From a virus: 64,000 bases of DNA. The translations under genes were made by a program, and so were the position numbers. The notes under the pieces were generated by a model, which saw only the letters and a list, made by a program, of their open reading frames with translations, was not told the DNA's origin and did not search any database. Shown here piece after piece: positions 1-64,000 of the stretch (positions are counted from its first letter, which is position 1; each line of letters opens with the position of its first letter). The stretch is taken from positions 1 to 64,000 of the IMG/VR virus record IMGVR_UViG_3300005965_000004; one strand, 5' to 3'.

Positions 1-430
1 TATTGGACAAATTAATAATCCTAAAGAAGTTGATTCCATAGCTGCCGCTATGGAAATTTCAAGAAGAACTTATCTATTTATTAAGATATATAAACAAAAA
101 ACTTTAAGTAACCAAAATATAGTTTTCCCAAAATTTAATATTGGTTCTTTAGATGATCATTGGAAGAAAACACTAAAGGATACTTTAAACAGCATTAAAT
201 CATGGAAACAACTATATGAATGGTTTAAGAAATCTAAAACCAGTTATAGGTTTCTTTTTTCCAAAGATAAATTCTTTGGAAATTCTTTTAGGTTATTTTC
301 TGTAAAAAGTAAACTATATAGGTATATTTTTACATGAAATATCTAACTGTAAAATTTCCTAAGAAGGAAATCAAGGTTAAAAAGATAGATACTGACAAGA
401 AAGCTAACAATGATAAGAAGGAGTTGAACA

Positions 431-637
431 ATGGAATGCTTTTTTTGTATAGATGATGATAATGATTGTACACCCTTTGACTTTGACAAAATATCTGAGC
501 ACCTTATTGTCACAGAGGATAATAAGGGTAGAGTTCACGTTCACGGTCCTATCAAAAATAAGAAGCAGATAGAAAGGTTTGTTTCCACAATTCTAAAAGA
601 AGCTCAGATAGATTCCTTTAGCTACGAGAAAGGTTAG
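431..637 (+). CDS. small hypothetical protein
   Basis: 68-aa ORF with AAGGAG RBS upstream; no recognised motif. Confidence 0.55.
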   Translation: MECFFCIDDDNDCTPFDFDKISEHLIVTEDNKGRVHVHGPIKNKKQIERFVSTILKEAQIDSFSYEKG

Positions 638-739
638 GGCTACGCATAGCATAAGATTCATAAGCCTCCTTAATTCTCCATTCGCAATTCGTGAATAGAG
701 AATGAACAAATAATAATCAAAAAATAAGGAGTATAAATT

Positions 740-1069
740 ATGAATACCAAAATGCTATCTATAAAAGAAGAACTTAAGTCAATTGCTCAAGAAATAAAGT
801 CCGCAAAACAAGAGTACAAACAATATCAGAAAAGTGGTTTAGCTTTCGGAGAAAATTTATTTGATCTGGATTCAGAGAATAAAAAGAAAGTATGGAGACT
901 TTGGGTTGGATATGAAGTTGAAAAGCTATCTAAGGATTTTAGACACAAACATATAGCTTATAGCTTACTGAAAGGAAATAAGTATGAACAAATCGAGAAG
1001 TCTGTTAGGAAAGGTAATGAGGCTGATTGGAATCTCATCAAAGGAATCCAAGATGAAATTACCTCTTGA
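740..1069 (+). CDS. conserved phage hypothetical protein
   Basis: AAGGAG RBS; RHKHIAYSLLKG..YEQIE motif; overlaps the start of the next gene. Confidence 0.7.
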   Translation: MNTKMLSIKEELKSIAQEIKSAKQEYKQYQKSGLAFGENLFDLDSENKKKVWRLWVGYEVEKLSKDFRHKHIAYSLLKGNKYEQIEKSVRKGNEADWNLIKGIQDEITS

Positions 1070-1397
1070 ACCAAGAATGTATATTATTACTCGCAAAGAA
1101 CTTTCGGATAGTTACCGTATGGTGCAAGGTGCTCATGCTCTTGCACAATACGGTCTCGAACATCCAAATGAGTTTGAAAAATGGAACAATAAGTTCCTTA
1201 TATTCTTAGGAACTTTTCTTCCCGAAAGTTTAATTGAACTCAGAAAAAGATTATCTATTGAAGGTATTAAGACTTCGTCTTTTCACGAACCTGACTTAGA
1301 TAATCAAATGACGGCTTTTAGCGTTTTTTATGATCCAAGTGATACCGAAGAATCACAAAAAATTGTTAGCATTATTGGAAGTTTGCCGTTAGCTTGA
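1053..1397 (+). CDS. peptidyl-tRNA hydrolase type 2 (PTH2)-like protein
   Basis: MYIITRKELS...VQGAHA...F.EPDL.NQ.TA pattern of phage PTH2-like proteins; start re-placed at ATG 1053. Confidence 0.7.
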   Translation: MKLPLEPRMYIITRKELSDSYRMVQGAHALAQYGLEHPNEFEKWNNKFLIFLGTFLPESLIELRKRLSIEGIKTSSFHEPDLDNQMTAFSVFYDPSDTEESQKIVSIIGSLPLA

Positions 1398-1503
1398 GTA
1401 TAAATACTTATAGGATGAGTTGGGACAGGGCCGATCACCTTTCTTGACTACAGAAAGATTACCAACCATCTCTTACAAATAAGCCTTACTGTAGGGGCAT
1501 CTT

Positions 1504-1602
1504 ATGAGTATCATTTACAAGACTACCAATTTGGTTAACGGAAAATTTTATGTTGGGCAATACTTCTCTGAACAACTTTTGAAAATCATAAAATACAGGT
1601 GA
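1504..1602 (+). pseudogene. truncated GIY-YIG homing endonuclease (N-terminal 32 aa only)
   Basis: MSIIYKTTNLVNGKFYVGQ then runs into the antisense gene and stops; preceded by TATAAATA at 1399. Confidence 0.7.
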
Positions 1603-2111
1603 ATTATCTCTGCTCTGTCGTGAACTTCGCAAGTGTTAGAAGGTTTGTGGAAGTTATAAACTATGTTATCAAACAGATAGAAACCTGCGTCAGAGAAACT
1701 ATCCCAAACTTCAAAACTTCCTTTAAGCTCCTTCGAACCTCTTTCCTTGAAGTCATTCATCTTAACAATAATTATACCTTTCGGTTTTAATATCTTCGAG
1801 AATATCTTCGATGATTTGATAGAGTCTTGATAGAATGATTTGTTTCGAGGAGGTTCGTAGATTACTATGTCGAACTTTTTGTTCATCACAGAGCCAGACT
1901 TATTTCTTGTACTTTCGATGTTAAATAACTTCATGTCCTTCTCTGTCCACATATGGGAATGCGAGCAGTCAAGTACCTTGGTTTTGTAGTTTCTATTCTT
2001 GTTAGGATCGAAGTAGTTTATGACTCTGTTAAAAGCAGTCACTAAGTCACAACCATCGCTTATTACTGAGTTTAGACCTTTCTTGTTATACATAAGTGTA
2101 GAATTATACAT
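1548..2111 (-). CDS. SAM-dependent DNA methyltransferase-like protein (degenerate motif IV)
   Basis: KVLDCS, FDIVIYEPPR (DPPY-like), ILKPKGIIIVK...D, H.YFMIF. Confidence 0.6.
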   Translation of the reverse strand: MYNSTLMYNKKGLNSVISDGCDLVTAFNRVINYFDPNKNRNYKTKVLDCSHSHMWTEKDMKLFNIESTRNKSGSVMNKKFDIVIYEPPRNKSFYQDSIKSSKIFSKILKPKGIIIVKMNDFKERGSKELKGSFEVWDSFSDAGFYLFDNIVYNFHKPSNTCEVHDRAEIIHLYFMIFKSCSEKYCPT

Positions 2112-2704
2112 TATATGCTTATCCTTATCAAAGATTCCAGAATGTCATCGATTAGTAGTTTGTCTATTCCATGAGAATTAAACTTACCATTTCTTATAAG
2201 GTATGATGGATGGAGACTTGGTTTTACTATGATAGAACCGAAATTGTCGTTGTTGATCGAATATATGTTTTTTCTATCAGAAGTAATTCCTATTTTGTTG
2301 TCTAAGAAGACAGACTTGGCATGGTTGCCTAGAGGCATAACTACTTTGAGATTGTATACTTTCTTCAACCTTTTTATGTCTCTGAATAGAAACTTCAAAC
2401 AAAATCCTATCTCTTCCTTACTTGGTGCGCTGTTACCATCTGGATTATCTCTTATAGTATTAGAGAAAGCTATACCAAAAGGTTTTCCCCAAATAGATTT
2501 AGCCTTGAGTATACAAGTCTTCAGTCTCTTTCCTGCTGGACCTACAAAAGGCATTCCTTGATCTCTTTCATCAGAACCACCACACATTCCTACAAACATA
2601 ATATCTACCTTATTGTCTATATGGAAGAATGTTGTCGGAAGAAAGCAGCACTTGCTAAAGACAGGACAATTCTCTTGTTGACAATTTACTTCTATTAATG
2701 ACAT
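2111..2704 (-). CDS. uracil-DNA glycosylase family 4-like protein
   Basis: IMFVG..G.DE..QG.PFVGPAG.RL, LGNHA, LHPSYL motifs; N-terminal Cys cluster. Confidence 0.85.
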   Translation of the reverse strand: MSLIEVNCQQENCPVFSKCCFLPTTFFHIDNKVDIMFVGMCGGSDERDQGMPFVGPAGKRLKTCILKAKSIWGKPFGIAFSNTIRDNPDGNSAPSKEEIGFCLKFLFRDIKRLKKVYNLKVVMPLGNHAKSVFLDNKIGITSDRKNIYSINNDNFGSIIVKPSLHPSYLIRNGKFNSHGIDKLLIDDILESLIRISI

Positions 2705-2707
2705 AAA

Positions 2708-2980
2708 TTAATATGGATTTTTGTTTTCTGTTAGAACCTTCACCTGATCTTCTTGACTAAGATGTTTCTTCCAGTTTTTCTTTCCATATTCGTTCATATA
2801 ACAATAACCCACGATGTCAAAACCACCATGACCACCCACCATATCAAATACTTTATCAAGCTTTCCTTCTTTACATTTTGGACAATTTTCTGGGTGCCAA
2901 TTTTCCTTTGATGTTGAGAAGCTTTCAACATATTCTTCTGTAAAATCACACTCATTACATTTGTATTTGTTTATTGGCAT
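2708..2980 (-). CDS. FmdB-family zinc-ribbon protein
   Basis: MP...Y.C.EC...E...CPKC..G.L.K. Confidence 0.75.
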   Translation of the reverse strand: MPINKYKCNECDFTEEYVESFSTSKENWHPENCPKCKEGKLDKVFDMVGGHGGFDIVGYCYMNEYGKKNWKKHLSQEDQVKVLTENKNPY

Positions 2981-2981
2981 G

Positions 2982-3431
2982 TTAGTTCCTCCTATTCAAC
3001 TTGTCAATAGAATTCTTCAATTCTGATGCTATTTTATCTAACAACCTTATGTTGTTTGAAACACTAGCAAGAGAGCTAGCAATGTCCTTACTAACCTTCA
3101 ATTCATCTGACGTTTCTTTGATATTTCTTTGAGTTTCTTTTAGAGACTTTGTAGATTCTGTGAGGTTTCTGACACTCATATCTATTTGAGTATTGTATCT
3201 TCTTAGTATGCTGAGTTCTGATGTTTGTTTTGAAAGACCTTCTAATACTTCTTTGTCCTTTTTAGCTACAGACTTTTGGTTCTCGTAAAAACCCTGGTTG
3301 ACTTCAATAAACTTCTCAAGAAGTAAACTAAATCCTTCTATTGCCGTTGTATGTTTCACAAGAATAGCCGTCTGCCAAACTGCGTAAAAAACAATCAATA
3401 TTATCAAAGCAATTAAAATCCAAGTTACCAT
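2982..3431 (-). CDS. membrane-anchored coiled-coil protein
   Basis: N-terminal hydrophobic helix then heptad-like sequence. Confidence 0.6.
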   Translation of the reverse strand: MVTWILIALIILIVFYAVWQTAILVKHTTAIEGFSLLLEKFIEVNQGFYENQKSVAKKDKEVLEGLSKQTSELSILRRYNTQIDMSVRNLTESTKSLKETQRNIKETSDELKVSKDIASSLASVSNNIRLLDKIASELKNSIDKLNRRN

Positions 3432-3787
3432 TTGAAATCATTCTCCTGTAAATTGTCAAAAACCTTGTCTTTTAGAGGAACATATCCTAATTTTTTTAGT
3501 TCGTTATAAACGATAGAATGTCTGAGTCCTTCTCCACCAGAACAGTAGAAATCCAAATAGCCTTCTCCCTTATCTCTTATTTCGGCAACGAACTGTCCAG
3601 CATATCTCCAAGTACATGAGTATATATCGTTTGTAGATTTGTTTATCCATACAGTGTTACACAGAGATGCGTAAAGTTTTTGAGCAAATGAGTCATCATC
3701 TCTTACTCTATCTGTAAGATTTTCCTTTACTACATCTTTGAATCCCTTTGATGTTTTGTCAATTTTAATCAAACGAACCGATGGCAT
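3425..3787 (-). CDS. conserved phage hypothetical protein
   Basis: FAQKLYASLCN..W...SCTWR.AG..VA......YLDFYCSG motif. Confidence 0.7.
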   Translation of the reverse strand: MPSVRLIKIDKTSKGFKDVVKENLTDRVRDDDSFAQKLYASLCNTVWINKSTNDIYSCTWRYAGQFVAEIRDKGEGYLDFYCSGGEGLRHSIVYNELKKLGYVPLKDKVFDNLQENDFKW

Positions 3788-4146
3788 TATTCACTTCCTT
3801 GGTTTTCAACGTACTCATTGTATTTTTTAGCCCATTTTTCCATCTTTTCAGGGCTTTTAACAAGATCATCTAATGTCTGTTGTAGTTTATTCTGAATACT
3901 GTCAAAGTCCAGAATATCAAGTTCTCTATACATTTTGTAAAGAGAAATATTTACATAGGTCCAAGTTTGTTGAAGTCCGCTTCTGAAAATTTCTATATCT
4001 CTTCCGTTTTCAATATCATTAGGAGCATTGGCAGACTTTTTAGAATTCCTCTCTATAACAGCCCCATACATAGCGAACATTATCAACAAAATAAGACACT
4101 GAATTATTAAAATCGCAATCATCATACAATCATCCACCTTTGTCAA
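3787..4146 (-). CDS. hypothetical membrane protein
   Basis: N-terminal hydrophobic segment; operon-like overlap with the next gene. Confidence 0.55.
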   Translation of the reverse strand: MTKVDDCMMIAILIIQCLILLIMFAMYGAVIERNSKKSANAPNDIENGRDIEIFRSGLQQTWTYVNISLYKMYRELDILDFDSIQNKLQQTLDDLVKSPEKMEKWAKKYNEYVENQGSE

Positions 4147-4160
4147 TATTTATAAAAACA

Positions 4161-4200
4161 AAAAAAGACGGTTCGGTCCTATTGGAACCAAACCGTCTTT
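4161..4200 (-). terminator. intrinsic terminator after the TROVE/vWA-like gene
   Basis: AAAGACGGTT...AACCGTCTTT hairpin followed by a U-tract on the minus strand. Confidence 0.7.
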
Positions 4201-4214
4201 CATTTCTTACACAC

Positions 4215-5684
4215 TTAAGAAGGTACAACTACGTTGTACTTCTCAAGCTTCTTGAGCATGATGCCAAGTGGAGTGAAGTCCTCAGCACTCATGATTGCCT
4301 CAAGAATGCTTGGGGAGAAACCTGACACAAGTCCAACGTCCTTATGTGCTACTGTTGATGGTGAACCAGCATATCCTGATGTGTTCCAGTAAATGACCTT
4401 TGGACGGTCATATCCAGCAGCTTCCCACTTAGCAAGGCAACGCTCAACTTCTGTCTTGTCTCCACCATCAACACCCTGGTGGAACTGCATATCCGAGACA
4501 ATAAGTAGCATGTTTGGAACCTGTTCGTTGGTTGCTCCAAACACAGTTGCGTGATTTAGCAACATGTCAAGTGCCTTGTCAACTCTGGTAGAACCAACAG
4601 CACCATCGAATACTCCATGATTGCTGTAGTACCAGTACCTTCTATCAGCACCACCCATTGGGTTCTTACCTTTTCCATAAGCCTCGGAGAATGTATGACC
4701 CTTCCAGTCTGTTAGCTTCGACTCTGAGCAGAACTGAATGAACTTACGGTGGAATGGACTTTCTGCTGGGATTCTGTCCGAGCAGTAAAGAGCCAACGAA
4801 GTCGAGACATGCCATGCATGGACAGTTCCACCAACAACTGATGACATTGAGCCAGATGTATCACAGATAACCATGATACGAAGCTTGCTGTCACCAACCC
4901 AGTTTGGAAGAGCCTCGAACTGAGCATCTGCGATCTCACTGTCACCATTCATCACAGTACGTGTAAGATCATGTGGGAAGACAACTGATGCGTTAATCTT
5001 CGCCTCGCCCTTCTTCACCTTTTCCTTGAACTTAGAGAAACGAGTCTCGTCATGCTTACCGAATGCCTTCGTGTAACGAGACATTGCGACAGAAGGAACA
5101 TGAGTGTACTCAATCTCATTCCAGTTGTTAGAACACATCTTACGCTCAACAACATTCTTTCGACCCTGCGCAAGAAGTCTACGGAATTCACCAATGTCAC
5201 TTACTACCTTATCCTTACGGAGAGCCTTAAGTACATTTGTATCCTTACGGTCTGCCCACTTACAAGCAAGACCATCCTTCTTCGCAATTGCCTTTGCCCA
5301 CATCTCCGTGGCAACCTTCTCAGCAACTGTTCCATTCAATGCTCGAAGGTCATCCCAACGACCATACTCAGGAATGAGCCCAAGGTTTACCTGAACCCAT
5401 CTTGGGTCAGTCTCTGCCAACCACTTTACACACTCACGGAATGCTGAGCGGTTTCCTGCTCCACCGCGACAATCACGAAGCCAGAACAAAAGCTTTACAG
5501 CAAGTTCGTGGTTTCCGCTGAACCAGACATTCTTAAAAAGCTCAAGAGCGGATGTTTCGTTTCCGTAGTAAGACTTCTTTGTCTTGGTTGTGTAAAGGGA
5601 ACCAGCCTTGGAGAAAAACTCAACTCCGTGGTCAAGTGAATGGTCATACTGAACTGCGCCTTCATTTGTGCGTGCCTTAGCCAT
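4215..5684 (-). CDS. TROVE/Ro60-like vWA protein (DUF2828-type)
   Basis: LFWLRDCRGGAGNR, IPEYGRWDDL, VPSVAM..Y..AF..HD, vWA MIDAS DTSGSM, SDMQF, GLVSGFSP; start at 5684 (MAKART) after AGGAGG; GC-richer codon usage than neighbours. Confidence 0.8.
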   Translation of the reverse strand: MAKARTNEGAVQYDHSLDHGVEFFSKAGSLYTTKTKKSYYGNETSALELFKNVWFSGNHELAVKLLFWLRDCRGGAGNRSAFRECVKWLAETDPRWVQVNLGLIPEYGRWDDLRALNGTVAEKVATEMWAKAIAKKDGLACKWADRKDTNVLKALRKDKVVSDIGEFRRLLAQGRKNVVERKMCSNNWNEIEYTHVPSVAMSRYTKAFGKHDETRFSKFKEKVKKGEAKINASVVFPHDLTRTVMNGDSEIADAQFEALPNWVGDSKLRIMVICDTSGSMSSVVGGTVHAWHVSTSLALYCSDRIPAESPFHRKFIQFCSESKLTDWKGHTFSEAYGKGKNPMGGADRRYWYYSNHGVFDGAVGSTRVDKALDMLLNHATVFGATNEQVPNMLLIVSDMQFHQGVDGGDKTEVERCLAKWEAAGYDRPKVIYWNTSGYAGSPSTVAHKDVGLVSGFSPSILEAIMSAEDFTPLGIMLKKLEKYNVVVPS

Positions 5685-5709
5685 GTGTGCCTCCTGTACG
5701 ATAAGGTTA

Positions 5710-5766
5710 CAGATTGGATTTGGTTCCTCGTTTGCAGAGAGCTTTTTTCTGCTGTATCCAATCTTC
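5710..5766 (-). ncRNA. stem-motif RNA copy 1 (Y-RNA-like family)
   Basis: GAAGATTGGA-TACAGCA...TCCAATCTG terminal stem. Confidence 0.65.
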
Positions 5767-5804
5767 AAAACTTAAAAATTCAATACCCGTAATGTTGGTA
5801 AAAA

Positions 5805-5869
5805 CAGGGTGATTTTTCTTGGTTTCTTTTTGATAGAAAGATAGAAAATGTTTGCTGAACTCACCCTTC
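5805..5869 (-). ncRNA. stem-motif RNA copy 2
   Basis: GAAGGGTGAG-TTCAGCAA...TCACCCTG. Confidence 0.65.
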
Positions 5870-5904
5870 ATTTTATTTCTTGTCTGTAAAAACTATTTAT
5901 ATGA

Positions 5905-5933
5905 ATTATATCATATTACCGCGGGATTGTCAA
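5905..5933 (-). promoter_or_regulatory. sigma70-type promoter with extended -10
   Basis: TTGACA-N17-TATAAT with TG at -15/-14; near-identical promoters at 34412-34440 and 45133-45161 and variants at many intergenic sites. Confidence 0.8.
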
Positions 5934-5949
5934 TATTTTTTTACGTCAA

Positions 5950-6093
5950 CAGGATGCTTGAAGATTTCATATTTGAGGGAACGATACCTTCAAACAACCC
6001 TTGGTCCTGGCCGAGTCAACCTTTCGGAAGCAGGGCTTGGGACCTATCCATGTTTACGTTTCCGTAAGAATTGGTTTGCCGAACTCATCCTTC
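5950..6093 (-). ncRNA. stem-motif RNA copy 3 (long insert)
   Basis: GAAGGATGAG-TTCGGCAA...CATCCTG enclosing about 115 nt of GC-richer sequence. Confidence 0.6.
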
Positions 6094-6258
6094 ACGACGT
6101 AAAAAATTTGAGCTTTACAGAGTAGTCAGAATATTTATTTAAGGACTAATATTCATAATGTTCAAAAGTCCACACAGTCTCTTTACCTTATAATATAACA
6201 TATTTCAACAATATTGTCAATGATTTTTTATAAAGTTCACAGGCAGAACTTAGGTTAA

Positions 6259-6690
6259 TTATTTGATTTTGACTTCAATTTCTTTTGGCTTCTTTTCAGG
6301 AGCCGTAGGGATTTTTATAGTTAGTAATCCCTTGTCAAGTTCTGCTTCTGTTTTTGTAATATCAAGTTTGTCTGATACTCTCCAAGCAAAGTTGAATGAC
6401 TTCTTGGTGATGCCACGATAAGCACACCTTTCGTCATTTGAACCACTATTGTTTGTGTGAGATACCTTTAGCACATCTCCAGAAATATCAATCTTGATAT
6501 CTGGCTTGTCAAGTCCGACTGCGGCAATATCAATCTGAATTCCTTCGTCGGTTTCGTAAATGTCTACTGGATAGTTAATTTTCTTTAGCGATGGAATGGG
6601 ACTAAACCAATCCTCTCCAAAGAAATCTTTGAAAAATACGTCGTTAAAAAGTGATGGAATATCACGGTTGCGAGTAACTAAGTAGTTCAT
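6259..6690 (-). CDS. small heat-shock protein Hsp20
   Basis: YPVDIYE...IAAVG..K.DI.I....DVL.V, YRGI..KSF, AELDKGLLTIKIP. Confidence 0.92.
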   Translation of the reverse strand: MNYLVTRNRDIPSLFNDVFFKDFFGEDWFSPIPSLKKINYPVDIYETDEGIQIDIAAVGLDKPDIKIDISGDVLKVSHTNNSGSNDERCAYRGITKKSFNFAWRVSDKLDITKTEAELDKGLLTIKIPTAPEKKPKEIEVKIK

Positions 6691-6840
6691 AGTAACCTCC
6701 TTAGATGGTTAAAATGTTACAGAATCCATTAGGTATTCTGCGGTTCTGCCTGTGAACCTTTTCTACTACCTATTTATATTAATGATAACATTTTCTTAGA
6801 AAAATGTCAAATGTTTTTTATGTATTCAATTCTATTTCAA

Positions 6841-7059
6841 TTATTCCTCTGGAAGAGGACCAACAACATCTTTAATTGCGTTGGCTAAAGCTGGGTCCTC
6901 TTCTACCAAAACATTAATAAGTTCAGCAAGAACATCATAAGAACCATTCTCTTTTACAAGCTTATACAAGTTCTGTCTCAATTGGACGTTTTCTTGTCCA
7001 ACATATTCTTCTTCATTTAAAAAACTGTTGGCTCCGTTGATATAACTTTCTCTTTTCAT
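6841..7059 (-). CDS. hypothetical protein
   Basis: ORF with AGGAG RBS. Confidence 0.6.
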   Translation of the reverse strand: MKRESYINGANSFLNEEEYVGQENVQLRQNLYKLVKENGSYDVLAELINVLVEEDPALANAIKDVVGPLPEE

Positions 7060-7069
7060 TTTTATCTCC

Positions 7070-7399
7070 TTAAATATCGATATTTAATTTTCTTACAACG
7101 TCCTCTGCTCTAAAAGTAGCAATAGGCTCTTTAGATAGTGCGTCTACTAACTTATTCTTGGCGTATTCGTCATCGTTAGCAATATTTAGATTATCTCTCA
7201 AAGCATCCATAAAAACCTTTTGAGACTCCTCATCAAGATTATCAAAGTATACTTGTACCTGAGTACCCTGACCTTGTTCTGGTTCTTCTTCAATATCAGG
7301 TTCTTCAGCATCTTCTTCGTCCTCTTCCTGCTCCCAGAGCAATCTACCAATGAGATCGCTAGCTGCTTTTACTTCTTCATCCAATCTTCTTTTTCTCAT
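7070..7399 (-). CDS. acidic hypothetical protein
   Basis: ORF with AAGGAG RBS; E/D-rich. Confidence 0.65.
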   Translation of the reverse strand: MRKRRLDEEVKAASDLIGRLLWEQEEDEEDAEEPDIEEEPEQGQGTQVQVYFDNLDEESQKVFMDALRDNLNIANDDEYAKNKLVDALSKEPIATFRAEDVVRKLNIDI

Positions 7400-7410
7400 A
7401 TTGTCTCCTT

Positions 7411-8619
7411 TTATTCTGGAGCTTCGGCAGCTTTTTCCAGATTATACTTATTTATCAAATCATATTTGTCAACAATATTCTTACCTTTATCATCATAAGC
7501 AATGTAGTACTTGTTGTCTACTTTGCTCTGGTACACAAAAATAGTTCCATTGTTGTTTGTTATGTATCTCCAACCGTTCTTAACATTCTTGGACTTGACT
7601 TCATTTGGTTTCGTTTGAAGCTCGTCCTTTATGTCGAAGTAGAGCTTTCCGTATGCGTCGACTTGCTCTTTAGAAGGTTTTTCATCTTTCTTATCTGCTT
7701 TCTTCTTTTTGTATTCCTCTATTTTCTTATCAAGTTCACTTTGTAGGTCTTCGCTAGGCTTTCCATCTTTATCAACAGCAATAAGATCATCAGTGAATTT
7801 TTTGATTGATCCACTTCCTGTCATAATTTTACCACTTTTACCTAATCTACGCCATTCACCGTTAGAATCAATGGTTACAGCTCTTTTACCATCTATAACA
7901 AGACCAGTAGCGGCTTCTATTAAAACTTCTTCACTAAACATGTCTAAAAGGTTCAGAGATTTATTTGATGCTGCTAGTCTTCTTATTTTATCTGCCTCTG
8001 GAGCAATATCGTTAAACTTCTCTCTGTCAATCTCTATTTTGTGTTTAACAGTAGGAGAAGAATCCTTCTTCTTATCAGGTGTCATACCTTTTGATAAAGT
8101 TCCTATTTTATTAGCTTTTTGTGCTGATAACCAACCTTTAAACACCATTCCGATGCCACCTTCTTTTGGTTTAGCAGAAAAGAATTTTTGTCCTTTACCA
8201 TCTATTCCTATAAAATATCTATCATTGTCTTCTTCATCTTTTATATTATAAAGAGCAATAGCACCACCATTACTAAGCTTAAAATATGATACAACTTCTA
8301 TTTGTTTTTTATCATTAATTTCTAAATCTTCAAAAGCACCTTCGGCATCTTTTGGTTTAAACACACCTTGAAATAATTCTTTTATATAGTATTTTTTCTT
8401 TTTATTATCAGAATATTTATTTGTCAATAAATTAAAAAGCTCGTTATATCCTGCTGGAGTTAATTCCAAATTTTCCAATGCCTTTGGATTAATTCTTCTT
8501 CTATTTGATCCACCAATTTTTCTAAGAATATTAGTAAAATAAGAATCTTTTCCGATAGAAAATTCGTCTATCTGTTCTTCTGTAAAATAATGATTTTCAA
8601 AGTTCATTTTCTTCTCCAA
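7411..8619 (-). CDS. hypothetical protein, possible internal virion protein
   Basis: 402-aa ORF; MNFENHYFTEE N-terminus. Confidence 0.65.
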   Translation of the reverse strand: MEKKMNFENHYFTEEQIDEFSIGKDSYFTNILRKIGGSNRRRINPKALENLELTPAGYNELFNLLTNKYSDNKKKKYYIKELFQGVFKPKDAEGAFEDLEINDKKQIEVVSYFKLSNGGAIALYNIKDEEDNDRYFIGIDGKGQKFFSAKPKEGGIGMVFKGWLSAQKANKIGTLSKGMTPDKKKDSSPTVKHKIEIDREKFNDIAPEADKIRRLAASNKSLNLLDMFSEEVLIEAATGLVIDGKRAVTIDSNGEWRRLGKSGKIMTGSGSIKKFTDDLIAVDKDGKPSEDLQSELDKKIEEYKKKKADKKDEKPSKEQVDAYGKLYFDIKDELQTKPNEVKSKNVKNGWRYITNNNGTIFVYQSKVDNKYYIAYDDKGKNIVDKYDLINKYNLEKAAEAPE

Positions 8620-8625
8620 ATTTTA

Positions 8626-9594
8626 TTATAAGTCCTCTATTGTTCCAGTTCTCCAAAAGATAGATGTCTTGTCGGGCTTAGTTCTCCAGAAAGAAAGCAA
8701 TCCTATATTCTCTGCCCAGTTATATGATTCTTTTCCATCAAAAGCTATGAATGCGTTTTCTCCATCACCAGTATCAACCAGATAGACTGTATTACCATCA
8801 TTATCAGAGTATTTATATCCTTTGTAACCTTCTGGTGAAAAGTACACACTTCTTGTAAAGAGATTTCTAAACTGATATGTAGCACCTTTCACAGCACCAC
8901 CAGTTTTACCATCTCCCCATACCTTGACAAGATTATCATATTCGTTACTGGAAATATCCAATATACCGATTTCTTTATACTCTTCTTCCTCTTCTTTAGG
9001 TGGCTCCTCTTCTATCTTCTCAATAGATTTAGATATCTTTCTGAATTCTTCAGATGGAGATTCTGGTCTTGATCTTGTTCCGATCTTCTTACTTTCTGCG
9101 GCGTCTGCTGATATTTGTTGAATTGTTGTTCCGAGGTTTGTTCTAAGGAAATCATTGCCTTTGCTATTTGTTGCTATATATCTTCTTATTATTCCATTAT
9201 TATCTTCTGTAGTAACAAATGCTATTCTTGATCCGTTACTCAATTCGTAAACTATGCCAGCAATAGGCATTCCGTCTAAAATATCAAGTCCACTATCAAC
9301 TTCTCCTTCGTAAACGTTCTTTACGTAGATTCCACTTGGCTTGGCTTTCTTTACATTGGTTTTTCTTTTGGTCCTTGGTTTACTTGAAGACTTGAAGAAA
9401 TCTACAACATCCCTTCTTATGGACTCTTTTATTTTATTGAACGAGCTTTGTGTAGTTGGTACAACAATTTTATATTTGCCTTTACCAAGGTCAATTCCAA
9501 CCTTTCTCTTTTTCAAGAGATTAGATGTGAATGCTCTCTTTATATCAGAAGTTATCTTTTCTGATATGTAGTAATGTTCACTAAATGTTTGCAT
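8626..9594 (-). CDS. hypothetical protein, possible paralogue of 7411-8619
   Basis: 322-aa ORF; shares the Y.LSNG..IA........RY......G..F segment with the neighbouring gene. Confidence 0.65.
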   Translation of the reverse strand: MQTFSEHYYISEKITSDIKRAFTSNLLKKRKVGIDLGKGKYKIVVPTTQSSFNKIKESIRRDVVDFFKSSSKPRTKRKTNVKKAKPSGIYVKNVYEGEVDSGLDILDGMPIAGIVYELSNGSRIAFVTTEDNNGIIRRYIATNSKGNDFLRTNLGTTIQQISADAAESKKIGTRSRPESPSEEFRKISKSIEKIEEEPPKEEEEEYKEIGILDISSNEYDNLVKVWGDGKTGGAVKGATYQFRNLFTRSVYFSPEGYKGYKYSDNDGNTVYLVDTGDGENAFIAFDGKESYNWAENIGLLSFWRTKPDKTSIFWRTGTIEDL

Positions 9595-9631
9595 CTCTCT
9601 TCCTTATTGAATGATTAGGAAATTTAATCCA

Positions 9632-10273
9632 CTAATCCTGCTTTAGTTCTACGTTCCAATATATGTAATCTGCCCACTTCTTATTATTTATAACTCTTGA
9701 CATTCCTTTCATTCTGTTGAGGATTCCAGAGTTGAAATCATTAGCTATAAGTGGTGCGTATGGTTTATGAATAAGCTTCATTCCTGCTTCACTTGGAGTC
9801 TTGTTGTCCTTCTTGGCGTTACATTGTAGGCAGCAACAAACAATGTTTTGCCAAACAGTCTTTCCACCGCGAGACTTAGGAATAACGTGGTCAAATGTAA
9901 AACTGTTTCTTGAAACTGGTTTTTCGCAGTACATACACTTACCACCATCTCTGTAGTAAACATTCTGTCTGGTAAAAGCTTCAAAGAACCTAATTTGCTT
10001 CTTTGGATTTACAAAATCAAGAAGTCTGATAACAGCAGGCATTTCAATTGCGGTTTTCCAGGACTCAAGCTTTTCATCGTAGATTGAGCGAACGAATGTA
10101 TCATTGACACCAAATTCTGGTTTCTCAAAACGATTACCAGTATGAAGAATTCTGTCCTCATATGTGTCAAGGATTTCTACCTTCTTCTTTGTCCACAAAT
10201 CTACTGCTTCTTCCCAGTCGATAATGCCAACTGGCATGTAAGCTGAGTTTAGCTTTAAAACTTCTCCTGCCAT
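9632..10273 (-). CDS. HNH endonuclease (McrA/HNH_5 type)
   Basis: VL.LNSAY.P, PAVIRL, TRQNVY.RD...C.YC, TFDHVIPKSRGG...W.NIV.CC..CN.KK. Confidence 0.9.
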   Translation of the reverse strand: MAGEVLKLNSAYMPVGIIDWEEAVDLWTKKKVEILDTYEDRILHTGNRFEKPEFGVNDTFVRSIYDEKLESWKTAIEMPAVIRLLDFVNPKKQIRFFEAFTRQNVYYRDGGKCMYCEKPVSRNSFTFDHVIPKSRGGKTVWQNIVCCCLQCNAKKDNKTPSEAGMKLIHKPYAPLIANDFNSGILNRMKGMSRVINNKKWADYIYWNVELKQD

Positions 10274-10288
10274 ATTTGGGCTCCTTTC

Positions 10289-11686
10289 TTATAAAAACAT
10301 TTTTCTGAACTCTTTAAAGTCCACATTTTCACCCAACGAAAACTTAAGCTTAGGATTTATGTTTACTCCTAACTCTGACAAAAAGTCTCTACACAACAAA
10401 ACAGGAGATAATTGTCCTGGTCTGTCGTCAAGTGTAAACAATATATTTTTATGCAAAGCTCCGTTAAATTCCACATCAAATTTTACAGTTGGTCTTTTCT
10501 CGGTGTAATCTCTTATAGCACCAACATTAACGTCAACCAAACCTTGCAATTTCTTTACGACCTTTTTTCCTTCGGTTCTGAAAGAAACTATATCATCAAT
10601 TATTTTGATGTCTTTAGCATCAAGCACATTATACATTCCGTTTCCTGTATCTGCCTTTGCGTCAACCTTTATTCCTATTTCGGGAAATGTCATTTTTTCT
10701 AAGTATCCTATTTCCTTACATTGTTTCTTCCAATTGTTTTTATCAGAAACATAGTCCATAAGCTTTTCTATGACATTTATACCGGTTGCTTTCTCCATTC
10801 CTTTACTTCCTGGAGAAACGTTGACCTCTATTACTAAAGGTTTTCCGTTGACAACCATATGGTCAACCCCACAAAAGAAAGCTCCACAAATCTTAGCAGA
10901 ATCCAATACAACCTTTTCCTCTTCCTTTGAAAGAGAATATGACTCTACATTTCCACCAAGTGAGTAGTTGCTTCTAAAATCTCCATCAATTTTACTTCTC
11001 TTCATAGATGAAATTATCTTTCCATCCAACACAATCGTTCTGACATCAAAGTCACAGTCAAGGAACTCCTGAAGTAAAAGTTGTGCTCTATGCTTCCAAA
11101 GAGATTGTAGAACACCAACTAGACTTTCCTTGGAGTCTATTCTACTAACTCCAATACCAGCGCTTCCTCTTAGTGTTTTTACTATTACTGGAAACTGACC
11201 ACCTATCCTTCTTAGAGCTTCTTCTATTTCTTTAGAGTTTGAAACTAGACTAGTTTTCGGAACAGGAACACCACCAACCTTGAGTTTAACAGTCGTATTG
11301 TATTTGTTAGCACAAAGAGATATTGAGTCTTTGCTGTTTATAACAAATACACCCTTCGACTCAAGATATGTCAAAAAGGAAGAAATAGAATTATCGTGAA
11401 TTACTGAACCCCTAATAACAACTATTGTATTCTCTGGTTCCAACTCAATCACACTCTTATTCTTGACATCCCTGATTATTATATTAGGGCTTTCCTGGTC
11501 AAAGTCAGAAACATATGAAGAACCAGGTATCAAAATAGGATAAAATGGAAATCCTCTTCGTTCACAAGCATTCTTGAGTTTTTTGGCAGAAGGATATAGT
11601 CCTTCTCTGTCCTTAGGATTTCTCTCCGTCAATGCTATGATATTGATACTTTTATCATTTTTTTTATCTATGTAATCATTTAGCAC
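10289..11686 (-). CDS. RimK-family ATP-grasp ligase fused to a C-terminal putative protease domain
   Basis: NK......L...GVPVPKT, FPVIVKTL.GS.GIGV, LLQEF, DFRSN.SLGG, GVD, EVN.SPG; C-terminal AK.DTG, RP.V, F.L.DR, VLL.R.FL. Confidence 0.88.
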   Translation of the reverse strand: MLNDYIDKKNDKSINIIALTERNPKDREGLYPSAKKLKNACERRGFPFYPILIPGSSYVSDFDQESPNIIIRDVKNKSVIELEPENTIVVIRGSVIHDNSISSFLTYLESKGVFVINSKDSISLCANKYNTTVKLKVGGVPVPKTSLVSNSKEIEEALRRIGGQFPVIVKTLRGSAGIGVSRIDSKESLVGVLQSLWKHRAQLLLQEFLDCDFDVRTIVLDGKIISSMKRSKIDGDFRSNYSLGGNVESYSLSKEEEKVVLDSAKICGAFFCGVDHMVVNGKPLVIEVNVSPGSKGMEKATGINVIEKLMDYVSDKNNWKKQCKEIGYLEKMTFPEIGIKVDAKADTGNGMYNVLDAKDIKIIDDIVSFRTEGKKVVKKLQGLVDVNVGAIRDYTEKRPTVKFDVEFNGALHKNILFTLDDRPGQLSPVLLCRDFLSELGVNINPKLKFSLGENVDFKEFRKMFL

Positions 11687-11728
11687 TTCTATTGTTCCTT
11701 ATAATTATAAAATAACTATTTATCATAT

Positions 11729-12121
11729 TTATTTATATTTTTTGTTCCAATCCCTAATTCTATCCATCAAGTCAGAGTAATTGATTGAAGACCTCCAACC
11801 CTTCTCAAGGTTGTTATTATAGGGCATTAGTTTACAATTTGCGGGATGTCTAATAATACCAGGAGGAATATCTCTTTTCCAACCATAGCTTATAGATAGC
11901 ATATGATCACGAGAAAATCCATTAGGATTATCATTATTATACCAACCAAACTCTTCAATCAATTTTAGGTCAAATTCTTTAGGATAATCTTCAAGATTGA
12001 ACCTAAATCTACACATTCGACTATAATCTTTATATGTTAGTTTACTAGTTCTCTTTCTTCTTGGTATCTTTTGCCTTGAGAATTTTCTTTTCTTCAAATT
12101 CAACTTCCTTATGGAAGTCAA
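11729..12121 (-). CDS. HNH-like nuclease domain protein
   Basis: SRDHM.SI..G.....P..I.HPANC.L.....N..K. Confidence 0.6.
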   Translation of the reverse strand: MTSIRKLNLKKRKFSRQKIPRRKRTSKLTYKDYSRMCRFRFNLEDYPKEFDLKLIEEFGWYNNDNPNGFSRDHMLSISYGWKRDIPPGIIRHPANCKLMPYNNNLEKGWRSSINYSDLMDRIRDWNKKYK

Positions 12122-12137
12122 CTTACTTTCATCTCAA

Positions 12138-13083
12138 TTAGAACTCAATGAACTCAGTTATAACCCCATTCTCATCCTCAATCTTGTTATCAGATACAGC
12201 ATAACTGTTAATCCTCTTCCTAGATTTTTCAACATATTCTTCGTTGATTTCAAGTCCTATAAAGTTCCTCCTTGTTCTCTTTGCCTGAATTGCTGTTGTT
12301 CCTGATCCAGAGAAAGGATCAAGTATAACATCACCTTCGTTAGACCAGCTCATTATATGTCCATACGCAAGTTCTGAAGGAAACACAGCAGGATGCCAAT
12401 TCCATTCTGTTATATCTCCACCGGCAGATTGCTCAAGGTTAACTTCCCATACATTGTATCTTATTCCAAACTCACCAAGAGAGTACTTGAAAGAGTCACA
12501 TACGACAAGCTTATCATCTGTCTCTCTCTTGTTCTTCACCTTTGCCCATCGCTTCTTTGGATCAAATCCTTTGTTCTTTCTGTCCTTGATGAGATTTATT
12601 GTCTTGGGCTTTCCCTTTGACATAACGAACATATACTCAAAACATTGGTGGTACCTTAGAGCATCTGGAAACCTTACGCCTGGTTTCTTGTATATCATTG
12701 TATCATGAATGTTGAATCCAATTTCCTGAAAGTAAAGTGCTTGTCTAAATGAATTTCCTGTTTCTGTTGAACCACCATCTAATCCGTCAACGGTTTGGTC
12801 ATTCACAACCCAAACAACAACTCCACCCATTTTAGTTACTCTGAATAACTGTTGAGCAAGCTCTTCAAAAGGAAACGAGTAATTTCCAATCAGTTTTTGT
12901 TTTGTATTGAGTTTTTTGTTGTAGTTTCTTATACCATCGTAACTAATAAGGCGGAGAAGTTACTGTCAAATCAATACAATTTTCTGGAAATGTCTTTAAT
13001 GTCTCGACATTACTTCCAAGGATGATTGTATTGAGTTTATCAGTAAAATCTCCGCCTGTTTTGGCAGACTCCTTTTTACTCAT
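12138..13083 (-). CDS. N4/N6 DNA methyltransferase (beta type) interrupted by a 7-nt stop-containing element at 12939-12945
   Basis: 13083-12946 encodes ...CIDLTVTSPPY then TAG; 12938-12138 continues in another frame as DGIRNY...HPAVFP...ILDPFSGSGTT...IGLEINEEY. Confidence 0.85.
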
Positions 13084-13399
13084 ATAAACTCCTTCTTCTT
13101 AAATAGATTTGGTAAAATATTTCAAACTTATCTTTTTTCTTTCTAATGATATATTACAATCTTATAACCTAAAAATTCTCCAATTTTCAAAATATCGTCA
13201 TATCTATAAGAGCTTAACTCATAAATATTACATTCTATTCTCTTTCTTATTTTAACATTTATTTTGTTCTTTGTCAACATTTTCTTCATGTTTAAAGAAG
13301 TGAACTAACTGTTTTCCATCCATCAATCTTATTCCTGTACCTTTGTCTACCTTGGTGTATTTTTTACCATCAACCCGAAATTCCTCACCAAGTCCGATC

Positions 13400-13762
13400 T
13401 TATCGAATGTTGTAGTCATTTGGTCCTCCTGTTAGTTCTGGAACACTGACGTTAAGATTGTCTTCAAACCATCTTGCTACTATTCTTCTATGACAAAACT
13501 TATCAGGTGCTTCCCAACATAGCAAAAGAGAATACCTACCCAGCTCCTCAAAAACTTCTTCAGGGTCAAGAGTGGCTAGAATATCACAAGCATATCTCTC
13601 AGTATACTCGTGTACGTTTTTTGTTCTTTTGTATTCTGAATATATTTGCCAGGTTGGTGCTAGTGGTAGATATTCTCTACCTCTATAGAAGTCTGGTGGT
13701 TTTGCCGCTATAGAAACAGCATTTGGAAGATTACTGGATATTGCAAAGTATGACGTTTGCAT
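13400..13762 (-). CDS. DUF488-like protein
   Basis: TSYFA, LAPTW, LLCWE.P.KFCHRRIVA.W. Confidence 0.75.
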   Translation of the reverse strand: MQTSYFAISSNLPNAVSIAAKPPDFYRGREYLPLAPTWQIYSEYKRTKNVHEYTERYACDILATLDPEEVFEELGRYSLLLCWEAPDKFCHRRIVARWFEDNLNVSVPELTGGPNDYNIR

Positions 13763-13784
13763 TCAACCTCTTTTTGTTGTGAAT

Positions 13785-13871
13785 TGGCGGGGGTGAGGGA
13801 CTTGAACCCCCAAGCCGGTTTCCCGACGGTAGCTTTCCAAGCTACTGGCTTACCAATTAGCCATAACCGCC
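13785..13871 (-). tRNA. tRNA-Ser(GGA)
   Basis: GTAGC-TTGGAAA-GCTAC anticodon arm, long variable arm, GTTCAAGTC, CCA. Confidence 0.85.
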
Positions 13872-13904
13872 CATTTGAAAGTATTTATAATCAGTCAATA
13901 TGCT

Positions 13905-14189
13905 TCATGCGGCACCTCTCAAATCATCCAAAAGTTCAAACTCTGATGCGACGAACTCATGGTCCTTCAACTCTTGTAATGTAAGCGGATCAAACCCTTC
14001 TCTTCTTGGGTTTCCACACATACTACAACTACATCTTTTTGTGGTGTTTCCTAATATTCTGGAGTTTATATACATCCATTCATCTTTGTTTCCATTTGTC
14101 CAGTACCAACCTTCTTGTAGTCCTTTTGCTCTTCTGTAACCTTTTGTCTTCTCGATCACTCTACGTTCGTATTTGTTACTTGGATGCAT
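13905..14189 (-). CDS. small conserved phage protein with CSCxMCGNPR motif
   Basis: MHPSNKYERR...CSCSMCGNPRR...LTLQE; the upstream ORF extension lies over tRNA genes. Confidence 0.65.
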   Translation of the reverse strand: MHPSNKYERRVIEKTKGYRRAKGLQEGWYWTNGNKDEWMYINSRILGNTTKRCSCSMCGNPRREGFDPLTLQELKDHEFVASEFELLDDLRGAA

Positions 14190-14207
14190 ACAAACTCCTC
14201 TGAAATT

Positions 14208-14295
14208 TGGTACCCCAGGCAGGACTCCAACCTGCACATCCTCTATGGGATAGTTGGGCTTAAACCAACCGTGTCTTGCATTCCACCACTGGGGC
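14208..14295 (-). tRNA. tRNA-Leu(TAA)
   Basis: GTTGG-TTTAAGC-CCAAC; long variable arm; T-loop TTGGAGT. Confidence 0.85.
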
Positions 14296-14300
14296 AAATT

Positions 14301-14386
14301 TGGTACCGAAGGAGGGATTTGAACCCTCAATCCACGAAGGCAACAGGTTTTGAATCTGTCGTGTATTCCAATTCCACCACTTCGGC
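14301..14386 (-). tRNA. tRNA-Leu(CAA)
   Basis: canonical type II cloverleaf with CCA. Confidence 0.9.
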
Positions 14387-14395
14387 ATATGGTTT

Positions 14396-14527
14396 TTAAA
14401 ACGTTTTATTTTCCAAGTCTTCTTCCTGGACCTCTTCTTGGTGGTACTGAAGAATTTGTACAATTTCCACGACCTCCCCAGTTCTAGCTCCACGCCCTTC
14501 TGGTCCCGTTCCATCTCTGTTAGGCAT
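14396..14527 (-). pseudogene. DUF5320-like small Gly-rich protein, apparently frameshifted
   Basis: MPNRDGTGPEGRGARTG then GRGNC continues in another frame. Confidence 0.5.
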
Positions 14528-14560
14528 AATACAATCCTTTTGGTTTTGCAAAAAATATAT

Positions 14561-14651
14561 TGGCGGAGGCTAGAGGGATCGAACCTCTAAGGCATTTCTG
14601 CTCGCCGGTTTTCAAGACCGATTCCGTCGCCATCCATCGGATTGAGCCTCC
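14561..14651 (-). tRNA. tRNA-Ser(TGA)
   Basis: TCGGT-CTTGAAA-ACCGG; long variable arm; GCCA end. Confidence 0.9.
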
Positions 14652-14660
14652 AAAATTTTA

Positions 14661-14963
14661 TTACTTTTCCTCAACTGCGTAAATATCGTTGTCAGTCAAA
14701 ACGATTTGTGTTGGGTTTCCTGCGTCATCAAACTCAACACCCATGCCACTGTTCTTCAAAAACAAAACTGTCTGTCCAACTTCTACGTCCATTGGAATTC
14801 TTGTTGCGTTCTGATAATGGCCCTTTCCAACAGACAATACCTTACCCTTGTAATAAGGTGTTGGCTTATTTGGAACGAAAAGACCCGACTTTGTAATCTT
14901 TTCTTCATTGTCTTCAATAAGTTCAACGATCAATTTGTTGTACAACGGTGTCAACATAAGCAT
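14661..14963 (-). CDS. groES: co-chaperonin GroES
   Basis: LTPL..KLIV, T.SGL.VP, G.VLSVG.G, PMDVEVG..VLF. Confidence 0.9.
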   Translation of the reverse strand: MLMLTPLYNKLIVELIEDNEEKITKSGLFVPNKPTPYYKGKVLSVGKGHYQNATRIPMDVEVGQTVLFLKNSGMGVEFDDAGNPTQIVLTDNDIYAVEEK

Positions 14964-15117
14964 ACTCCTTTACTTAGATTCAACATACTCTCTGACTTTG
15001 GTTTTCTCTTTCCAAGAAAGACCCTTCCACGAATTCTTCAATTCTTTGTATTTATTCTCATCACCATCTGAAGCTTTTCTGAGAAGCTTTACTGCTTTCC
15101 CTCTCATAGAATCCTCC

Positions 15118-15327
15118 TTATAAACTGTTCAAGACTTTTCTTGTTATTTCAAAATCATTCTTTATTTTAGAAAGCCTGTCTCTGAAATATTCCAAAACTT
15201 CTATCTTAGAGCTTTCTGATTTCTCATATTTACTTATTAAAGAATCATTAGCTATTATTTCACTTTCAATCTGTTCAACATAAAGCTCTAATCTCTCTCT
15301 GAGTGATGCTTCGTATACTCTTTTCAT
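15118..15327 (-). CDS. small hypothetical protein
   Basis: ORF from MKRVYEA; upstream extension overlaps a tRNA. Confidence 0.5.
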   Translation of the reverse strand: MKRVYEASLRERLELYVEQIESEIIANDSLISKYEKSESSKIEVLEYFRDRLSKIKNDFEITRKVLNSL

Positions 15328-15345
15328 ATAACTCTTAGTTAAAAT

Positions 15346-15424
15346 TGGTGAGGTAGACAGGATTTGAACCTGCGATATTCTGATTGGCAATCAGACCCAG
15401 TTGACCAGGCTGTGGCACTACCTC
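15346..15424 (-). tRNA. tRNA-Gly(GCC), atypical D arm
   Basis: TCTGA-TTGCCAA-TCAGA; GAGGTAG/CTACCTC acceptor, A discriminator. Confidence 0.7.
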
Positions 15425-15440
15425 ATTTTTCATCATTAAA

Positions 15441-15515
15441 TGGTGCCCGTTGGTGGAATTGAACCACCGACCTCTTGTACGTCAAACAAGCATTCTTCCA
15501 CTGAACTAAACGGGC
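15441..15515 (-). tRNA. tRNA-Val(GAC)
   Basis: canonical cloverleaf. Confidence 0.9.
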
Positions 15516-15518
15516 ATA

Positions 15519-15776
15519 TTATATTCTATCATTTTTGTTTATCTTTGTCAATAGATTTTTAAATTCTGGTTTATGTGGAAGCATACAACCAGAACAGTCT
15601 TTTACAACTTCCATCATCGTTCTCATGTATTTAGGCTTTCCACCGAAATTTTCACAATCTCTGTCATACAAAGGACATTTACAAAACTCACAACTAAACC
15701 TCACACAAGGATTGTCATGGCAAGGGTAAAACTCACAGCAATTTGCCATAGAAAATAACTCCTTATTCATTTTCAA
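15519..15776 (-). CDS. cysteine-rich small domain protein
   Basis: CEFYPCH, C.FC.CPLY..C..GG, KDCS.C.LPH. Confidence 0.8.
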   Translation of the reverse strand: MKMNKELFSMANCCEFYPCHDNPCVRFSCEFCKCPLYDRDCENFGGKPKYMRTMMEVVKDCSGCMLPHKPEFKNLLTKINKNDRI

Positions 15777-15788
15777 TTATTTATAAAA

Positions 15789-15887
15789 CAGGATAGATAG
15801 TGTGCCGTCCACACGGCATCTTCCCCATAATGGCGGGGAAGATAGGAGTCGAATCTATTTTTGTTTGTTTTGCAGAAGCTATCCTTC
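15789..15887 (-). ncRNA. stem-motif RNA copy 4 with permuted tRNA-like domain
   Basis: GAAGGATAGC-TTCTGCAA...T-loop TTCGACT, CTTCCCC-GCCA-TTAT-GGGGAAG closed acceptor stem, TGCCG-TGTGGA-CGGCA D-like arm...CTATCCTG. Confidence 0.75.
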
Positions 15888-15903
15888 ATTTACAAATAGA
15901 AAT

Positions 15904-15987
15904 TGGTAGGGGTGGTGGGATTTGAACCCACGTTTTCAACGTACCGCTACAGTTATACTGCTTATAAGACAGCACTGGTACACCCCT
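15904..15987 (-). tRNA. atypical tRNA with TAT anticodon (D arm absent or relocated)
   Basis: AGGGGTG acceptor, only 7 nt before the GCTGT-CTTATAA-GCAGT arm, long extra segment, normal T arm and CCA. Confidence 0.65.
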
Positions 15988-15993
15988 ATATGT

Positions 15994-16294
15994 GAAGATT
16001 GTTCCTGTACCCGGGATTCTGTCATTGAAGACGTACATTTATCTAATGCCACTAACCCGACTATCACTGAGTTGCTCACCCTCTAAGTCTGTTTGTGTCG
16101 CTACCTAGGTAGTGAAAATGACTGTTCAGTTCACTCCAGACTTCTTCGAGAGGTCTGTGTCAGGATTTGAACCTGTTACCAACACCCGCCATACTGATTT
16201 GTTTTTTAGGTGCAGTCTCCTACCGTGAGCAAAGTAGTCCCGAAGTTCCTCCCCTGGCTACAAGAGCCTCAGGCGTACGTCCAGAACAATCTTC
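15994..16294 (-). ncRNA. rnpB: RNase P RNA (compact, phage-encoded)
   Basis: P1 GAAGATTGTTC/GAACAATCTTC; GAGGAACTTCGGG (CR-I) pairs with ACAGAATCCCGGGTA (CR-V, P4); TAGATAAATG (CR-IV). Confidence 0.85.
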
Positions 16295-16303
16295 AAAGAA
16301 CAT

Positions 16304-16388
16304 TGGTAGCGGGGGTTGGATTTGAACCAACGTTTCGCAATCGCGACTTGGTTATGAGCCAAGTGAGTAGCCACTACTCTACCCCGCA
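16304..16388 (-). tRNA. tRNA-Met(CAT) with long variable arm
   Basis: CTTGG-CTCATAA-CCAAG; 1:72 mismatch; TCGC-GATT-GCGA extra arm. Confidence 0.8.
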
Positions 16389-16395
16389 GTAAATT

Positions 16396-16471
16396 TGGTA
16401 CCCCTACAAGGAATCGAACCTTGACCTTCAGGTTTAGGAAACCTGTGCGCTTTCCATTATACCATAGGGGT
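16396..16471 (-). tRNA. tRNA-Arg(CCT)
   Basis: CAGGT-TTCCTAA-ACCTG. Confidence 0.88.
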
Positions 16472-16478
16472 ATAAAAT

Positions 16479-16553
16479 TGGCTGGGGTGGAAGGGTTCGA
16501 ACCTCCGACTTCCTGGTTCAGAGCCAGGCGTTCTTCCACTGAACTACACCCCA
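16479..16553 (-). tRNA. tRNA-Gln(CTG)
   Basis: canonical cloverleaf. Confidence 0.92.
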
Positions 16554-16557
16554 ATAA

Positions 16558-16634
16558 TGGCACGCCTGGCAGGACTCAAACCTGCAACACTTCGCTTAGA
16601 AGGCGAATTTTCTATTCAATTGAAATACAGGCGC
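16558..16634 (-). tRNA. tRNA-Arg(TCT)
   Basis: TTCGC-CTTCTAA-GCGAA; T-loop TTTGAGT. Confidence 0.88.
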
Positions 16635-16643
16635 TTAAAATTT

Positions 16644-16718
16644 TGGTACTCCTACGGGGAGTCGAACCCCGGTTACATGGCTGAGAACCACGCGTCCTAA
16701 CCACTAGACGATAGGAGC
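16644..16718 (-). tRNA. tRNA-Glu(CTC)
   Basis: canonical cloverleaf. Confidence 0.92.
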
Positions 16719-16897
16719 AAAAAATTACTTTTCGACCTTTGGAACAATTCTTCCTTCAAACTTATCTCCGTCAAGTACTCCATGAAATATAGGAATATCG
16801 CTACCTATTTTTCTTGCTTCATCTCTTGCTTGGTTCAATCTCTCAAAAGGTCCTACGTATTTATTATCGTTCACTACAAAAAAACCCTGTTTTGTAC

Positions 16898-17086
16898 TCA
16901 TGTCAATGCTCCATTTCCGAAACCACATTCATCATCATGTTCTCTTACTAATTCTTCGATCCATTTGTCCCTCAAAGTATTTCTACAATTCCAACAATAA
17001 GGTAAAGCTTTATGGAATACAAAATGTACATTGACTTTACCAGGAACGAATTCTCCACATTCAACACATTTTACAAAGTACTTCAT
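16898..17086 (-). CDS. small zinc-finger protein
   Basis: CxxC...CxxC in a 62-aa ORF between tRNA blocks. Confidence 0.55.
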   Translation of the reverse strand: MKYFVKCVECGEFVPGKVNVHFVFHKALPYCWNCRNTLRDKWIEELVREHDDECGFGNGALT

Positions 17087-17324
17087 TCGATGTTTTCCTT
17101 GTCAATCTCTTCATTATACTTACGTATATATCTCATTAGGAAAATAGCCTTGTCATCTCTCTTGAAAGTAGCATTTCCAATTTCCTTCTTGTCATGAATG
17201 GGTACAGGAAACCATTATCAGTCTTGTACCACATTTCACCATCTCTGTAATATTCAAAATGTACTTCCTGATCCTTAACAAGGTCTATCATTTTTATAAT
17301 GGACTTCTTCGATATTAATTATAA

Positions 17325-17400
17325 TGGCGGGACCGACGAGATTTGAACTCGCATTTTCCACATTGACAGTGTGGTGCTCTACCAGTTGAGCTACAGCCCC
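17325..17400 (-). tRNA. tRNA-Asp(GTC)
   Basis: canonical cloverleaf. Confidence 0.92.
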
Positions 17401-17409
17401 GAAAAATTG

Positions 17410-17510
17410 TGGACGATGTGTGACGACTTGGCATCACTGACACAAACACGCCTTTGTGTCCCATCTCAATATCAGTGTTATGTGCGTGACAACTGATATT
17501 ACATCGACCA
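17410..17510 (-). ncRNA. unknown four-way-junction RNA
   Basis: closing stem TGGTCGATGT/ACATCGTCCA plus three internal hairpins. Confidence 0.55.
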
Positions 17511-17515
17511 ATAAA

Positions 17516-17591
17516 TGGTACCTCTGAAAGGACTCGAACCCTTAACTCTTCGTTCGTAGCGAAGTATGATTTCCTGTTTCACTACAGAGGC
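17516..17591 (-). tRNA. tRNA-Arg(ACG)
   Basis: CTTCG-CTACGAA-CGAAG. Confidence 0.9.
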
Positions 17592-17597
17592 AAAAAT

Positions 17598-17674
17598 TGG
17601 TACCCAGTAGAGGATTCGAACCTCTGATCCCTTGCTTGTAAGGCAAGTGCCTTCTACCGCTCGGCCAACCGGGC
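17598..17674 (-). tRNA. tRNA-Val(TAC)
   Basis: CTTGC-CTTACAA-GCAAG. Confidence 0.9.
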
Positions 17675-17681
17675 ATATATT

Positions 17682-17759
17682 TGGTACCGGGAGAGAGATT
17701 CGAACTCTCAAAAAACACTGGTTCTAAGCCAGCTGCATATGCCATTCTGCTACCCCGGC
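17682..17759 (-). tRNA. tRNA-Leu(TAG) lacking the usual long variable arm
   Basis: GCTGG-CTTAGAA-CCAGT. Confidence 0.85.
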
Positions 17760-17770
17760 ATTTTATCAAA

Positions 17771-17839
17771 TGGTGATGTCGGGGAGACTCGAACTCCCAT
17801 TACACTAAGCCGCGATACCACTGTTTAAAAGCCGACATT
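17771..17839 (-). pseudogene. tRNA-like element with acceptor stem, T arm and CCA but no anticodon arm
   Basis: ATGTCG/CGACAT, GGGAGTTCGAGTCTCCC, ACCA. Confidence 0.5.
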
Positions 17840-17909
17840 TACAGACTCCTGTTAAAATTCTTATTGTGTGCAACATTTATAATATAACATATTCCATGTT
17901 AATTGTCAA

Positions 17910-17992
17910 TGGCACCCGTGGTAGGATTCGAACCTACATTTTCAGTTCCAATTACCTTTACTGAGGTAGAAGCTCAGCAGGACTACACGGGC
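17910..17992 (-). tRNA. atypical tRNA with TCT anticodon (D arm absent or relocated)
   Basis: GCCCGTG acceptor, 7-nt linker, GCTGAG-CTTCTAC-CTCAGT, D-loop-like AATTGGAA after the anticodon arm. Confidence 0.65.
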
Positions 17993-18006
17993 ATTTTTAG
18001 TATTTA

Positions 18007-18080
18007 TGGAGCTGCTATTCGGATTTGAACCGAAATCTTTTCCTTTACGAGAGGAAAGCTTTACATTAAGCTATAGCAGC
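18007..18080 (-). tRNA. tRNA-Thr(CGT)
   Basis: TTCCT-CTCGTAA-AGGAA. Confidence 0.85.
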
Positions 18081-18383
18081 GTATTTTCTATCTCTAAGTT
18101 TTCTTTGAATTCTTCCATTTCCACGATTCGCACCTTTAGAAGTTTTTGTTAAACTGTGGCAGTTTGGGCAAAGTAAAGTTAAATTTTCTTCTTTACTGTT
18201 ACTGGCATTTCCATCAATATGTTCAATTTCTAATGGAATATTTCTAGTAAATTCATTGACTTCGTTCCAACCACATCTTGAACATTTTGAATCAAACTTT
18301 TTGAAAATATATCTTTTTACATAATTGGAAAGATTTTCTTCTCCAACTTTATTTCCAGAAACTTTTTTTGTTTTTCCAATCAT
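18066..18383 (-). pseudogene. N-truncated HNH endonuclease within the tRNA array
   Basis: KCSRCGWNEVN..T..IPLEIEHIDGN..N..EENL.LLCPNCHSLT. Confidence 0.75.
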
Positions 18384-18447
18384 TGACAGAATCGAACTGT
18401 CGTTACTACTATACCAAAGTAGCTTTCTACCATTGAAATAAGCGGGC
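18383..18447 (-). pseudogene. tRNA-Thr(GGT) missing its 3' acceptor strand
   Basis: 5' strand, D arm, CTACT-TTGGTAT-AGTAG and T arm intact, then runs directly into HNH sequence. Confidence 0.7.
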
Positions 18448-18467
18448 ATTTGTCAAGAATTTTTATA

Positions 18468-18554
18468 AGCTAGTGGACGGATTCGAACCGCCGCGTGGCT
18501 TTCGCCATCCTCCTTACAAGAGAGGCGCAATCGACCAGACTATGCGACACTAGC
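18468..18554 (-). tRNA. tRNA-Thr(TGT) with long variable arm, no encoded CCA
   Basis: CCTCT-CTTGTAA-GGAGG; TGGC-GAAA-GCCA arm. Confidence 0.8.
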
Positions 18555-18564
18555 ATATTAAATT

Positions 18565-18658
18565 TGGCGGAGAGCTAGAGAATCGAACTCTAACCGGCAT
18601 ATTTTATCCGGGACACTTTAGCAGAGTGCTCCAACGAACCAATATTTGGCTGCTCTCC
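18565..18658 (-). tRNA. tRNA-Ser(GCT)
   Basis: GCACT-CTGCTAA-AGTGT; long variable arm. Confidence 0.88.
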
Positions 18659-18668
18659 AAAATTAAAT

Positions 18669-18793
18669 CAGAATGGACTTTTGCTTTACTTGTGCTCTAC
18701 CAGTTGAGCTACCCTCCCATAATGGCGGAAGGGGCAGGACTTGAACCTACAACATCAAGTTGGACTTAGCGTTAATTGCTGTAGCCATTCTTC
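18669..18793 (-). ncRNA. stem-motif RNA copy 5, YrlA-like with circularly permuted tRNA domain
   Basis: GAAGAATGGC-TACAGCAA...GTAGGTTCAAGTCCTGC (T arm) CCCTTCC-GCCA-TTAT-GGGAGGG (closed acceptor) TAGCTCAACTGGTAGAGC (D arm)...CCATTCTG. Confidence 0.8.
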
Positions 18794-18811
18794 CTTTATT
18801 TTCAAAGAATT

Positions 18812-18886
18812 TGGTCGTAGCCCAGGGAATCGAACCCTGTTGAGACTGGATATGAGTCAGTCTAAGATGCCAACCTACCGACTACG
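18812..18886 (-). tRNA. tRNA with CAT anticodon (Met or Ile2), atypical
   Basis: ACTGA-CTCATAT-CCAGT; T arm and CCA. Confidence 0.7.
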
Positions 18887-18910
18887 AAAAATCGTTCTAT
18901 AGGATATATT

Positions 18911-18985
18911 TGGTGGAGACGGTGGGAGTCCAACCCACCAAAAAAACCTTGCAAGGGTTTCTCGCCTGCCCGACTGTTCGTCCCC
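18911..18985 (-). tRNA. tRNA-Ala(TGC), atypical D arm
   Basis: G3:U70 acceptor GGGGACG/CGTCTCC, AAACC-CTTGCAA-GGTTT, T-loop TTGGACT. Confidence 0.75.
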
Positions 18986-18994
18986 ATTATCTCA

Positions 18995-19052
18995 CAGGAT
19001 GATTTTTTCTCTTTTACCATAAAGATTTTTGAGATTGCTGAACTCATCCTTC
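18995..19052 (-). ncRNA. stem-motif RNA copy 6 (minimal)
   Basis: GAAGGATGAG-TTCAGCAA...TCATCCTG. Confidence 0.65.
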
Positions 19053-19069
19053 TGAGTTATTTACAAAAA

Positions 19070-19146
19070 TGGTCGGGATGGAGGGATTCGAACCCCCGAT
19101 TCCTCGGCCCCAAACCGAGTGACCTACCAAACTAGCCTACATCCCG
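19070..19146 (-). tRNA. tRNA-Pro(TGG)
   Basis: canonical cloverleaf. Confidence 0.92.
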
Positions 19147-19154
19147 ATGAAAAT

Positions 19155-19231
19155 TGGTATCGACGACCGGATTTGAACCGGTGATTTTCACATTGAAAGT
19201 GTGATGGATTAGACCACTATCCTACGCCGAC
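19155..19231 (-). tRNA. tRNA-Glu(TTC)
   Basis: TCACA-CTTTCAA-TGTGA. Confidence 0.88.
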
Positions 19232-19423
19232 ATTGATATCTATAATATAATAGATTCAAGAGTCTTTGTCAAGTCCTTTCTTCATTTTTTCTTCTTCAAG
19301 CATCTTCATTGTGAATCTCGATTCAGCTATAACTTCATAGTAACTGTCATCCACGAATCTTTCAAGAAGACTAATGATCCTCATTACTCTTTCTATTTTT
19401 CTGTCTTCCATTTGTCGAGTTCC

Positions 19424-20083
19424 TTATATAACAATATCAGCAAAAGGTTTTAGCTTCTCGACTTCCTTACATTCCATTTCAACAACTTTTGCCCTGAAGT
19501 CGCTTGTCTCGTTTTCTTTCTTCCTTTTGTTTCTGAAGTCAAATGTCGATTTTGGGTCTGTGTTTCCAATATGTATTCTAACATCAGAACAAATCTTATT
19601 ATGACATCCATACAAACCTTCAAAAATCAAAATGTCACAATTAGACTTATCTATGCTTGCCTGTATAATAGCAGTAGAGAACTTTGACATTATGAAGAAC
19701 TGTATGTTATTATATAGTGGATTTTTGAATGTTTCAAAAGTCCAACAAAGTCTCTTCCAATCCCATTCATTAGGACCAACAGTATCCAAGTTTTCTTTTC
19801 TCACATCATTTCTTATATGCCACGGTGTTTTGTAATAATCATCACCAGAAATAATGTGACATTGCTTTCCAGAATTAATGAAGTATTCTGCTAGCTTGAA
19901 TGCTGTTTCTGACTTCCTAGTTCCAGAAATTCCACCAACTGAAATTATAGCTTTTTTCAGCAAAATTTTCTTGTCAAGTCTGTCAATTATTCTTTTGGCA
20001 TTCTTCTCACTAACACTGTCCCAAACTAAATAATCTCCAAACATAAGCTTTCCCTTTTTTCTTGAAAGAGTGTTAAAAATCAT
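19424..20083 (-). CDS. P-loop kinase, uridine kinase-like
   Basis: ISVGGISGTRKSE (variant Walker A), ISGDDYY, ILIFEGLY. Confidence 0.7.
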   Translation of the reverse strand: MIFNTLSRKKGKLMFGDYLVWDSVSEKNAKRIIDRLDKKILLKKAIISVGGISGTRKSETAFKLAEYFINSGKQCHIISGDDYYKTPWHIRNDVRKENLDTVGPNEWDWKRLCWTFETFKNPLYNNIQFFIMSKFSTAIIQASIDKSNCDILIFEGLYGCHNKICSDVRIHIGNTDPKSTFDFRNKRKKENETSDFRAKVVEMECKEVEKLKPFADIVI

Positions 20084-20108
20084 CGCACTCTTATTTAGGG
20101 ATTTGAAA

Positions 20109-20184
20109 TGGTGCCGCCTTTGGGAATCGAACCCAACTCTTCACGGGCTTCAACCGAACGCTTCTCCAGTATAGCTTAGACGGC
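20109..20184 (-). tRNA. tRNA-Phe(GAA)
   Basis: CGG-TTGAAGC-CCG anticodon arm; T arm; CCA. Confidence 0.8.
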
Positions 20185-20193
20185 ATAAAATTA

Positions 20194-20270
20194 TGGTGGA
20201 TGGACTCTGAATTGAACCGAGGACACCCTGGATTTTTAGTCCAGTGCTCTACCAGCTGAGCTACCCAGCC
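20194..20270 (-). tRNA. tRNA-Phe with AAA anticodon
   Basis: CTGGA-CTAAAAA-TCCAG on a Phe-like body; mismatches in T and acceptor stems. Confidence 0.65.
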
Positions 20271-20279
20271 ATAAAATAT

Positions 20280-20354
20280 TGGTACTCCCACGGGGAGTCG
20301 AACCCCGGTTACAGGACTGAAAACCCTGTGTCCTAGCCACTAGACGATAGGAGC
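20280..20354 (-). tRNA. tRNA-Glu(TTC)
   Basis: canonical; near-duplicate of the tRNA-Glu(CTC) body. Confidence 0.9.
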
Positions 20355-20360
20355 ATAAAT

Positions 20361-20447
20361 TGGTACTGCGGGTGGGATTTGAACCCACGTCGGCTTTCAC
20401 CACACCTTATCAGAGTGTTGCCTGACACCGGACTCGGCTACCGCAGT
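20361..20447 (-). tRNA. tRNA-Ile(GAT) with long variable arm
   Basis: ACACT-CTGATAA-GGTGT; GGT-GAAA-GCC arm. Confidence 0.82.
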
Positions 20448-20456
20448 ATAAAAATT

Positions 20457-20535
20457 CAGGATGGTTAGTTTGATGGATTTGAACCATCTAAGATGTCGAT
20501 TAGAAGTCGATGTTGTTATGCTGAAACCATCCTTC
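20457..20535 (-). ncRNA. stem-motif RNA copy 7 carrying an anticodon-like arm (TCT) and a T arm
   Basis: GAAGGATGGT-TTCAGCAT...TCGA-CTTCTAA-TCGA...GATGGTTCAAATCCATC...ACCATCCTG. Confidence 0.72.
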
Positions 20536-20551
20536 TCTTATTTACAAAATT

Positions 20552-20637
20552 TGGAGTCCCGGTAGGGAATTTCACCCATTATACTTTTAATACTTGGCCG
20601 TTCCTCTCCAAGCATCTACGCCTTTTACGCTCGCGAC
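20552..20637 (-). pseudogene. highly diverged tRNA-like element
   Basis: imperfect acceptor GTCGCG/CGGGAC-TCCA, extended ATGCTTGG/CCAAGTAT arm, altered T loop. Confidence 0.4.
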
Positions 20638-20643
20638 AAAATT

Positions 20644-20732
20644 TGGAGCACCCGGTGGGATTCGAACCCACGCCCTCAATGGGGTCATACAGTTTTGCAG
20701 ACTGCGGCCTTAATCCACTTGGCTACGGATGC
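20644..20732 (-). tRNA. tRNA-Cys(GCA) with long variable region
   Basis: GCAGT-CTGCAAA-ACTGT; U73. Confidence 0.82.
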
Positions 20733-20740
20733 TTAAAAAT

Positions 20741-20816
20741 TGGGGTGACATTTCGGACCCGACCCGAACCCTACAGCTTCACAGGCTGCAATGCTTCCAA
20801 CTACACCAATGTCACC
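20741..20816 (-). tRNA. tRNA-His(GTG)
   Basis: G-1:C73, GCAGC-CTGTGAA-GCTGT; non-canonical T loop. Confidence 0.8.
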
Positions 20817-20825
20817 ATAAATAAC

Positions 20826-21006
20826 GGGGACGTGCTTCCGTTACACTTCATTTCCTAGTAGGTATCAAGACTTACATTTGAATTACTTTACAATTGACAA
20901 CATTTCGAAGACTAGCCAATTGTGATTAGATTGCGCACTCCAATCAAATTCAAAAATAACGCTTAATACGTTTCAAAAAGCTTGGAATCGAACCAAGTCC
21001 TTCTCC
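20826..21006 (-). ncRNA. circularly permuted tRNA-like RNA with about 120-nt insert
   Basis: T arm CTTGGTTCGATTCCAAG comes first and D arm GTGTAACGGAAGCAC last. Confidence 0.5.
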
Positions 21007-21059
21007 ATGAATTTCATACCATATAAAAAGGTATGGTAGAATTTGTACCTACTTTAATT

Positions 21060-21139
21060 TGGAGCACCCGGTGGGATTCGAACCCACGATGATTTCCTGC
21101 TTGGAAGGCAGGCGCAATCGACCACTATGCGACGGGTGC
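21060..21139 (-). tRNA. tRNA-Gly(TCC)
   Basis: CCTGC-CTTCCAA-GCAGG; U73. Confidence 0.9.
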
Positions 21140-21153
21140 GTATTTACAAAAAT

Positions 21154-21241
21154 TGGCTGATGAGGAGGGATTCGAACCCCCGACGGGCTTTCGCCATCTG
21201 ATTAACAGTCAGACCCCTGCTGCCAACTCGGGTACTCATCA
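21154..21241 (-). tRNA. tRNA-Asn(GTT) with long variable arm
   Basis: TCTGA-CTGTTAA-TCAGA; GGC-GAAA-GCC arm. Confidence 0.85.
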
Positions 21242-21284
21242 GTAAATTATATTAATCCTATTTTTATCAATCTTTTCTTAACGG

Positions 21285-21317
21285 ATAGGTATATTTTTAC
21301 ATGAAATATCTAACTGT
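21285..21317. repeat. 33-bp exact dispersed repeat (second copy at 318-350)
   Basis: ATAGGTATATTTTTACATGAAATATCTAACTGT at both positions. Confidence 0.85.
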
Positions 21318-21327
21318 TAATTAATTT

Positions 21328-21406
21328 TGGCAGTCTCGACGGGATTTGAACCCGCGACCTTCTCGTTGACAGCGAGAAATCCTAGACCTGACTAGACCAC
21401 GAGACT
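21328..21406 (-). tRNA. tRNA-Asp(GTC)
   Basis: TCTCG-CTGTCAA-CGAGA. Confidence 0.88.
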
Positions 21407-21413
21407 GTGAAAT

Positions 21414-21492
21414 TGGTCTGGACGGTAGAATTCGAACCTACGTGATCCCGGTTCCAGGCCGCGTGACTCAAGCCATACTAGCATACACCCGG
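21414..21492 (-). tRNA. tRNA-Pro(TGG)-like, 5' strand shared with the upstream tRNA-Lys
   Basis: CGG-CCTGGAA-CCG arm, T arm, ACCA; 5' acceptor overlaps 21484-21492. Confidence 0.55.
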
Positions 21493-21567
21493 ATGGATTC
21501 GAACCATCGATGCGCTTTCGCGTCCACATTAAAAGTGTGGTACTCTCGACCTCTGAGTGACGGGTGC
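21484..21567 (-). tRNA. tRNA-Lys(TTT) with long variable arm, no CCA
   Basis: CCACA-CTTTTAA-TGTGG; CGC-GAAA-GCG arm. Confidence 0.78.
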
Positions 21568-21749
21568 GTAAAAAATTTAGTAATAATTATCTCAAACCAT
21601 AATATTCATGTTACATTGAACTATCTTTGTACCTTTTTCTTGTTTACCAACAAAGGATTTGGCACAAAACTTACTACAAAAATCTCCATTACTCCACTTA
21701 CTATATTTTTTCAGTGAACTTTTTTCAAACTTTTTTACAGGTTGGAACT

Positions 21750-21824
21750 TGGCAGACCCGGAGGGATTCGAACCCACATCTGCTGGTTTTGGAGACCAGT
21801 GTGTTACCGTTACACCACGGACCT
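21750..21824 (-). tRNA. tRNA-Trp(CCA)
   Basis: CTGGT-CTCCAAA-ACCAG. Confidence 0.92.
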
Positions 21825-21836
21825 GTAAAGAAATCT

Positions 21837-21911
21837 TGGTTACCGGGGCAGGATTCGAACCCACATCCTTTGAGTCAAAGTCAAACATCCTAGCCATTGG
21901 ACGACCCGGCA
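21837..21911 (-). tRNA. tRNA-Gln(TTG)
   Basis: TTTGA-CTTTGAC-TCAAA. Confidence 0.88.
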
Positions 21912-21924
21912 ATAAATTTACTTA

Positions 21925-22009
21925 TGGTGGGCATGGACGGAGTTGAACCGCCACAGTCGAAAGACGGGTGGGTTACAGCCACTTGAGCTCGCCAATGCTC
22001 AGCCTACCC
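21925..22009 (-). tRNA. tRNA-Tyr(GTA)
   Basis: GTGG-CTGTAAC-CCAC; variable arm. Confidence 0.85.
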
Positions 22010-22026
22010 ATCAAAAGTAAATTTAT

Positions 22027-22113
22027 TGGTTCTGCGGGAAGGATTCAAACCTTCATAGCCATAAAGTCGACGGATTTACAGTCCGCTGATTTCGTCCACT
22101 TACCATCCGCAGA
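22027..22113 (-). tRNA. second, divergent tRNA-Tyr(GTA)
   Basis: GCGGA-CTGTAAA-TCCGT; U1:A72 acceptor; T-loop TTTGAAT. Confidence 0.8.
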
Positions 22114-22121
22114 ATAAAATT

Positions 22122-22199
22122 TGGTACCCCCGTCTGGACTCGAACCAGAACCTTACAGATTAAGAGTCTGCCATGCTAATCCAATTACAACACGGAGGC
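22122..22199 (-). tRNA. tRNA-Lys(CTT)
   Basis: GCAGA-CTCTTAA-TCTGT. Confidence 0.9.
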
Positions 22200-22578
22200 A
22201 AAAGTGAGTGTGTTACTAAAATCTCTTTAGCGTTTTTCGCAAAATGATTCTTTCACACACTCTTATATGTAAAATTTACATCTTCAATGTAAATTCACAT
22301 TCAGTACAAGTTGCTTTCGCAACAATGTGCTTACGTCAGTTTCCAGAAATGTCAAAAAGCCAAAAAAAGAGAGTCAGATTTTTACCTGACTCTCTTTGAT
22401 ATTCCAAGTATCTTATGAGTCAGGTTAGGCAGTGCCTCCTTCTGGTCTATCTGTAATATTAGCACTGAGCCAATTATAGACCACGGATATGGCACTAAAA
22501 TAATGCTGCTTGCCTTGTTTTTGAATTGTCTGTTTACAAATGCGTTCCATAAGATTACCTTTTCTTTCCTTTTCCTTT

Positions 22579-22656
22579 TGGTTGCAACGGGTTGGAATCG
22601 AACCAACTTTTCTCTGCTTATGAGACAGAGCGAGATGCCAACCTCTTCCCCCTGCT
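22579..22656 (-). tRNA. tRNA-Met(CAT), possibly initiator-like
   Basis: TCTGT-CTCATAA-GCAGA; 3' end TTGCAACCA with unpaired 1:72. Confidence 0.75.
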
Positions 22657-22980
22657 GTAATTTGTCTCCAAAAACTATTTATAGTTTTAATATACCATTT
22701 TCTCCAAAAAATGTCAAATTTTTTGAGTGAGACTCATCCAGGTACTTCTACCGCTGGCACGGATTTTATTATTGTCTCACTCTCTTCTACTAACCACATA
22801 TTAAAGATAACATATTTTCACAAGATTGTCAATAGTTTTTTTCATCTTTTTTTCTTGTGTTTCTTTCTCTTCTCAATCGCACAATAACAATATACAAAAT
22901 TTTCGTAAGAATGTCAACAACTTTCTCAAAAAAATTGTTTAAGCGATTAAACTACCTATAATATTGTACGCGCTTGTACA

Positions 22981-23247
22981 TTATATATCATTCTTAGAAG
23001 CATCTCTGAATAACTTGTCCATGAATGGCTCAAGTCCTGCTTCTCCACCATCAGAAGAAATAACTTCGTCTATCATTGACTTATAAGCCAAGAAATCAGT
23101 TGTTCTGTAACCTGTTGCTCTCTCGTATCTCTTCTGTAATTCTCCAAGCTTTTCAGAGGCTTCCTTAAGAAGTTCAATAACATCTTCCGTATCGACAACT
23201 ATTAACTGAAGCTCTTCATTCTCTTTAAGATATTGTTTGAAACTCAT
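22981..23247 (-). CDS. hypothetical protein
   Basis: MSFKQYLKE N-terminus; follows GAGGAG. Confidence 0.65.
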   Translation of the reverse strand: MSFKQYLKENEELQLIVVDTEDVIELLKEASEKLGELQKRYERATGYRTTDFLAYKSMIDEVISSDGGEAGLEPFMDKLFRDASKNDI

Positions 23248-23249
23248 TA

Positions 23250-23627
23250 TTACTCCTCTCCACCCATGTCAAATTCTTCATCGTCAGACATTGATGGCTC
23301 TTTTGTTGGTTCTACCTCGTCATTTCCACCAATCTTTTCTGTAGAAATTTCAACCATGATTTCCACTGGAACCGCATCACCTTCACTTTCATCGTATTTT
23401 GATGTTGCTACAAATCTTGGAGAATTTTTCAAAACACCCTTTTCATGGGTCTCTACTCCAATCTCCATATTATTGATGACCTGCATTTTCTCATCTTCAG
23501 ACAGGTCGAATTCTGTTACAATATACTCCTTAATAACATCTATAATGTTTTTGAGAAGGTTGCTTGAGACTTTCTTAGACTCATTTTCCTCAAGCTTGTT
23601 TCTGACAAAATCTGTAAAGGCTCCCAT
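23250..23627 (-). CDS. acidic hypothetical protein
   Basis: strong RBS AAGGAGAGG. Confidence 0.65.
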   Translation of the reverse strand: MGAFTDFVRNKLEENESKKVSSNLLKNIIDVIKEYIVTEFDLSEDEKMQVINNMEIGVETHEKGVLKNSPRFVATSKYDESEGDAVPVEIMVEISTEKIGGNDEVEPTKEPSMSDDEEFDMGGEE

Positions 23628-23637
23628 TTTCCTCTCC

Positions 23638-24079
23638 TTAATTTAAAAACAATTTTAGTTGTTTTTTATTAGTTTTATATCCAAACTTTTTGTGAATTTC
23701 TTTATGACAATCTTTACATAAAGTTATACCATTATTTATTTATATATATTATAACGATTTTCAAAATTTTCTTTAAAATTGTCAATATGATGAACGTGAA
23801 GATGTTCTTTAGAACAACATTTTTGACAAGTATGATTGTCTCTTTCAAGAACTTCTTTTTTCCAAAAATAGTTATCTGAAATTAATCCTCTATTACGACT
23901 TAAAAATCTTTCTTCGTTGGTAATTTTATTATTATATTTTGGATGATTTGAACCAACTTTTAAATTTTATTCTTCCAAATCTATCCTTATAAAGAGGAAT
24001 ATCATATCCTTTACTTTTCCAATAATCATAAGTTCTTCCATTTATTGTTACATTCAAATAAGTATGTATCTATTATCAT
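23638..24079 (-). pseudogene. frameshifted HNH homing endonuclease
   Basis: pieces in different frames: WKKEVLERDNHTCQKC..LHVHHI and NNGITLCKDCHKEIH. Confidence 0.75.
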
Positions 24080-24800
24080 AATTTTCTTCTTTTAAAATAT
24101 CATTGCATACTACTTCAGCTGAATTTTTTAAATCATTTAAATTACCATTATTGGAAATTATATAGTTCCATTCATTCCAGTTGTCAAGAGATGTCTCCGA
24201 ATCGTGATTAGCAATCTGCTCTTGAGTATTTATATTTCTTGTGATCCTTATGACGTATGTTTCGTATTCATCACAAAACATCTCAGTAATTTCATTTGGA
24301 AATCTACAGTCAGTGATTACAATAAAGTCATCATCAGAATCTATTGCTCTGTTCTTAACTTGATTGACCCACCAATCGTTGTCTACTCTTTTTCTGAAAA
24401 TCTCTGTTCCGTATAACTGAAGAATGTTTCTGGTAATGTCTGTCTTGTTCTCATACCAGTTCTCATCATTGATCTTTAGCTTATTGATGGTATCGTCTAT
24501 ATCTCCAACCTGTGAAGGATACTTCATGTATTCCCTTCCATCAATGAAAGTATATATTTTTCTTTTTATCTCATCTGAAATATTGTCAAGAACATCTACA
24601 AGCTTTCTGAAATCTTCCTTACAACAGTCTTTGAGTGAACGAGCAAAAAGATCAGTTGATACTTTGAATCCTCTTTGTTTTAGAATATCAACAACATATT
24701 CAGAAAACTGATTTTTACCGCAATGTATTTTTCCCGAGATCAGTAGAACCTTCTTCATCATAAACTCCTTCGTTTTCAAGTCATATATTTGGTAAGCCAA
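24054..24800 (-). CDS. deoxynucleoside monophosphate kinase (T4 gp1-like)
   Basis: ISGKIHCGKN, FA..LKD, RNILQLYGTEIFR, VITDCRFPNE, HDSE. Confidence 0.85.
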   Translation of the reverse strand: MAYQIYDLKTKEFMMKKVLLISGKIHCGKNQFSEYVVDILKQRGFKVSTDLFARSLKDCCKEDFRKLVDVLDNISDEIKRKIYTFIDGREYMKYPSQVGDIDDTINKLKINDENWYENKTDITRNILQLYGTEIFRKRVDNDWWVNQVKNRAIDSDDDFIVITDCRFPNEITEMFCDEYETYVIRITRNINTQEQIANHDSETSLDNWNEWNYIISNNGNLNDLKNSAEVVCNDILKEENYDNRYILI

Positions 24801-24811
24801 TCACTAAAATC

Positions 24812-24979
24812 TTAAACTTTTTCATTCAAGAGCCTTGCCGATATATCAACGTAGTCCCTTCCCAGACTTCCTTCAGTAATTGTTCCGTTTGTAATTCTGA
24901 CTTTTCCACAACTACATGAACCATCATGTTCCACAACACTCTGACAATGTAGGCATTTTACTTTTTTGTTAATTTGCAT
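24812..24979 (-). CDS. small zinc-binding protein (55 aa, not in ORF track)
   Basis: MQINKKVKCLHCQSVVEHDGSCSCGKV; GAGGAG RBS. Confidence 0.6.
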   Translation of the reverse strand: MQINKKVKCLHCQSVVEHDGSCSCGKVRITNGTITEGSLGRDYVDISARLLNEKV

Positions 24980-24982
24980 AAT

Positions 24983-25558
24983 TTACTCCTCTTCATCTTC
25001 TTCAGAATATTCGTTATCATCATTATTTTTAGAAAGTTCATCATTTATGATGCCCAATCTTGTTCTCAAGTTACCATCATAATCATAATCTTCGTCGTCG
25101 TGTCCAGAATAGTCTATTATAACTCTTCCACAATTCTGACATTTGAACTGTTCATCAGGGACATCTGTCACATCTTTGAAAAAATATACTCCAAACCCAC
25201 AAGTACATTCAACCTCCAAAAAATTTCCACAAAAAATTTCTTCAACATTATCTGGATGGGACTCATGTAAACAAATAATTTTATTTTTTATAATTTCCTT
25301 ATAATATTCTCTTATCTCTTCTTCTGAACATTTAGATTCTCTTTTTCCATTTTCCATTATATCATTAAATCTTGAGCTATCCAAACATAAATCAATTCCT
25401 TTAAGATTGATTTCGATACCATTGTCTTTAAGAGTTTCAACAATTAAGTTTTCAATCATCTTTATACCACTTATATACCCAACCAACCAATCTTTGTTCT
25501 TTGCTACGATAGGTACGAATTGTGGTTTCTTGTTAATCTTCGGTGGTTTGTATCGCAT
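24983..25558 (-). CDS. hypothetical protein with zinc ribbon and acidic tail
   Basis: CxCG...CQNCG; AAGGAGG RBS. Confidence 0.65.
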   Translation of the reverse strand: MRYKPPKINKKPQFVPIVAKNKDWLVGYISGIKMIENLIVETLKDNGIEINLKGIDLCLDSSRFNDIMENGKRESKCSEEEIREYYKEIIKNKIICLHESHPDNVEEIFCGNFLEVECTCGFGVYFFKDVTDVPDEQFKCQNCGRVIIDYSGHDDEDYDYDGNLRTRLGIINDELSKNNDDNEYSEEDEEE

Positions 25559-25582
25559 AAATACCTCCTTATTTGTAAGTAT

Positions 25583-25981
25583 TTATACATCAGCAATTTT
25601 ATTTTTGCCGTAACTAAAGATTTCAAGTATCTCCTTAATTTGCTTTTCATCAAGAAGTTGAATGTATCTTTCAGCATCCTTCAACCCTACTTCAAAATAT
25701 CTGGCAATAACCATTTTTTCTTTCTGATCCAAATCCTTCTTCTTTTTTATATACTTAAAGTAATGCTTTCTCTTTGGTAGAATAGAAAAGTAGTACCTGT
25801 AGTGAGTACTATTAGGAACATCATACTTGTTTATTTCGTTGACTACAGGTACATATATCTCACTCATAGATACAAACCTGTTAATCATATAACCAGGATA
25901 TCCCTTATTAACCTCTTCATCACTGAAATCTAAATCCTTATTATCAACAGTCAAGCCATCGAGATAATCAAATAATTCCAT
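25583..25981 (-). CDS. gp62: clamp loader small subunit (T4 gp62-like)
   Basis: LFDYL..L, Y..YMINR..S, NEIN.Y, HY.YY...LPK.K.Y.KY.K, A..Y..LL. Confidence 0.8.
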   Translation of the reverse strand: MELFDYLDGLTVDNKDLDFSDEEVNKGYPGYMINRFVSMSEIYVPVVNEINKYDVPNSTHYRYYFSILPKRKHYFKYIKKKKDLDQKEKMVIARYFEVGLKDAERYIQLLDEKQIKEILEIFSYGKNKIADV

Positions 25982-26256
25982 TAGAGTATCCTTTCAATTG
26001 CTTCCTCAATATCTATGCCATTTATCATTTCTGTAGTTGCTTCCTGAGTTGCGTCGTAAATATCATTGAAAAGCTTTTCCTCACTTTTCTCAGGAATTCC
26101 AGGAATGTCAACCTTCTTGTTTGCTTTGGTGACTATCAATTTCTGATACTTTTCACTGTTTACATTACTTAAAAGAATCTTCTTGATCTTGGGCCAAGCC
26201 ATTCTTATTATAATTTTTTTAAGCCAATTCATAATTACTCTCCACATCCCAGCCAC
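25981..26256 (-). CDS. hypothetical protein
   Basis: NKKVDIPGIPE..E.KLF motif. Confidence 0.6.
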   Translation of the reverse strand: MAGMWRVIMNWLKKIIIRMAWPKIKKILLSNVNSEKYQKLIVTKANKKVDIPGIPEKSEEKLFNDIYDATQEATTEMINGIDIEEAIERIL

Positions 26257-26384
26257 ATAATTTTATATTCTGGGTATTTCTTTTTGAAATCGCTTGAAAT
26301 TTTCTTTATGTACTCTTCCGCTTTACTTTTGGGTAGTCTACCAGTATATACATACAGCTTCTTTTATCAAATTCTTTAACCACT

Positions 26385-26606
26385 TCATGAGCCATTACCT
26401 CCTCTTTTCATTTTAACTTTAGGCCATATTGATAGAAATTTTTCCTTTTCTGATCTTGATAATCCTGACAAATCTATATTCCAGATTTCGGATTCTTTCC
26501 ACGAAACTATATAATAGTCGTCGTACTTCTTAATTTTGTGAATGTTCTTCCCCTCAAGAAAATCACCAAGCAAATCTGACAGTTTGACAACTTTTGATTT
26601 AATCAT
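26385..26606 (-). CDS. hypothetical protein
   Basis: 73-aa ORF in operon. Confidence 0.55.
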   Translation of the reverse strand: MIKSKVVKLSDLLGDFLEGKNIHKIKKYDDYYIVSWKESEIWNIDLSGLSRSEKEKFLSIWPKVKMKRGGNGS

Positions 26607-26626
26607 AACAAATTATTTCTCCAAAG

Positions 26627-27151
26627 TCAAGGTTTTACTATTAGAAATCTTTCTTGTTCTTCTCTCAAAACTCTACAATCAACATGGACCCAACTTTGGC
26701 TTGGAAAATCTTCGACTGTTGTTATGTATTTGAAAGCATCTTCATATGGACTATCCAGAATAGTTTTTCTTATCTCAGCAGAATCAATTCCATTCATGTA
26801 AAAGTCTATTGCTCTTCCATATGTATGTTGAGAGAATCTTGAATACTCCGGAGAGTTTTCGTATCTTATCCCCGACCACATTCTACTACCACCAACATGC
26901 CAATTGTTTATTATCATTGGTTTATCGAAATACTCTCTTATCATATCGGCAGTCCATAACATTCTCCAATCAATGACAGAGATTGATTTATCGCCTCTAA
27001 TGCTATATGTCTCAGGGTCTACGAACTCCTGAACTACAAAATGCTTTAGTTTATATTCTACCATAGGAGCCTCTAATACTGTTATTTTTCTAAAATCAAA
27101 CAAATGTTTCAACAATTTCCATCTCATATTATATATCCTTTGAAGATTCAA
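26627..27151 (-). CDS. peptidase M15-family (endolysin-like) protein
   Basis: IREYF.KP.IINNW, SG.R, SQH..GRAIDF, WVHVD.R. Confidence 0.8.
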   Translation of the reverse strand: MNLQRIYNMRWKLLKHLFDFRKITVLEAPMVEYKLKHFVVQEFVDPETYSIRGDKSISVIDWRMLWTADMIREYFDKPMIINNWHVGGSRMWSGIRYENSPEYSRFSQHTYGRAIDFYMNGIDSAEIRKTILDSPYEDAFKYITTVEDFPSQSWVHVDCRVLREEQERFLIVKP

Positions 27152-27650
27152 ATGGATTGACCTTTACGAGTTTATTGTATCCTTCTCCATCTGTTGGTGG
27201 TTCAAAGTTCTTCTTCATACCATTGATGACTTGAGCCCACTTGGATACATCATATCCACGGGATTCTCTCATTCTATATTCAATATTTCTTTTGTCTTCT
27301 GTAAACCACATATATACAATCTCAGTCTCACCAAAGTCTTTTGTAATCAATCCATAACTTCTCTCAAAATCTCTGATGGATTCTACTATTTCTATTCTCC
27401 TGGCAGACTTTATATGAGTCTCATCGACAATAACATCAAGACCGTGCTCTAGTGCCATTTCGATTGCCTTGTTAGTTGATTGTTTGATAAAAGGTTCAAA
27501 TCTAAAATCGAATGTATACTCTCCACCCTTTATCATCGATCTGTATGCGTCACGATTGACAATAACAACTTCTTTGTTCTCACTGGCAAACTTTCTTGAC
27601 CATGTTGATTTACCAGAACCCGGCAACCCAATTGTTAAGTAAACTTTCAT
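27129..27650 (-). CDS. polynucleotide kinase-like AAA_33 protein
   Basis: GLPGSGKSTW, NRD..R.M, DVIVDET. Confidence 0.8.
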   Translation of the reverse strand: MKVYLTIGLPGSGKSTWSRKFASENKEVVIVNRDAYRSMIKGGEYTFDFRFEPFIKQSTNKAIEMALEHGLDVIVDETHIKSARRIEIVESIRDFERSYGLITKDFGETEIVYMWFTEDKRNIEYRMRESRGYDVSKWAQVINGMKKNFEPPTDGEGYNKLVKVNPFESSKDI

Positions 27651-28012
27651 ATTAAATCCTTATCCATGAGTTCCATCTACTAAAGATATTCCATGTTTAA
27701 TTCCACTTAGAAAATTTCTAGCTTCCTCTATATCAATCTTAGAGACTTCTATACCAATCTCATTTCCAATATCAGAAGCATCGTACCAATCTTCACATTT
27801 TTCCAATATCTTTATGATGTCTTGCTTGTTCATATATCACAATACTTATTATTGTAAATTTTTAATTGTTTCATTTTGAACTTCAACCCATTCCCACCTG
27901 TTTGGTTTTTCCATCATCATAATCATTTTGTCCAACTTTATTTTTTCAAAAATTTCTATCATAATAATTCCAATGACATATCCAATCAAAATCATAACCA
28001 TAGTTACCTCCA

Positions 28013-28792
28013 TTATATATCAATCTCAACAATCTCGCTTTCAACTTCTTTTATGTCAAATTGGTCACGAGTAATCGGTAATTTAAGTCCCTTGTCTTTC
28101 CATTTCTCAAAAAGCTTTTCTTTAGATTGTTTCCACTTATCATCGAAAACACCCATTCCTGATGATTGGTGGTAGATAAGTACATCAGCAACGGCGATTT
28201 TGTATCCCATTTCCTGTACCCTTAGACAGAAATCTATATCGTAAAAATCGTTATACTCATATGTCTTATCGTCAAAAGAAATTCCCTCTTTTAGAAATCT
28301 GCCTTGAGTTATCATTATACAACCATCAACACAAACAACATCATCAAAGTAACCTATGACACCTTTCTGAAGATGGAATCCTTCACCAATTTTACCTTCG
28401 TTCTTACCCTGAATAAGATGTCCTCTCATTTTGTCAGGTGTTGTCATCCACCACCCACCTCTTTCTGTCAATTCAGTAGTTCCTGCTATTCCGACAATGG
28501 CTACATCGTTCTTTTCAGCAAAAAGAAGTTCAACCTTCTCTCTAAATAAGTTGTCAAGAATACCAACATCTTCATGCATGAAAACAATGATATCATCATC
28601 CTTAAGACCTGACTGCATTGCTGCTTCTATACCGGCATTATATTTCTTGAAAATGTTTTCATGTTTACCTTCTTCTTGATCGAAGACTGATAGAACTTGT
28701 GCTCCTATCTTCTTCAATGATGGTTCAGCAAACATCTTGAATTTTTGCTCGTCATGTCTAGGTATTATACATTTAAAGTTTGACATTACCAT
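28013..28792 (-). CDS. glycosyltransferase-like protein (GT-A)
   Basis: YNAGI, VFMHEDV, VGIAGT, VDGCIM, FYDIDFCL, H.SSG. Confidence 0.8.
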   Translation of the reverse strand: MVMSNFKCIIPRHDEQKFKMFAEPSLKKIGAQVLSVFDQEEGKHENIFKKYNAGIEAAMQSGLKDDDIIVFMHEDVGILDNLFREKVELLFAEKNDVAIVGIAGTTELTERGGWWMTTPDKMRGHLIQGKNEGKIGEGFHLQKGVIGYFDDVVCVDGCIMITQGRFLKEGISFDDKTYEYNDFYDIDFCLRVQEMGYKIAVADVLIYHQSSGMGVFDDKWKQSKEKLFEKWKDKGLKLPITRDQFDIKEVESEIVEIDI

Positions 28793-29048
28793 TCTCCTTC
28801 ATTGTCTCAAAAAGACTCTTTACGGATAATATAACTATTTCATTATAGCATTTGTGACAAAGCTCTGCTGAGTCTTCTCTACCGGATATTGGTTGTGATT
28901 TGCTGAAGTCATGTTCCTCGATTCCGTCGATTCCTTCCCAACCAGGGTTTTTACCGTTGGCAATATCTGTCAGATGACAAAGCCACACAAAGACATTACC
29001 TCTTTTCTTCAGTTCTTTGCCACAACAATCACAAAAGTATCTAACCAT
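28773..29048 (-). CDS. small zinc-finger protein
   Basis: YFCDCCGKE...LCHKC. Confidence 0.6.
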   Translation of the reverse strand: MVRYFCDCCGKELKKRGNVFVWLCHLTDIANGKNPGWEGIDGIEEHDFSKSQPISGREDSAELCHKCYNEIVILSVKSLFETMKENGNVKL

Positions 29049-29415
29049 TATAAGACCTCCAACATTTTTTGAATATCATCTTTACATATAATTGAAAGTT
29101 TTGTATGGTTGTTTTGATAAATTTTAATTTCAAAATAATCATACTTATTGTTGTGAATTTTTTAAACCTTTTTATCAAATTATTTAAATCTAACCTTTTA
29201 TCATCATATTTACATTTAGGACATCCACATAATCTTGATTTAGCAACATGGTCAGATGGTTTTATCAACCATCTATGACCACATTGATTACAAGTTATTG
29301 GGACTTTACTTCTTGAATCAATCCAATTTTCTTTGACTTCATCATAATTATATCTCCAATTCCAAATTAAATTTGCTTTTTCTAACCAGTCCTCAAATAT
29401 TACTTTCTTTCTCAT
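29041..29415 (-). pseudogene. degenerate DUF723-type homing endonuclease fragment
   Basis: KV.ITC..CGH.W...PSDH....GCPKC repeat, then frameshift and truncation. Confidence 0.65.
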
Positions 29416-29468
29416 ATAAATTCCTTATAAAGATATTTATTTCTTTATAAGGAGATTTATATATTAGA

Positions 29469-30431
29469 CTATAAAATACCCATTAATTCTAATAAACACG
29501 CTGTAAAATTGATTTCTTTGTCAAGGACGTGAACTGAGCGAAACGCATATTCAGCGATTATTAAAATTGATTGAGCCTGCTTATCTTTATCTAACATTGG
29601 AACAAGATTGTCAAACAGATTTCTATAAAGCTCATCATAGTTGTAGTTTCTCTCTATGATATATTTTCTTGCGGCTGTTAGCTTTCTGTTGACAATCATA
29701 TTATAAAATTCAGTATCAACATTTTCTACGTTGAATATACCATTGTCAATCATTCCACTTGCTTTAGAGTAATGCTGAAGTAAGCTTACCATTCTACGAA
29801 TATCTGGATAGAATGTCTCCACAACCTTCTTAATAACTTCTGGAGTATACTCAACATTCTCAAACTTCAAAATACCACAAAGTCTCTTAAAAATTATTGG
29901 CTTCAGTTCCTTCTGAATTTCAACATCCATCATGTTGAAATCTACTAACTGACACCTTGACTTTAGTGGTTCAATTATTTTTGTGAAGTAATTACATGTC
30001 AAGATAAATCTACATGAGTCCTGAAACTCCTCCATGAATCCACGCATAGCAGCCTGTAGTTCTGGTGTGGCTCCATCAAACTCATCAAGAATACAAATTT
30101 TCTTTCCACCCTCGTTCTCACCGAACATAGAATAAGAAGTTGCGAATTTAGATATTCTATTTCTCAGTGTGTCAATACCTCTGTCAAGAGATATATTGAT
30201 GTATATATAATCCGACTTTATGTCATTGACAAGGGCTTTTGCTATAGTGGACTTACCAGTTCCCGGACTAGATGAATAGAGAAGAAGATTTGGAATCTCC
30301 TTCTCCTTTACCAATTGTTGGAAGAAAGCTTTGACCTTTGGAGCAAGTAGAACTTGCTTAACTGACATTGGGCGATATTTCTCAATCCACAAACTATAAG
30401 ACAACTGTTTTGACTTATTTACCTCAATCAT
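29469..30431 (-). CDS. gp44: clamp loader large subunit (T4 gp44-like)
   Basis: LWIEKYRP, PGTGKST, ILDEFD, FILTCN, PLKSRC, FYPDIRR. Confidence 0.95.
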   Translation of the reverse strand: MIEVNKSKQLSYSLWIEKYRPMSVKQVLLAPKVKAFFQQLVKEKEIPNLLLYSSSPGTGKSTIAKALVNDIKSDYIYINISLDRGIDTLRNRISKFATSYSMFGENEGGKKICILDEFDGATPELQAAMRGFMEEFQDSCRFILTCNYFTKIIEPLKSRCQLVDFNMMDVEIQKELKPIIFKRLCGILKFENVEYTPEVIKKVVETFYPDIRRMVSLLQHYSKASGMIDNGIFNVENVDTEFYNMIVNRKLTAARKYIIERNYNYDELYRNLFDNLVPMLDKDKQAQSILIIAEYAFRSVHVLDKEINFTACLLELMGIL

Positions 30432-31153
30432 TTATTCCTCTTTACTTTCAATTTTTCAAGTTTCTCTTTATTTCCCTTCACGATCTTTTTAGTTTCTGTC
30501 AATGTAAGATTCAAAGAAGTTGATGTATCTTTTAGAGATTCTCTCTTGATGTATTCTCTAAGAACTTTGTTAATATGTCTTGCTGAAGGCTCTTTCAACT
30601 CAACAGTATTACCATTAGTCCCCCTTTTCTTCCTTCTTTTTTCGATCTTCCTTTGAATTTCGAAATTCTTCTTCAACATTCTAGCCATTGCTCTTTTTTG
30701 ACTTCTGGTAATCTTTCTATTTATTTTTCCAGAATCATAAGCACTCTCAGACTCTTTTTCTTTCTTGGTTTTCCCACGAAAAAGGCATCTGCACGGGACG
30801 GGTGACTTGGTAACAGATTCTAAACCCTCGTATCCTCTTCCGTAACAATATCTACAACTTTCCTTAGGGTCTTTCAACTCTGTTCCATTTTCCTTGGCAA
30901 TCGATTTGATTATTTCAAAAGGAGTCATATCCTCCCTTTTAATAACCTTACCCTCACCGGTTTCAACAAAAGCATCAGCATCATCTGGAGTATCATATTT
31001 AGCGTCTGTAAATAGACCACCAGATTCATACTCATCATCGAAGTTTTCAGGAACAAACAACTGGTTTTCTTCCTGATCCAAAACTTCATCAACTTTAGAT
31101 TTTTTTTCGGAATTCTTTTCAGGCTCTAAATTCTCTTCTCTTTTCTTTGTCAT
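30428..31153 (-). CDS. hypothetical protein with C..C.GRG..CRC zinc motif
   Basis: acidic N-terminus, SCRYCYGRG...PCRC, basic C-terminus. Confidence 0.65.
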   Translation of the reverse strand: MTKKREENLEPEKNSEKKSKVDEVLDQEENQLFVPENFDDEYESGGLFTDAKYDTPDDADAFVETGEGKVIKREDMTPFEIIKSIAKENGTELKDPKESCRYCYGRGYEGLESVTKSPVPCRCLFRGKTKKEKESESAYDSGKINRKITRSQKRAMARMLKKNFEIQRKIEKRRKKRGTNGNTVELKEPSARHINKVLREYIKRESLKDTSTSLNLTLTETKKIVKGNKEKLEKLKVKRNK

Positions 31154-31164
31154 AAATGAACTCC

Positions 31165-31872
31165 TTACTGCCTTACACGACCAGTATAAATGTCAAGACT
31201 AATATCCTCATCAACCAATGAAATTCTTACAAAACCCTGAGATTTTATTTCAACAACATAATCTCTTTTAGCTGGAAGATTTTTAAAAGTATCCGAAAAC
31301 ATTATGAAGTCAATCTCATCATCGAAATTTGTCAGGTTCTCAACCTCAAATGACTTCTCAAATGTATTGTCATGTAGATTGTGGAAGACCTTGAAAATGA
31401 TTTTACTTCCATCACCGATAACCTGCGTCTTCTTTGAATTGATAAGACCAATCATCTTCAACAACTCATCAAGCTCTTCTGAAGAAATCTTGATACGAAT
31501 ATCTGGGTCCTTAAAATTAATTGACTTTGGACCCGCTGCTATTGACTCTGGGTTTGACAACAGATAACTAGATTTAGAACTTCCTTCCTTCATAATAACA
31601 TTCTTCTGCTCAATATCAATTTCAGGTTCTCCTAGAGCCTTGAAGTAGTTATAGAACTCCGGATAATTGTAAAAAGCAACCTGGTCATATTGGAAGTCAA
31701 AGTAATCCTTTGGGGCTACCAACTGATATGCGATAGTTGACTCTGAATCTGCTCTTCTTACCAAGACATTTCCATCATCATCCTTCTCAAAAATAACCTG
31801 AGTATTGATTGATGTGAGGTCTTTCAACAAATCAAACAATTCACTTTTGTACTGAACTTTAGACATAAACAA
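31165..31872 (-). CDS. gp45: sliding clamp (T4 gp45-like)
   Basis: LLK.L.SIN..VIF, F.FYN..EF, size and position next to gp44. Confidence 0.75.
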   Translation of the reverse strand: MFMSKVQYKSELFDLLKDLTSINTQVIFEKDDDGNVLVRRADSESTIAYQLVAPKDYFDFQYDQVAFYNYPEFYNYFKALGEPEIDIEQKNVIMKEGSSKSSYLLSNPESIAAGPKSINFKDPDIRIKISSEELDELLKMIGLINSKKTQVIGDGSKIIFKVFHNLHDNTFEKSFEVENLTNFDDEIDFIMFSDTFKNLPAKRDYVVEIKSQGFVRISLVDEDISLDIYTGRVRQ

Positions 31873-31939
31873 CTCCTTGTTGAAATGTTCGTCTTTATTT
31901 TAATAATAACATGTTTCTTTGATTATGTCAACAACAAAA

Positions 31940-32311
31940 TTATCTGTCGTCGCCAGAACCTGTCAATTTGTCTCTTCTCTTCCTGTCAAACAATTTATCT
32001 ATATTTGCTTCTGCTACTTCGTCAAGGGACAGATTTAGTTCAGAACACATAGCAGAAACATACCAAAGAACATCTCCGAGTTCTTTCTTCAAATCCTGAA
32101 CATTGGAATCCTTAATTTCTCCACCTTGATCCCTAAGAATCTTCTTGATTTTTCCTTGTATCTCACCAACTTCTCCTAGACCGTTTGCGCAGTAAGAAAG
32201 ACCAAGATACTTCATAACAGTACTAGGAATTTCTTCGTAACCACATTGCTTGAACTTGTCAAGATAGATTGCTGTTTGTGAAGCAAGTCTTTGGTATTCA
32301 TCAAAATTCAT
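31940..32311 (-). CDS. MazG-like nucleoside triphosphate pyrophosphohydrolase
   Basis: MNFDEYQ..A..TA.Y, GEVGE, KELGDVLWY, NIDKL..R..R..L.GSGDDR. Confidence 0.92.
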   Translation of the reverse strand: MNFDEYQRLASQTAIYLDKFKQCGYEEIPSTVMKYLGLSYCANGLGEVGEIQGKIKKILRDQGGEIKDSNVQDLKKELGDVLWYVSAMCSELNLSLDEVAEANIDKLFDRKRRDKLTGSGDDR

Positions 32312-32314
32312 TGT

Positions 32315-33934
32315 TTACCTCCGCAGTTTGTTATTGAGATGTACAAATATTCTATTTTGTAATTCATCAGAAAGTTTATCAATAATTGATTCTATGTCAC
32401 CATTTTCTGTAATCTTCTCTGCTATATTAAATACTGACATCACAGGACGAGCATATTCTTTACCATCTTCAGTTTTGAAAAACTTAAAATCATCAAATAC
32501 AAGTGGGATATTTTCTTGGCACCATTTTAATAAGTTGAGCATGACACCACGAATTTCCCAATGAGCAAACTTATCACATCGCATAGTAAATATATGTCTA
32601 AGTTCTCTCAAATTAGATTTGAAAACTATTTCTGTTTTAATATTACTAGGAAGAAACAATCTTCTATCATCATTTTTATATATTCCTTTTAAAGATTCAT
32701 AACAAGAAATTTCATTCTGAGTATTATACACATAATTATATTGTCTTTCTATATCGTCAAATGGAGGACTAACAACATTATACTTATCACAAAAATTATT
32801 GAACTTAGAATTAATCTTATCATCTATATTAGATAATGAAGATGCCATAGATAATTTTCTTTCCATTATTAGTTCGAAAGAAAATTCACTATACATCCAA
32901 TCAACTATTTTTTTAATATCTTTTTTTCCTTGATAAACCAATTGAAAACTTTTAGTTTTAGAATAAATATTTTTTATATCAACATTACAATTTTTATGTA
33001 ATACAATAGATAACCATTCTAAAAATTCTTTACAACCAGAGGTAAAAGTTAATTGTCTTTTCCAATTATTTTTATACCAACCTATAAAACCACCCCCTTC
33101 AAAAAATCCTCTTATAAAACTTGACAAATATTCTTTTGGCAAATTTTTTTCTATAAGATTATATCTGAGATTTAGTGATTTATTTTCTTCACATCCATAA
33201 ACATTTTTGAATAAATTATACAAAGATTTAGAACTTATATTAAGTTTAATTAATCCTTCTTTTTCATATGGATATATATTACCACCAATAATAAAATGTA
33301 ATTGTTGTAAATATTCTATATCTTTTATTTTAAATGAGATAACATAATTAGAACCATTATTATATAAATTTCCATTTGCAAATAAAAATCCTAATATCTG
33401 AGCATAAACATGATTAATATTTTCTGGTTCAAAATTATTAACAATATCAGAAGAAAAACAAAAATCTCCACGTTCTCTAATTTGGATATTATTATTTTTA
33501 AGTATATTAATTATAGTTTGTGAGTTACATCCATATAATTTTGATATTTGATTAGCCGATTTGCCAGTTTGATAAATATCTATTATATCTTTTTCATCCT
33601 CAATAGAAAACTTACAAAAAATATTTCTTTTATTTTGAATACTATCATATGAACAATATCTCGTACTTTCTTGGGCATATGACAACAATCTATGTCTAAC
33701 TAATTCATGAGTTAAATATCTGCTTATATTACTTAATTTAACTGTTAAATGAGCGAACTCAAACATAGCAAAATGGCCTCTATTCATCAAATTCTTAACT
33801 AACTTTTTATCAGTCTCAGGAGTAGCTTTATCCTGAGACTGATAACATGTTCTTGCTGCTGTTGCTATGTCTTTAATCACATCTTCAGGCTTAGTCAGCA
33901 CTTCAAATTTACCAGCATTTTTCAATATTTTCAT
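32315..33934 (-). CDS. thyX: flavin-dependent thymidylate synthase with in-frame LAGLIDADG insertion
   Basis: AARTCY.S, GH...FE, HELVRHR..SYAQESTRY, LP....TEIV...NLRELRH....RC...AHWEIR; about 280-aa AT-rich insert. Confidence 0.9.
   Translation of the reverse strand: MKILKNAGKFEVLTKPEDVIKDIATAARTCYQSQDKATPETDKKLVKNLMNRGHFAMFEFAHLTVKLSNISRYLTHELVRHRLLSYAQESTRYCSYDSIQNKRNIFCKFSIEDEKDIIDIYQTGKSANQISKLYGCNSQTIINILKNNNIQIRERGDFCFSSDIVNNFEPENINHVYAQILGFLFANGNLYNNGSNYVISFKIKDIEYLQQLHFIIGGNIYPYEKEGLIKLNISSKSLYNLFKNVYGCEENKSLNLRYNLIEKNLPKEYLSSFIRGFFEGGGFIGWYKNNWKRQLTFTSGCKEFLEWLSIVLHKNCNVDIKNIYSKTKSFQLVYQGKKDIKKIVDWMYSEFSFELIMERKLSMASSLSNIDDKINSKFNNFCDKYNVVSPPFDDIERQYNYVYNTQNEISCYESLKGIYKNDDRRLFLPSNIKTEIVFKSNLRELRHIFTMRCDKFAHWEIRGVMLNLLKWCQENIPLVFDDFKFFKTEDGKEYARPVMSVFNIAEKITENGDIESIIDKLSDELQNRIFVHLNNKLRR
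32790..33640 (-). mobile_element. HTH plus LAGLIDADG endonuclease insert in thyX (boundaries approximate)
   Basis: ILGFLFANG and FIRGFFEGGG helices; no recognisable intein splice blocks. Confidence 0.7.
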
Positions 33935-34068
33935 TATTCATCAACCCTCAAGTGTTTTTACATTCCTACAAATTTCTGAGGCTCAAAATGGCTTTTACAA
34001 TAAAGACAATTCATATTACTCTCCTGATTTTTCTTTAGTAAGTTCTTGAATAAACTCTTCATCATCTT

Positions 34069-34365
34069 CTATATTTTCAATTTGTCTCTAAGAATATTAT
34101 TACAAAGCTGATTGAAAGTAATGTTTCTTCGGTGGGCTTCTTCGTAGAGTGGAAGAAGTTCTTCTATTGAAAATTCTATCTCAACTTCTTCCATGTTTGA
34201 GTTTTCTTCTTCTTCAAGAACCCATTTACTTATATCTTCAGAAAGCTTAGGGTTCTCATCCTTGATGAATCTGGAATATGCCATCAGAGCCTCTCTTGAG
34301 GCTCTGGCATATACATCACTTCCTTTTGGCTTCAACACAAAGTATTTCATCTCTAAACCAGACAT
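34069..34365 (-). CDS. hypothetical protein
   Basis: MKYFVLKP motif; start after AAGGAG downstream of the promoter at 34412-34440. Confidence 0.65.
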   Translation of the reverse strand: MSGLEMKYFVLKPKGSDVYARASREALMAYSRFIKDENPKLSEDISKWVLEEEENSNMEEVEIEFSIEELLPLYEEAHRRNITFNQLCNNILRDKLKI

Positions 34366-34446
34366 ATTATAAACTCCTTTCAAAAATGAACAAATATCAT
34401 TCAATATCAAAATTATATCATATTATTGAAATGTTGTCAACTATTT

Positions 34447-36996
34447 TCAACCACAACCTGCGTATCCACATTGTTTACAAACAAAACACCCGGATTCCAT
34501 TACAAGAGTAGACTTACATTCTGGACAGTTCATTCCAACTATCTCTTTACCGTCATCAATGGTTGATCCGATAAACTTTCTTACTGCTGTTAGTAAACTT
34601 GAAATATTGTCACCTTCTATATTAGTCAACGCAACTAAAATATCTTCTCTTGGAACGTTGTGTCTCATACAAAGTGAAATCATTCTCGCAAGTCTATTAT
34701 GTGGATAATCACCCAAACACTTTTCCCAAGTATCGTCAATTATCCTATGGTCAATTCCAACAGCAATTGCTAGTTTTGTAAGAGACTTACAAGCACGATT
34801 ACAAGCTACTGTTTCTTTCTTGGCGTTTGTATGAATCCACATAGCTACTGGATATCTAAGTTCCTTGTCATCTGGAAGGTAACTAAAATGTATATAAAAT
34901 TTCGCACCCTCTCTTTTGATTGTTGTTGTGGGTCCATTCAAGAAAACATCTGGAAGCTTGATATCCTTTTTCATGATTTCCTTCTTCTCTTCTGCCTTCT
35001 CAAGAGAACTCAACACAGATTCCATAGAACCTTCTCTATATGTTGTAAATCCTATCAATCCCTTCTTCCATGCTTCAAGATAAAGATTCTTGAATTTTGT
35101 GAATGAATAGTTCTTTGGAATGTTACATGTCTTGGAAACAGACTGGTTACAGTAATACTGTACGACTTCTTGAATGTTGATATGGTCTTCAATTTCAAGA
35201 TTCTTGGTTGTCACAATATACTCTTTATCAATGTCTGAGAAGTTTTCCAACAACCACTGATAACCGTAGTCTCTCATTATGTGAATTTCACAAAGACCTC
35301 TATTGTGTGGCTCATAGTAATACTTCTGCCCATTGAACTCACCTTTCCAGTAAACAAAATCCTTCTCTTTTTCTTCCTTCAGAATCTTCTTTACATTGTT
35401 GGAATTCAAACCTTCTGGCCAATCACAAATCACCTTCCTTTCAATTTCCAAATCATATACAGGCTCAATACCATTTGATACATTATCACAAATGACTGAT
35501 GTGTTTCCAAGTGGAGGATTTGTTGTAGTTTTAGCATTTCTAACACCATGATCCATTATCATTTTCTTAGTCTCTTCACTAAGTCTATCTGACTTGAAGT
35601 AATCAGTATTTGTAAACTTTTCCTTGTCATACAACGGAAACGTTCCCTTTTCTGCCGCAAGTTTTGCTGATGCTTGCCAAGTTATATTTTCTTTGAGTCT
35701 GACTAATTCTTCTACGAACTTTACAGATTCATCACTTCCATATCTGATTTTGAGCATCATTAGAGTGGAGCCAACTCCGTTGAGACCCATTCCAAATTGC
35801 CTGTTATTTTTAACAGCCCACTCATATGCTGGAAGAGGCAAATCTGTCAAGTCATTTACATTATCCAACATTCTCGAAAAAACTTCAATATCATTTTTAT
35901 ATTGCTCAAAGTCAAATTTTGTATTTCCACAATCGTCTATGAATACATATTGTGTGAGGTTGACGGAACCAAGAAGACAAACAGTAGTGAGATATGGATT
36001 ACCTGGAATTTCACCACACGGGTTAGTACAGTTACAATCTCCAAGATACTGAATTGGATTATTTCTTCTCATGTTATCATAGAAAAGAACTCCGGGTTCA
36101 GCACGATTATATGTTGACTTCATAATAAGGTCATAAAGATGCTTTGCCTTGACTCTTTTGTAAATCTTACCATCAAAATGAAGCTCGTACATTTCGTCAT
36201 TTTCAACAGCTTTCATAAAAGCGTCGTCAATAAGAACACTGATATTAAATTTAGTGAGTCTTCCTGGTTCCTGTTTTGCTCTAATAAATTCTTCAATATC
36301 TGGATGCCAAACAGGCAATGCTCCAAGCATAGCACCTTTTCTTGTTTGCTTCTTGACAATAGACTTTACTTCATCAAACTCTTCCTTTGTCAGGTAGTTC
36401 TTCAAATTGTCACTATAACCATCATTGTCACCTTTAACGATACACTCTGATACAGCATCCCAGATGTCCATGTATGATACTATACCAGGGTGCCTTATAC
36501 CTGTTCCCTTTATCAATGATCCTCTTGGTCTTATGAATCCAAAGTTAATTCCATAACCACCCTCAGAAGCAAGAGTTTTTGCCTGTTCCATTATTGTCAA
36601 GAATATATTTACCAAATCATCAGGCGTATCTGGAGTGTTCATGTTGATAGTATTTTCTATCAAGCCATCTTCCGATTTTCTAACATACTTTATTTCCGCA
36701 TTTCTAACAGGACCATTTATAAAACAATTCATCAAGGTTGCTTTATCATACGTAGTTCCTGCGTTGGCAGTAATTCTTCCACCAGGAGTACACTTTAAAC
36801 CAATAGGATTACCCTCTTCATCAAATTTGACAAGTGTATGTAAGAACTTTTCTTCCCACTCTTCAGGGTTCTTCTCTACAGAAGCAAGAGACTTTGCTAT
36901 TCTTTTGAAAGTTTCTATTGGTGTCTCATCACCAAACTGATATTTTTTCTTCCAATTTTCATATGCCAGACTTGTCTTAAAAAAGCTTGATTTCAT
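34447..36996 (-). CDS. nrdJ: class II (adenosylcobalamin-dependent) ribonucleotide reductase
   Basis: PGGRI..NAG, NCF, GG.GINF..IRP.G, RKGA, HPDIEEFI.AK, TNPCGEIP, CLLGSVNL, SNGIEP, SVSKTCNIP, C-terminal CPEC..E.GC..C..CG. Confidence 0.9.
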   Translation of the reverse strand: MKSSFFKTSLAYENWKKKYQFGDETPIETFKRIAKSLASVEKNPEEWEEKFLHTLVKFDEEGNPIGLKCTPGGRITANAGTTYDKATLMNCFINGPVRNAEIKYVRKSEDGLIENTINMNTPDTPDDLVNIFLTIMEQAKTLASEGGYGINFGFIRPRGSLIKGTGIRHPGIVSYMDIWDAVSECIVKGDNDGYSDNLKNYLTKEEFDEVKSIVKKQTRKGAMLGALPVWHPDIEEFIRAKQEPGRLTKFNISVLIDDAFMKAVENDEMYELHFDGKIYKRVKAKHLYDLIMKSTYNRAEPGVLFYDNMRRNNPIQYLGDCNCTNPCGEIPGNPYLTTVCLLGSVNLTQYVFIDDCGNTKFDFEQYKNDIEVFSRMLDNVNDLTDLPLPAYEWAVKNNRQFGMGLNGVGSTLMMLKIRYGSDESVKFVEELVRLKENITWQASAKLAAEKGTFPLYDKEKFTNTDYFKSDRLSEETKKMIMDHGVRNAKTTTNPPLGNTSVICDNVSNGIEPVYDLEIERKVICDWPEGLNSNNVKKILKEEKEKDFVYWKGEFNGQKYYYEPHNRGLCEIHIMRDYGYQWLLENFSDIDKEYIVTTKNLEIEDHINIQEVVQYYCNQSVSKTCNIPKNYSFTKFKNLYLEAWKKGLIGFTTYREGSMESVLSSLEKAEEKKEIMKKDIKLPDVFLNGPTTTIKREGAKFYIHFSYLPDDKELRYPVAMWIHTNAKKETVACNRACKSLTKLAIAVGIDHRIIDDTWEKCLGDYPHNRLARMISLCMRHNVPREDILVALTNIEGDNISSLLTAVRKFIGSTIDDGKEIVGMNCPECKSTLVMESGCFVCKQCGYAGCG

Positions 36997-37007
36997 AAAA
37001 CTTTCTC

Positions 37008-37472
37008 CTACTTATTGAAAAGCTCCCTTTCGGTTATTATCTTGAATTCGAGACCTCTCTTAGCGCAAAATTCCCTTGCTGCATCCCATTTACATCTGTT
37101 AGTGACGTAAGTGTGCGCCTCGTAGATATATCTCTTTCGGGCTTTTCTGTTGTTGTTTTTGGGTTTCTTTGGTGGTCTTGTTTGTGATGCCGGTTTAACT
37201 TCAATGACGAACTTCCTTTCATTTCCATTTTTATCAACTTCCTCAAAATAAAAATCTGGATAATATCTGTGAATCCTTTTGTCAATAGCGCTTAGATAAG
37301 GTATTTCTAAACACTCAAACCCCCATTTCTTTATACTTGGAGAGTGGTCACAAAAGTAACAAAATCTAGATTCCCAAGAACTTCTGTACACTGGGTTTTT
37401 GGCTCCAATATACTTTTTCTTATTCTCAACTTTATATTCACCAATGTAAAATCCACTTTTTCCCTTCTCCAT
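37008..37472 (-). CDS. gp4: head completion nuclease (T4 gp4-like, TnsA-type)
   Basis: N.KKY.G, YRSSWE..F...CD, W..E...IPY, HRYYPDF, IEVKP..QT, N..KW.AA..FC...G..F.IITE. Confidence 0.88.
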   Translation of the reverse strand: MEKGKSGFYIGEYKVENKKKYIGAKNPVYRSSWESRFCYFCDHSPSIKKWGFECLEIPYLSAIDKRIHRYYPDFYFEEVDKNGNERKFVIEVKPASQTRPPKKPKNNNRKARKRYIYEAHTYVTNRCKWDAAREFCAKRGLEFKIITERELFNK

Positions 37473-37481
37473 AAACTCCTT

Positions 37482-38399
37482 CTACTTTAGCGATTTTATT
37501 AATGGGCCATAGTTAGACCAATCATCCATCATCTTATTCAATCTATTTCTGGAGAAGAACTTCATAAGCTTAGAACCGTCTATATCTTTAATCTCGTAAT
37601 CGTTGTACGTTTTCAATATACCTTTTGACAGTTCTTTTGGAATGAAGTCAAAGTCAATAAGAATTCTATTTCTCAGATAATTGTTCTTGACTTCTTCATT
37701 CTCCTCAAGAAAATCATCCAATCCTTTCTTCAGTATAGCTTCAGCAGTTGCTTTACCTGTTCTTGGCTTTATTGCGGGAATAGTATCGCTCTTATCACCA
37801 GTGATAACTTTTATATCAAGTTCTCTCTGTGGATTTATACAGTTTACGATCTTATTCTTTATAGGATCAAACTGCTTATTGTTCTTATCAATCAACAACT
37901 GATGAAGGTCTTTATCAGTCGATACTATCACATTCTGACAAGAGCTAAACTGCTCTTTTACAAGAACGGCAATAATGTCATCTGCCTCTGATCTTGGATG
38001 TTCTATTGTATATATAGTCGAAAACGTTTCTTTTATTTCTTCTCTGAATTCATTGAAAACCGGAAAGAATTTCTGAAAGTCAACAACAGCCTTGTCTCTT
38101 GCTTGTCTTCTATTATTTTTATATCCATCAAAGTGGTCATATCTCCAACTTCCTTTTGTGTCAAAAGCGAGAATAACTTTCTCAGGATTAAACTTTTCTA
38201 TTGTTGAGAAAAGACTATTCATGAATAAATGTCTCCAAAAGAAAAAAAAATTTTCGTTATCTTGAGGATTCATAAAGATAGCTGAGAATAATGTTCTGTA
38301 GGCTAGATTATGCCCATCAAACAATAAAGTTTTTTTCTGATTTTTTATTACTTGTTGATCTTCAACAGAAAATAATTCTGATAATGAACTTTTATTCAT
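37482..38399 (-). CDS. rnh: RNase H / 5'-3' exonuclease (T4 Rnh-like)
   Basis: LFDGHNLAYR, LAFD...SWR, YK.NR, EADDIIA, STDKDL.QL, GDKSD.IP, RN..LIDF..IP. Confidence 0.92.
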   Translation of the reverse strand: MNKSSLSELFSVEDQQVIKNQKKTLLFDGHNLAYRTLFSAIFMNPQDNENFFFFWRHLFMNSLFSTIEKFNPEKVILAFDTKGSWRYDHFDGYKNNRRQARDKAVVDFQKFFPVFNEFREEIKETFSTIYTIEHPRSEADDIIAVLVKEQFSSCQNVIVSTDKDLHQLLIDKNNKQFDPIKNKIVNCINPQRELDIKVITGDKSDTIPAIKPRTGKATAEAILKKGLDDFLEENEEVKNNYLRNRILIDFDFIPKELSKGILKTYNDYEIKDIDGSKLMKFFSRNRLNKMMDDWSNYGPLIKSLK

Positions 38400-38828
38400 T
38401 TGTAAACTCCTTTTTAAGTGTTTTATGTATTATAACATTTTTATATTCAATCTCCAAAACTTTTTTTCTTCTAAATGTTTCTTTAATATTATGTCTTTCT
38501 TTTTTAGAAAAATATTCATAAAAATCCATTCTATTAGATAATACATATATCCATTTACTCGAAGGATTATTATAACCTTGTTTAGCTAAACTTATTTTTT
38601 GTTTATGTTCTTCTGAATATTTTCTTCCTTTTAATTTTTTACTGAGATTTTCTTTAAATTCTTTGCTTCGTATTTTTCCAATGTTTTTTCCAATCATAGA
38701 TTGACGTTGTTTTATTTTACTTTCTTCACTTTTTGTTTTACCAATCATTGATTGACGTTGTTTTTCCTTTTGTTCTTCTGAAATAATTTTACCTTATTGG
38801 TGGTTTTGTAGATTATATAAGTACTCAT
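38392..38828 (-). pseudogene. internally deleted GIY-YIG/NUMOD3 homing endonuclease
   Basis: MSTYIIYKTTN joined out of frame to KGKIISEEQKEKQRQSMIGK NUMOD3-type repeats. Confidence 0.75.
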
Positions 38829-38935
38829 AAGATACCTCCACATAAGGTTATTAGTAAGAGATTGATTGATAATTCTAATGTTGGATATAAAACTTCCGTC
38901 GAAGCTGTCCCAACCTATCCAATGAGTATTTACAT

Positions 38936-39526
38936 TTAAATATTTTTTTCTTTAACATATTCTTCCAAACTTTTGACCTCAAAATGGTATTTTTTCTTCT
39001 TTCCAGTTTTGGTTAATAAAGCTTTTTCGGGAACAAATGTATCTTTAAATAAACATTTGGTTTTAGCAACTGGTGTAATTTTTTGAACTAATATTTTGTA
39101 TTCATAATACACCCATTTGATATTAATAATTGCTAGTCTTGTCATATTTTGAAAATCAAATGATGGCTTTATTTCTATAAAAGAACCAACATCATACCCA
39201 TCATTCCCAATATTGTTTATAAAAGGCACAGAGTCCAATTTATTTTTTCCATCGTTAATATCAAGATAAAAAATTCCGTATGCTTTAGAATTCCACAATA
39301 TTTTGAAATCGGGCACATAAACATGTGATTGAAGCAAAGTACTTTCCATTTTCTTATCTTTAGTCTTCATCTTTTTTATCCAATCATATGTCACTTTTTC
39401 TGAAAGGGTAAATGATTCCGAATGAAAAGAGAATTCTCTAACGAAACCTCTTTCCTTAAGCTCATCCAAATAAAGGTAAAACAATCTTTCTTCTTCGGAA
39501 TCAAACTCTATACCATTATAAATCAT
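38936..39526 (-). CDS. DUF1064-like PD-(D/E)xK nuclease
   Basis: GIEFDS.EE..FY, YVPDF, IEIKP. Confidence 0.65.
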   Translation of the reverse strand: MIYNGIEFDSEEERLFYLYLDELKERGFVREFSFHSESFTLSEKVTYDWIKKMKTKDKKMESTLLQSHVYVPDFKILWNSKAYGIFYLDINDGKNKLDSVPFINNIGNDGYDVGSFIEIKPSFDFQNMTRLAIINIKWVYYEYKILVQKITPVAKTKCLFKDTFVPEKALLTKTGKKKKYHFEVKSLEEYVKEKNI

Positions 39527-39698
39527 TGTTCATAATCCTTTTGTCATCTTCTTCGTCATTATCTTCATTGTAGATAATTCTCATTGCGTAAGCAAGTCCT
39601 GCTGGTTGTGTCATTGGTTGGGCACCACTTTACCATTTCAATCAAATCCATATTGTTCCTCATGGCATTAGGATTTATCTTATTTACATTCCAGTAAA

Positions 39699-40691
39699 TC
39701 ATACGAAAAACACCTTATCAAAAATAGAGTTTGTGAAGAAGGGTTCTAACTCTTCATAAGAAAAATTGTCTTTATTCATGTAAAGTAAAACATCATTGAT
39801 GTCCCATTTACTTCTCTTGGGTAGATTGTATGTCTTCATGAATTTCTTCCAACAGAAGACGTACTCTCCTTTAGTCAAGAGTTCTATGGTTTTTTTCTTA
39901 GTATCAAATGTTTCACAGTCATAATCTATAAGAAATCTCTTCTGCTTGAAAATCTTCAAGTTATCGTCGTATATCTTTACACCAGTAACAGCAACTGAAT
40001 TCTCGACGAAGATACTGTCAATGGGACCCTCTAACACAGTGACTGGTTTTTCTCTATCGACAAGGTAGTAGTTATATATGCTATTGTAATTTCCTGCTCT
40101 TGACAGATATTTTGGAGTCATGTAGTCATAAAGCGATCTTCCCTGGTAATAGTATATTTTACCTTTATCATCATAAAATGGTATAATAAGCCTATTACGA
40201 TACATCTCTCCAGTTGCCACATACCATTTACTCCAAACATCTTCTGGAATGTTTCTGTCAATACAAAACCTTATTGCTTTAGCGAAGAGTGGAGTTACAC
40301 CACTCTTTATATGTACGAAGAATTTTGTTTGATCCTGCTCAGTACTTCTCTTTCTCGTTCTTCTTGCCTTTATATTTGGTAAATCTCTTTTCTTTTTATT
40401 GTCGTTTCTTCCAAGGACTTCTTTGAAGTAGTCCTTGTAGTATGAAGGGAAAAATTCCTTCATCCAAAAAATAACGGGTTTCTTGTAATAACAATTGTGA
40501 CAATAGTACATCCAAGGAGTCTTGTTTTTAAGAATGTATCCTCTTTTCTTTGATTTTGACTTTTGAGAATCTCCACATATATGACATCTGAAGTTGTAAT
40601 AGTCATAGCTCTCAGTTACATTTTCCAATGAACTCAGAATTAGTCTTACTTGTCTTTCGAGAGCTATTTCATCAAAATCTGAAAAATTCAT
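39699..40691 (-). CDS. gp61: DNA primase (T4 gp61-like)
   Basis: NFRC.ICGDS.KS..KKRG, YYCHNC, RLIIPFY, YQGRSL, VLEGPIDS.F, DIND. Confidence 0.93.
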   Translation of the reverse strand: MNFSDFDEIALERQVRLILSSLENVTESYDYYNFRCHICGDSQKSKSKKRGYILKNKTPWMYYCHNCYYKKPVIFWMKEFFPSYYKDYFKEVLGRNDNKKKRDLPNIKARRTRKRSTEQDQTKFFVHIKSGVTPLFAKAIRFCIDRNIPEDVWSKWYVATGEMYRNRLIIPFYDDKGKIYYYQGRSLYDYMTPKYLSRAGNYNSIYNYYLVDREKPVTVLEGPIDSIFVENSVAVTGVKIYDDNLKIFKQKRFLIDYDCETFDTKKKTIELLTKGEYVFCWKKFMKTYNLPKRSKWDINDVLLYMNKDNFSYEELEPFFTNSIFDKVFFV

Positions 40692-40700
40692 AAATTCTCC

Positions 40701-40738
40701 AAAAAGAAGGGGAGTGATGTATATTCACTCCCCTTCTC
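40701..40738 (-). terminator. intrinsic terminator after gp32
   Basis: GAAGGGGAGTGA...TCACTCCCCTTC hairpin with U-tract. Confidence 0.75.
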
Positions 40739-40760
40739 CAATAAACAAACAACCATTCAA

Positions 40761-41648
40761 TTATTCTTCATCATTCTGTAAGTCATTGAAGAAATCGTCA
40801 TCCGATCCTTCAAATATTGATTCTTCTGCGATTGATTCAGAAGTTTCATTCTTGGTGTTGCTCTGCTCTGGTTTTGTTGTCGATGGCGCAGGAGTTGGTT
40901 GGTTTGTGTATGATGGATTTGGAGCACCAACAACTCTATTGAACTTACTTTCAAGTTCCCCATATTCCTTGAAATTGTCAGGAGAAACGAATTCAGACAA
41001 ACTATAAAGACTTTTATCAATCTTTTCAATTTCAGCATCTGTTCCAACAGGTGAAGGATTGTCAAACTGACAAGAGTCATAGTTTGGCATATTCAAATTA
41101 CCAACTTTGATCTTCTTGATAATCAACTTAAAGTCTGCTCCATCATAGTAGTCAAAAACCATGACAGGTTCTTCAATTGAGTCATCACCAGGATTAATTC
41201 TTTCCATAATCTTATCATGAACTTTCTTTCCATATCTGTAAAGGAATACCTTTCCTTCGTTCTCTGGATGAGCTGGGTCCTTTACAACAAGGATATTGGA
41301 GTAGTAGTTCTGCTTTCTCTTTCTTTTTCTGGCAGTTTCCTGGTCACTGTCCCAAATTGCCGAGTTGGCCTTACAGACTGGACATTCCTTCTTCAATGTT
41401 GTTGGGCAATTCTCAATGTACCATCCACCAGGTCCCTTTACAGAGTGGCTATATGTACTTACAAATGGGATATCTGTGTCTGGTGATGGAAGGAATCTGA
41501 TAAGTGCCTGGGCAGTTCCATTGCTTGAGAATTCAGGGTAGTAAATTCTTTCGTCTTTATAAGAGTTTCCAGAATTACCCTTATCATTCTGTTCACGGAT
41601 TTTGTCCATTGTCTTTGACCAATCTCTACCGAATTTCTTTTTGTTCAT
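40761..41648 (-). CDS. gp32: single-stranded DNA-binding protein (T4 gp32-like)
   Basis: G.A.IRFLP, GPGGWYIENC.TT, CPVC, KRK..YYSNILVVKDPAHPENEGKVF, acidic tail. Confidence 0.96.
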   Translation of the reverse strand: MNKKKFGRDWSKTMDKIREQNDKGNSGNSYKDERIYYPEFSSNGTAQALIRFLPSPDTDIPFVSTYSHSVKGPGGWYIENCPTTLKKECPVCKANSAIWDSDQETARKRKRKQNYYSNILVVKDPAHPENEGKVFLYRYGKKVHDKIMERINPGDDSIEEPVMVFDYYDGADFKLIIKKIKVGNLNMPNYDSCQFDNPSPVGTDAEIEKIDKSLYSLSEFVSPDNFKEYGELESKFNRVVGAPNPSYTNQPTPAPSTTKPEQSNTKNETSESIAEESIFEGSDDDFFNDLQNDEE

Positions 41649-42207
41649 TTAAGAACCTCCTTTGTGTTTCTTTTATCTTATTTGCTATTCTCTTAAATAG
41701 CTCGTACTCTCTATTATTAATTGTATCATATTCATCATTTTTTGTCAACATATTTTTTATGAAAAATCTTGGAGAAATATGCTTCTTTTTTGTCAATTCA
41801 AACACCACATTTGTCCCATCCTCCTTTATGTCAAAGAATTCTTTCATGCTTTTGAAATTTAGACTTTTATAAACCTCCCTTAACAAATGTAAATCTTCAT
41901 TATACCTTTTGTCACTTATCATTTCCTTGAAATCTTTCAAGTTTTTGTAGTTTACTTCACCAAGCTTTATAGACGTTTTACCCATCATGTACTGATACAG
42001 AAGAAATATTGCCAAGTCACAAATGCTATAGTATCCGTTAGATATCTCACTATATATTCTCTTAGAACTAATTGCGTAGAATTTAGGAGCTTTTCTAAAG
42101 GCAGTCATACTAAGAAGTTTGAAAATGTCAATATCCTTCTTACCTTTTACAAAGTTCTTAGTGTTTACAATAACAGAAAAAACTCTCAAAGTAGAAGCGA
42201 ATTCCAT
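41626..42207 (-). CDS. putative helicase loader (T4 gp59-like)
   Basis: size and T4-like synteny between the gp33-like gene and gp32; weak sequence support. Confidence 0.5.
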   Translation of the reverse strand: MEFASTLRVFSVIVNTKNFVKGKKDIDIFKLLSMTAFRKAPKFYAISSKRIYSEISNGYYSICDLAIFLLYQYMMGKTSIKLGEVNYKNLKDFKEMISDKRYNEDLHLLREVYKSLNFKSMKEFFDIKEDGTNVVFELTKKKHISPRFFIKNMLTKNDEYDTINNREYELFKRIANKIKETQRRFLNEQKEIR

Positions 42208-42211
42208 ACAA

Positions 42212-42601
42212 CTACCCCAGTATTTGTTTCAGATTATTTTCGTCCAATTGAATAAAGTACTTTTTTGATAGTTCCTTTTTAAGTTCGTACTTTGTTTCTC
42301 CATCGAATGTATAGAGTATCTTCTTGAACTTGTTAAAGTTCTCTTCAAACAACACAATAATATCTACGAGATTAATGTTAACTTCTACCTTTGCCTTTCT
42401 TATTGTCTCGTTGAATTTACTCTGTTCAGAGGCACTCATTTTCTTACCATCAAAAATTTCCTTTAGATAATCGAAAGAATACCCTTTTCCTTCCATCCAA
42501 TTTAGAAATTCCTTTTTGAGTATGTCATTCACTAACTCAAACTCGTTTGTTTTTTCTGATATCTTACTTTGGTCAAATGTGTTTACTTGATGTTTAGCCA
42601 T
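42212..42601 (-). CDS. putative late-transcription coactivator (T4 gp33-like)
   Basis: synteny and helical C-terminal pattern; weak sequence support. Confidence 0.45.
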   Translation of the reverse strand: MAKHQVNTFDQSKISEKTNEFELVNDILKKEFLNWMEGKGYSFDYLKEIFDGKKMSASEQSKFNETIRKAKVEVNINLVDIIVLFEENFNKFKKILYTFDGETKYELKKELSKKYFIQLDENNLKQILG

Positions 42602-42609
42602 TTAAACTC

Positions 42610-44019
42610 CTATTCAAAGTCAATCATTTTTTTGAACTTATCGTTTGTATCTTTACTTAAAACTCCCTTTGCGTCTTTAATAGCACTACTAACCTTTTTC
42701 TTCTTGTCTTTATCACTCGGAGGGTCTCTGGATATTGATCCAGTAGTATCTCCAACTTCTGTCTCCTCATCTTCAAAAACTCTCATCTTGTAATAATCAA
42801 CACAAACATTCATACCCTTCTTATTCAAACCATATCTGTTTTTCAGTACCATCCAATAGTACTTTCCAACTTTTCTTAAATCATTCGATTGAGTTACTCC
42901 AATTATAACATCAGCAGTTGCTGCTGTTCCAATGGAGTCAGATATATCAGTCAAATCTATTTCAGCACCACCAAAACCCTTACGGTTTGTCTGAACTGCT
43001 GAAACGATAGGAAGAGACATCTCCACAGCAACTGCTCTTACTTCCTCTGAAATTCTCTTGACTTCAAGATATGTATTATCACCCTTGTTTTTATGAATAG
43101 GGTTCATTATACCAAGATAGTCTATGAATATTATATCAGGAGTAAACTTCTTCCTAACCTTAAGCTCTTTTAGTAAATTTCTAATATGGTTGGCGTTGAT
43201 AGATGTTGGTGGATATTCCTTTACTATTATCTTCTTACTGACTTGCTTTTTAACCTTTTCAAACTTAGAGTGAAACTTGTCTTTAGTCAATAGTTTCAAA
43301 TCCTCAGTATTAACATCAAACATATTTGACATTATTCTTTCTGAGATTTTGTTTTCTGACATTTCACAAGACACATAAAGGACGTTCTTGTTTCTAAGAA
43401 CACAATCAACAGCAAGAGAAGTCATTATCAAAGACTTACCCATATTGGTTTCGGCCATGAACAATGTCAATGACTTTTCATGGAATCCACCTTCTATTAT
43501 CCTATTGAGAATACCGATAGAGGTTGGTATCACTCTGTCAACATCATGTAGGAACTTATACAATCTTTCTTCCTCTTCCATAAAATCAAGTCCAACTTTA
43601 GAGTCAAAACTAAAAGCTATTGCTTCTCTCAACTGATCTGGAGTCTTCTTAATATCATCTATTTTTTTGTTACTGAGATTCACAGCAATATCAACATTGA
43701 TGTTATGAATCAACTTTTCTCTCATAAATTCTTCTATCTCTTCCAACAAGAAATCTGACTGATATTCAGAAACATCAGTCTCCATAATTTCTAATAATCT
43801 TTTGTACACACTCTCATTATCAAGTTCAAGACGCATTTCGGGAACTGTTGGAAATCTCTCAAATTTTTCATACATTTTTATGACAGACTTTATCAACTGA
43901 ACGTTCTTATGATCTTCAAAAAGTTCAGGGACAAGAAACGGCATAACCTTGTCCCTAACATTCTCGATTGTAAAAAGAAACTTTATGAGAACATTTTCAA
44001 AGAATACAGCTTCTTTCAT
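42610..44019 (-). CDS. gp41: replicative DNA helicase (T4 gp41-like)
   Basis: AETNMGKSL, YVSCEMSE, KEYP, PDIIFIDYL, EEVRA.AVE, SAVQTNR.G, LKNRYG. Confidence 0.95.
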   Translation of the reverse strand: MKEAVFFENVLIKFLFTIENVRDKVMPFLVPELFEDHKNVQLIKSVIKMYEKFERFPTVPEMRLELDNESVYKRLLEIMETDVSEYQSDFLLEEIEEFMREKLIHNINVDIAVNLSNKKIDDIKKTPDQLREAIAFSFDSKVGLDFMEEEERLYKFLHDVDRVIPTSIGILNRIIEGGFHEKSLTLFMAETNMGKSLIMTSLAVDCVLRNKNVLYVSCEMSENKISERIMSNMFDVNTEDLKLLTKDKFHSKFEKVKKQVSKKIIVKEYPPTSINANHIRNLLKELKVRKKFTPDIIFIDYLGIMNPIHKNKGDNTYLEVKRISEEVRAVAVEMSLPIVSAVQTNRKGFGGAEIDLTDISDSIGTAATADVIIGVTQSNDLRKVGKYYWMVLKNRYGLNKKGMNVCVDYYKMRVFEDEETEVGDTTGSISRDPPSDKDKKKKVSSAIKDAKGVLSKDTNDKFKKMIDFE

Positions 44020-44022
44020 ATA

Positions 44023-45114
44023 TTATTTCTTTCCTTTTTTAGATTTATTCTCTTCTTTGTCCATTATACTTAGAGCTTCATCCTTTGTAGCAATATCTAT
44101 TGGTGTTTTGTAAGTATATTTCTTTTCTAACCAATTCTTGAACTCAGTATCCTTGAAAACTGGTAACCAAAAATCTGAATTGTATATCTCACTTTCTCTG
44201 TGCTTTTTATCATTCTCTACACAAGTTCTGGTGTAATATCCAACAGTTGGTTTTTCTACAACTCCAGCTTCTAAAGCATCCGGTAATATTCCATAGAATA
44301 TATCAAGACCACCTTCAACTTTGATTCTGAATTGAATTCTGGAATTCATCTTGCTCCATCTTGACTTGTAAGTTTCAGCAGTAACAATATAACCAGTTAT
44401 ATTTTTCTTGGCATCCTTCTCTTTTGCCATACTTCTACCAAGAACAATTGCTTCACTATTGAACTCTATCTTTCTTCCACCAGGAATTTTTAGAGTATCT
44501 CCCATTCCACCAGTATTATCATAAACGTGATTGACTACAAAGAATGTTGCTCTTTGATTTATCATTATATTAGCAAGATTGTTTTTCTTTTTGGGGATTG
44601 TAAAATCTGCAGCATCGTTACCTGATCTCGCGTTATCAACCGTCTTTGATGTTACCAATGAACCCCAACTATCTATAACAAACAAAATATTCTTTCTCTC
44701 GCTCTTTGGAATTTCATCACAAATCGTTACAATAATTCCTTGAACGTCCTCAATACTATTTTCTTGAAGAACAACAAGTTTTTCTGGACTAATATCAATA
44801 CCAATAGATTGTGCGAATGAAAAGTTGAATGCTCTCTCAGTATCAATAATACAAACTTGCATTCCATTCTTTTGAGCATTCTTGACAAGTCCATATGCTA
44901 CGAAAGACTTTCCAAGCATTGAAGGTGCTGAAATCATTGAAATTCTACCAATTGGAATTCCTCCGTCAATCCTCCCACTGTATAGTAGGTTCAAAGATAT
45001 TACATTGGTAGACAGAAAATCTATCTTCTCATCTTCTGTAAAGAGATATGATGATAGCGCTGGACTATCTTTAGTCTCTTTGTCTTTTAGAATAATCTCA
45101 TACAAATTTTTCAT
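44023..45114 (-). CDS. uvsX: RecA-like recombinase
   Basis: LN...SG...GG, APSMLGKS, DTE.A, VIDS.G.L, VNHVY, GG. Confidence 0.92.
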   Translation of the reverse strand: MKNLYEIILKDKETKDSPALSSYLFTEDEKIDFLSTNVISLNLLYSGRIDGGIPIGRISMISAPSMLGKSFVAYGLVKNAQKNGMQVCIIDTERAFNFSFAQSIGIDISPEKLVVLQENSIEDVQGIIVTICDEIPKSERKNILFVIDSWGSLVTSKTVDNARSGNDAADFTIPKKKNNLANIMINQRATFFVVNHVYDNTGGMGDTLKIPGGRKIEFNSEAIVLGRSMAKEKDAKKNITGYIVTAETYKSRWSKMNSRIQFRIKVEGGLDIFYGILPDALEAGVVEKPTVGYYTRTCVENDKKHRESEIYNSDFWLPVFKDTEFKNWLEKKYTYKTPIDIATKDEALSIMDKEENKSKKGKK

Positions 45115-45163
45115 AAATCCTCCTTTTATATGATTATATCATATTATTTCTGTTTTGTCAATA

Positions 45164-46561
45164 TCAAAACTCAATGAAGTCAGATAAACTGTTCTCTTCT
45201 ATTTCTATCTCACCCCACCCGAGAACATTGAAGAATCTCTGTATTGCGTTTTGAAAAACCTTCTTCCATTGCTCCTCTGTGTCAATATAAAACAAATCAT
45301 CAAACTCCTTTGGCCACTCATTCACAAAGCCAATTACATTCTGATGAATTTCGTTCTTATGAGGAGCAACATAAATGTACTTCATTTTAGTTCCATTATT
45401 GACAGGCATCAATGGAAGATCATTCTTAGCAACAACGAAATTATAATTCATAGCAGCTCTGACATGAATCGGTAAATGTTTTGGATAACTTATCTCGTTG
45501 TTCTCAATATACTTTTCAACTGGTTCAGCATATTTTGTGTAATCTTTTATACCAGTTGGGTTGGCAATATCAGAAGGACCAGCTTCAAGAAATTCATTAT
45601 GAATCTTTCTAAGCTTTGTCAATACGGCTTCCTTGTCCTTTCCACGCACATTGAATATTTTTCTTATAACACCCATAATCCTTTCACGACTAAATTGAGG
45701 AGTGTCAGTTCTAACAACCTCAATTCCAGTGATTGATATTTTTGGTTCATCAATGTAAAGCTTATCTTCATTGGCAATAACTTCATCAGCATATTTCTTC
45801 TTAGCAAGTATGAACTTCTGTGTTATAATCTTTTCTCTCTTGAAGTCAATCAACTGAGGAACTCCATAGTTATTGGCATAGATTTTTAGAATCTTGTCAA
45901 AGAATGGTTTGAAAAATCTTTCATCAAGATCGTCAACCCAATCATAAAATTCCTGATTATTCTTGAATTCCAGACCCATGTTTCTAACAATTTCCTGAAG
46001 ACAAACATAGCTGGAGTCAGTATCTATAAGTATCACAACATCTTTTTCCAAAGGTTTCCAATCACATTTTGCGTATGGATAGAGCTTAGGACCAATTTCG
46101 TGCCACTTTTGCTTCATGTAGTTGTTGAGAGTATTTGATAAATATCTAATCAAGTCCTGTCCGCTCAATGTAACAGCGATAGCATTGTTCACATTGAAAA
46201 AGTTGAAGAAAGGATTTCCAAGAACTCCATACACTGAGTTGATAAGAATCTTTCTGATTAGCTGTTGAGAGTCATAATATTCCGATGTCTCACCTTCTGA
46301 TTTGACAGCATCAATAAGCTCTTGTGGATAACCTTCAAGACTTCTACCTTTTGCGATAGCATCAGCAATGAATCCCTTCTTCTTCAAAGTCTTTCTTTCG
46401 TTGTAAATATCGCTTACAATCTCTGCCATGACTCCCCTTTTATCTTTACGATAATAGATTCCACCACACTCAAAATCACCGTTAACTGTTTCCCATGATT
46501 TCCATTTGGAAAGAGGACATTTGTAATTTTTACTTAATTTGAAATTTTTTCCTTCAACCAT
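45164..46561 (-). CDS. gp43: family B DNA polymerase, C-terminal piece
   Basis: Q...KILINSVYGVLGN..F.FF, A.AVTLSGQ, IDTDS, KKKY, GIEVVR..TP. Confidence 0.93.
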   Translation of the reverse strand: MVEGKNFKLSKNYKCPLSKWKSWETVNGDFECGGIYYRKDKRGVMAEIVSDIYNERKTLKKKGFIADAIAKGRSLEGYPQELIDAVKSEGETSEYYDSQQLIRKILINSVYGVLGNPFFNFFNVNNAIAVTLSGQDLIRYLSNTLNNYMKQKWHEIGPKLYPYAKCDWKPLEKDVVILIDTDSSYVCLQEIVRNMGLEFKNNQEFYDWVDDLDERFFKPFFDKILKIYANNYGVPQLIDFKREKIITQKFILAKKKYADEVIANEDKLYIDEPKISITGIEVVRTDTPQFSRERIMGVIRKIFNVRGKDKEAVLTKLRKIHNEFLEAGPSDIANPTGIKDYTKYAEPVEKYIENNEISYPKHLPIHVRAAMNYNFVVAKNDLPLMPVNNGTKMKYIYVAPHKNEIHQNVIGFVNEWPKEFDDLFYIDTEEQWKKVFQNAIQRFFNVLGWGEIEIEENSLSDFIEF

Positions 46562-47451
46562 TTATTAAGCTCCATCTTTATGTTTTGTTTATAAGATATT
46601 CTTATTAGTTCAATATTATTATCTTGACAAAATACATTCTTTATTTTATCACATTCCTGTTGTCTACAAAATTTTTTGTAGCTACCAAAACAAGGAACAT
46701 GATAAAAATGTTGTATACCATCATATTCAATACATGTATTATACTCTGGAATATAAAAGTCAAAAGATAATTTTCTTTTGTTACTACAACCGTCAAAATT
46801 GTATTGACTAATAAACTCTATTTTATTATCTTTGAGAAATTTTTCAATTACAATTTCACCTTTGGATAATTTACAGATAGGACAACCATTTTTATGATGA
46901 ATGTGTGAATTATAACTTTGCCAGAATTCACCATGTTTAGGACAAATGATACAAACTTTTTTTAAACTACTTACATATTCAACTTTTGAGTAATCATACT
47001 TGTTACCGTGAACTTTTTTAGCTTTATCTATAAATATTTCATTATTAAAAGAATGTTTTGAAATATGATTATCAACCATACAAATAGGACATCCATGTCC
47101 TCTTAAATGGTTTTGTGGCTCTTGTAAAAATATACCGTGATTTTTACAAATTATAGCAACTTTGGTATGGTTGTTGACATAATCAACTTGACTATAATCA
47201 TACTTTTCTCCATGAACTTTTTTAGCTTTTTTTATGAATACATTATGATTCATAGTTCTATTGTCAATAGCACATAAAGGGCAACCATATTTTCTAATAT
47301 GATTAGACGGCAATTGTTCAAAAATTCCATGTTTTTCGCATTTGATTTTTACCAAAGTCCTACTATTAACGTAATCAACTTGACTATAATCATACTTTTC
47401 TCCATGAACTTTTTTAGCTTTCTCTACAAATATTTTCTTATTCCACTTCAC
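46534..47451 (-). mobile_element. free-standing homing endonuclease (three DUF723-like repeats plus PD-(D/E)xK/Vsr-like domain) inside the polymerase locus
   Basis: FI.KAKKVHG.KYDYS.V.Y...C..HG.F.Q...H..G.GCP.C x3; SKGE..I, FDFY, IEYDG.QH, D..KN.FC. Confidence 0.88.
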
Positions 47452-47484
47452 AAGATTCTCCTAATGATGTTATAACAATGTATT

Positions 47485-48609
47485 CTATTTAGAAGTATTT
47501 ATATAAATAACATCATTTTCTTGTAAATCTTTGACAAATTTTTTAATATATCCTTTAGAACTTTCAACCAAAATTTCATCATTACCATCAAAAAAATAAT
47601 CTTTGTCTTTATAAGTTAATGTGTATTCTTTATCACAAATTGTTTCCGGGCTTATATTGTAAGTCATAATTTCGTGAGGATACATAGAAGCAACATCAAA
47701 AGAAACAACATACTCATAGAATCCTGGTTTTGCCATAACATACGCCCCAGGAAACTTTTTGTTCTTCTCCGTGTTTATTCTATCTGGGAAAACGATATTC
47801 CTTTCATGAAGATATCTCAGCATGTATCCAGTCACAAGAGTTATAGAAGAGAATATTCTTTCAAATGGTATCAATGCCTGATAACAGAACTGGATTGTGA
47901 GCTTGATATGCTTTTTCTTATCCTCTATCTTCTTACAAAGTAGAACGTCTTGTATGTTATACTCCACAAATTCATTCCACTGCTTCCAAGCAGTATTGAC
48001 AGTTCCCTCCAAGTCCTTCTTACCTTCATTGACTTCCAACTTTCCTATAAACTGAAGAGAATATCTTTCTCTTTTGGTATAAACAAAGTTCTTGTATAAT
48101 TCCAATCCATCAAGAATAGAAATACCAGGTATGATAAAACCACCACCTTCTATATGATAGCCACCAGTTTTTCTCTGAACGTAATCAAGATTTATTGGAG
48201 ACAGTAGAGTTTCTATTTTAAGATTTCTACACCTGTTGACAATGTATGGAACGTCGAATCCCATAACATTCCAACCAGTTAGAATATCAACACTCTTCTT
48301 TCTGAAGTGTTTTATAAATCTCTCTAACATCGTCTTTTCATCTGGACAATAGTGATAGTTTTTTACCAGAGGACTATCGCCAGTATAAGGTCTTGTACCA
48401 AATGTATAAACCTCATCTTCCTTAGAATAGTGTATAGATATTAGATTGATTGGGAATTTGGCATCTTCTGGTTTGGGGAACTCTGAATTTGAGTAATAAC
48501 AACTATCTTTGAAATTACACCATTTTTGTTTCTTCTCATCCCAAACTTCATAATCATTTTTATCATTTTTGGTTTCAAATTCACTTATTGTAATAAACTC
48601 TTCATTCAT
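47485..48609 (-). CDS. gp43: family B DNA polymerase, middle piece (exonuclease II/III and region II)
   Basis: FP.PE.A..PI, TGWN..GFD.PYI.NR, Y.L..I...E, YNIQDV, GAYV, SFDVASMYP..I..YNISPET. Confidence 0.93.
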   Translation of the reverse strand: MNEEFITISEFETKNDKNDYEVWDEKKQKWCNFKDSCYYSNSEFPKPEDAKFPINLISIHYSKEDEVYTFGTRPYTGDSPLVKNYHYCPDEKTMLERFIKHFRKKSVDILTGWNVMGFDVPYIVNRCRNLKIETLLSPINLDYVQRKTGGYHIEGGGFIIPGISILDGLELYKNFVYTKRERYSLQFIGKLEVNEGKKDLEGTVNTAWKQWNEFVEYNIQDVLLCKKIEDKKKHIKLTIQFCYQALIPFERIFSSITLVTGYMLRYLHERNIVFPDRINTEKNKKFPGAYVMAKPGFYEYVVSFDVASMYPHEIMTYNISPETICDKEYTLTYKDKDYFFDGNDEILVESSKGYIKKFVKDLQENDVIYINTSK

Positions 48610-48611
48610 AT

Positions 48612-48794
48612 AATTTATTTTCCTTTTAAATATTTTTCTCTTAGGTTTTTCATTCTTTTGTACATTTTAGGATTTTTATTTTGTAAAAAATTTTCAAATT
48701 CTAAATCAGTCATTTTAGCATATTTTTCACCCATTATTTTTTGTTGATTAGTTTTTGTCCTTTTTTTTATTTTTAGATATAGATTTTCCTCATC
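48612..48794 (-). pseudogene. AT-rich remnant, probably of a deleted endonuclease, between polymerase pieces 1 and 2
   Basis: MRKIYI then stop, with a short basic C-terminal fragment in another frame. Confidence 0.4.
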
Positions 48795-49204
48795 TATCTT
48801 TTTTTTCTTATTTTAATTTTATGATTTTGATCAAATCCAGTATATCCAGCTTCAACCTCGATGTCTATCGTAGCTATTTGAAAGTTATTCAAATCAGCTT
48901 TTAATTTTTTTCCTTTATATCTTTTCTGTAGGAATTTAACGTCTTCGGGTATGTCTGTTTCACAAGTCTTCGTACAAGATGCCACTTGCTTCATTGACTG
49001 TCGTGAATCACTTGACTGCGGCATTACTCTATTGCCGTAAATATCTCTGAATTCTTCTTGTTGGTTTGATTCTCCCAAAGTATCATTGTATGGAACATAA
49101 TACTCGAACATTGGATGGAAGTCGTGCTTTTTTCTTTTTCCGTTTTCATATTCATTACAATATAATCTGTTTTTGTATGAGTCGTAATATATACGAGTAA
49201 ACAT
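48794..49204 (-). CDS. gp43: family B DNA polymerase, N-terminal piece (through Exo I)
   Basis: FTRIY, YENGKR, DIYG, IATIDIEV. Confidence 0.88.
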   Translation of the reverse strand: MFTRIYYDSYKNRLYCNEYENGKRKKHDFHPMFEYYVPYNDTLGESNQQEEFRDIYGNRVMPQSSDSRQSMKQVASCTKTCETDIPEDVKFLQKRYKGKKLKADLNNFQIATIDIEVEAGYTGFDQNHKIKIRKKR

Positions 49205-49370
49205 TCATCCTCCTAAGACTTTTGAAATTCTTCTCTGTAAACCATCATTTCCGATATTGATTCCAAATATAACAACATGATAACATATTTTCGAAAAGAT
49301 GTAAAGAGCAAATTTACAAAAGCAAGCCCACAAAATCATAAACAAACAAAAAAACAAAATATTTTCCATA

Positions 49371-49634
49371 TTAGGCCCCTTCTATATCTCCGTTTTGTTC
49401 GATTGCTTCGTCCTCTCTCTTGTCGAGATATCTTCTTCTAAACTCATCAGCACAATGTTGAGCAGCATAAACACAGTCATGAAGATTTGAATATCTATAT
49501 TCCTTATCAGACATGTACTTGTTCATCAGACTGAAAATACAATACTCCAATTCACCTTTGGTTTCAATTTCATCAATCTCCCAGAGAGCACCATCATACT
49601 TATCTCTATCTTCCTTCTTTATGTAAGGCATCAT
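49371..49634 (-). CDS. conserved phage protein
   Basis: MPYIK..DR, GEL.Y, EF.RR....ED.AI..NGDI. Confidence 0.75.
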   Translation of the reverse strand: MMPYIKKEDRDKYDGALWEIDEIETKGELEYCIFSLMNKYMSDKEYRYSNLHDCVYAAQHCADEFRRRYLDKREDEAIEQNGDIEGA

Positions 49635-49683
49635 CTACCTCCTTGGCTTCAATTGTCAATTTCTTTTCATTATAAACTCATAT

Positions 49684-50163
49684 TCAATATATAGCCGAAT
49701 GCCACGATTTGTAAAATTCGTTAATGATTTTCTTTTCTATCAGTTCTTCAACACTCTTAACATACCACGAAACTGTGTTTGTTACAAATGGATGATTTTC
49801 CCAAACAACATCATCTGTTATCATTATGACTGGTTTTCTCCAATCATATGCCCATGCAAGTTCATAAACTGTTCCAAGCAAAGGCCTATCTTGACCAAAA
49901 GTATCTGTATTGACAATCAACAAGTCTGCTTTTCTAACACAATTATAATCTTTGTGTACAATAGCATTTGGTGGGAAAACACCTTTCAATCCGTTAGATG
50001 AAATTTCATTGAAGTTCTCTCCATTCAAAGGGTCTAACCAGTTAATTGGGTAACGACCAGATGGCCAGTTGTCATATGTTTCTCTAATATTTTTACGCCA
50101 AGCAACACACTTATCAATGACACTGCCTTGAATGTAGCCAGCCAAATAAACTTTCATTGACAT
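49684..50163 (-). CDS. nucleoside 2-deoxyribosyltransferase-like protein
   Basis: VYLAG.I, WR, LDP, D...V..AD.LIV, GT..ELAWA....KPVI, HPF. Confidence 0.8.
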   Translation of the reverse strand: MSMKVYLAGYIQGSVIDKCVAWRKNIRETYDNWPSGRYPINWLDPLNGENFNEISSNGLKGVFPPNAIVHKDYNCVRKADLLIVNTDTFGQDRPLLGTVYELAWAYDWRKPVIMITDDVVWENHPFVTNTVSWYVKSVEELIEKKIINEFYKSWHSAIY

Positions 50164-50185
50164 ATTAAACCTCCGTTCAATAAAA

Positions 50186-50389
50186 TTAAATTAACCAAAG
50201 ACCTTCTTCATCCCAGTATTTTATCAAGTCTTGAAACTTACTAATAACAACTTCTGGTTTAGAAGGGTCTTCAAATTGAAAAACTAAACAACAACCAGGT
50301 CTACCAGAAGTAAATTTTAGAACTTCTGGACATTGATTTTCTCTTTCGATACGAATACATTGCCAAGTCAAAAAAAGATTGTACGGCAT
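50186..50389 (-). CDS. hypothetical protein
   Basis: 67-aa ORF in operon; start uncertain. Confidence 0.45.
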   Translation of the reverse strand: MPYNLFLTWQCIRIERENQCPEVLKFTSGRPGCCLVFQFEDPSKPEVVISKFQDLIKYWDEEGLWLI

Positions 50390-50428
50390 CTGCTTCTGGT
50401 TGACTATTCCAATGCTTAATCTTTACTT

Positions 50429-51370
50429 TCATTTCCTAGGATATTTTTGTGAAATTTCTTCTTCAAGAACAGAAACCTTATTCTGGAAATCTTTCATGTC
50501 GTCACAGAAAAGCCCTGCCGATTTTTCATGCCCCCCACCAATTCCCTTTTCTTTTAGAATTGTTCCCATATTTAAACCTTCAATCTTATGTCTCACACTG
50601 ACTCTACCATGATAAGGGTTTCTAACAAAAACTATGTCATATCCTTCTTCATTCATAAGCTTGTGACATATCTCATTTATGAACTCTTTTGACTGAACAA
50701 CACAACCATTTATCTTCTCAAACTCGAATATTTCGAGACTATCATAAAGTCTTTTGAATTCAAAATCTCTTTCCTTCAACCACTTTTCTTCTTCATCTGT
50801 AAAGTATGTCCTACCGTCAAAAAAGTTATCTCTGAACTTTTTAGGTCTATACAGATAAAACATTACGTCATTTAATTTCTTACTGTCAGGATATTTGAGT
50901 TCCCACATATCATAATCATTCGTCAATCTAACTATGTCGTCAAGATGACTCAAATCAAGACCATAGTATTTTTCAACGAATTTCTTTGTCAGGTGCGCTG
51001 CGCATTTGTTAGGAACAACATAATGCATTTTGCTGGGGTCATTATAAGACTCTGCTGATTCATGATGGTCAAGTAAAATAATTTTGTCTGACAGATATAA
51101 GTTTTCCTTTCTATTGGGACTTATATCTGCCAGAAATACAAAATCATATTTGTCATAATCCAGTGATTCAAGAACAGAATCTATTCTGTAAAATGATGTA
51201 TCTATTATGGTAATGTTTTCAAAAACATGACTTAAAATTAACGCACATACGGAACCGTCAAGATCGCAATGGACAATATTCAACACTCTACTGCTTTTTG
51301 GAATTTTCTTCAAAACAAACTCCTTGGATGATTTTATTTTTATTCTATCATCTTTTTGGATGTTTGTCAA
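50429..51370 (-). CDS. DHH-family phosphoesterase
   Basis: H.DLDG, LADIS, LLDHH, DYDMW, GGGH..SAG. Confidence 0.9.
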   Translation of the reverse strand: MTNIQKDDRIKIKSSKEFVLKKIPKSSRVLNIVHCDLDGSVCALILSHVFENITIIDTSFYRIDSVLESLDYDKYDFVFLADISPNRKENLYLSDKIILLDHHESAESYNDPSKMHYVVPNKCAAHLTKKFVEKYYGLDLSHLDDIVRLTNDYDMWELKYPDSKKLNDVMFYLYRPKKFRDNFFDGRTYFTDEEEKWLKERDFEFKRLYDSLEIFEFEKINGCVVQSKEFINEICHKLMNEEGYDIVFVRNPYHGRVSVRHKIEGLNMGTILKEKGIGGGHEKSAGLFCDDMKDFQNKVSVLEEEISQKYPRK

Positions 51371-51371
51371 G

Positions 51372-52619
51372 TCAAAAGAGTTCAGTAATCATTTTAACAT
51401 ATTTTTCACTTTCAAGCCATCTACCTTCTTTGTCAAGAATTTGATATTGTTCTTTAATAACTTTATTGTAATTATCTGTTTCTGTCAAATCCCAAATAAT
51501 TCTATCTAAATCTTCATATGAAATATTATATGGGACATTAACTGGACAATCATCATAAGGTGATGGAAATTTATCATATTTCGTTCCTTTCCAAGTATTT
51601 CCTATAAAACATGCACCTAAAGCATATGATTCAATAGCCTTAATATTGCTTTTACTGTAGTTAAAATAATTTGGTATAAGTGGTCCAATCATAAAATCAG
51701 GTCTATTAGATTTTATAGGAAGATGGTATTGAAAACTATTCACCCAATTTATAACTTTAAAGTTTGGTTTATTTTTAATACATTCAAAGAAAAATGGTAA
51801 GCCGCCCATCTGAACAAAATTAATTTTACCATCAATAACATTTTTAATTATCCATTCAGTCCAAACATTATCCATATCACCTTTTAATTTAGTTTGATTA
51901 TTATAATGTGTAGGGCTTCCACTCCACAAAAATGTTGGTTTTATAATCTTCTGTTTGATAGGTCTTTTCCTATGAGGTCCCCAAAAATACTGTGGAACAG
52001 CGTTGTATATAGTTCTTATCTCTGGTTTAGTAACACCATGTTCTCTTATGTATTGACCAAGAAAGTCAGTTGACACACAGACAATATCCATCTCATTCAT
52101 GATGTCAAGGGATGCTTGTTGTACTTCCTTTGATATTCCCTGCTTTCCGAAATTATAATCAGGAATTGATTCTCCTTCATCAGGACCTTCCCAGATAAAG
52201 TCATCTATATCATAGATCATCTTAAAACCGTATTTCTTCTGGGCATCCTTGTACATTTGTATTGCTTTCATATGACCGGGCGCCATAGTTCTCTGGAAGA
52301 ATATACTTCTACATCTGAGAAGAACATCATGCTGGAACAACATAACCGGAGAAATGATAACATTAAATTTTCCAGTCTTCCCAAAAATAGAGTTCAAATA
52401 TGTCATTGGGAAAATGTTTCTTATATGTCCACATCCGGTTGAGTCAGAAACATATGATATTACAAGGTTCTTTTGAACCTTCATAAGTCTGCCTTCTTGT
52501 GTGGAAATCTCAAAAGATTTATTAGGATTGAGCAGGTGTTGTCTAAAGACTTCAAAATTGCTCGTTGGAAGCTTATTACTCATTTCAAATATCTCCTTTA
52601 ACTTCATTGTAGAGGTCAA
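51372..52619 (-). CDS. glycosyltransferase (GT-B)
   Basis: D.TGCG..R...P, FQR, YDIDD, VST..L, WSGS.TH, PL..N.FN..KSNIK..E. Confidence 0.8.
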   Translation of the reverse strand: MTSTMKLKEIFEMSNKLPTSNFEVFRQHLLNPNKSFEISTQEGRLMKVQKNLVISYVSDSTGCGHIRNIFPMTYLNSIFGKTGKFNVIISPVMLFQHDVLLRCRSIFFQRTMAPGHMKAIQMYKDAQKKYGFKMIYDIDDFIWEGPDEGESIPDYNFGKQGISKEVQQASLDIMNEMDIVCVSTDFLGQYIREHGVTKPEIRTIYNAVPQYFWGPHRKRPIKQKIIKPTFLWSGSPTHYNNQTKLKGDMDNVWTEWIIKNVIDGKINFVQMGGLPFFFECIKNKPNFKVINWVNSFQYHLPIKSNRPDFMIGPLIPNYFNYSKSNIKAIESYALGACFIGNTWKGTKYDKFPSPYDDCPVNVPYNISYEDLDRIIWDLTETDNYNKVIKEQYQILDKEGRWLESEKYVKMITELF

Positions 52620-53625
52620 TCAACGTGTCATAAATTTCCTCTTTATTTCCAATATCAAGACTATCTATATATTCTCTCATCAAGTCAACCATCGAACCGA
52701 TATTGTAGTTTTCTAAATCTATCACTCCGTTTAGTTCAGAGTTGTTATCAACAAAAATGTTTGGAGTCATTGCCGGACAATGTTCTTCTATCTTCTTAAC
52801 ATATTTATCAATTTCTTTTTCATTGTATGTTTCATCATATGATATGTGAATATCAACAATGTTATTGTGAACTTTCTTTTTAGAGAACTTCTCTGGAAAC
52901 TTTAACTTTATGTACTTTAATGAGACTTCATTGTCAACGAACTTATGTTCCATTTTGGATAAGTCAAGAATAGTAAAACCTCTATTCTCATCAATGTCAT
53001 TTCTAGTAAGTTGGTAAGGTGATCCTATATAAACAATATCACTACCATAAAGAGTTTGAGAATTTCTTATATGAAAATGCCCTGTGAAAACCTTTTGACA
53101 TTTTCCGAAAAGCTTACTATGTAAACCATCATCGCTTCTCTTGAATTTATTAAAGTGAAATCCCTTGATATTGAAGTGTCCAAAACATACATCGCATTTT
53201 CTTTTGCTAAACTCCCTGACGAACTTAACATTGTCAACGATCCAAGGAACCATAACTATGTTCTTGTTATCAATCTCTATGCTTGTAATTTTCTCTATGA
53301 GCGTAACATTGTTAAATTCGTCAAGAAACTTAAGGGAGTTGACCTCGACAGAACTATTGAAATAACAATCATGATTACCGACTAGAACGTAAACTTTGAA
53401 ATCTGAAAAATGATTTTTGAAAACTTCATAAACAGCATTCATAACTTTGGTATTCGTACTGCTCCTATTATCAAAAACATCACCTAAAACAAACAGATAT
53501 TCTATACCATTATCTTTAAGATAAGGTACTAACTGTTCTGTAATAAACCTTGTCTGACTATTTAGAAACACTTCAGAATTTTTACGAACTCCAAAGTGTA
53601 AATCGCTAACTAAGCATACACGCAT
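52585..53625 (-). CDS. gp47: recombination endonuclease subunit (T4 gp47 / Mre11-like)
   Basis: SDLHFGVR, LGDVFD.R, VGNHD, GH..I.GF, GHFH.R, YIGSPY. Confidence 0.95.
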   Translation of the reverse strand: MRVCLVSDLHFGVRKNSEVFLNSQTRFITEQLVPYLKDNGIEYLFVLGDVFDNRSSTNTKVMNAVYEVFKNHFSDFKVYVLVGNHDCYFNSSVEVNSLKFLDEFNNVTLIEKITSIEIDNKNIVMVPWIVDNVKFVREFSKRKCDVCFGHFNIKGFHFNKFKRSDDGLHSKLFGKCQKVFTGHFHIRNSQTLYGSDIVYIGSPYQLTRNDIDENRGFTILDLSKMEHKFVDNEVSLKYIKLKFPEKFSKKKVHNNIVDIHISYDETYNEKEIDKYVKKIEEHCPAMTPNIFVDNNSELNGVIDLENYNIGSMVDLMREYIDSLDIGNKEEIYDTLIDLYNEVKGDI

Positions 53626-53647
53626 ATTGCCTCCAATTTTTTCAACC

Positions 53648-54037
53648 TTAAATCAAGTTGTCAGCGGTGTCGGCATTATCAATATATTCTATACTCGTAA
53701 ATATGTCATCTCTCCTGTTGTAATCATTTATATTCTGTAGAAAAGCATTTCTTGCGATCATAGTGAAGTACGCAAATGGATTCTTTCTTTCAAGATTGAA
53801 TTTGTCAACATACCTACACATGTAGTAGACTGCGTCTGATACCATCTCATCTTTTCTGTCTTGAGTGTAGTTGATAAAATTAGCTCTATTTAGTAAATTT
53901 TGAGCAATTAAAAGAAAACAATTACCAATCTTCTCATAAGTCCTTTTTGATTTATTTTCTCTGTATTCCTTTAACAAAGAATAAAATTCTTTGTTATTTA
54001 CATATTCAGCCATTTTAATCCCCCTTAATTTTAACAA
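53648..54037 (-). CDS. gp55: late-transcription sigma factor (T4 gp55-like)
   Basis: YVNNKEF, IG.CF..IA..L, NF.NYT, EM..DA, NPFAYFT.I..NAF. Confidence 0.93.
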   Translation of the reverse strand: MLKLRGIKMAEYVNNKEFYSLLKEYRENKSKRTYEKIGNCFLLIAQNLLNRANFINYTQDRKDEMVSDAVYYMCRYVDKFNLERKNPFAYFTMIARNAFLQNINDYNRRDDIFTSIEYIDNADTADNLI

Positions 54038-55790
54038 CCTCGGAGAAGTTGTTATTGTTCTTTTTAATACTAATACAATTCTTGAACTGAGAATTGTAAT
54101 CCTGTTGTAATCTATGAGATATGATGTAAATGCTCAGGTCATTTGAGTCATAAGTCATATTTTTTAGACTTCCCACTAACTTTTCTAATCCATTCTCGTC
54201 TATAGCACTGTCAAGAAGTTCATCTATAATCAGTAAATTACAATTCCAATTTGATATGGTTTTTGTTATGCTTATGAACGAAAGTAAAATTGACATATCG
54301 ATTCTCTTCTTTTCACCCTCAGAATAAGAATAGTATGAAATCTCATTGTTGAGATTGTCAAGATTTGTTATTTTTTCGTTCATCAACTCATCAAATTGAA
54401 GCACAACAGGAAGTTCAAACATCTTAATGTACTCGTTTATTTTACTGTTGAGAATTGGTATAAGCTTCTTGAAGAAGTAAGCCTTTATACCACTTTCAGA
54501 AAGAATATTTTGAACAATATCATTATTCTTCAAGTCCTTCTTTATCTTTTTAGTTTCACTCCAAAGAACTCTATACTCCTGTTTTTTCTCTTCAAACTCA
54601 TCCTTTATGCTACTCAAATTAAAGTCAATTTCTCTATTGAGAATTTCATTTCTTCTGGCTTCTGAAGAAGCTAGTTCTCTATCTATCATTTCAAGTTTGC
54701 TTTGAACATTGTCTCTTTTGAACTGATTATCATTCAGCTCTTTCAAATACCCTTCTTGAGATGATATCTCATCTTCAATGGCTAATCTATCAGATTTTAG
54801 CTTACTTATTTCAGATTTTTTGTCAGAAACAATTTTCTTCAATCTTTTTATTTCTTTGTCTCTATGATCTGGAGTGATCTCTGTTTTACACCAGGGACAT
54901 ACAGTATGCTCGTTCATCGAGGTTATCATTTCTTCCGATGACCTGGACTCGTATTCACTTTCGTTAAGATTTTTAATTACTTTATCTCTTCTGTCTTTCA
55001 GGTCTTTTAGAATATCTTCATCGAATTTAGAGTTCTCTATCGATAAGTTAACTAATTCAATTTCTTCACAAAGCTCTAGCTTTTCTTTGAAAAATCTTCT
55101 AATTCTATCGTCATTTGCTCTTAAATCGTTGTCTTTATTCGTTTGGAAATTATTCTGAGCTTCTGTCAACTCGACGACTCTCTTTCTAAGAGATTTTAAA
55201 TGTTGCTCAAGTAAAGCAATAACTCTATCATTGGCTTCATTCTTTGCTTTTATATCAGCATTTTTCTTCTTGAGAACTTTAAGCATCTGTCCAAATACGA
55301 CGATGTTAAAAATCTGCTCAACTATATCTCTCTTTTCCCAAAGCTGTAAAGAAAGGAATGGTTTGTTGTAGTTGACTGCGAGGGAAATAACCTGCTTGAA
55401 CATTTGATAGTTTATTCCAATGATTTTGTCAATTTCTTCTTGGTTCAGTCTCTTGGATGAAAGAAGTTCTAATTTTTCTCCATTCTTTAAGATTTCTATT
55501 TTGTCAGGATTTAAGCTTCTTGTTATCACGTAATTGTCTCTTTCATCAACCATGAATTCACATGTAACTTTTAGGTTCTTTTTGTTCTTTCGATTGACAA
55601 GCTCTTTTATTTTAATTTTTCTGTATGGTTGACCGAATAGACAAAACGAAAGAGAATCGAGAATGGCTGATTTACCAGAACCATTCTTTCCAGAAATGAG
55701 ATTGACTCCATGGTCAAAGCTGACAGTTGTTGGAGTCGCACCGAAAGAGAGTATATTTTGAAATGTCAATTTATTAAACTTAACTACCAT
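54015..55790 (-). CDS. gp46: recombination ATPase subunit (T4 gp46 / Rad50-like)
   Basis: N.LSFG, GKNGSGKS, CPWC hook, SEGEKKRID, LLIIDE.LDS.ID, IISH. Confidence 0.96.
   Translation of the reverse strand: MVVKFNKLTFQNILSFGATPTTVSFDHGVNLISGKNGSGKSAILDSLSFCLFGQPYRKIKIKELVNRKNKKNLKVTCEFMVDERDNYVITRSLNPDKIEILKNGEKLELLSSKRLNQEEIDKIIGINYQMFKQVISLAVNYNKPFLSLQLWEKRDIVEQIFNIVVFGQMLKVLKKKNADIKAKNEANDRVIALLEQHLKSLRKRVVELTEAQNNFQTNKDNDLRANDDRIRRFFKEKLELCEEIELVNLSIENSKFDEDILKDLKDRRDKVIKNLNESEYESRSSEEMITSMNEHTVCPWCKTEITPDHRDKEIKRLKKIVSDKKSEISKLKSDRLAIEDEISSQEGYLKELNDNQFKRDNVQSKLEMIDRELASSEARRNEILNREIDFNLSSIKDEFEEKKQEYRVLWSETKKIKKDLKNNDIVQNILSESGIKAYFFKKLIPILNSKINEYIKMFELPVVLQFDELMNEKITNLDNLNNEISYYSYSEGEKKRIDMSILLSFISITKTISNWNCNLLIIDELLDSAIDENGLEKLVGSLKNMTYDSNDLSIYIISHRLQQDYNSQFKNCISIKKNNNNFSEVVKIKGD

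Positions 55791-64000: not shown

Follow-up and report, generated by a model that had tools for sequence, protein, structure and literature searches.

What becomes of a gene whose reading frame is closed by a stop codon in the middle of a catalytic motif and is taken up again, in another frame, only a few bases downstream? This question is raised by a DNA methyltransferase gene on the minus strand of the window, i.e. the stretch of 64,000 nucleotides analysed here (positions 1 to 64,000 of IMG/VR record IMGVR_UViG_3300005965_000004). The contig belongs to an uncultured T4-like phage and, judged by alignment with relatives, the gene is interrupted within its catalytic motif by 7 surplus nucleotides. 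The earlier note on this DNA proposed that ribosomes make a programmed hop over these 7 nt, with UAU as take-off codon, UAG in the A site, a hairpin on the 5' side and UAC as landing codon. It is still the best-supported explanation, and nothing that we found contradicts it: we consider it probable, from the sequence comparisons presented below, that the locus uses a programmed short translational bypass of a 7-nt micro "coding gap" lying at the 3' end of a mobile cassette.

The interrupted methyltransferase frame

On the minus strand, the frame opened by ATG 13083-13081 runs for 46 codons and ends ...ACT TCT CCG CCT TAT (12948-12946) TAG (12945-12943); behind a further T TAC the enzyme resumes in another frame, GAT GGT ATA AGA AAC TAC..., up to TAA 12140-12138, as the earlier note had read it. 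ORF1 (12946..13083, minus strand) consists, according to sequence and alignment, of a cassette-encoded N-terminal extension (MSKKESAKTGG...) and of a replacement methyltransferase N-terminus reaching SPPY; a Shine-Dalgarno-like AAGGAG lies 5 nt upstream of its ATG (13089..13094, minus strand). ORF2 (12138..12938, minus strand) encodes the remainder of the enzyme, DGIRNY...DPFSGSGTT..., with its TAA stop, and its 267 aa match PF01555 (N6_N4_Mtase) over profile positions 20-219 of 221 (E = 7e-36; 124.6 bits for a cut-off of 26.7). Membership of PF01555 is borne out by motifs from both pieces, SPPY in ORF1 and DPFSGSGTT in ORF2; we take motif IV and the AdoMet motif of beta-class N6/N4 DNA methyltransferases to be (S/D)PPY and FxGxG respectively.

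Homologous methyltransferases were aligned across SPPY, as the earlier note had suggested. Among the 23 relatives, all 15 full-length ones, one of them 95% identical, carry an uninterrupted SPP-YDGIRNY-type sequence; the other 8 are without the SPPY region or are more distant forms. At the DNA level L161 (95% aa identity), L081, L082 and L001 read CCN TAT GAY and show a 7-column gap relative to the window. Since the aligned full-length relatives read SPP-Y-DGIRNY unbroken, the window has exactly 7 surplus nt, and the claim that their deletion gives SPPY-DGIRNY holds. The insert may be written TAGTTAC, TATTAGT etc., because TA..TA is ambiguous. We place the coding gap at 12939..12945 (minus strand), i.e. 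the TAG stop, one T and the proposed landing codon TAC (12941-12939), directly behind the proposed take-off codon TAT (12946..12948, minus strand), which encodes the Tyr of the catalytic SPPY motif. The 7 columns, missing from 4/4 relatives aligned as DNA, are present in contigs X4 and X7, which come from two other studies and cross the gap site without any indel. The phage also encodes a tRNA-Tyr with anticodon GTA (22027..22113, minus strand; ARAGORN), a candidate for the hopping tRNA.

The interrupted form recurs in public data. Seven fragments of 45-48 aa, with 78-100% identity to ORF1, have the same SPPY-stop end, in a search that detects open ORFs only and is biased accordingly. The fragment identical to the 46 aa of ORF1 is recorded from 9 contigs, and six diverged variants share its end. 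In public protein sets the 46-aa piece and a piece of ~230 aa are entered as separate proteins.

Within ORF2 the earliest in-frame ATG is codon 37, and no Shine-Dalgarno sequence lies upstream of that ATG. The earlier note had remarked that the downstream part of the gene is free of decay. ORF2 is indeed intact, and of the 22 places at which the window, X4, X6, X7 and X9 vary, 18 fall on third positions of its codons. We nevertheless do not accept this bias as proving bypass, since the cassette appears to be a recent acquisition (see below): an intact, third-position-variable ORF2 may reflect selection predating the insertion, and as evidence the lack of decay weighs little.

A hairpin ends at the proposed take-off codon

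A long imperfect hairpin (12949..13057, minus strand; folding and inverted repeats I1 and I2) is contained in ORF1. Its 3' arm is formed by the codons ...TFPENCIDLTVTSPP, the last base of which precedes the take-off codon; the base stem AGGCGGAGA/UCUCCGCCU spans 13057-12949, with its terminal base immediately 5' of TAT. The 184-nt fold has an energy of -51.6 kcal/mol vs -26.8 +/- 3.6 for shuffled sequences (z = -6.95), and none of 200 shuffles was as good. The hairpin of ~110 nt that had been described as finishing one base 5' of TAT is therefore real by this measure. It is missing from cassette-less alleles.

Sequence comparison indicates that selection is acting on the RNA. The 5' arm GGCGGAGA encodes G-G-D in the window and L-A-E-I in L363, i.e. 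it is kept in two reading frames. Between the hairpins of the window and L241, both sides are changed in 4 of 41 pairs; this covariation support is modest, as it comes from two diverged hairpins, and the 8 "broken" pairs partly correspond to a shifted alignment register.

The gap is the edge of a homing endonuclease cassette

By its composition the region upstream of the gap is a mobile homing-endonuclease cassette, of which the 7 nt are the 3' edge. The earlier note had overlooked this cassette, which is built like the T4 gene 60/MobA element and comprises a decayed LAGLIDADG stump, a new start, a replacement N-terminus, the hairpin and the gap. The stump, in the 5' part of the cassette (13143..13289, minus strand), is a 48-aa ORF corresponding to the C-terminus of an endonuclease, with 93% identity over 43 aa to residues 195-237 of P0130. 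P0130 itself, of 265 aa, matches PF14528 LAGLIDADG_3 (40.3 bits; cut-off 22.5) and PHROG 4645 "endonuclease" (E = 8e-58). The LAGLIDADG profile thus recognises P0130, whereas the stump of the window is without the domain and is not an active member. Contig X4 is longer by ~650 nt at 13271-13277, and its endonuclease frame is kept open by insertions of 1 nt each, behind 13132 and behind 13163. When these two insertions are read into the window, the 3' end of the endonuclease gene overlaps the new ATG out of frame by 8 nt. Endonucleases are intact in relatives (P0130 and the ORFs of L409, L412 and L363) and lost in the window.

The cassette-less state is provided by L161, 95% identical, in which the block 13021..13270 of the window (minus strand) is exchanged for 95 nt: in blastn its flanks are 94-96% identical to the contig while the block is unaligned. 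In contigs X6 and X9, positions 12942 and 12932 respectively are joined to 13271 through 166 and 176 other letters. Counted on the alignment, ORF1 and L161 DNA are ~79% identical over 13020-12946, and ~97% just 3' of the gap. Over ~200 nt of cassette X4 differs from the window at no position and X7 at 3, with ~8% divergence just downstream. The cassette is thus near-identical in diverged backgrounds, from which its entry into each genome was probably recent. In the viral collection the scan with P0130 gave relatives of at most 48% identity, and screening the DNA that follows 80 distant LAGLIDADG genes brought no further convincing case; in the phage collection the region has no close relative.

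A second copy in uvsW

The earlier note proposed to look for the motif at other frame breaks. The motif by itself is no evidence, because across the contig neither bare TATTAGNTAH (4 found vs 3.2 expected) nor CCNCCNTATTAG with 1 mismatch is enriched. A first, looser stem/gap scan was far too permissive (1,060 rows), and we used instead a strict scan of the whole contig, in which the stem had to count 7 bp or more, with 5 or more of them G:C, and to end one codon before a stop. It retained 11 of 10,134 stops, among which the real split genes are those at 12945 and 58507 only, both with TAT TAG N TA. The other matches include a Ser-rich low-complexity frame (contig position 71170), a site inside a tRNA (16520) and tandem repeats (560xx).

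The uvsW gene of the window bears the same kind of element. A UvsW helicase N-terminal piece with an intein-like insert (56607..58436, plus strand) ends in a C-terminal extension of cassette type; L409 and L412 have the tail, ...KIFLDEDSYIVVNKKDK...WIKSKKVFKK, in conserved form, with a gene for an HNH-type endonuclease behind it. Next comes an ORF1 of 20 codons, MKPKKIEEIKSPGHILVGTY (58447..58506, plus strand), ending at the take-off TAT 58504-58506. Its hairpin, of 12 bp, AAGTCCCGGCCA / TGGTCGGGACTT (58476..58504, plus strand), ends on the first base of TAT; it has z = -3.63 with 0/200 shuffles as good, and the same stem is found in L409 (z = -4.03) and L412 (z = -4.48). The 7-nt gap, TAG C TAA (58507..58513, plus strand), places stops in frame 0 and in frame +1. 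ORF2 (58514..58807, plus strand) encodes 97 aa, with the helicase motifs up to QSIGRGLR and the C-terminus.

In alignment with T4 UvsW (PDB 2OCA) copy 2 is collinear, and the two X's of its translation coincide exactly with a gap of 2 residues. Once the 7 nt are taken out, copy 2 is collinear again with T4 UvsW as well as with uninterrupted phage loci, more than 25 in number. For copy 2, +1 frameshifting is excluded because the +1 frame meets TAA inside the gap. Independent initiation is excluded as well, because the downstream piece has no ATG and no GTG, its sole TTG being codon 89. We infer that the same module is at work here, with UAU UAG C UAA followed by GCU. uvsW is conserved among T4-like phages, 2,562 phage records matching it. 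An annotated "split helicase" beside an endonuclease gene near uvsW in Morganella and Serratia phages was set aside: the split is further downstream, at a different site, presumably the UvsW/UvsW.1 boundary.

Gapped and ungapped alleles in other phages

Among 373 distinct D....xPP sites screened, 3 have a methyltransferase gap at the same codon: 4 nt in L363 (TGA C), 7 nt in the window and 9 nt in L241. The gap of L241, TAG ATA TCG, is in frame, and its read-through would place 3 residues inside SPPY. In uvsW, L409 has TAG T TAA and L412 TAG C TGA. In the viral collection the 7-nt junction pattern had 0 matches, the scan with N-terminal fragments returned, for the N-terminal type of the window, the L241 contig alone, and the 16-mer of copy 2 found 8 contigs, 2 genuine and 6 by chance. 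Frame breaks in the methyltransferases of L292 and L393 lie in poly-G runs and are unrelated.

A 5' hairpin is present in 6/6 gapped alleles (z from -3.6 to -6.95), with the end of its stem always 0-1 nt from the take-off codon. The 7 ungapped alleles, including L363's own parental fragment, are all without it (z from -0.03 to -1.68). The first codon of the gap is UAG in both copies of the window and in L241, L409 and L412, and UGA in L363. TAG thus starts 5/6 gaps, yet it closes only 8 of the 70 long ORFs of the contig. This usage, together with the difference of frame across the gap and a tRNA bank without suppressor, led us to reject a reassignment of TAG. The architecture of a mobile element is found around copy 1, the relatives of copy 2 and L363; the endonucleases of the copy 2 relatives match PHROG 12434/655 (HNH/homing endonuclease) and that of L363 matches PF01844 (HNH).

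The landing triplet matches the take-off codon in copy 1 only (UAU/UAC). Elsewhere it is UAA (copy 2 and L409), UGA (L412) or GAC (L363), and in L241 the pair is CCG to UCG. The synonymous landing codon claimed for this element therefore stands for copy 1 but does not extend to the other copies, where canonical re-pairing is doubtful.

Alternative explanations

Could the insert be a selfish knock-out? It would then merely shield the endonuclease's own DNA, the genes would not be translated past the gap (being recent pseudogenes, or having the ORF1 peptide as sole product), and the hairpin would act at the DNA level or be incidental. The cassette is near-identical in diverged genomes, the insertions look recent, so that ORF2 would not yet have decayed, and the endonuclease genes themselves decay or vanish, all of which suits such an element. 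Phage methyltransferases are often dispensable, and if this one is, the phage might bear a selfish cassette that knocks it out. However, this leaves unexplained the strong stem abutting the take-off codon in 6/6 gapped and 0/7 ungapped alleles, the 5' arm of the stem kept across two different reading frames, and the stop that begins the gaps, the rare TAG in 5/6 of them. Nor does it explain why ORF1 retains methyltransferase-like residues and the same end down to 78% identity, and it fits poorly with a target such as uvsW, conserved across T4-like phages (2,562 phage records). We therefore regard a simple knock-out as unlikely.

A programmed +1 frameshift at UAU UAG, of a quadruplet-like kind and restricted to the methyltransferase, would give SPPY-S-Y-DGIRNY or SPPY-Y-DGIRNY, with two or one extra residues. 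The +1 frame of copy 1 is open across the site, and the 4-nt gap of L363 formally equals a +1 shift over the stop. But extra residues in the catalytic loop are seen in 0/15 full-length relatives aligned, and in copy 2 and both its relatives a TAA or TGA in the +1 frame makes the shift impossible, while to the in-frame 9-nt gap of L241 it is irrelevant. Three different mechanisms would then be required for one kind of element, which makes frameshifting quite improbable.

Alternatively, the 7 nt could be removed from the RNA, as a micro-intron, through phage RNA repair enzymes that cut and re-ligate it or by polymerase jumping at the hairpin, ordinary translation following; lying immediately 5' of the insert, the hairpin might be the sign of such a processing site. 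Removal of 4-9 nt by a splicing or repair system is not known to us. Moreover the gaps vary in length (4, 7 and 9 nt) and sequence, the leading stop being the only conserved boundary; a stop has meaning for the ribosome and not for a nuclease, and the closest studied analogue, gene 60, is translational. We see very little chance for removal at the RNA level. Finally, although the contig is of metagenome origin, an error of sequencing or assembly, or a mutation private to one assembled genome, is refuted by the same 7 nt in X4 and X7, by the identical ORF1 on 9 contigs and its six diverged variants with the same end, by the second copy in the same contig and by the related gaps of L241, L363, L409 and L412.

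A model for the proposed short bypass

While the insert, the hairpin, the cassette architecture, the recurrence and the link of gap to hairpin are seen in the sequences, we infer from them that the gap is bypassed with some efficiency, that the hairpin takes part in this, and that the insert confers immunity. A cassette comprising a LAGLIDADG gene, a ribosome binding site and start, an N-terminal extension and replaced first ~40 codons has entered the 5' end of the methyltransferase gene, its end TAG-T-TAC being placed between the Tyr codon of SPPY and the following codon. By analogy with T4 MobA/gene 60, the insert would disrupt the recognition site of the endonuclease and make the carrier DNA immune to cutting. 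During translation of ORF1 the ribosome would unwind the long hairpin until UAU, paired with peptidyl-tRNA-Tyr, fills the P site and UAG, a codon decoded slowly, the A site. At that point the mRNA exit would have been passed by the 5' arm but not by the 3' arm (the SPP codons), which still lies inside the ribosome, so that re-zipping of the stem could pull the mRNA through. The tRNA would detach, the ribosome would slide by 7 nt, tRNA-Tyr would re-pair with UAC, and decoding would resume at GAU to give ...TSPPY-DGIRNY... This "spring" model is qualitative, because a 7-nt hop frees only part of a stem arm of 9-12 bp.

More tentatively, a spring-hairpin plus a stop could be a modular micro-bypass usable by any homing endonuclease, by which the carrier is immunised while the host gene is kept functional. 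If a stop reaches the A site before the 3' arm of a strong stem has left the ribosome, the stem might drive a fixed forward slide of 4-9 nt, without take-off stem-loop or internal Shine-Dalgarno sequence and even onto non-cognate landings (UAA, UGA, GAC). Such a bypass would be structure-driven, mechanistically distinct from that of gene 60 and possibly common in large phages.

Comparison with known bypass systems

For decades T4 gene 60 was essentially the sole natural case of translational bypassing in bacteria to be studied well. The gene 60 bypass lies within the MobA homing-endonuclease element (10.1101/2022.08.31.505936; PMC5009743). According to a 2022 survey its cassette is unique and confined to one gene (10.1101/2022.08.31.505936). 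If our reading is true, the gene 60 strategy, in which an endonuclease cassette breaks its own target by an untranslated insert, is general and extends to other endonuclease families and genes. Bypass signals would be reducible to a stop codon and a 5' hairpin, giving a minimal and easily mutated system for testing the drive proposed as "mRNA zippering at the exit channel". The annotation of large phages would have to change too, such genes being now called two fragments or pseudogenes. A literature search of limited coverage did not find the element in print; Tables S1/S2 and File S1 of 10.1101/2022.08.31.505936 may list further targets or gap lengths.

The likeness to gene 60/MobA, as far as the accessible sections of the papers describe it, covers a conserved enzyme gene interrupted by untranslated bases, a UAG directly 3' of the take-off codon, and an endonuclease with an out-of-frame overlap with a new start, an N-terminal extension and a replacement region (10.1101/2022.08.31.505936). 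The DNA identity of the homologous replacement is 67-81% for the MobA element and ~79% for copy 1 (10.1101/2022.08.31.505936). In both systems the gap often persists after decay or loss of the endonuclease, extension tails, C- and N-terminal, are found on the split gene (here in copy 2), and the hosts are T4-like phages. There are also clear differences. The gap of gene 60 is 50 nt and the shortest reported in those sections 20 nt, for 7 nt here and 4-9 nt in the relatives. MobA elements are there reported exclusively in the gene for the large topoisomerase subunit, ours in a methyltransferase gene and uvsW; their take-off codon is GGA or GAY, and here UAU (CCG in L241). MobA is of the HNH family, while copy 1 has a LAGLIDADG enzyme and the copy 2 relatives and L363 are HNH-type, by profile match only. 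The gaps of 4-9 nt leave no room for the take-off stem-loop and internal Shine-Dalgarno sequence of gene 60, and the only strong structure is situated entirely upstream of the take-off codon. Landing triplets, matched in gene 60, are here often unmatched.

A natural 10-nt phage gap is bypassed in E. coli, as detected by mass spectrometry; the junction peptide was seen there for a UAA version (PMC10732093). Like ours, the gaps presented in the available part of that study are short frame-disrupting inserts in a phage gene, with flanks adjacent in relatives and a slow A-site codon. Unlike ours, they begin with a rare sense codon, UUA, and are proposed to be regulatory, sensing host tRNA; an endonuclease cassette and an abutting 5' hairpin are not described in that part. 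The stop-hops of 1987, cited in PMC5009743, were obtained with artificial constructs and at low efficiency: peptidyl-tRNA leaves its codon at an A-site stop and re-pairs on a matching codon a few nt further on, to be compared with UAU-UAG-U-UAC. Natural short counterparts have long been presumed, a natural in-frame stop-hop not being known according to the sections available of that article (PMC5009743). Compared with stop-hops, the hop proposed here changes frame, has a dedicated hairpin and belongs to a mobile element. The mitochondrial "byps" inserts of Magnusiomyces capitatus are 27-55 nt long. They resemble our gaps as many short skipped inserts with imperfect take-off/landing pairs and mobility, and differ in being mitochondrial, with an unused A-site codon, independence from mRNA context and relaxed mitochondrial decoding, according to the review (PMC5009743).

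In gene 60 the nascent-peptide signal KKYK is described, in the sections available, as located in the exit tunnel, ~25-30 aa from the P site. The N-termini of the ORF1s (MSKKE, MKKKE, MKPKK) are rich in Lys, but 42 and 16 residues separate them from the take-off codon.

The break in the methyltransferase gene

The first frame of the methyltransferase gene (PF01555) lies on the minus strand, opens at ATG 13083 and runs for 46 codons to ...TSPPY, its TAT (12948-12946) being followed directly by TAG (12945-12943). Past T TAC the frame GAT GGT ATA... stays open for 266 codons, and this downstream part (12138-12938) matches profile positions 20-219 of the 221 of PF01555 (E = 7e-36). With the break read through as X, the query retrieved thousands of relatives, 23 of which were aligned; the 15 full-length ones all have an unbroken SPP-YDGIRNY-type reading. 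In DNA alignments L161 (a locus with 95% aa identity), L081, L082 and L001 read CCN TAT GAY where the window has seven additional columns (12939-12945). These comparisons bear out the earlier note, which placed a split of exactly 7 nt right after SPPY. Contigs X4 and X7, from two other studies, run through the site with no indel, which rules out an assembly error as the source of the insert. Public protein sets contain seven N-terminal fragments of 45-48 aa, 78-100% identical, all ending SPPY-stop and sharing the extension KE[ST]AK.GGD.

Folding of the first 184 nt, counted from the ATG, gives -51.6 kcal/mol versus -26.8 for shuffles. The base stem of the hairpin, AGGCGGAGA/UCUCCGCCU (minus strand), has its final base at 12949 and so adjoins the TAT, as the note had it. 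The sequence AAACTCAATACAA is present twice on the minus strand, in the hairpin 5' arm (13026-13038) and 26 nt past the gap (12902-12914), and the 3' arm segment TTGTATTGA is able to pair with either copy. Pairing with the second copy, a possible alternative, would enclose the take-off site and the gap.

A second gap in uvsW

On the plus strand, a uvsW region (58447-58807) reads from ATG 58447 as MKPKKIEEIKSPGHILVGTY, then TAT TAG C TAA, then GCT ACG.... The 3' end of a G+C-rich 12-bp stem (58476-58504) is the first base of the TAT. The alignment with T4 UvsW continues over the junction, with a gap of two residues that coincides exactly with the two X's, and more than 25 phage loci have an unbroken ...GTY|ATxSTG... 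at this site. The +1 frame runs into the TAA within the gap (58507-58513); the 97-aa downstream piece (58514-58807) contains no ATG or GTG and a single TTG, at codon 89. Only a skip of at least 7 nt can join the two pieces.

Two relatives have similar gaps: L409 (76% aa identity in the downstream ORF) has the same stem and the gap TAG T TAA, and L412 (66%) has TAG C TGA. Between the uvsW N-terminal piece and the new ATG, both have an ORF of 288 or 315 aa that overlaps this ATG out of frame and matches the PHROG annotations "HNH endonuclease" and "homing endonuclease" (E from 3e-12 to 3e-8). The extension tail of the N-terminal piece is conserved in the window, L409 and L412, and the window has lost this endonuclease. 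The N-terminal piece (56607-58436, plus strand) also has an intein-like insert, CLHPSTIITMSDG...NGICVSNC, behind the DE motif; a 318-aa ORF with matches to TnsA-like endonuclease and NUMOD3 breaks up its L412 counterpart. The uvsW of the window thus combines an intein-like insert with a coding gap and with a split of the gene that has extension tails.

Gaps and hairpins in relatives

A stop followed by a short gap was found at 3 of the 373 distinct D....xPP sites screened in the loci retrieved. The window has TAG T TAC (7 nt) after SPPY, with a LAGLIDADG stump. L363 (~48% aa identity) has TGA C (4 nt) after SPPY and an intact HNH gene (PF01844) just upstream, itself preceded by the retained parental N-terminal fragment. 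L241 (67%) has TAG ATA TCG (9 nt, in frame) between SPP and Y, and no endonuclease was seen upstream of this gap. Related gaps thus occur in L241, L363, L409, L412 and the uvsW of the same contig.

All six gapped alleles have a hairpin: z = -6.95 and -3.63 for the methyltransferase and uvsW of the window, -3.81 for L241, -4.68 for L363, -4.03 for L409 and -4.48 for L412. A strong hairpin is absent from the seven ungapped alleles (L161, -0.25; L243, -1.11; L001, -1.68; L081, -0.61; L407, -0.03; L408, -0.90; parental fragment of L363, -1.36). The 5' arm GGCGGAGA, which pairs with the SPP codons, reads G-G-D in the window and L-A-E-I in L363; its retention in two reading frames suggests that selection acts on the RNA rather than the peptide. 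Of the 41 hairpin pairs compared between the window and L241, 25 are the same in both, 4 differ in one partner and 4 in both partners, and the MAFFT register leaves 8 broken. TAG, the rarest stop in the contig (8 of 70 long ORFs), opens five of the six gaps.

The methyltransferase frame also changes in L292 (2995-3010) and L393 (2970-2985), inside runs of 7-8 G; we consider these breaks unrelated, and they could be phase variation or homopolymer sequencing errors. In six loci (L033, L041, L042, L267, L277 and L289), a second methyltransferase-like fragment, short and C-terminal, lies directly upstream of the complete gene (~3001-3200); it may be a leftover of other cassette insertions or a tandem gene.

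A mobile cassette around the methyltransferase gap

Synteny between L161 and the window (94-96% identity) is interrupted only at 13270-13021, where 250 nt of the window sit in place of 95 nt. By our own count on the DNA alignment, identity is ~79% from 13020 to the gap and ~97% directly after it. The cassette-less form also occurs in contigs X6 and X9, where 12942/12932 is joined to 13271 via 166/176 other letters. In X4 and X7 the cassette is nearly unchanged (0 and 3 differences over 12893-13099), the gene body downstream differs by ~8%, and X4 has ~650 extra nt at 13271-13277.

A 48-aa ORF (13143-13289, minus strand) shares 93% identity with residues 195-237 of the LAGLIDADG_3-domain protein P0130 (265 aa), which is encoded on a 6,529-nt contig. 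Two 1-nt insertions of X4, behind 13132 and 13163, carry this endonuclease frame through to a TAA; the restored frame, read from the window sequence and the P0130 C-terminus, overlaps the methyltransferase ATG by 8 nt, out of frame. The window therefore contains the stump of an endonuclease and a new SD and ATG, together with an N-terminal extension, the replacement N-terminus, the hairpin and the gap; the 7 nt are the edge of this mobile cassette. TTGACAA starts the stump (13270-13286, minus strand), marks in L161 the end of the upstream gene's shared part and comes after ...AAAAAGATA in a loose end of X7; the first ~194 endonuclease codons look to have been lost by deletion between two short repeats.

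Manning & Atkins (2022 preprint, 10.1101/2022.08.31.505936) give the T4 MobA/gene 60 element the same architecture: an endonuclease that runs 8-32 nt, out of frame, into the N-terminal extension, a homologous replacement region 67-81% identical to parental DNA, an insert ending at or just past the landing codon, and an endonuclease often pseudogenised or lost while bypass is retained. The preprint gives the element as exclusive to the topoisomerase gene, states that the cassette "remains unique" and puts the shortest gap at 20 nt. Short natural gaps have been published, namely 10-nt gaps in the Hau3 terminase, with mass spectrometry in E. coli (PMC10732093), and synthetic stop-hops have long been known (PMC5009743). 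In the literature searched, we found no endonuclease-linked gap of 4-9 nt in a methyltransferase or uvsW and no LAGLIDADG-linked bypass.

Proposed mechanism

Collinear relatives, the second copy in uvsW and the co-occurrence of gap and hairpin make the programmed 7-nt ribosomal hop of the earlier note, here within a homing-endonuclease cassette, the best-supported reading, and we consider it likely. When UAG occupies the A site and tRNA-Tyr, which the phage itself encodes, sits on UAU in the P site, the stem would already have its 5' arm free and its 3' arm in the ribosome exit channel. As the mRNA comes out, the stem would zip up and so favour forward movement, a role proposed for the gene 60 5' stem-loop in a 2016 review (PMC5009743) and argued again in a 2024 preprint. 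The tRNA would re-pair 7 nt further on, and decoding would restart at GAU (methyltransferase) or GCU (uvsW). Landing on a synonymous codon, as first proposed, would fit the methyltransferase of the window, where re-pairing on UAC would be full; most other gaps have triplets unmatched to the take-off codon, and on the UAA or UGA of uvsW only two of three positions would pair. If the analogy to MobA holds, the insert would shield carrier DNA from the cassette's own endonuclease.

Instead of being bypassed by the ribosome, the 7 nt may possibly be removed from the RNA by excision. Another possibility is a selfish knock-out of the methyltransferase by the cassette. Downstream of the gap, 18 of 22 variable places are third codon positions (P ~4e-6), and 14-16 nt changes give 2-3 aa changes. 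Because acquisition of the cassette looks recent in each background, this bias may predate the insertion.

The phage and its genome

The window makes up the first 64 kb of an 85,394-nt contig and has a G+C content of ~33%. The uvsW piece matches T4 UvsW (PDB 2OCA, E = 7e-21) and 2,562 phage records, T4-like in the main; the source is therefore an uncultured T4-like phage. The region is present in 15 runs from 8 studies, labelled hypersaline lake, microbial mat, marine sediment and lagoon. L161, its nearest relative, is binned as a Methanosarcinales archaeon, but in view of the T4-like gene content it is probably a phage contig placed in the wrong bin.

A bank of 37 tRNA genes (13785-22655, minus strand) covers most amino acids, several genes being unusually long (up to 94 nt). 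Immediately after the methyltransferase, a 130-aa ORF (11729-12121, minus strand), also found in the cassette-less L161, matches PHROG 23051 (unknown function; E = 4e-30) and no Pfam family; its DH...N...H pattern looks nuclease-like by eye. Tandem palindromic units containing TAGGCCTAG, spaced by 26 nt, lie at 55937-56125 (plus strand), where the GC skew flips sign, and may be a divergent promoter or an origin region.
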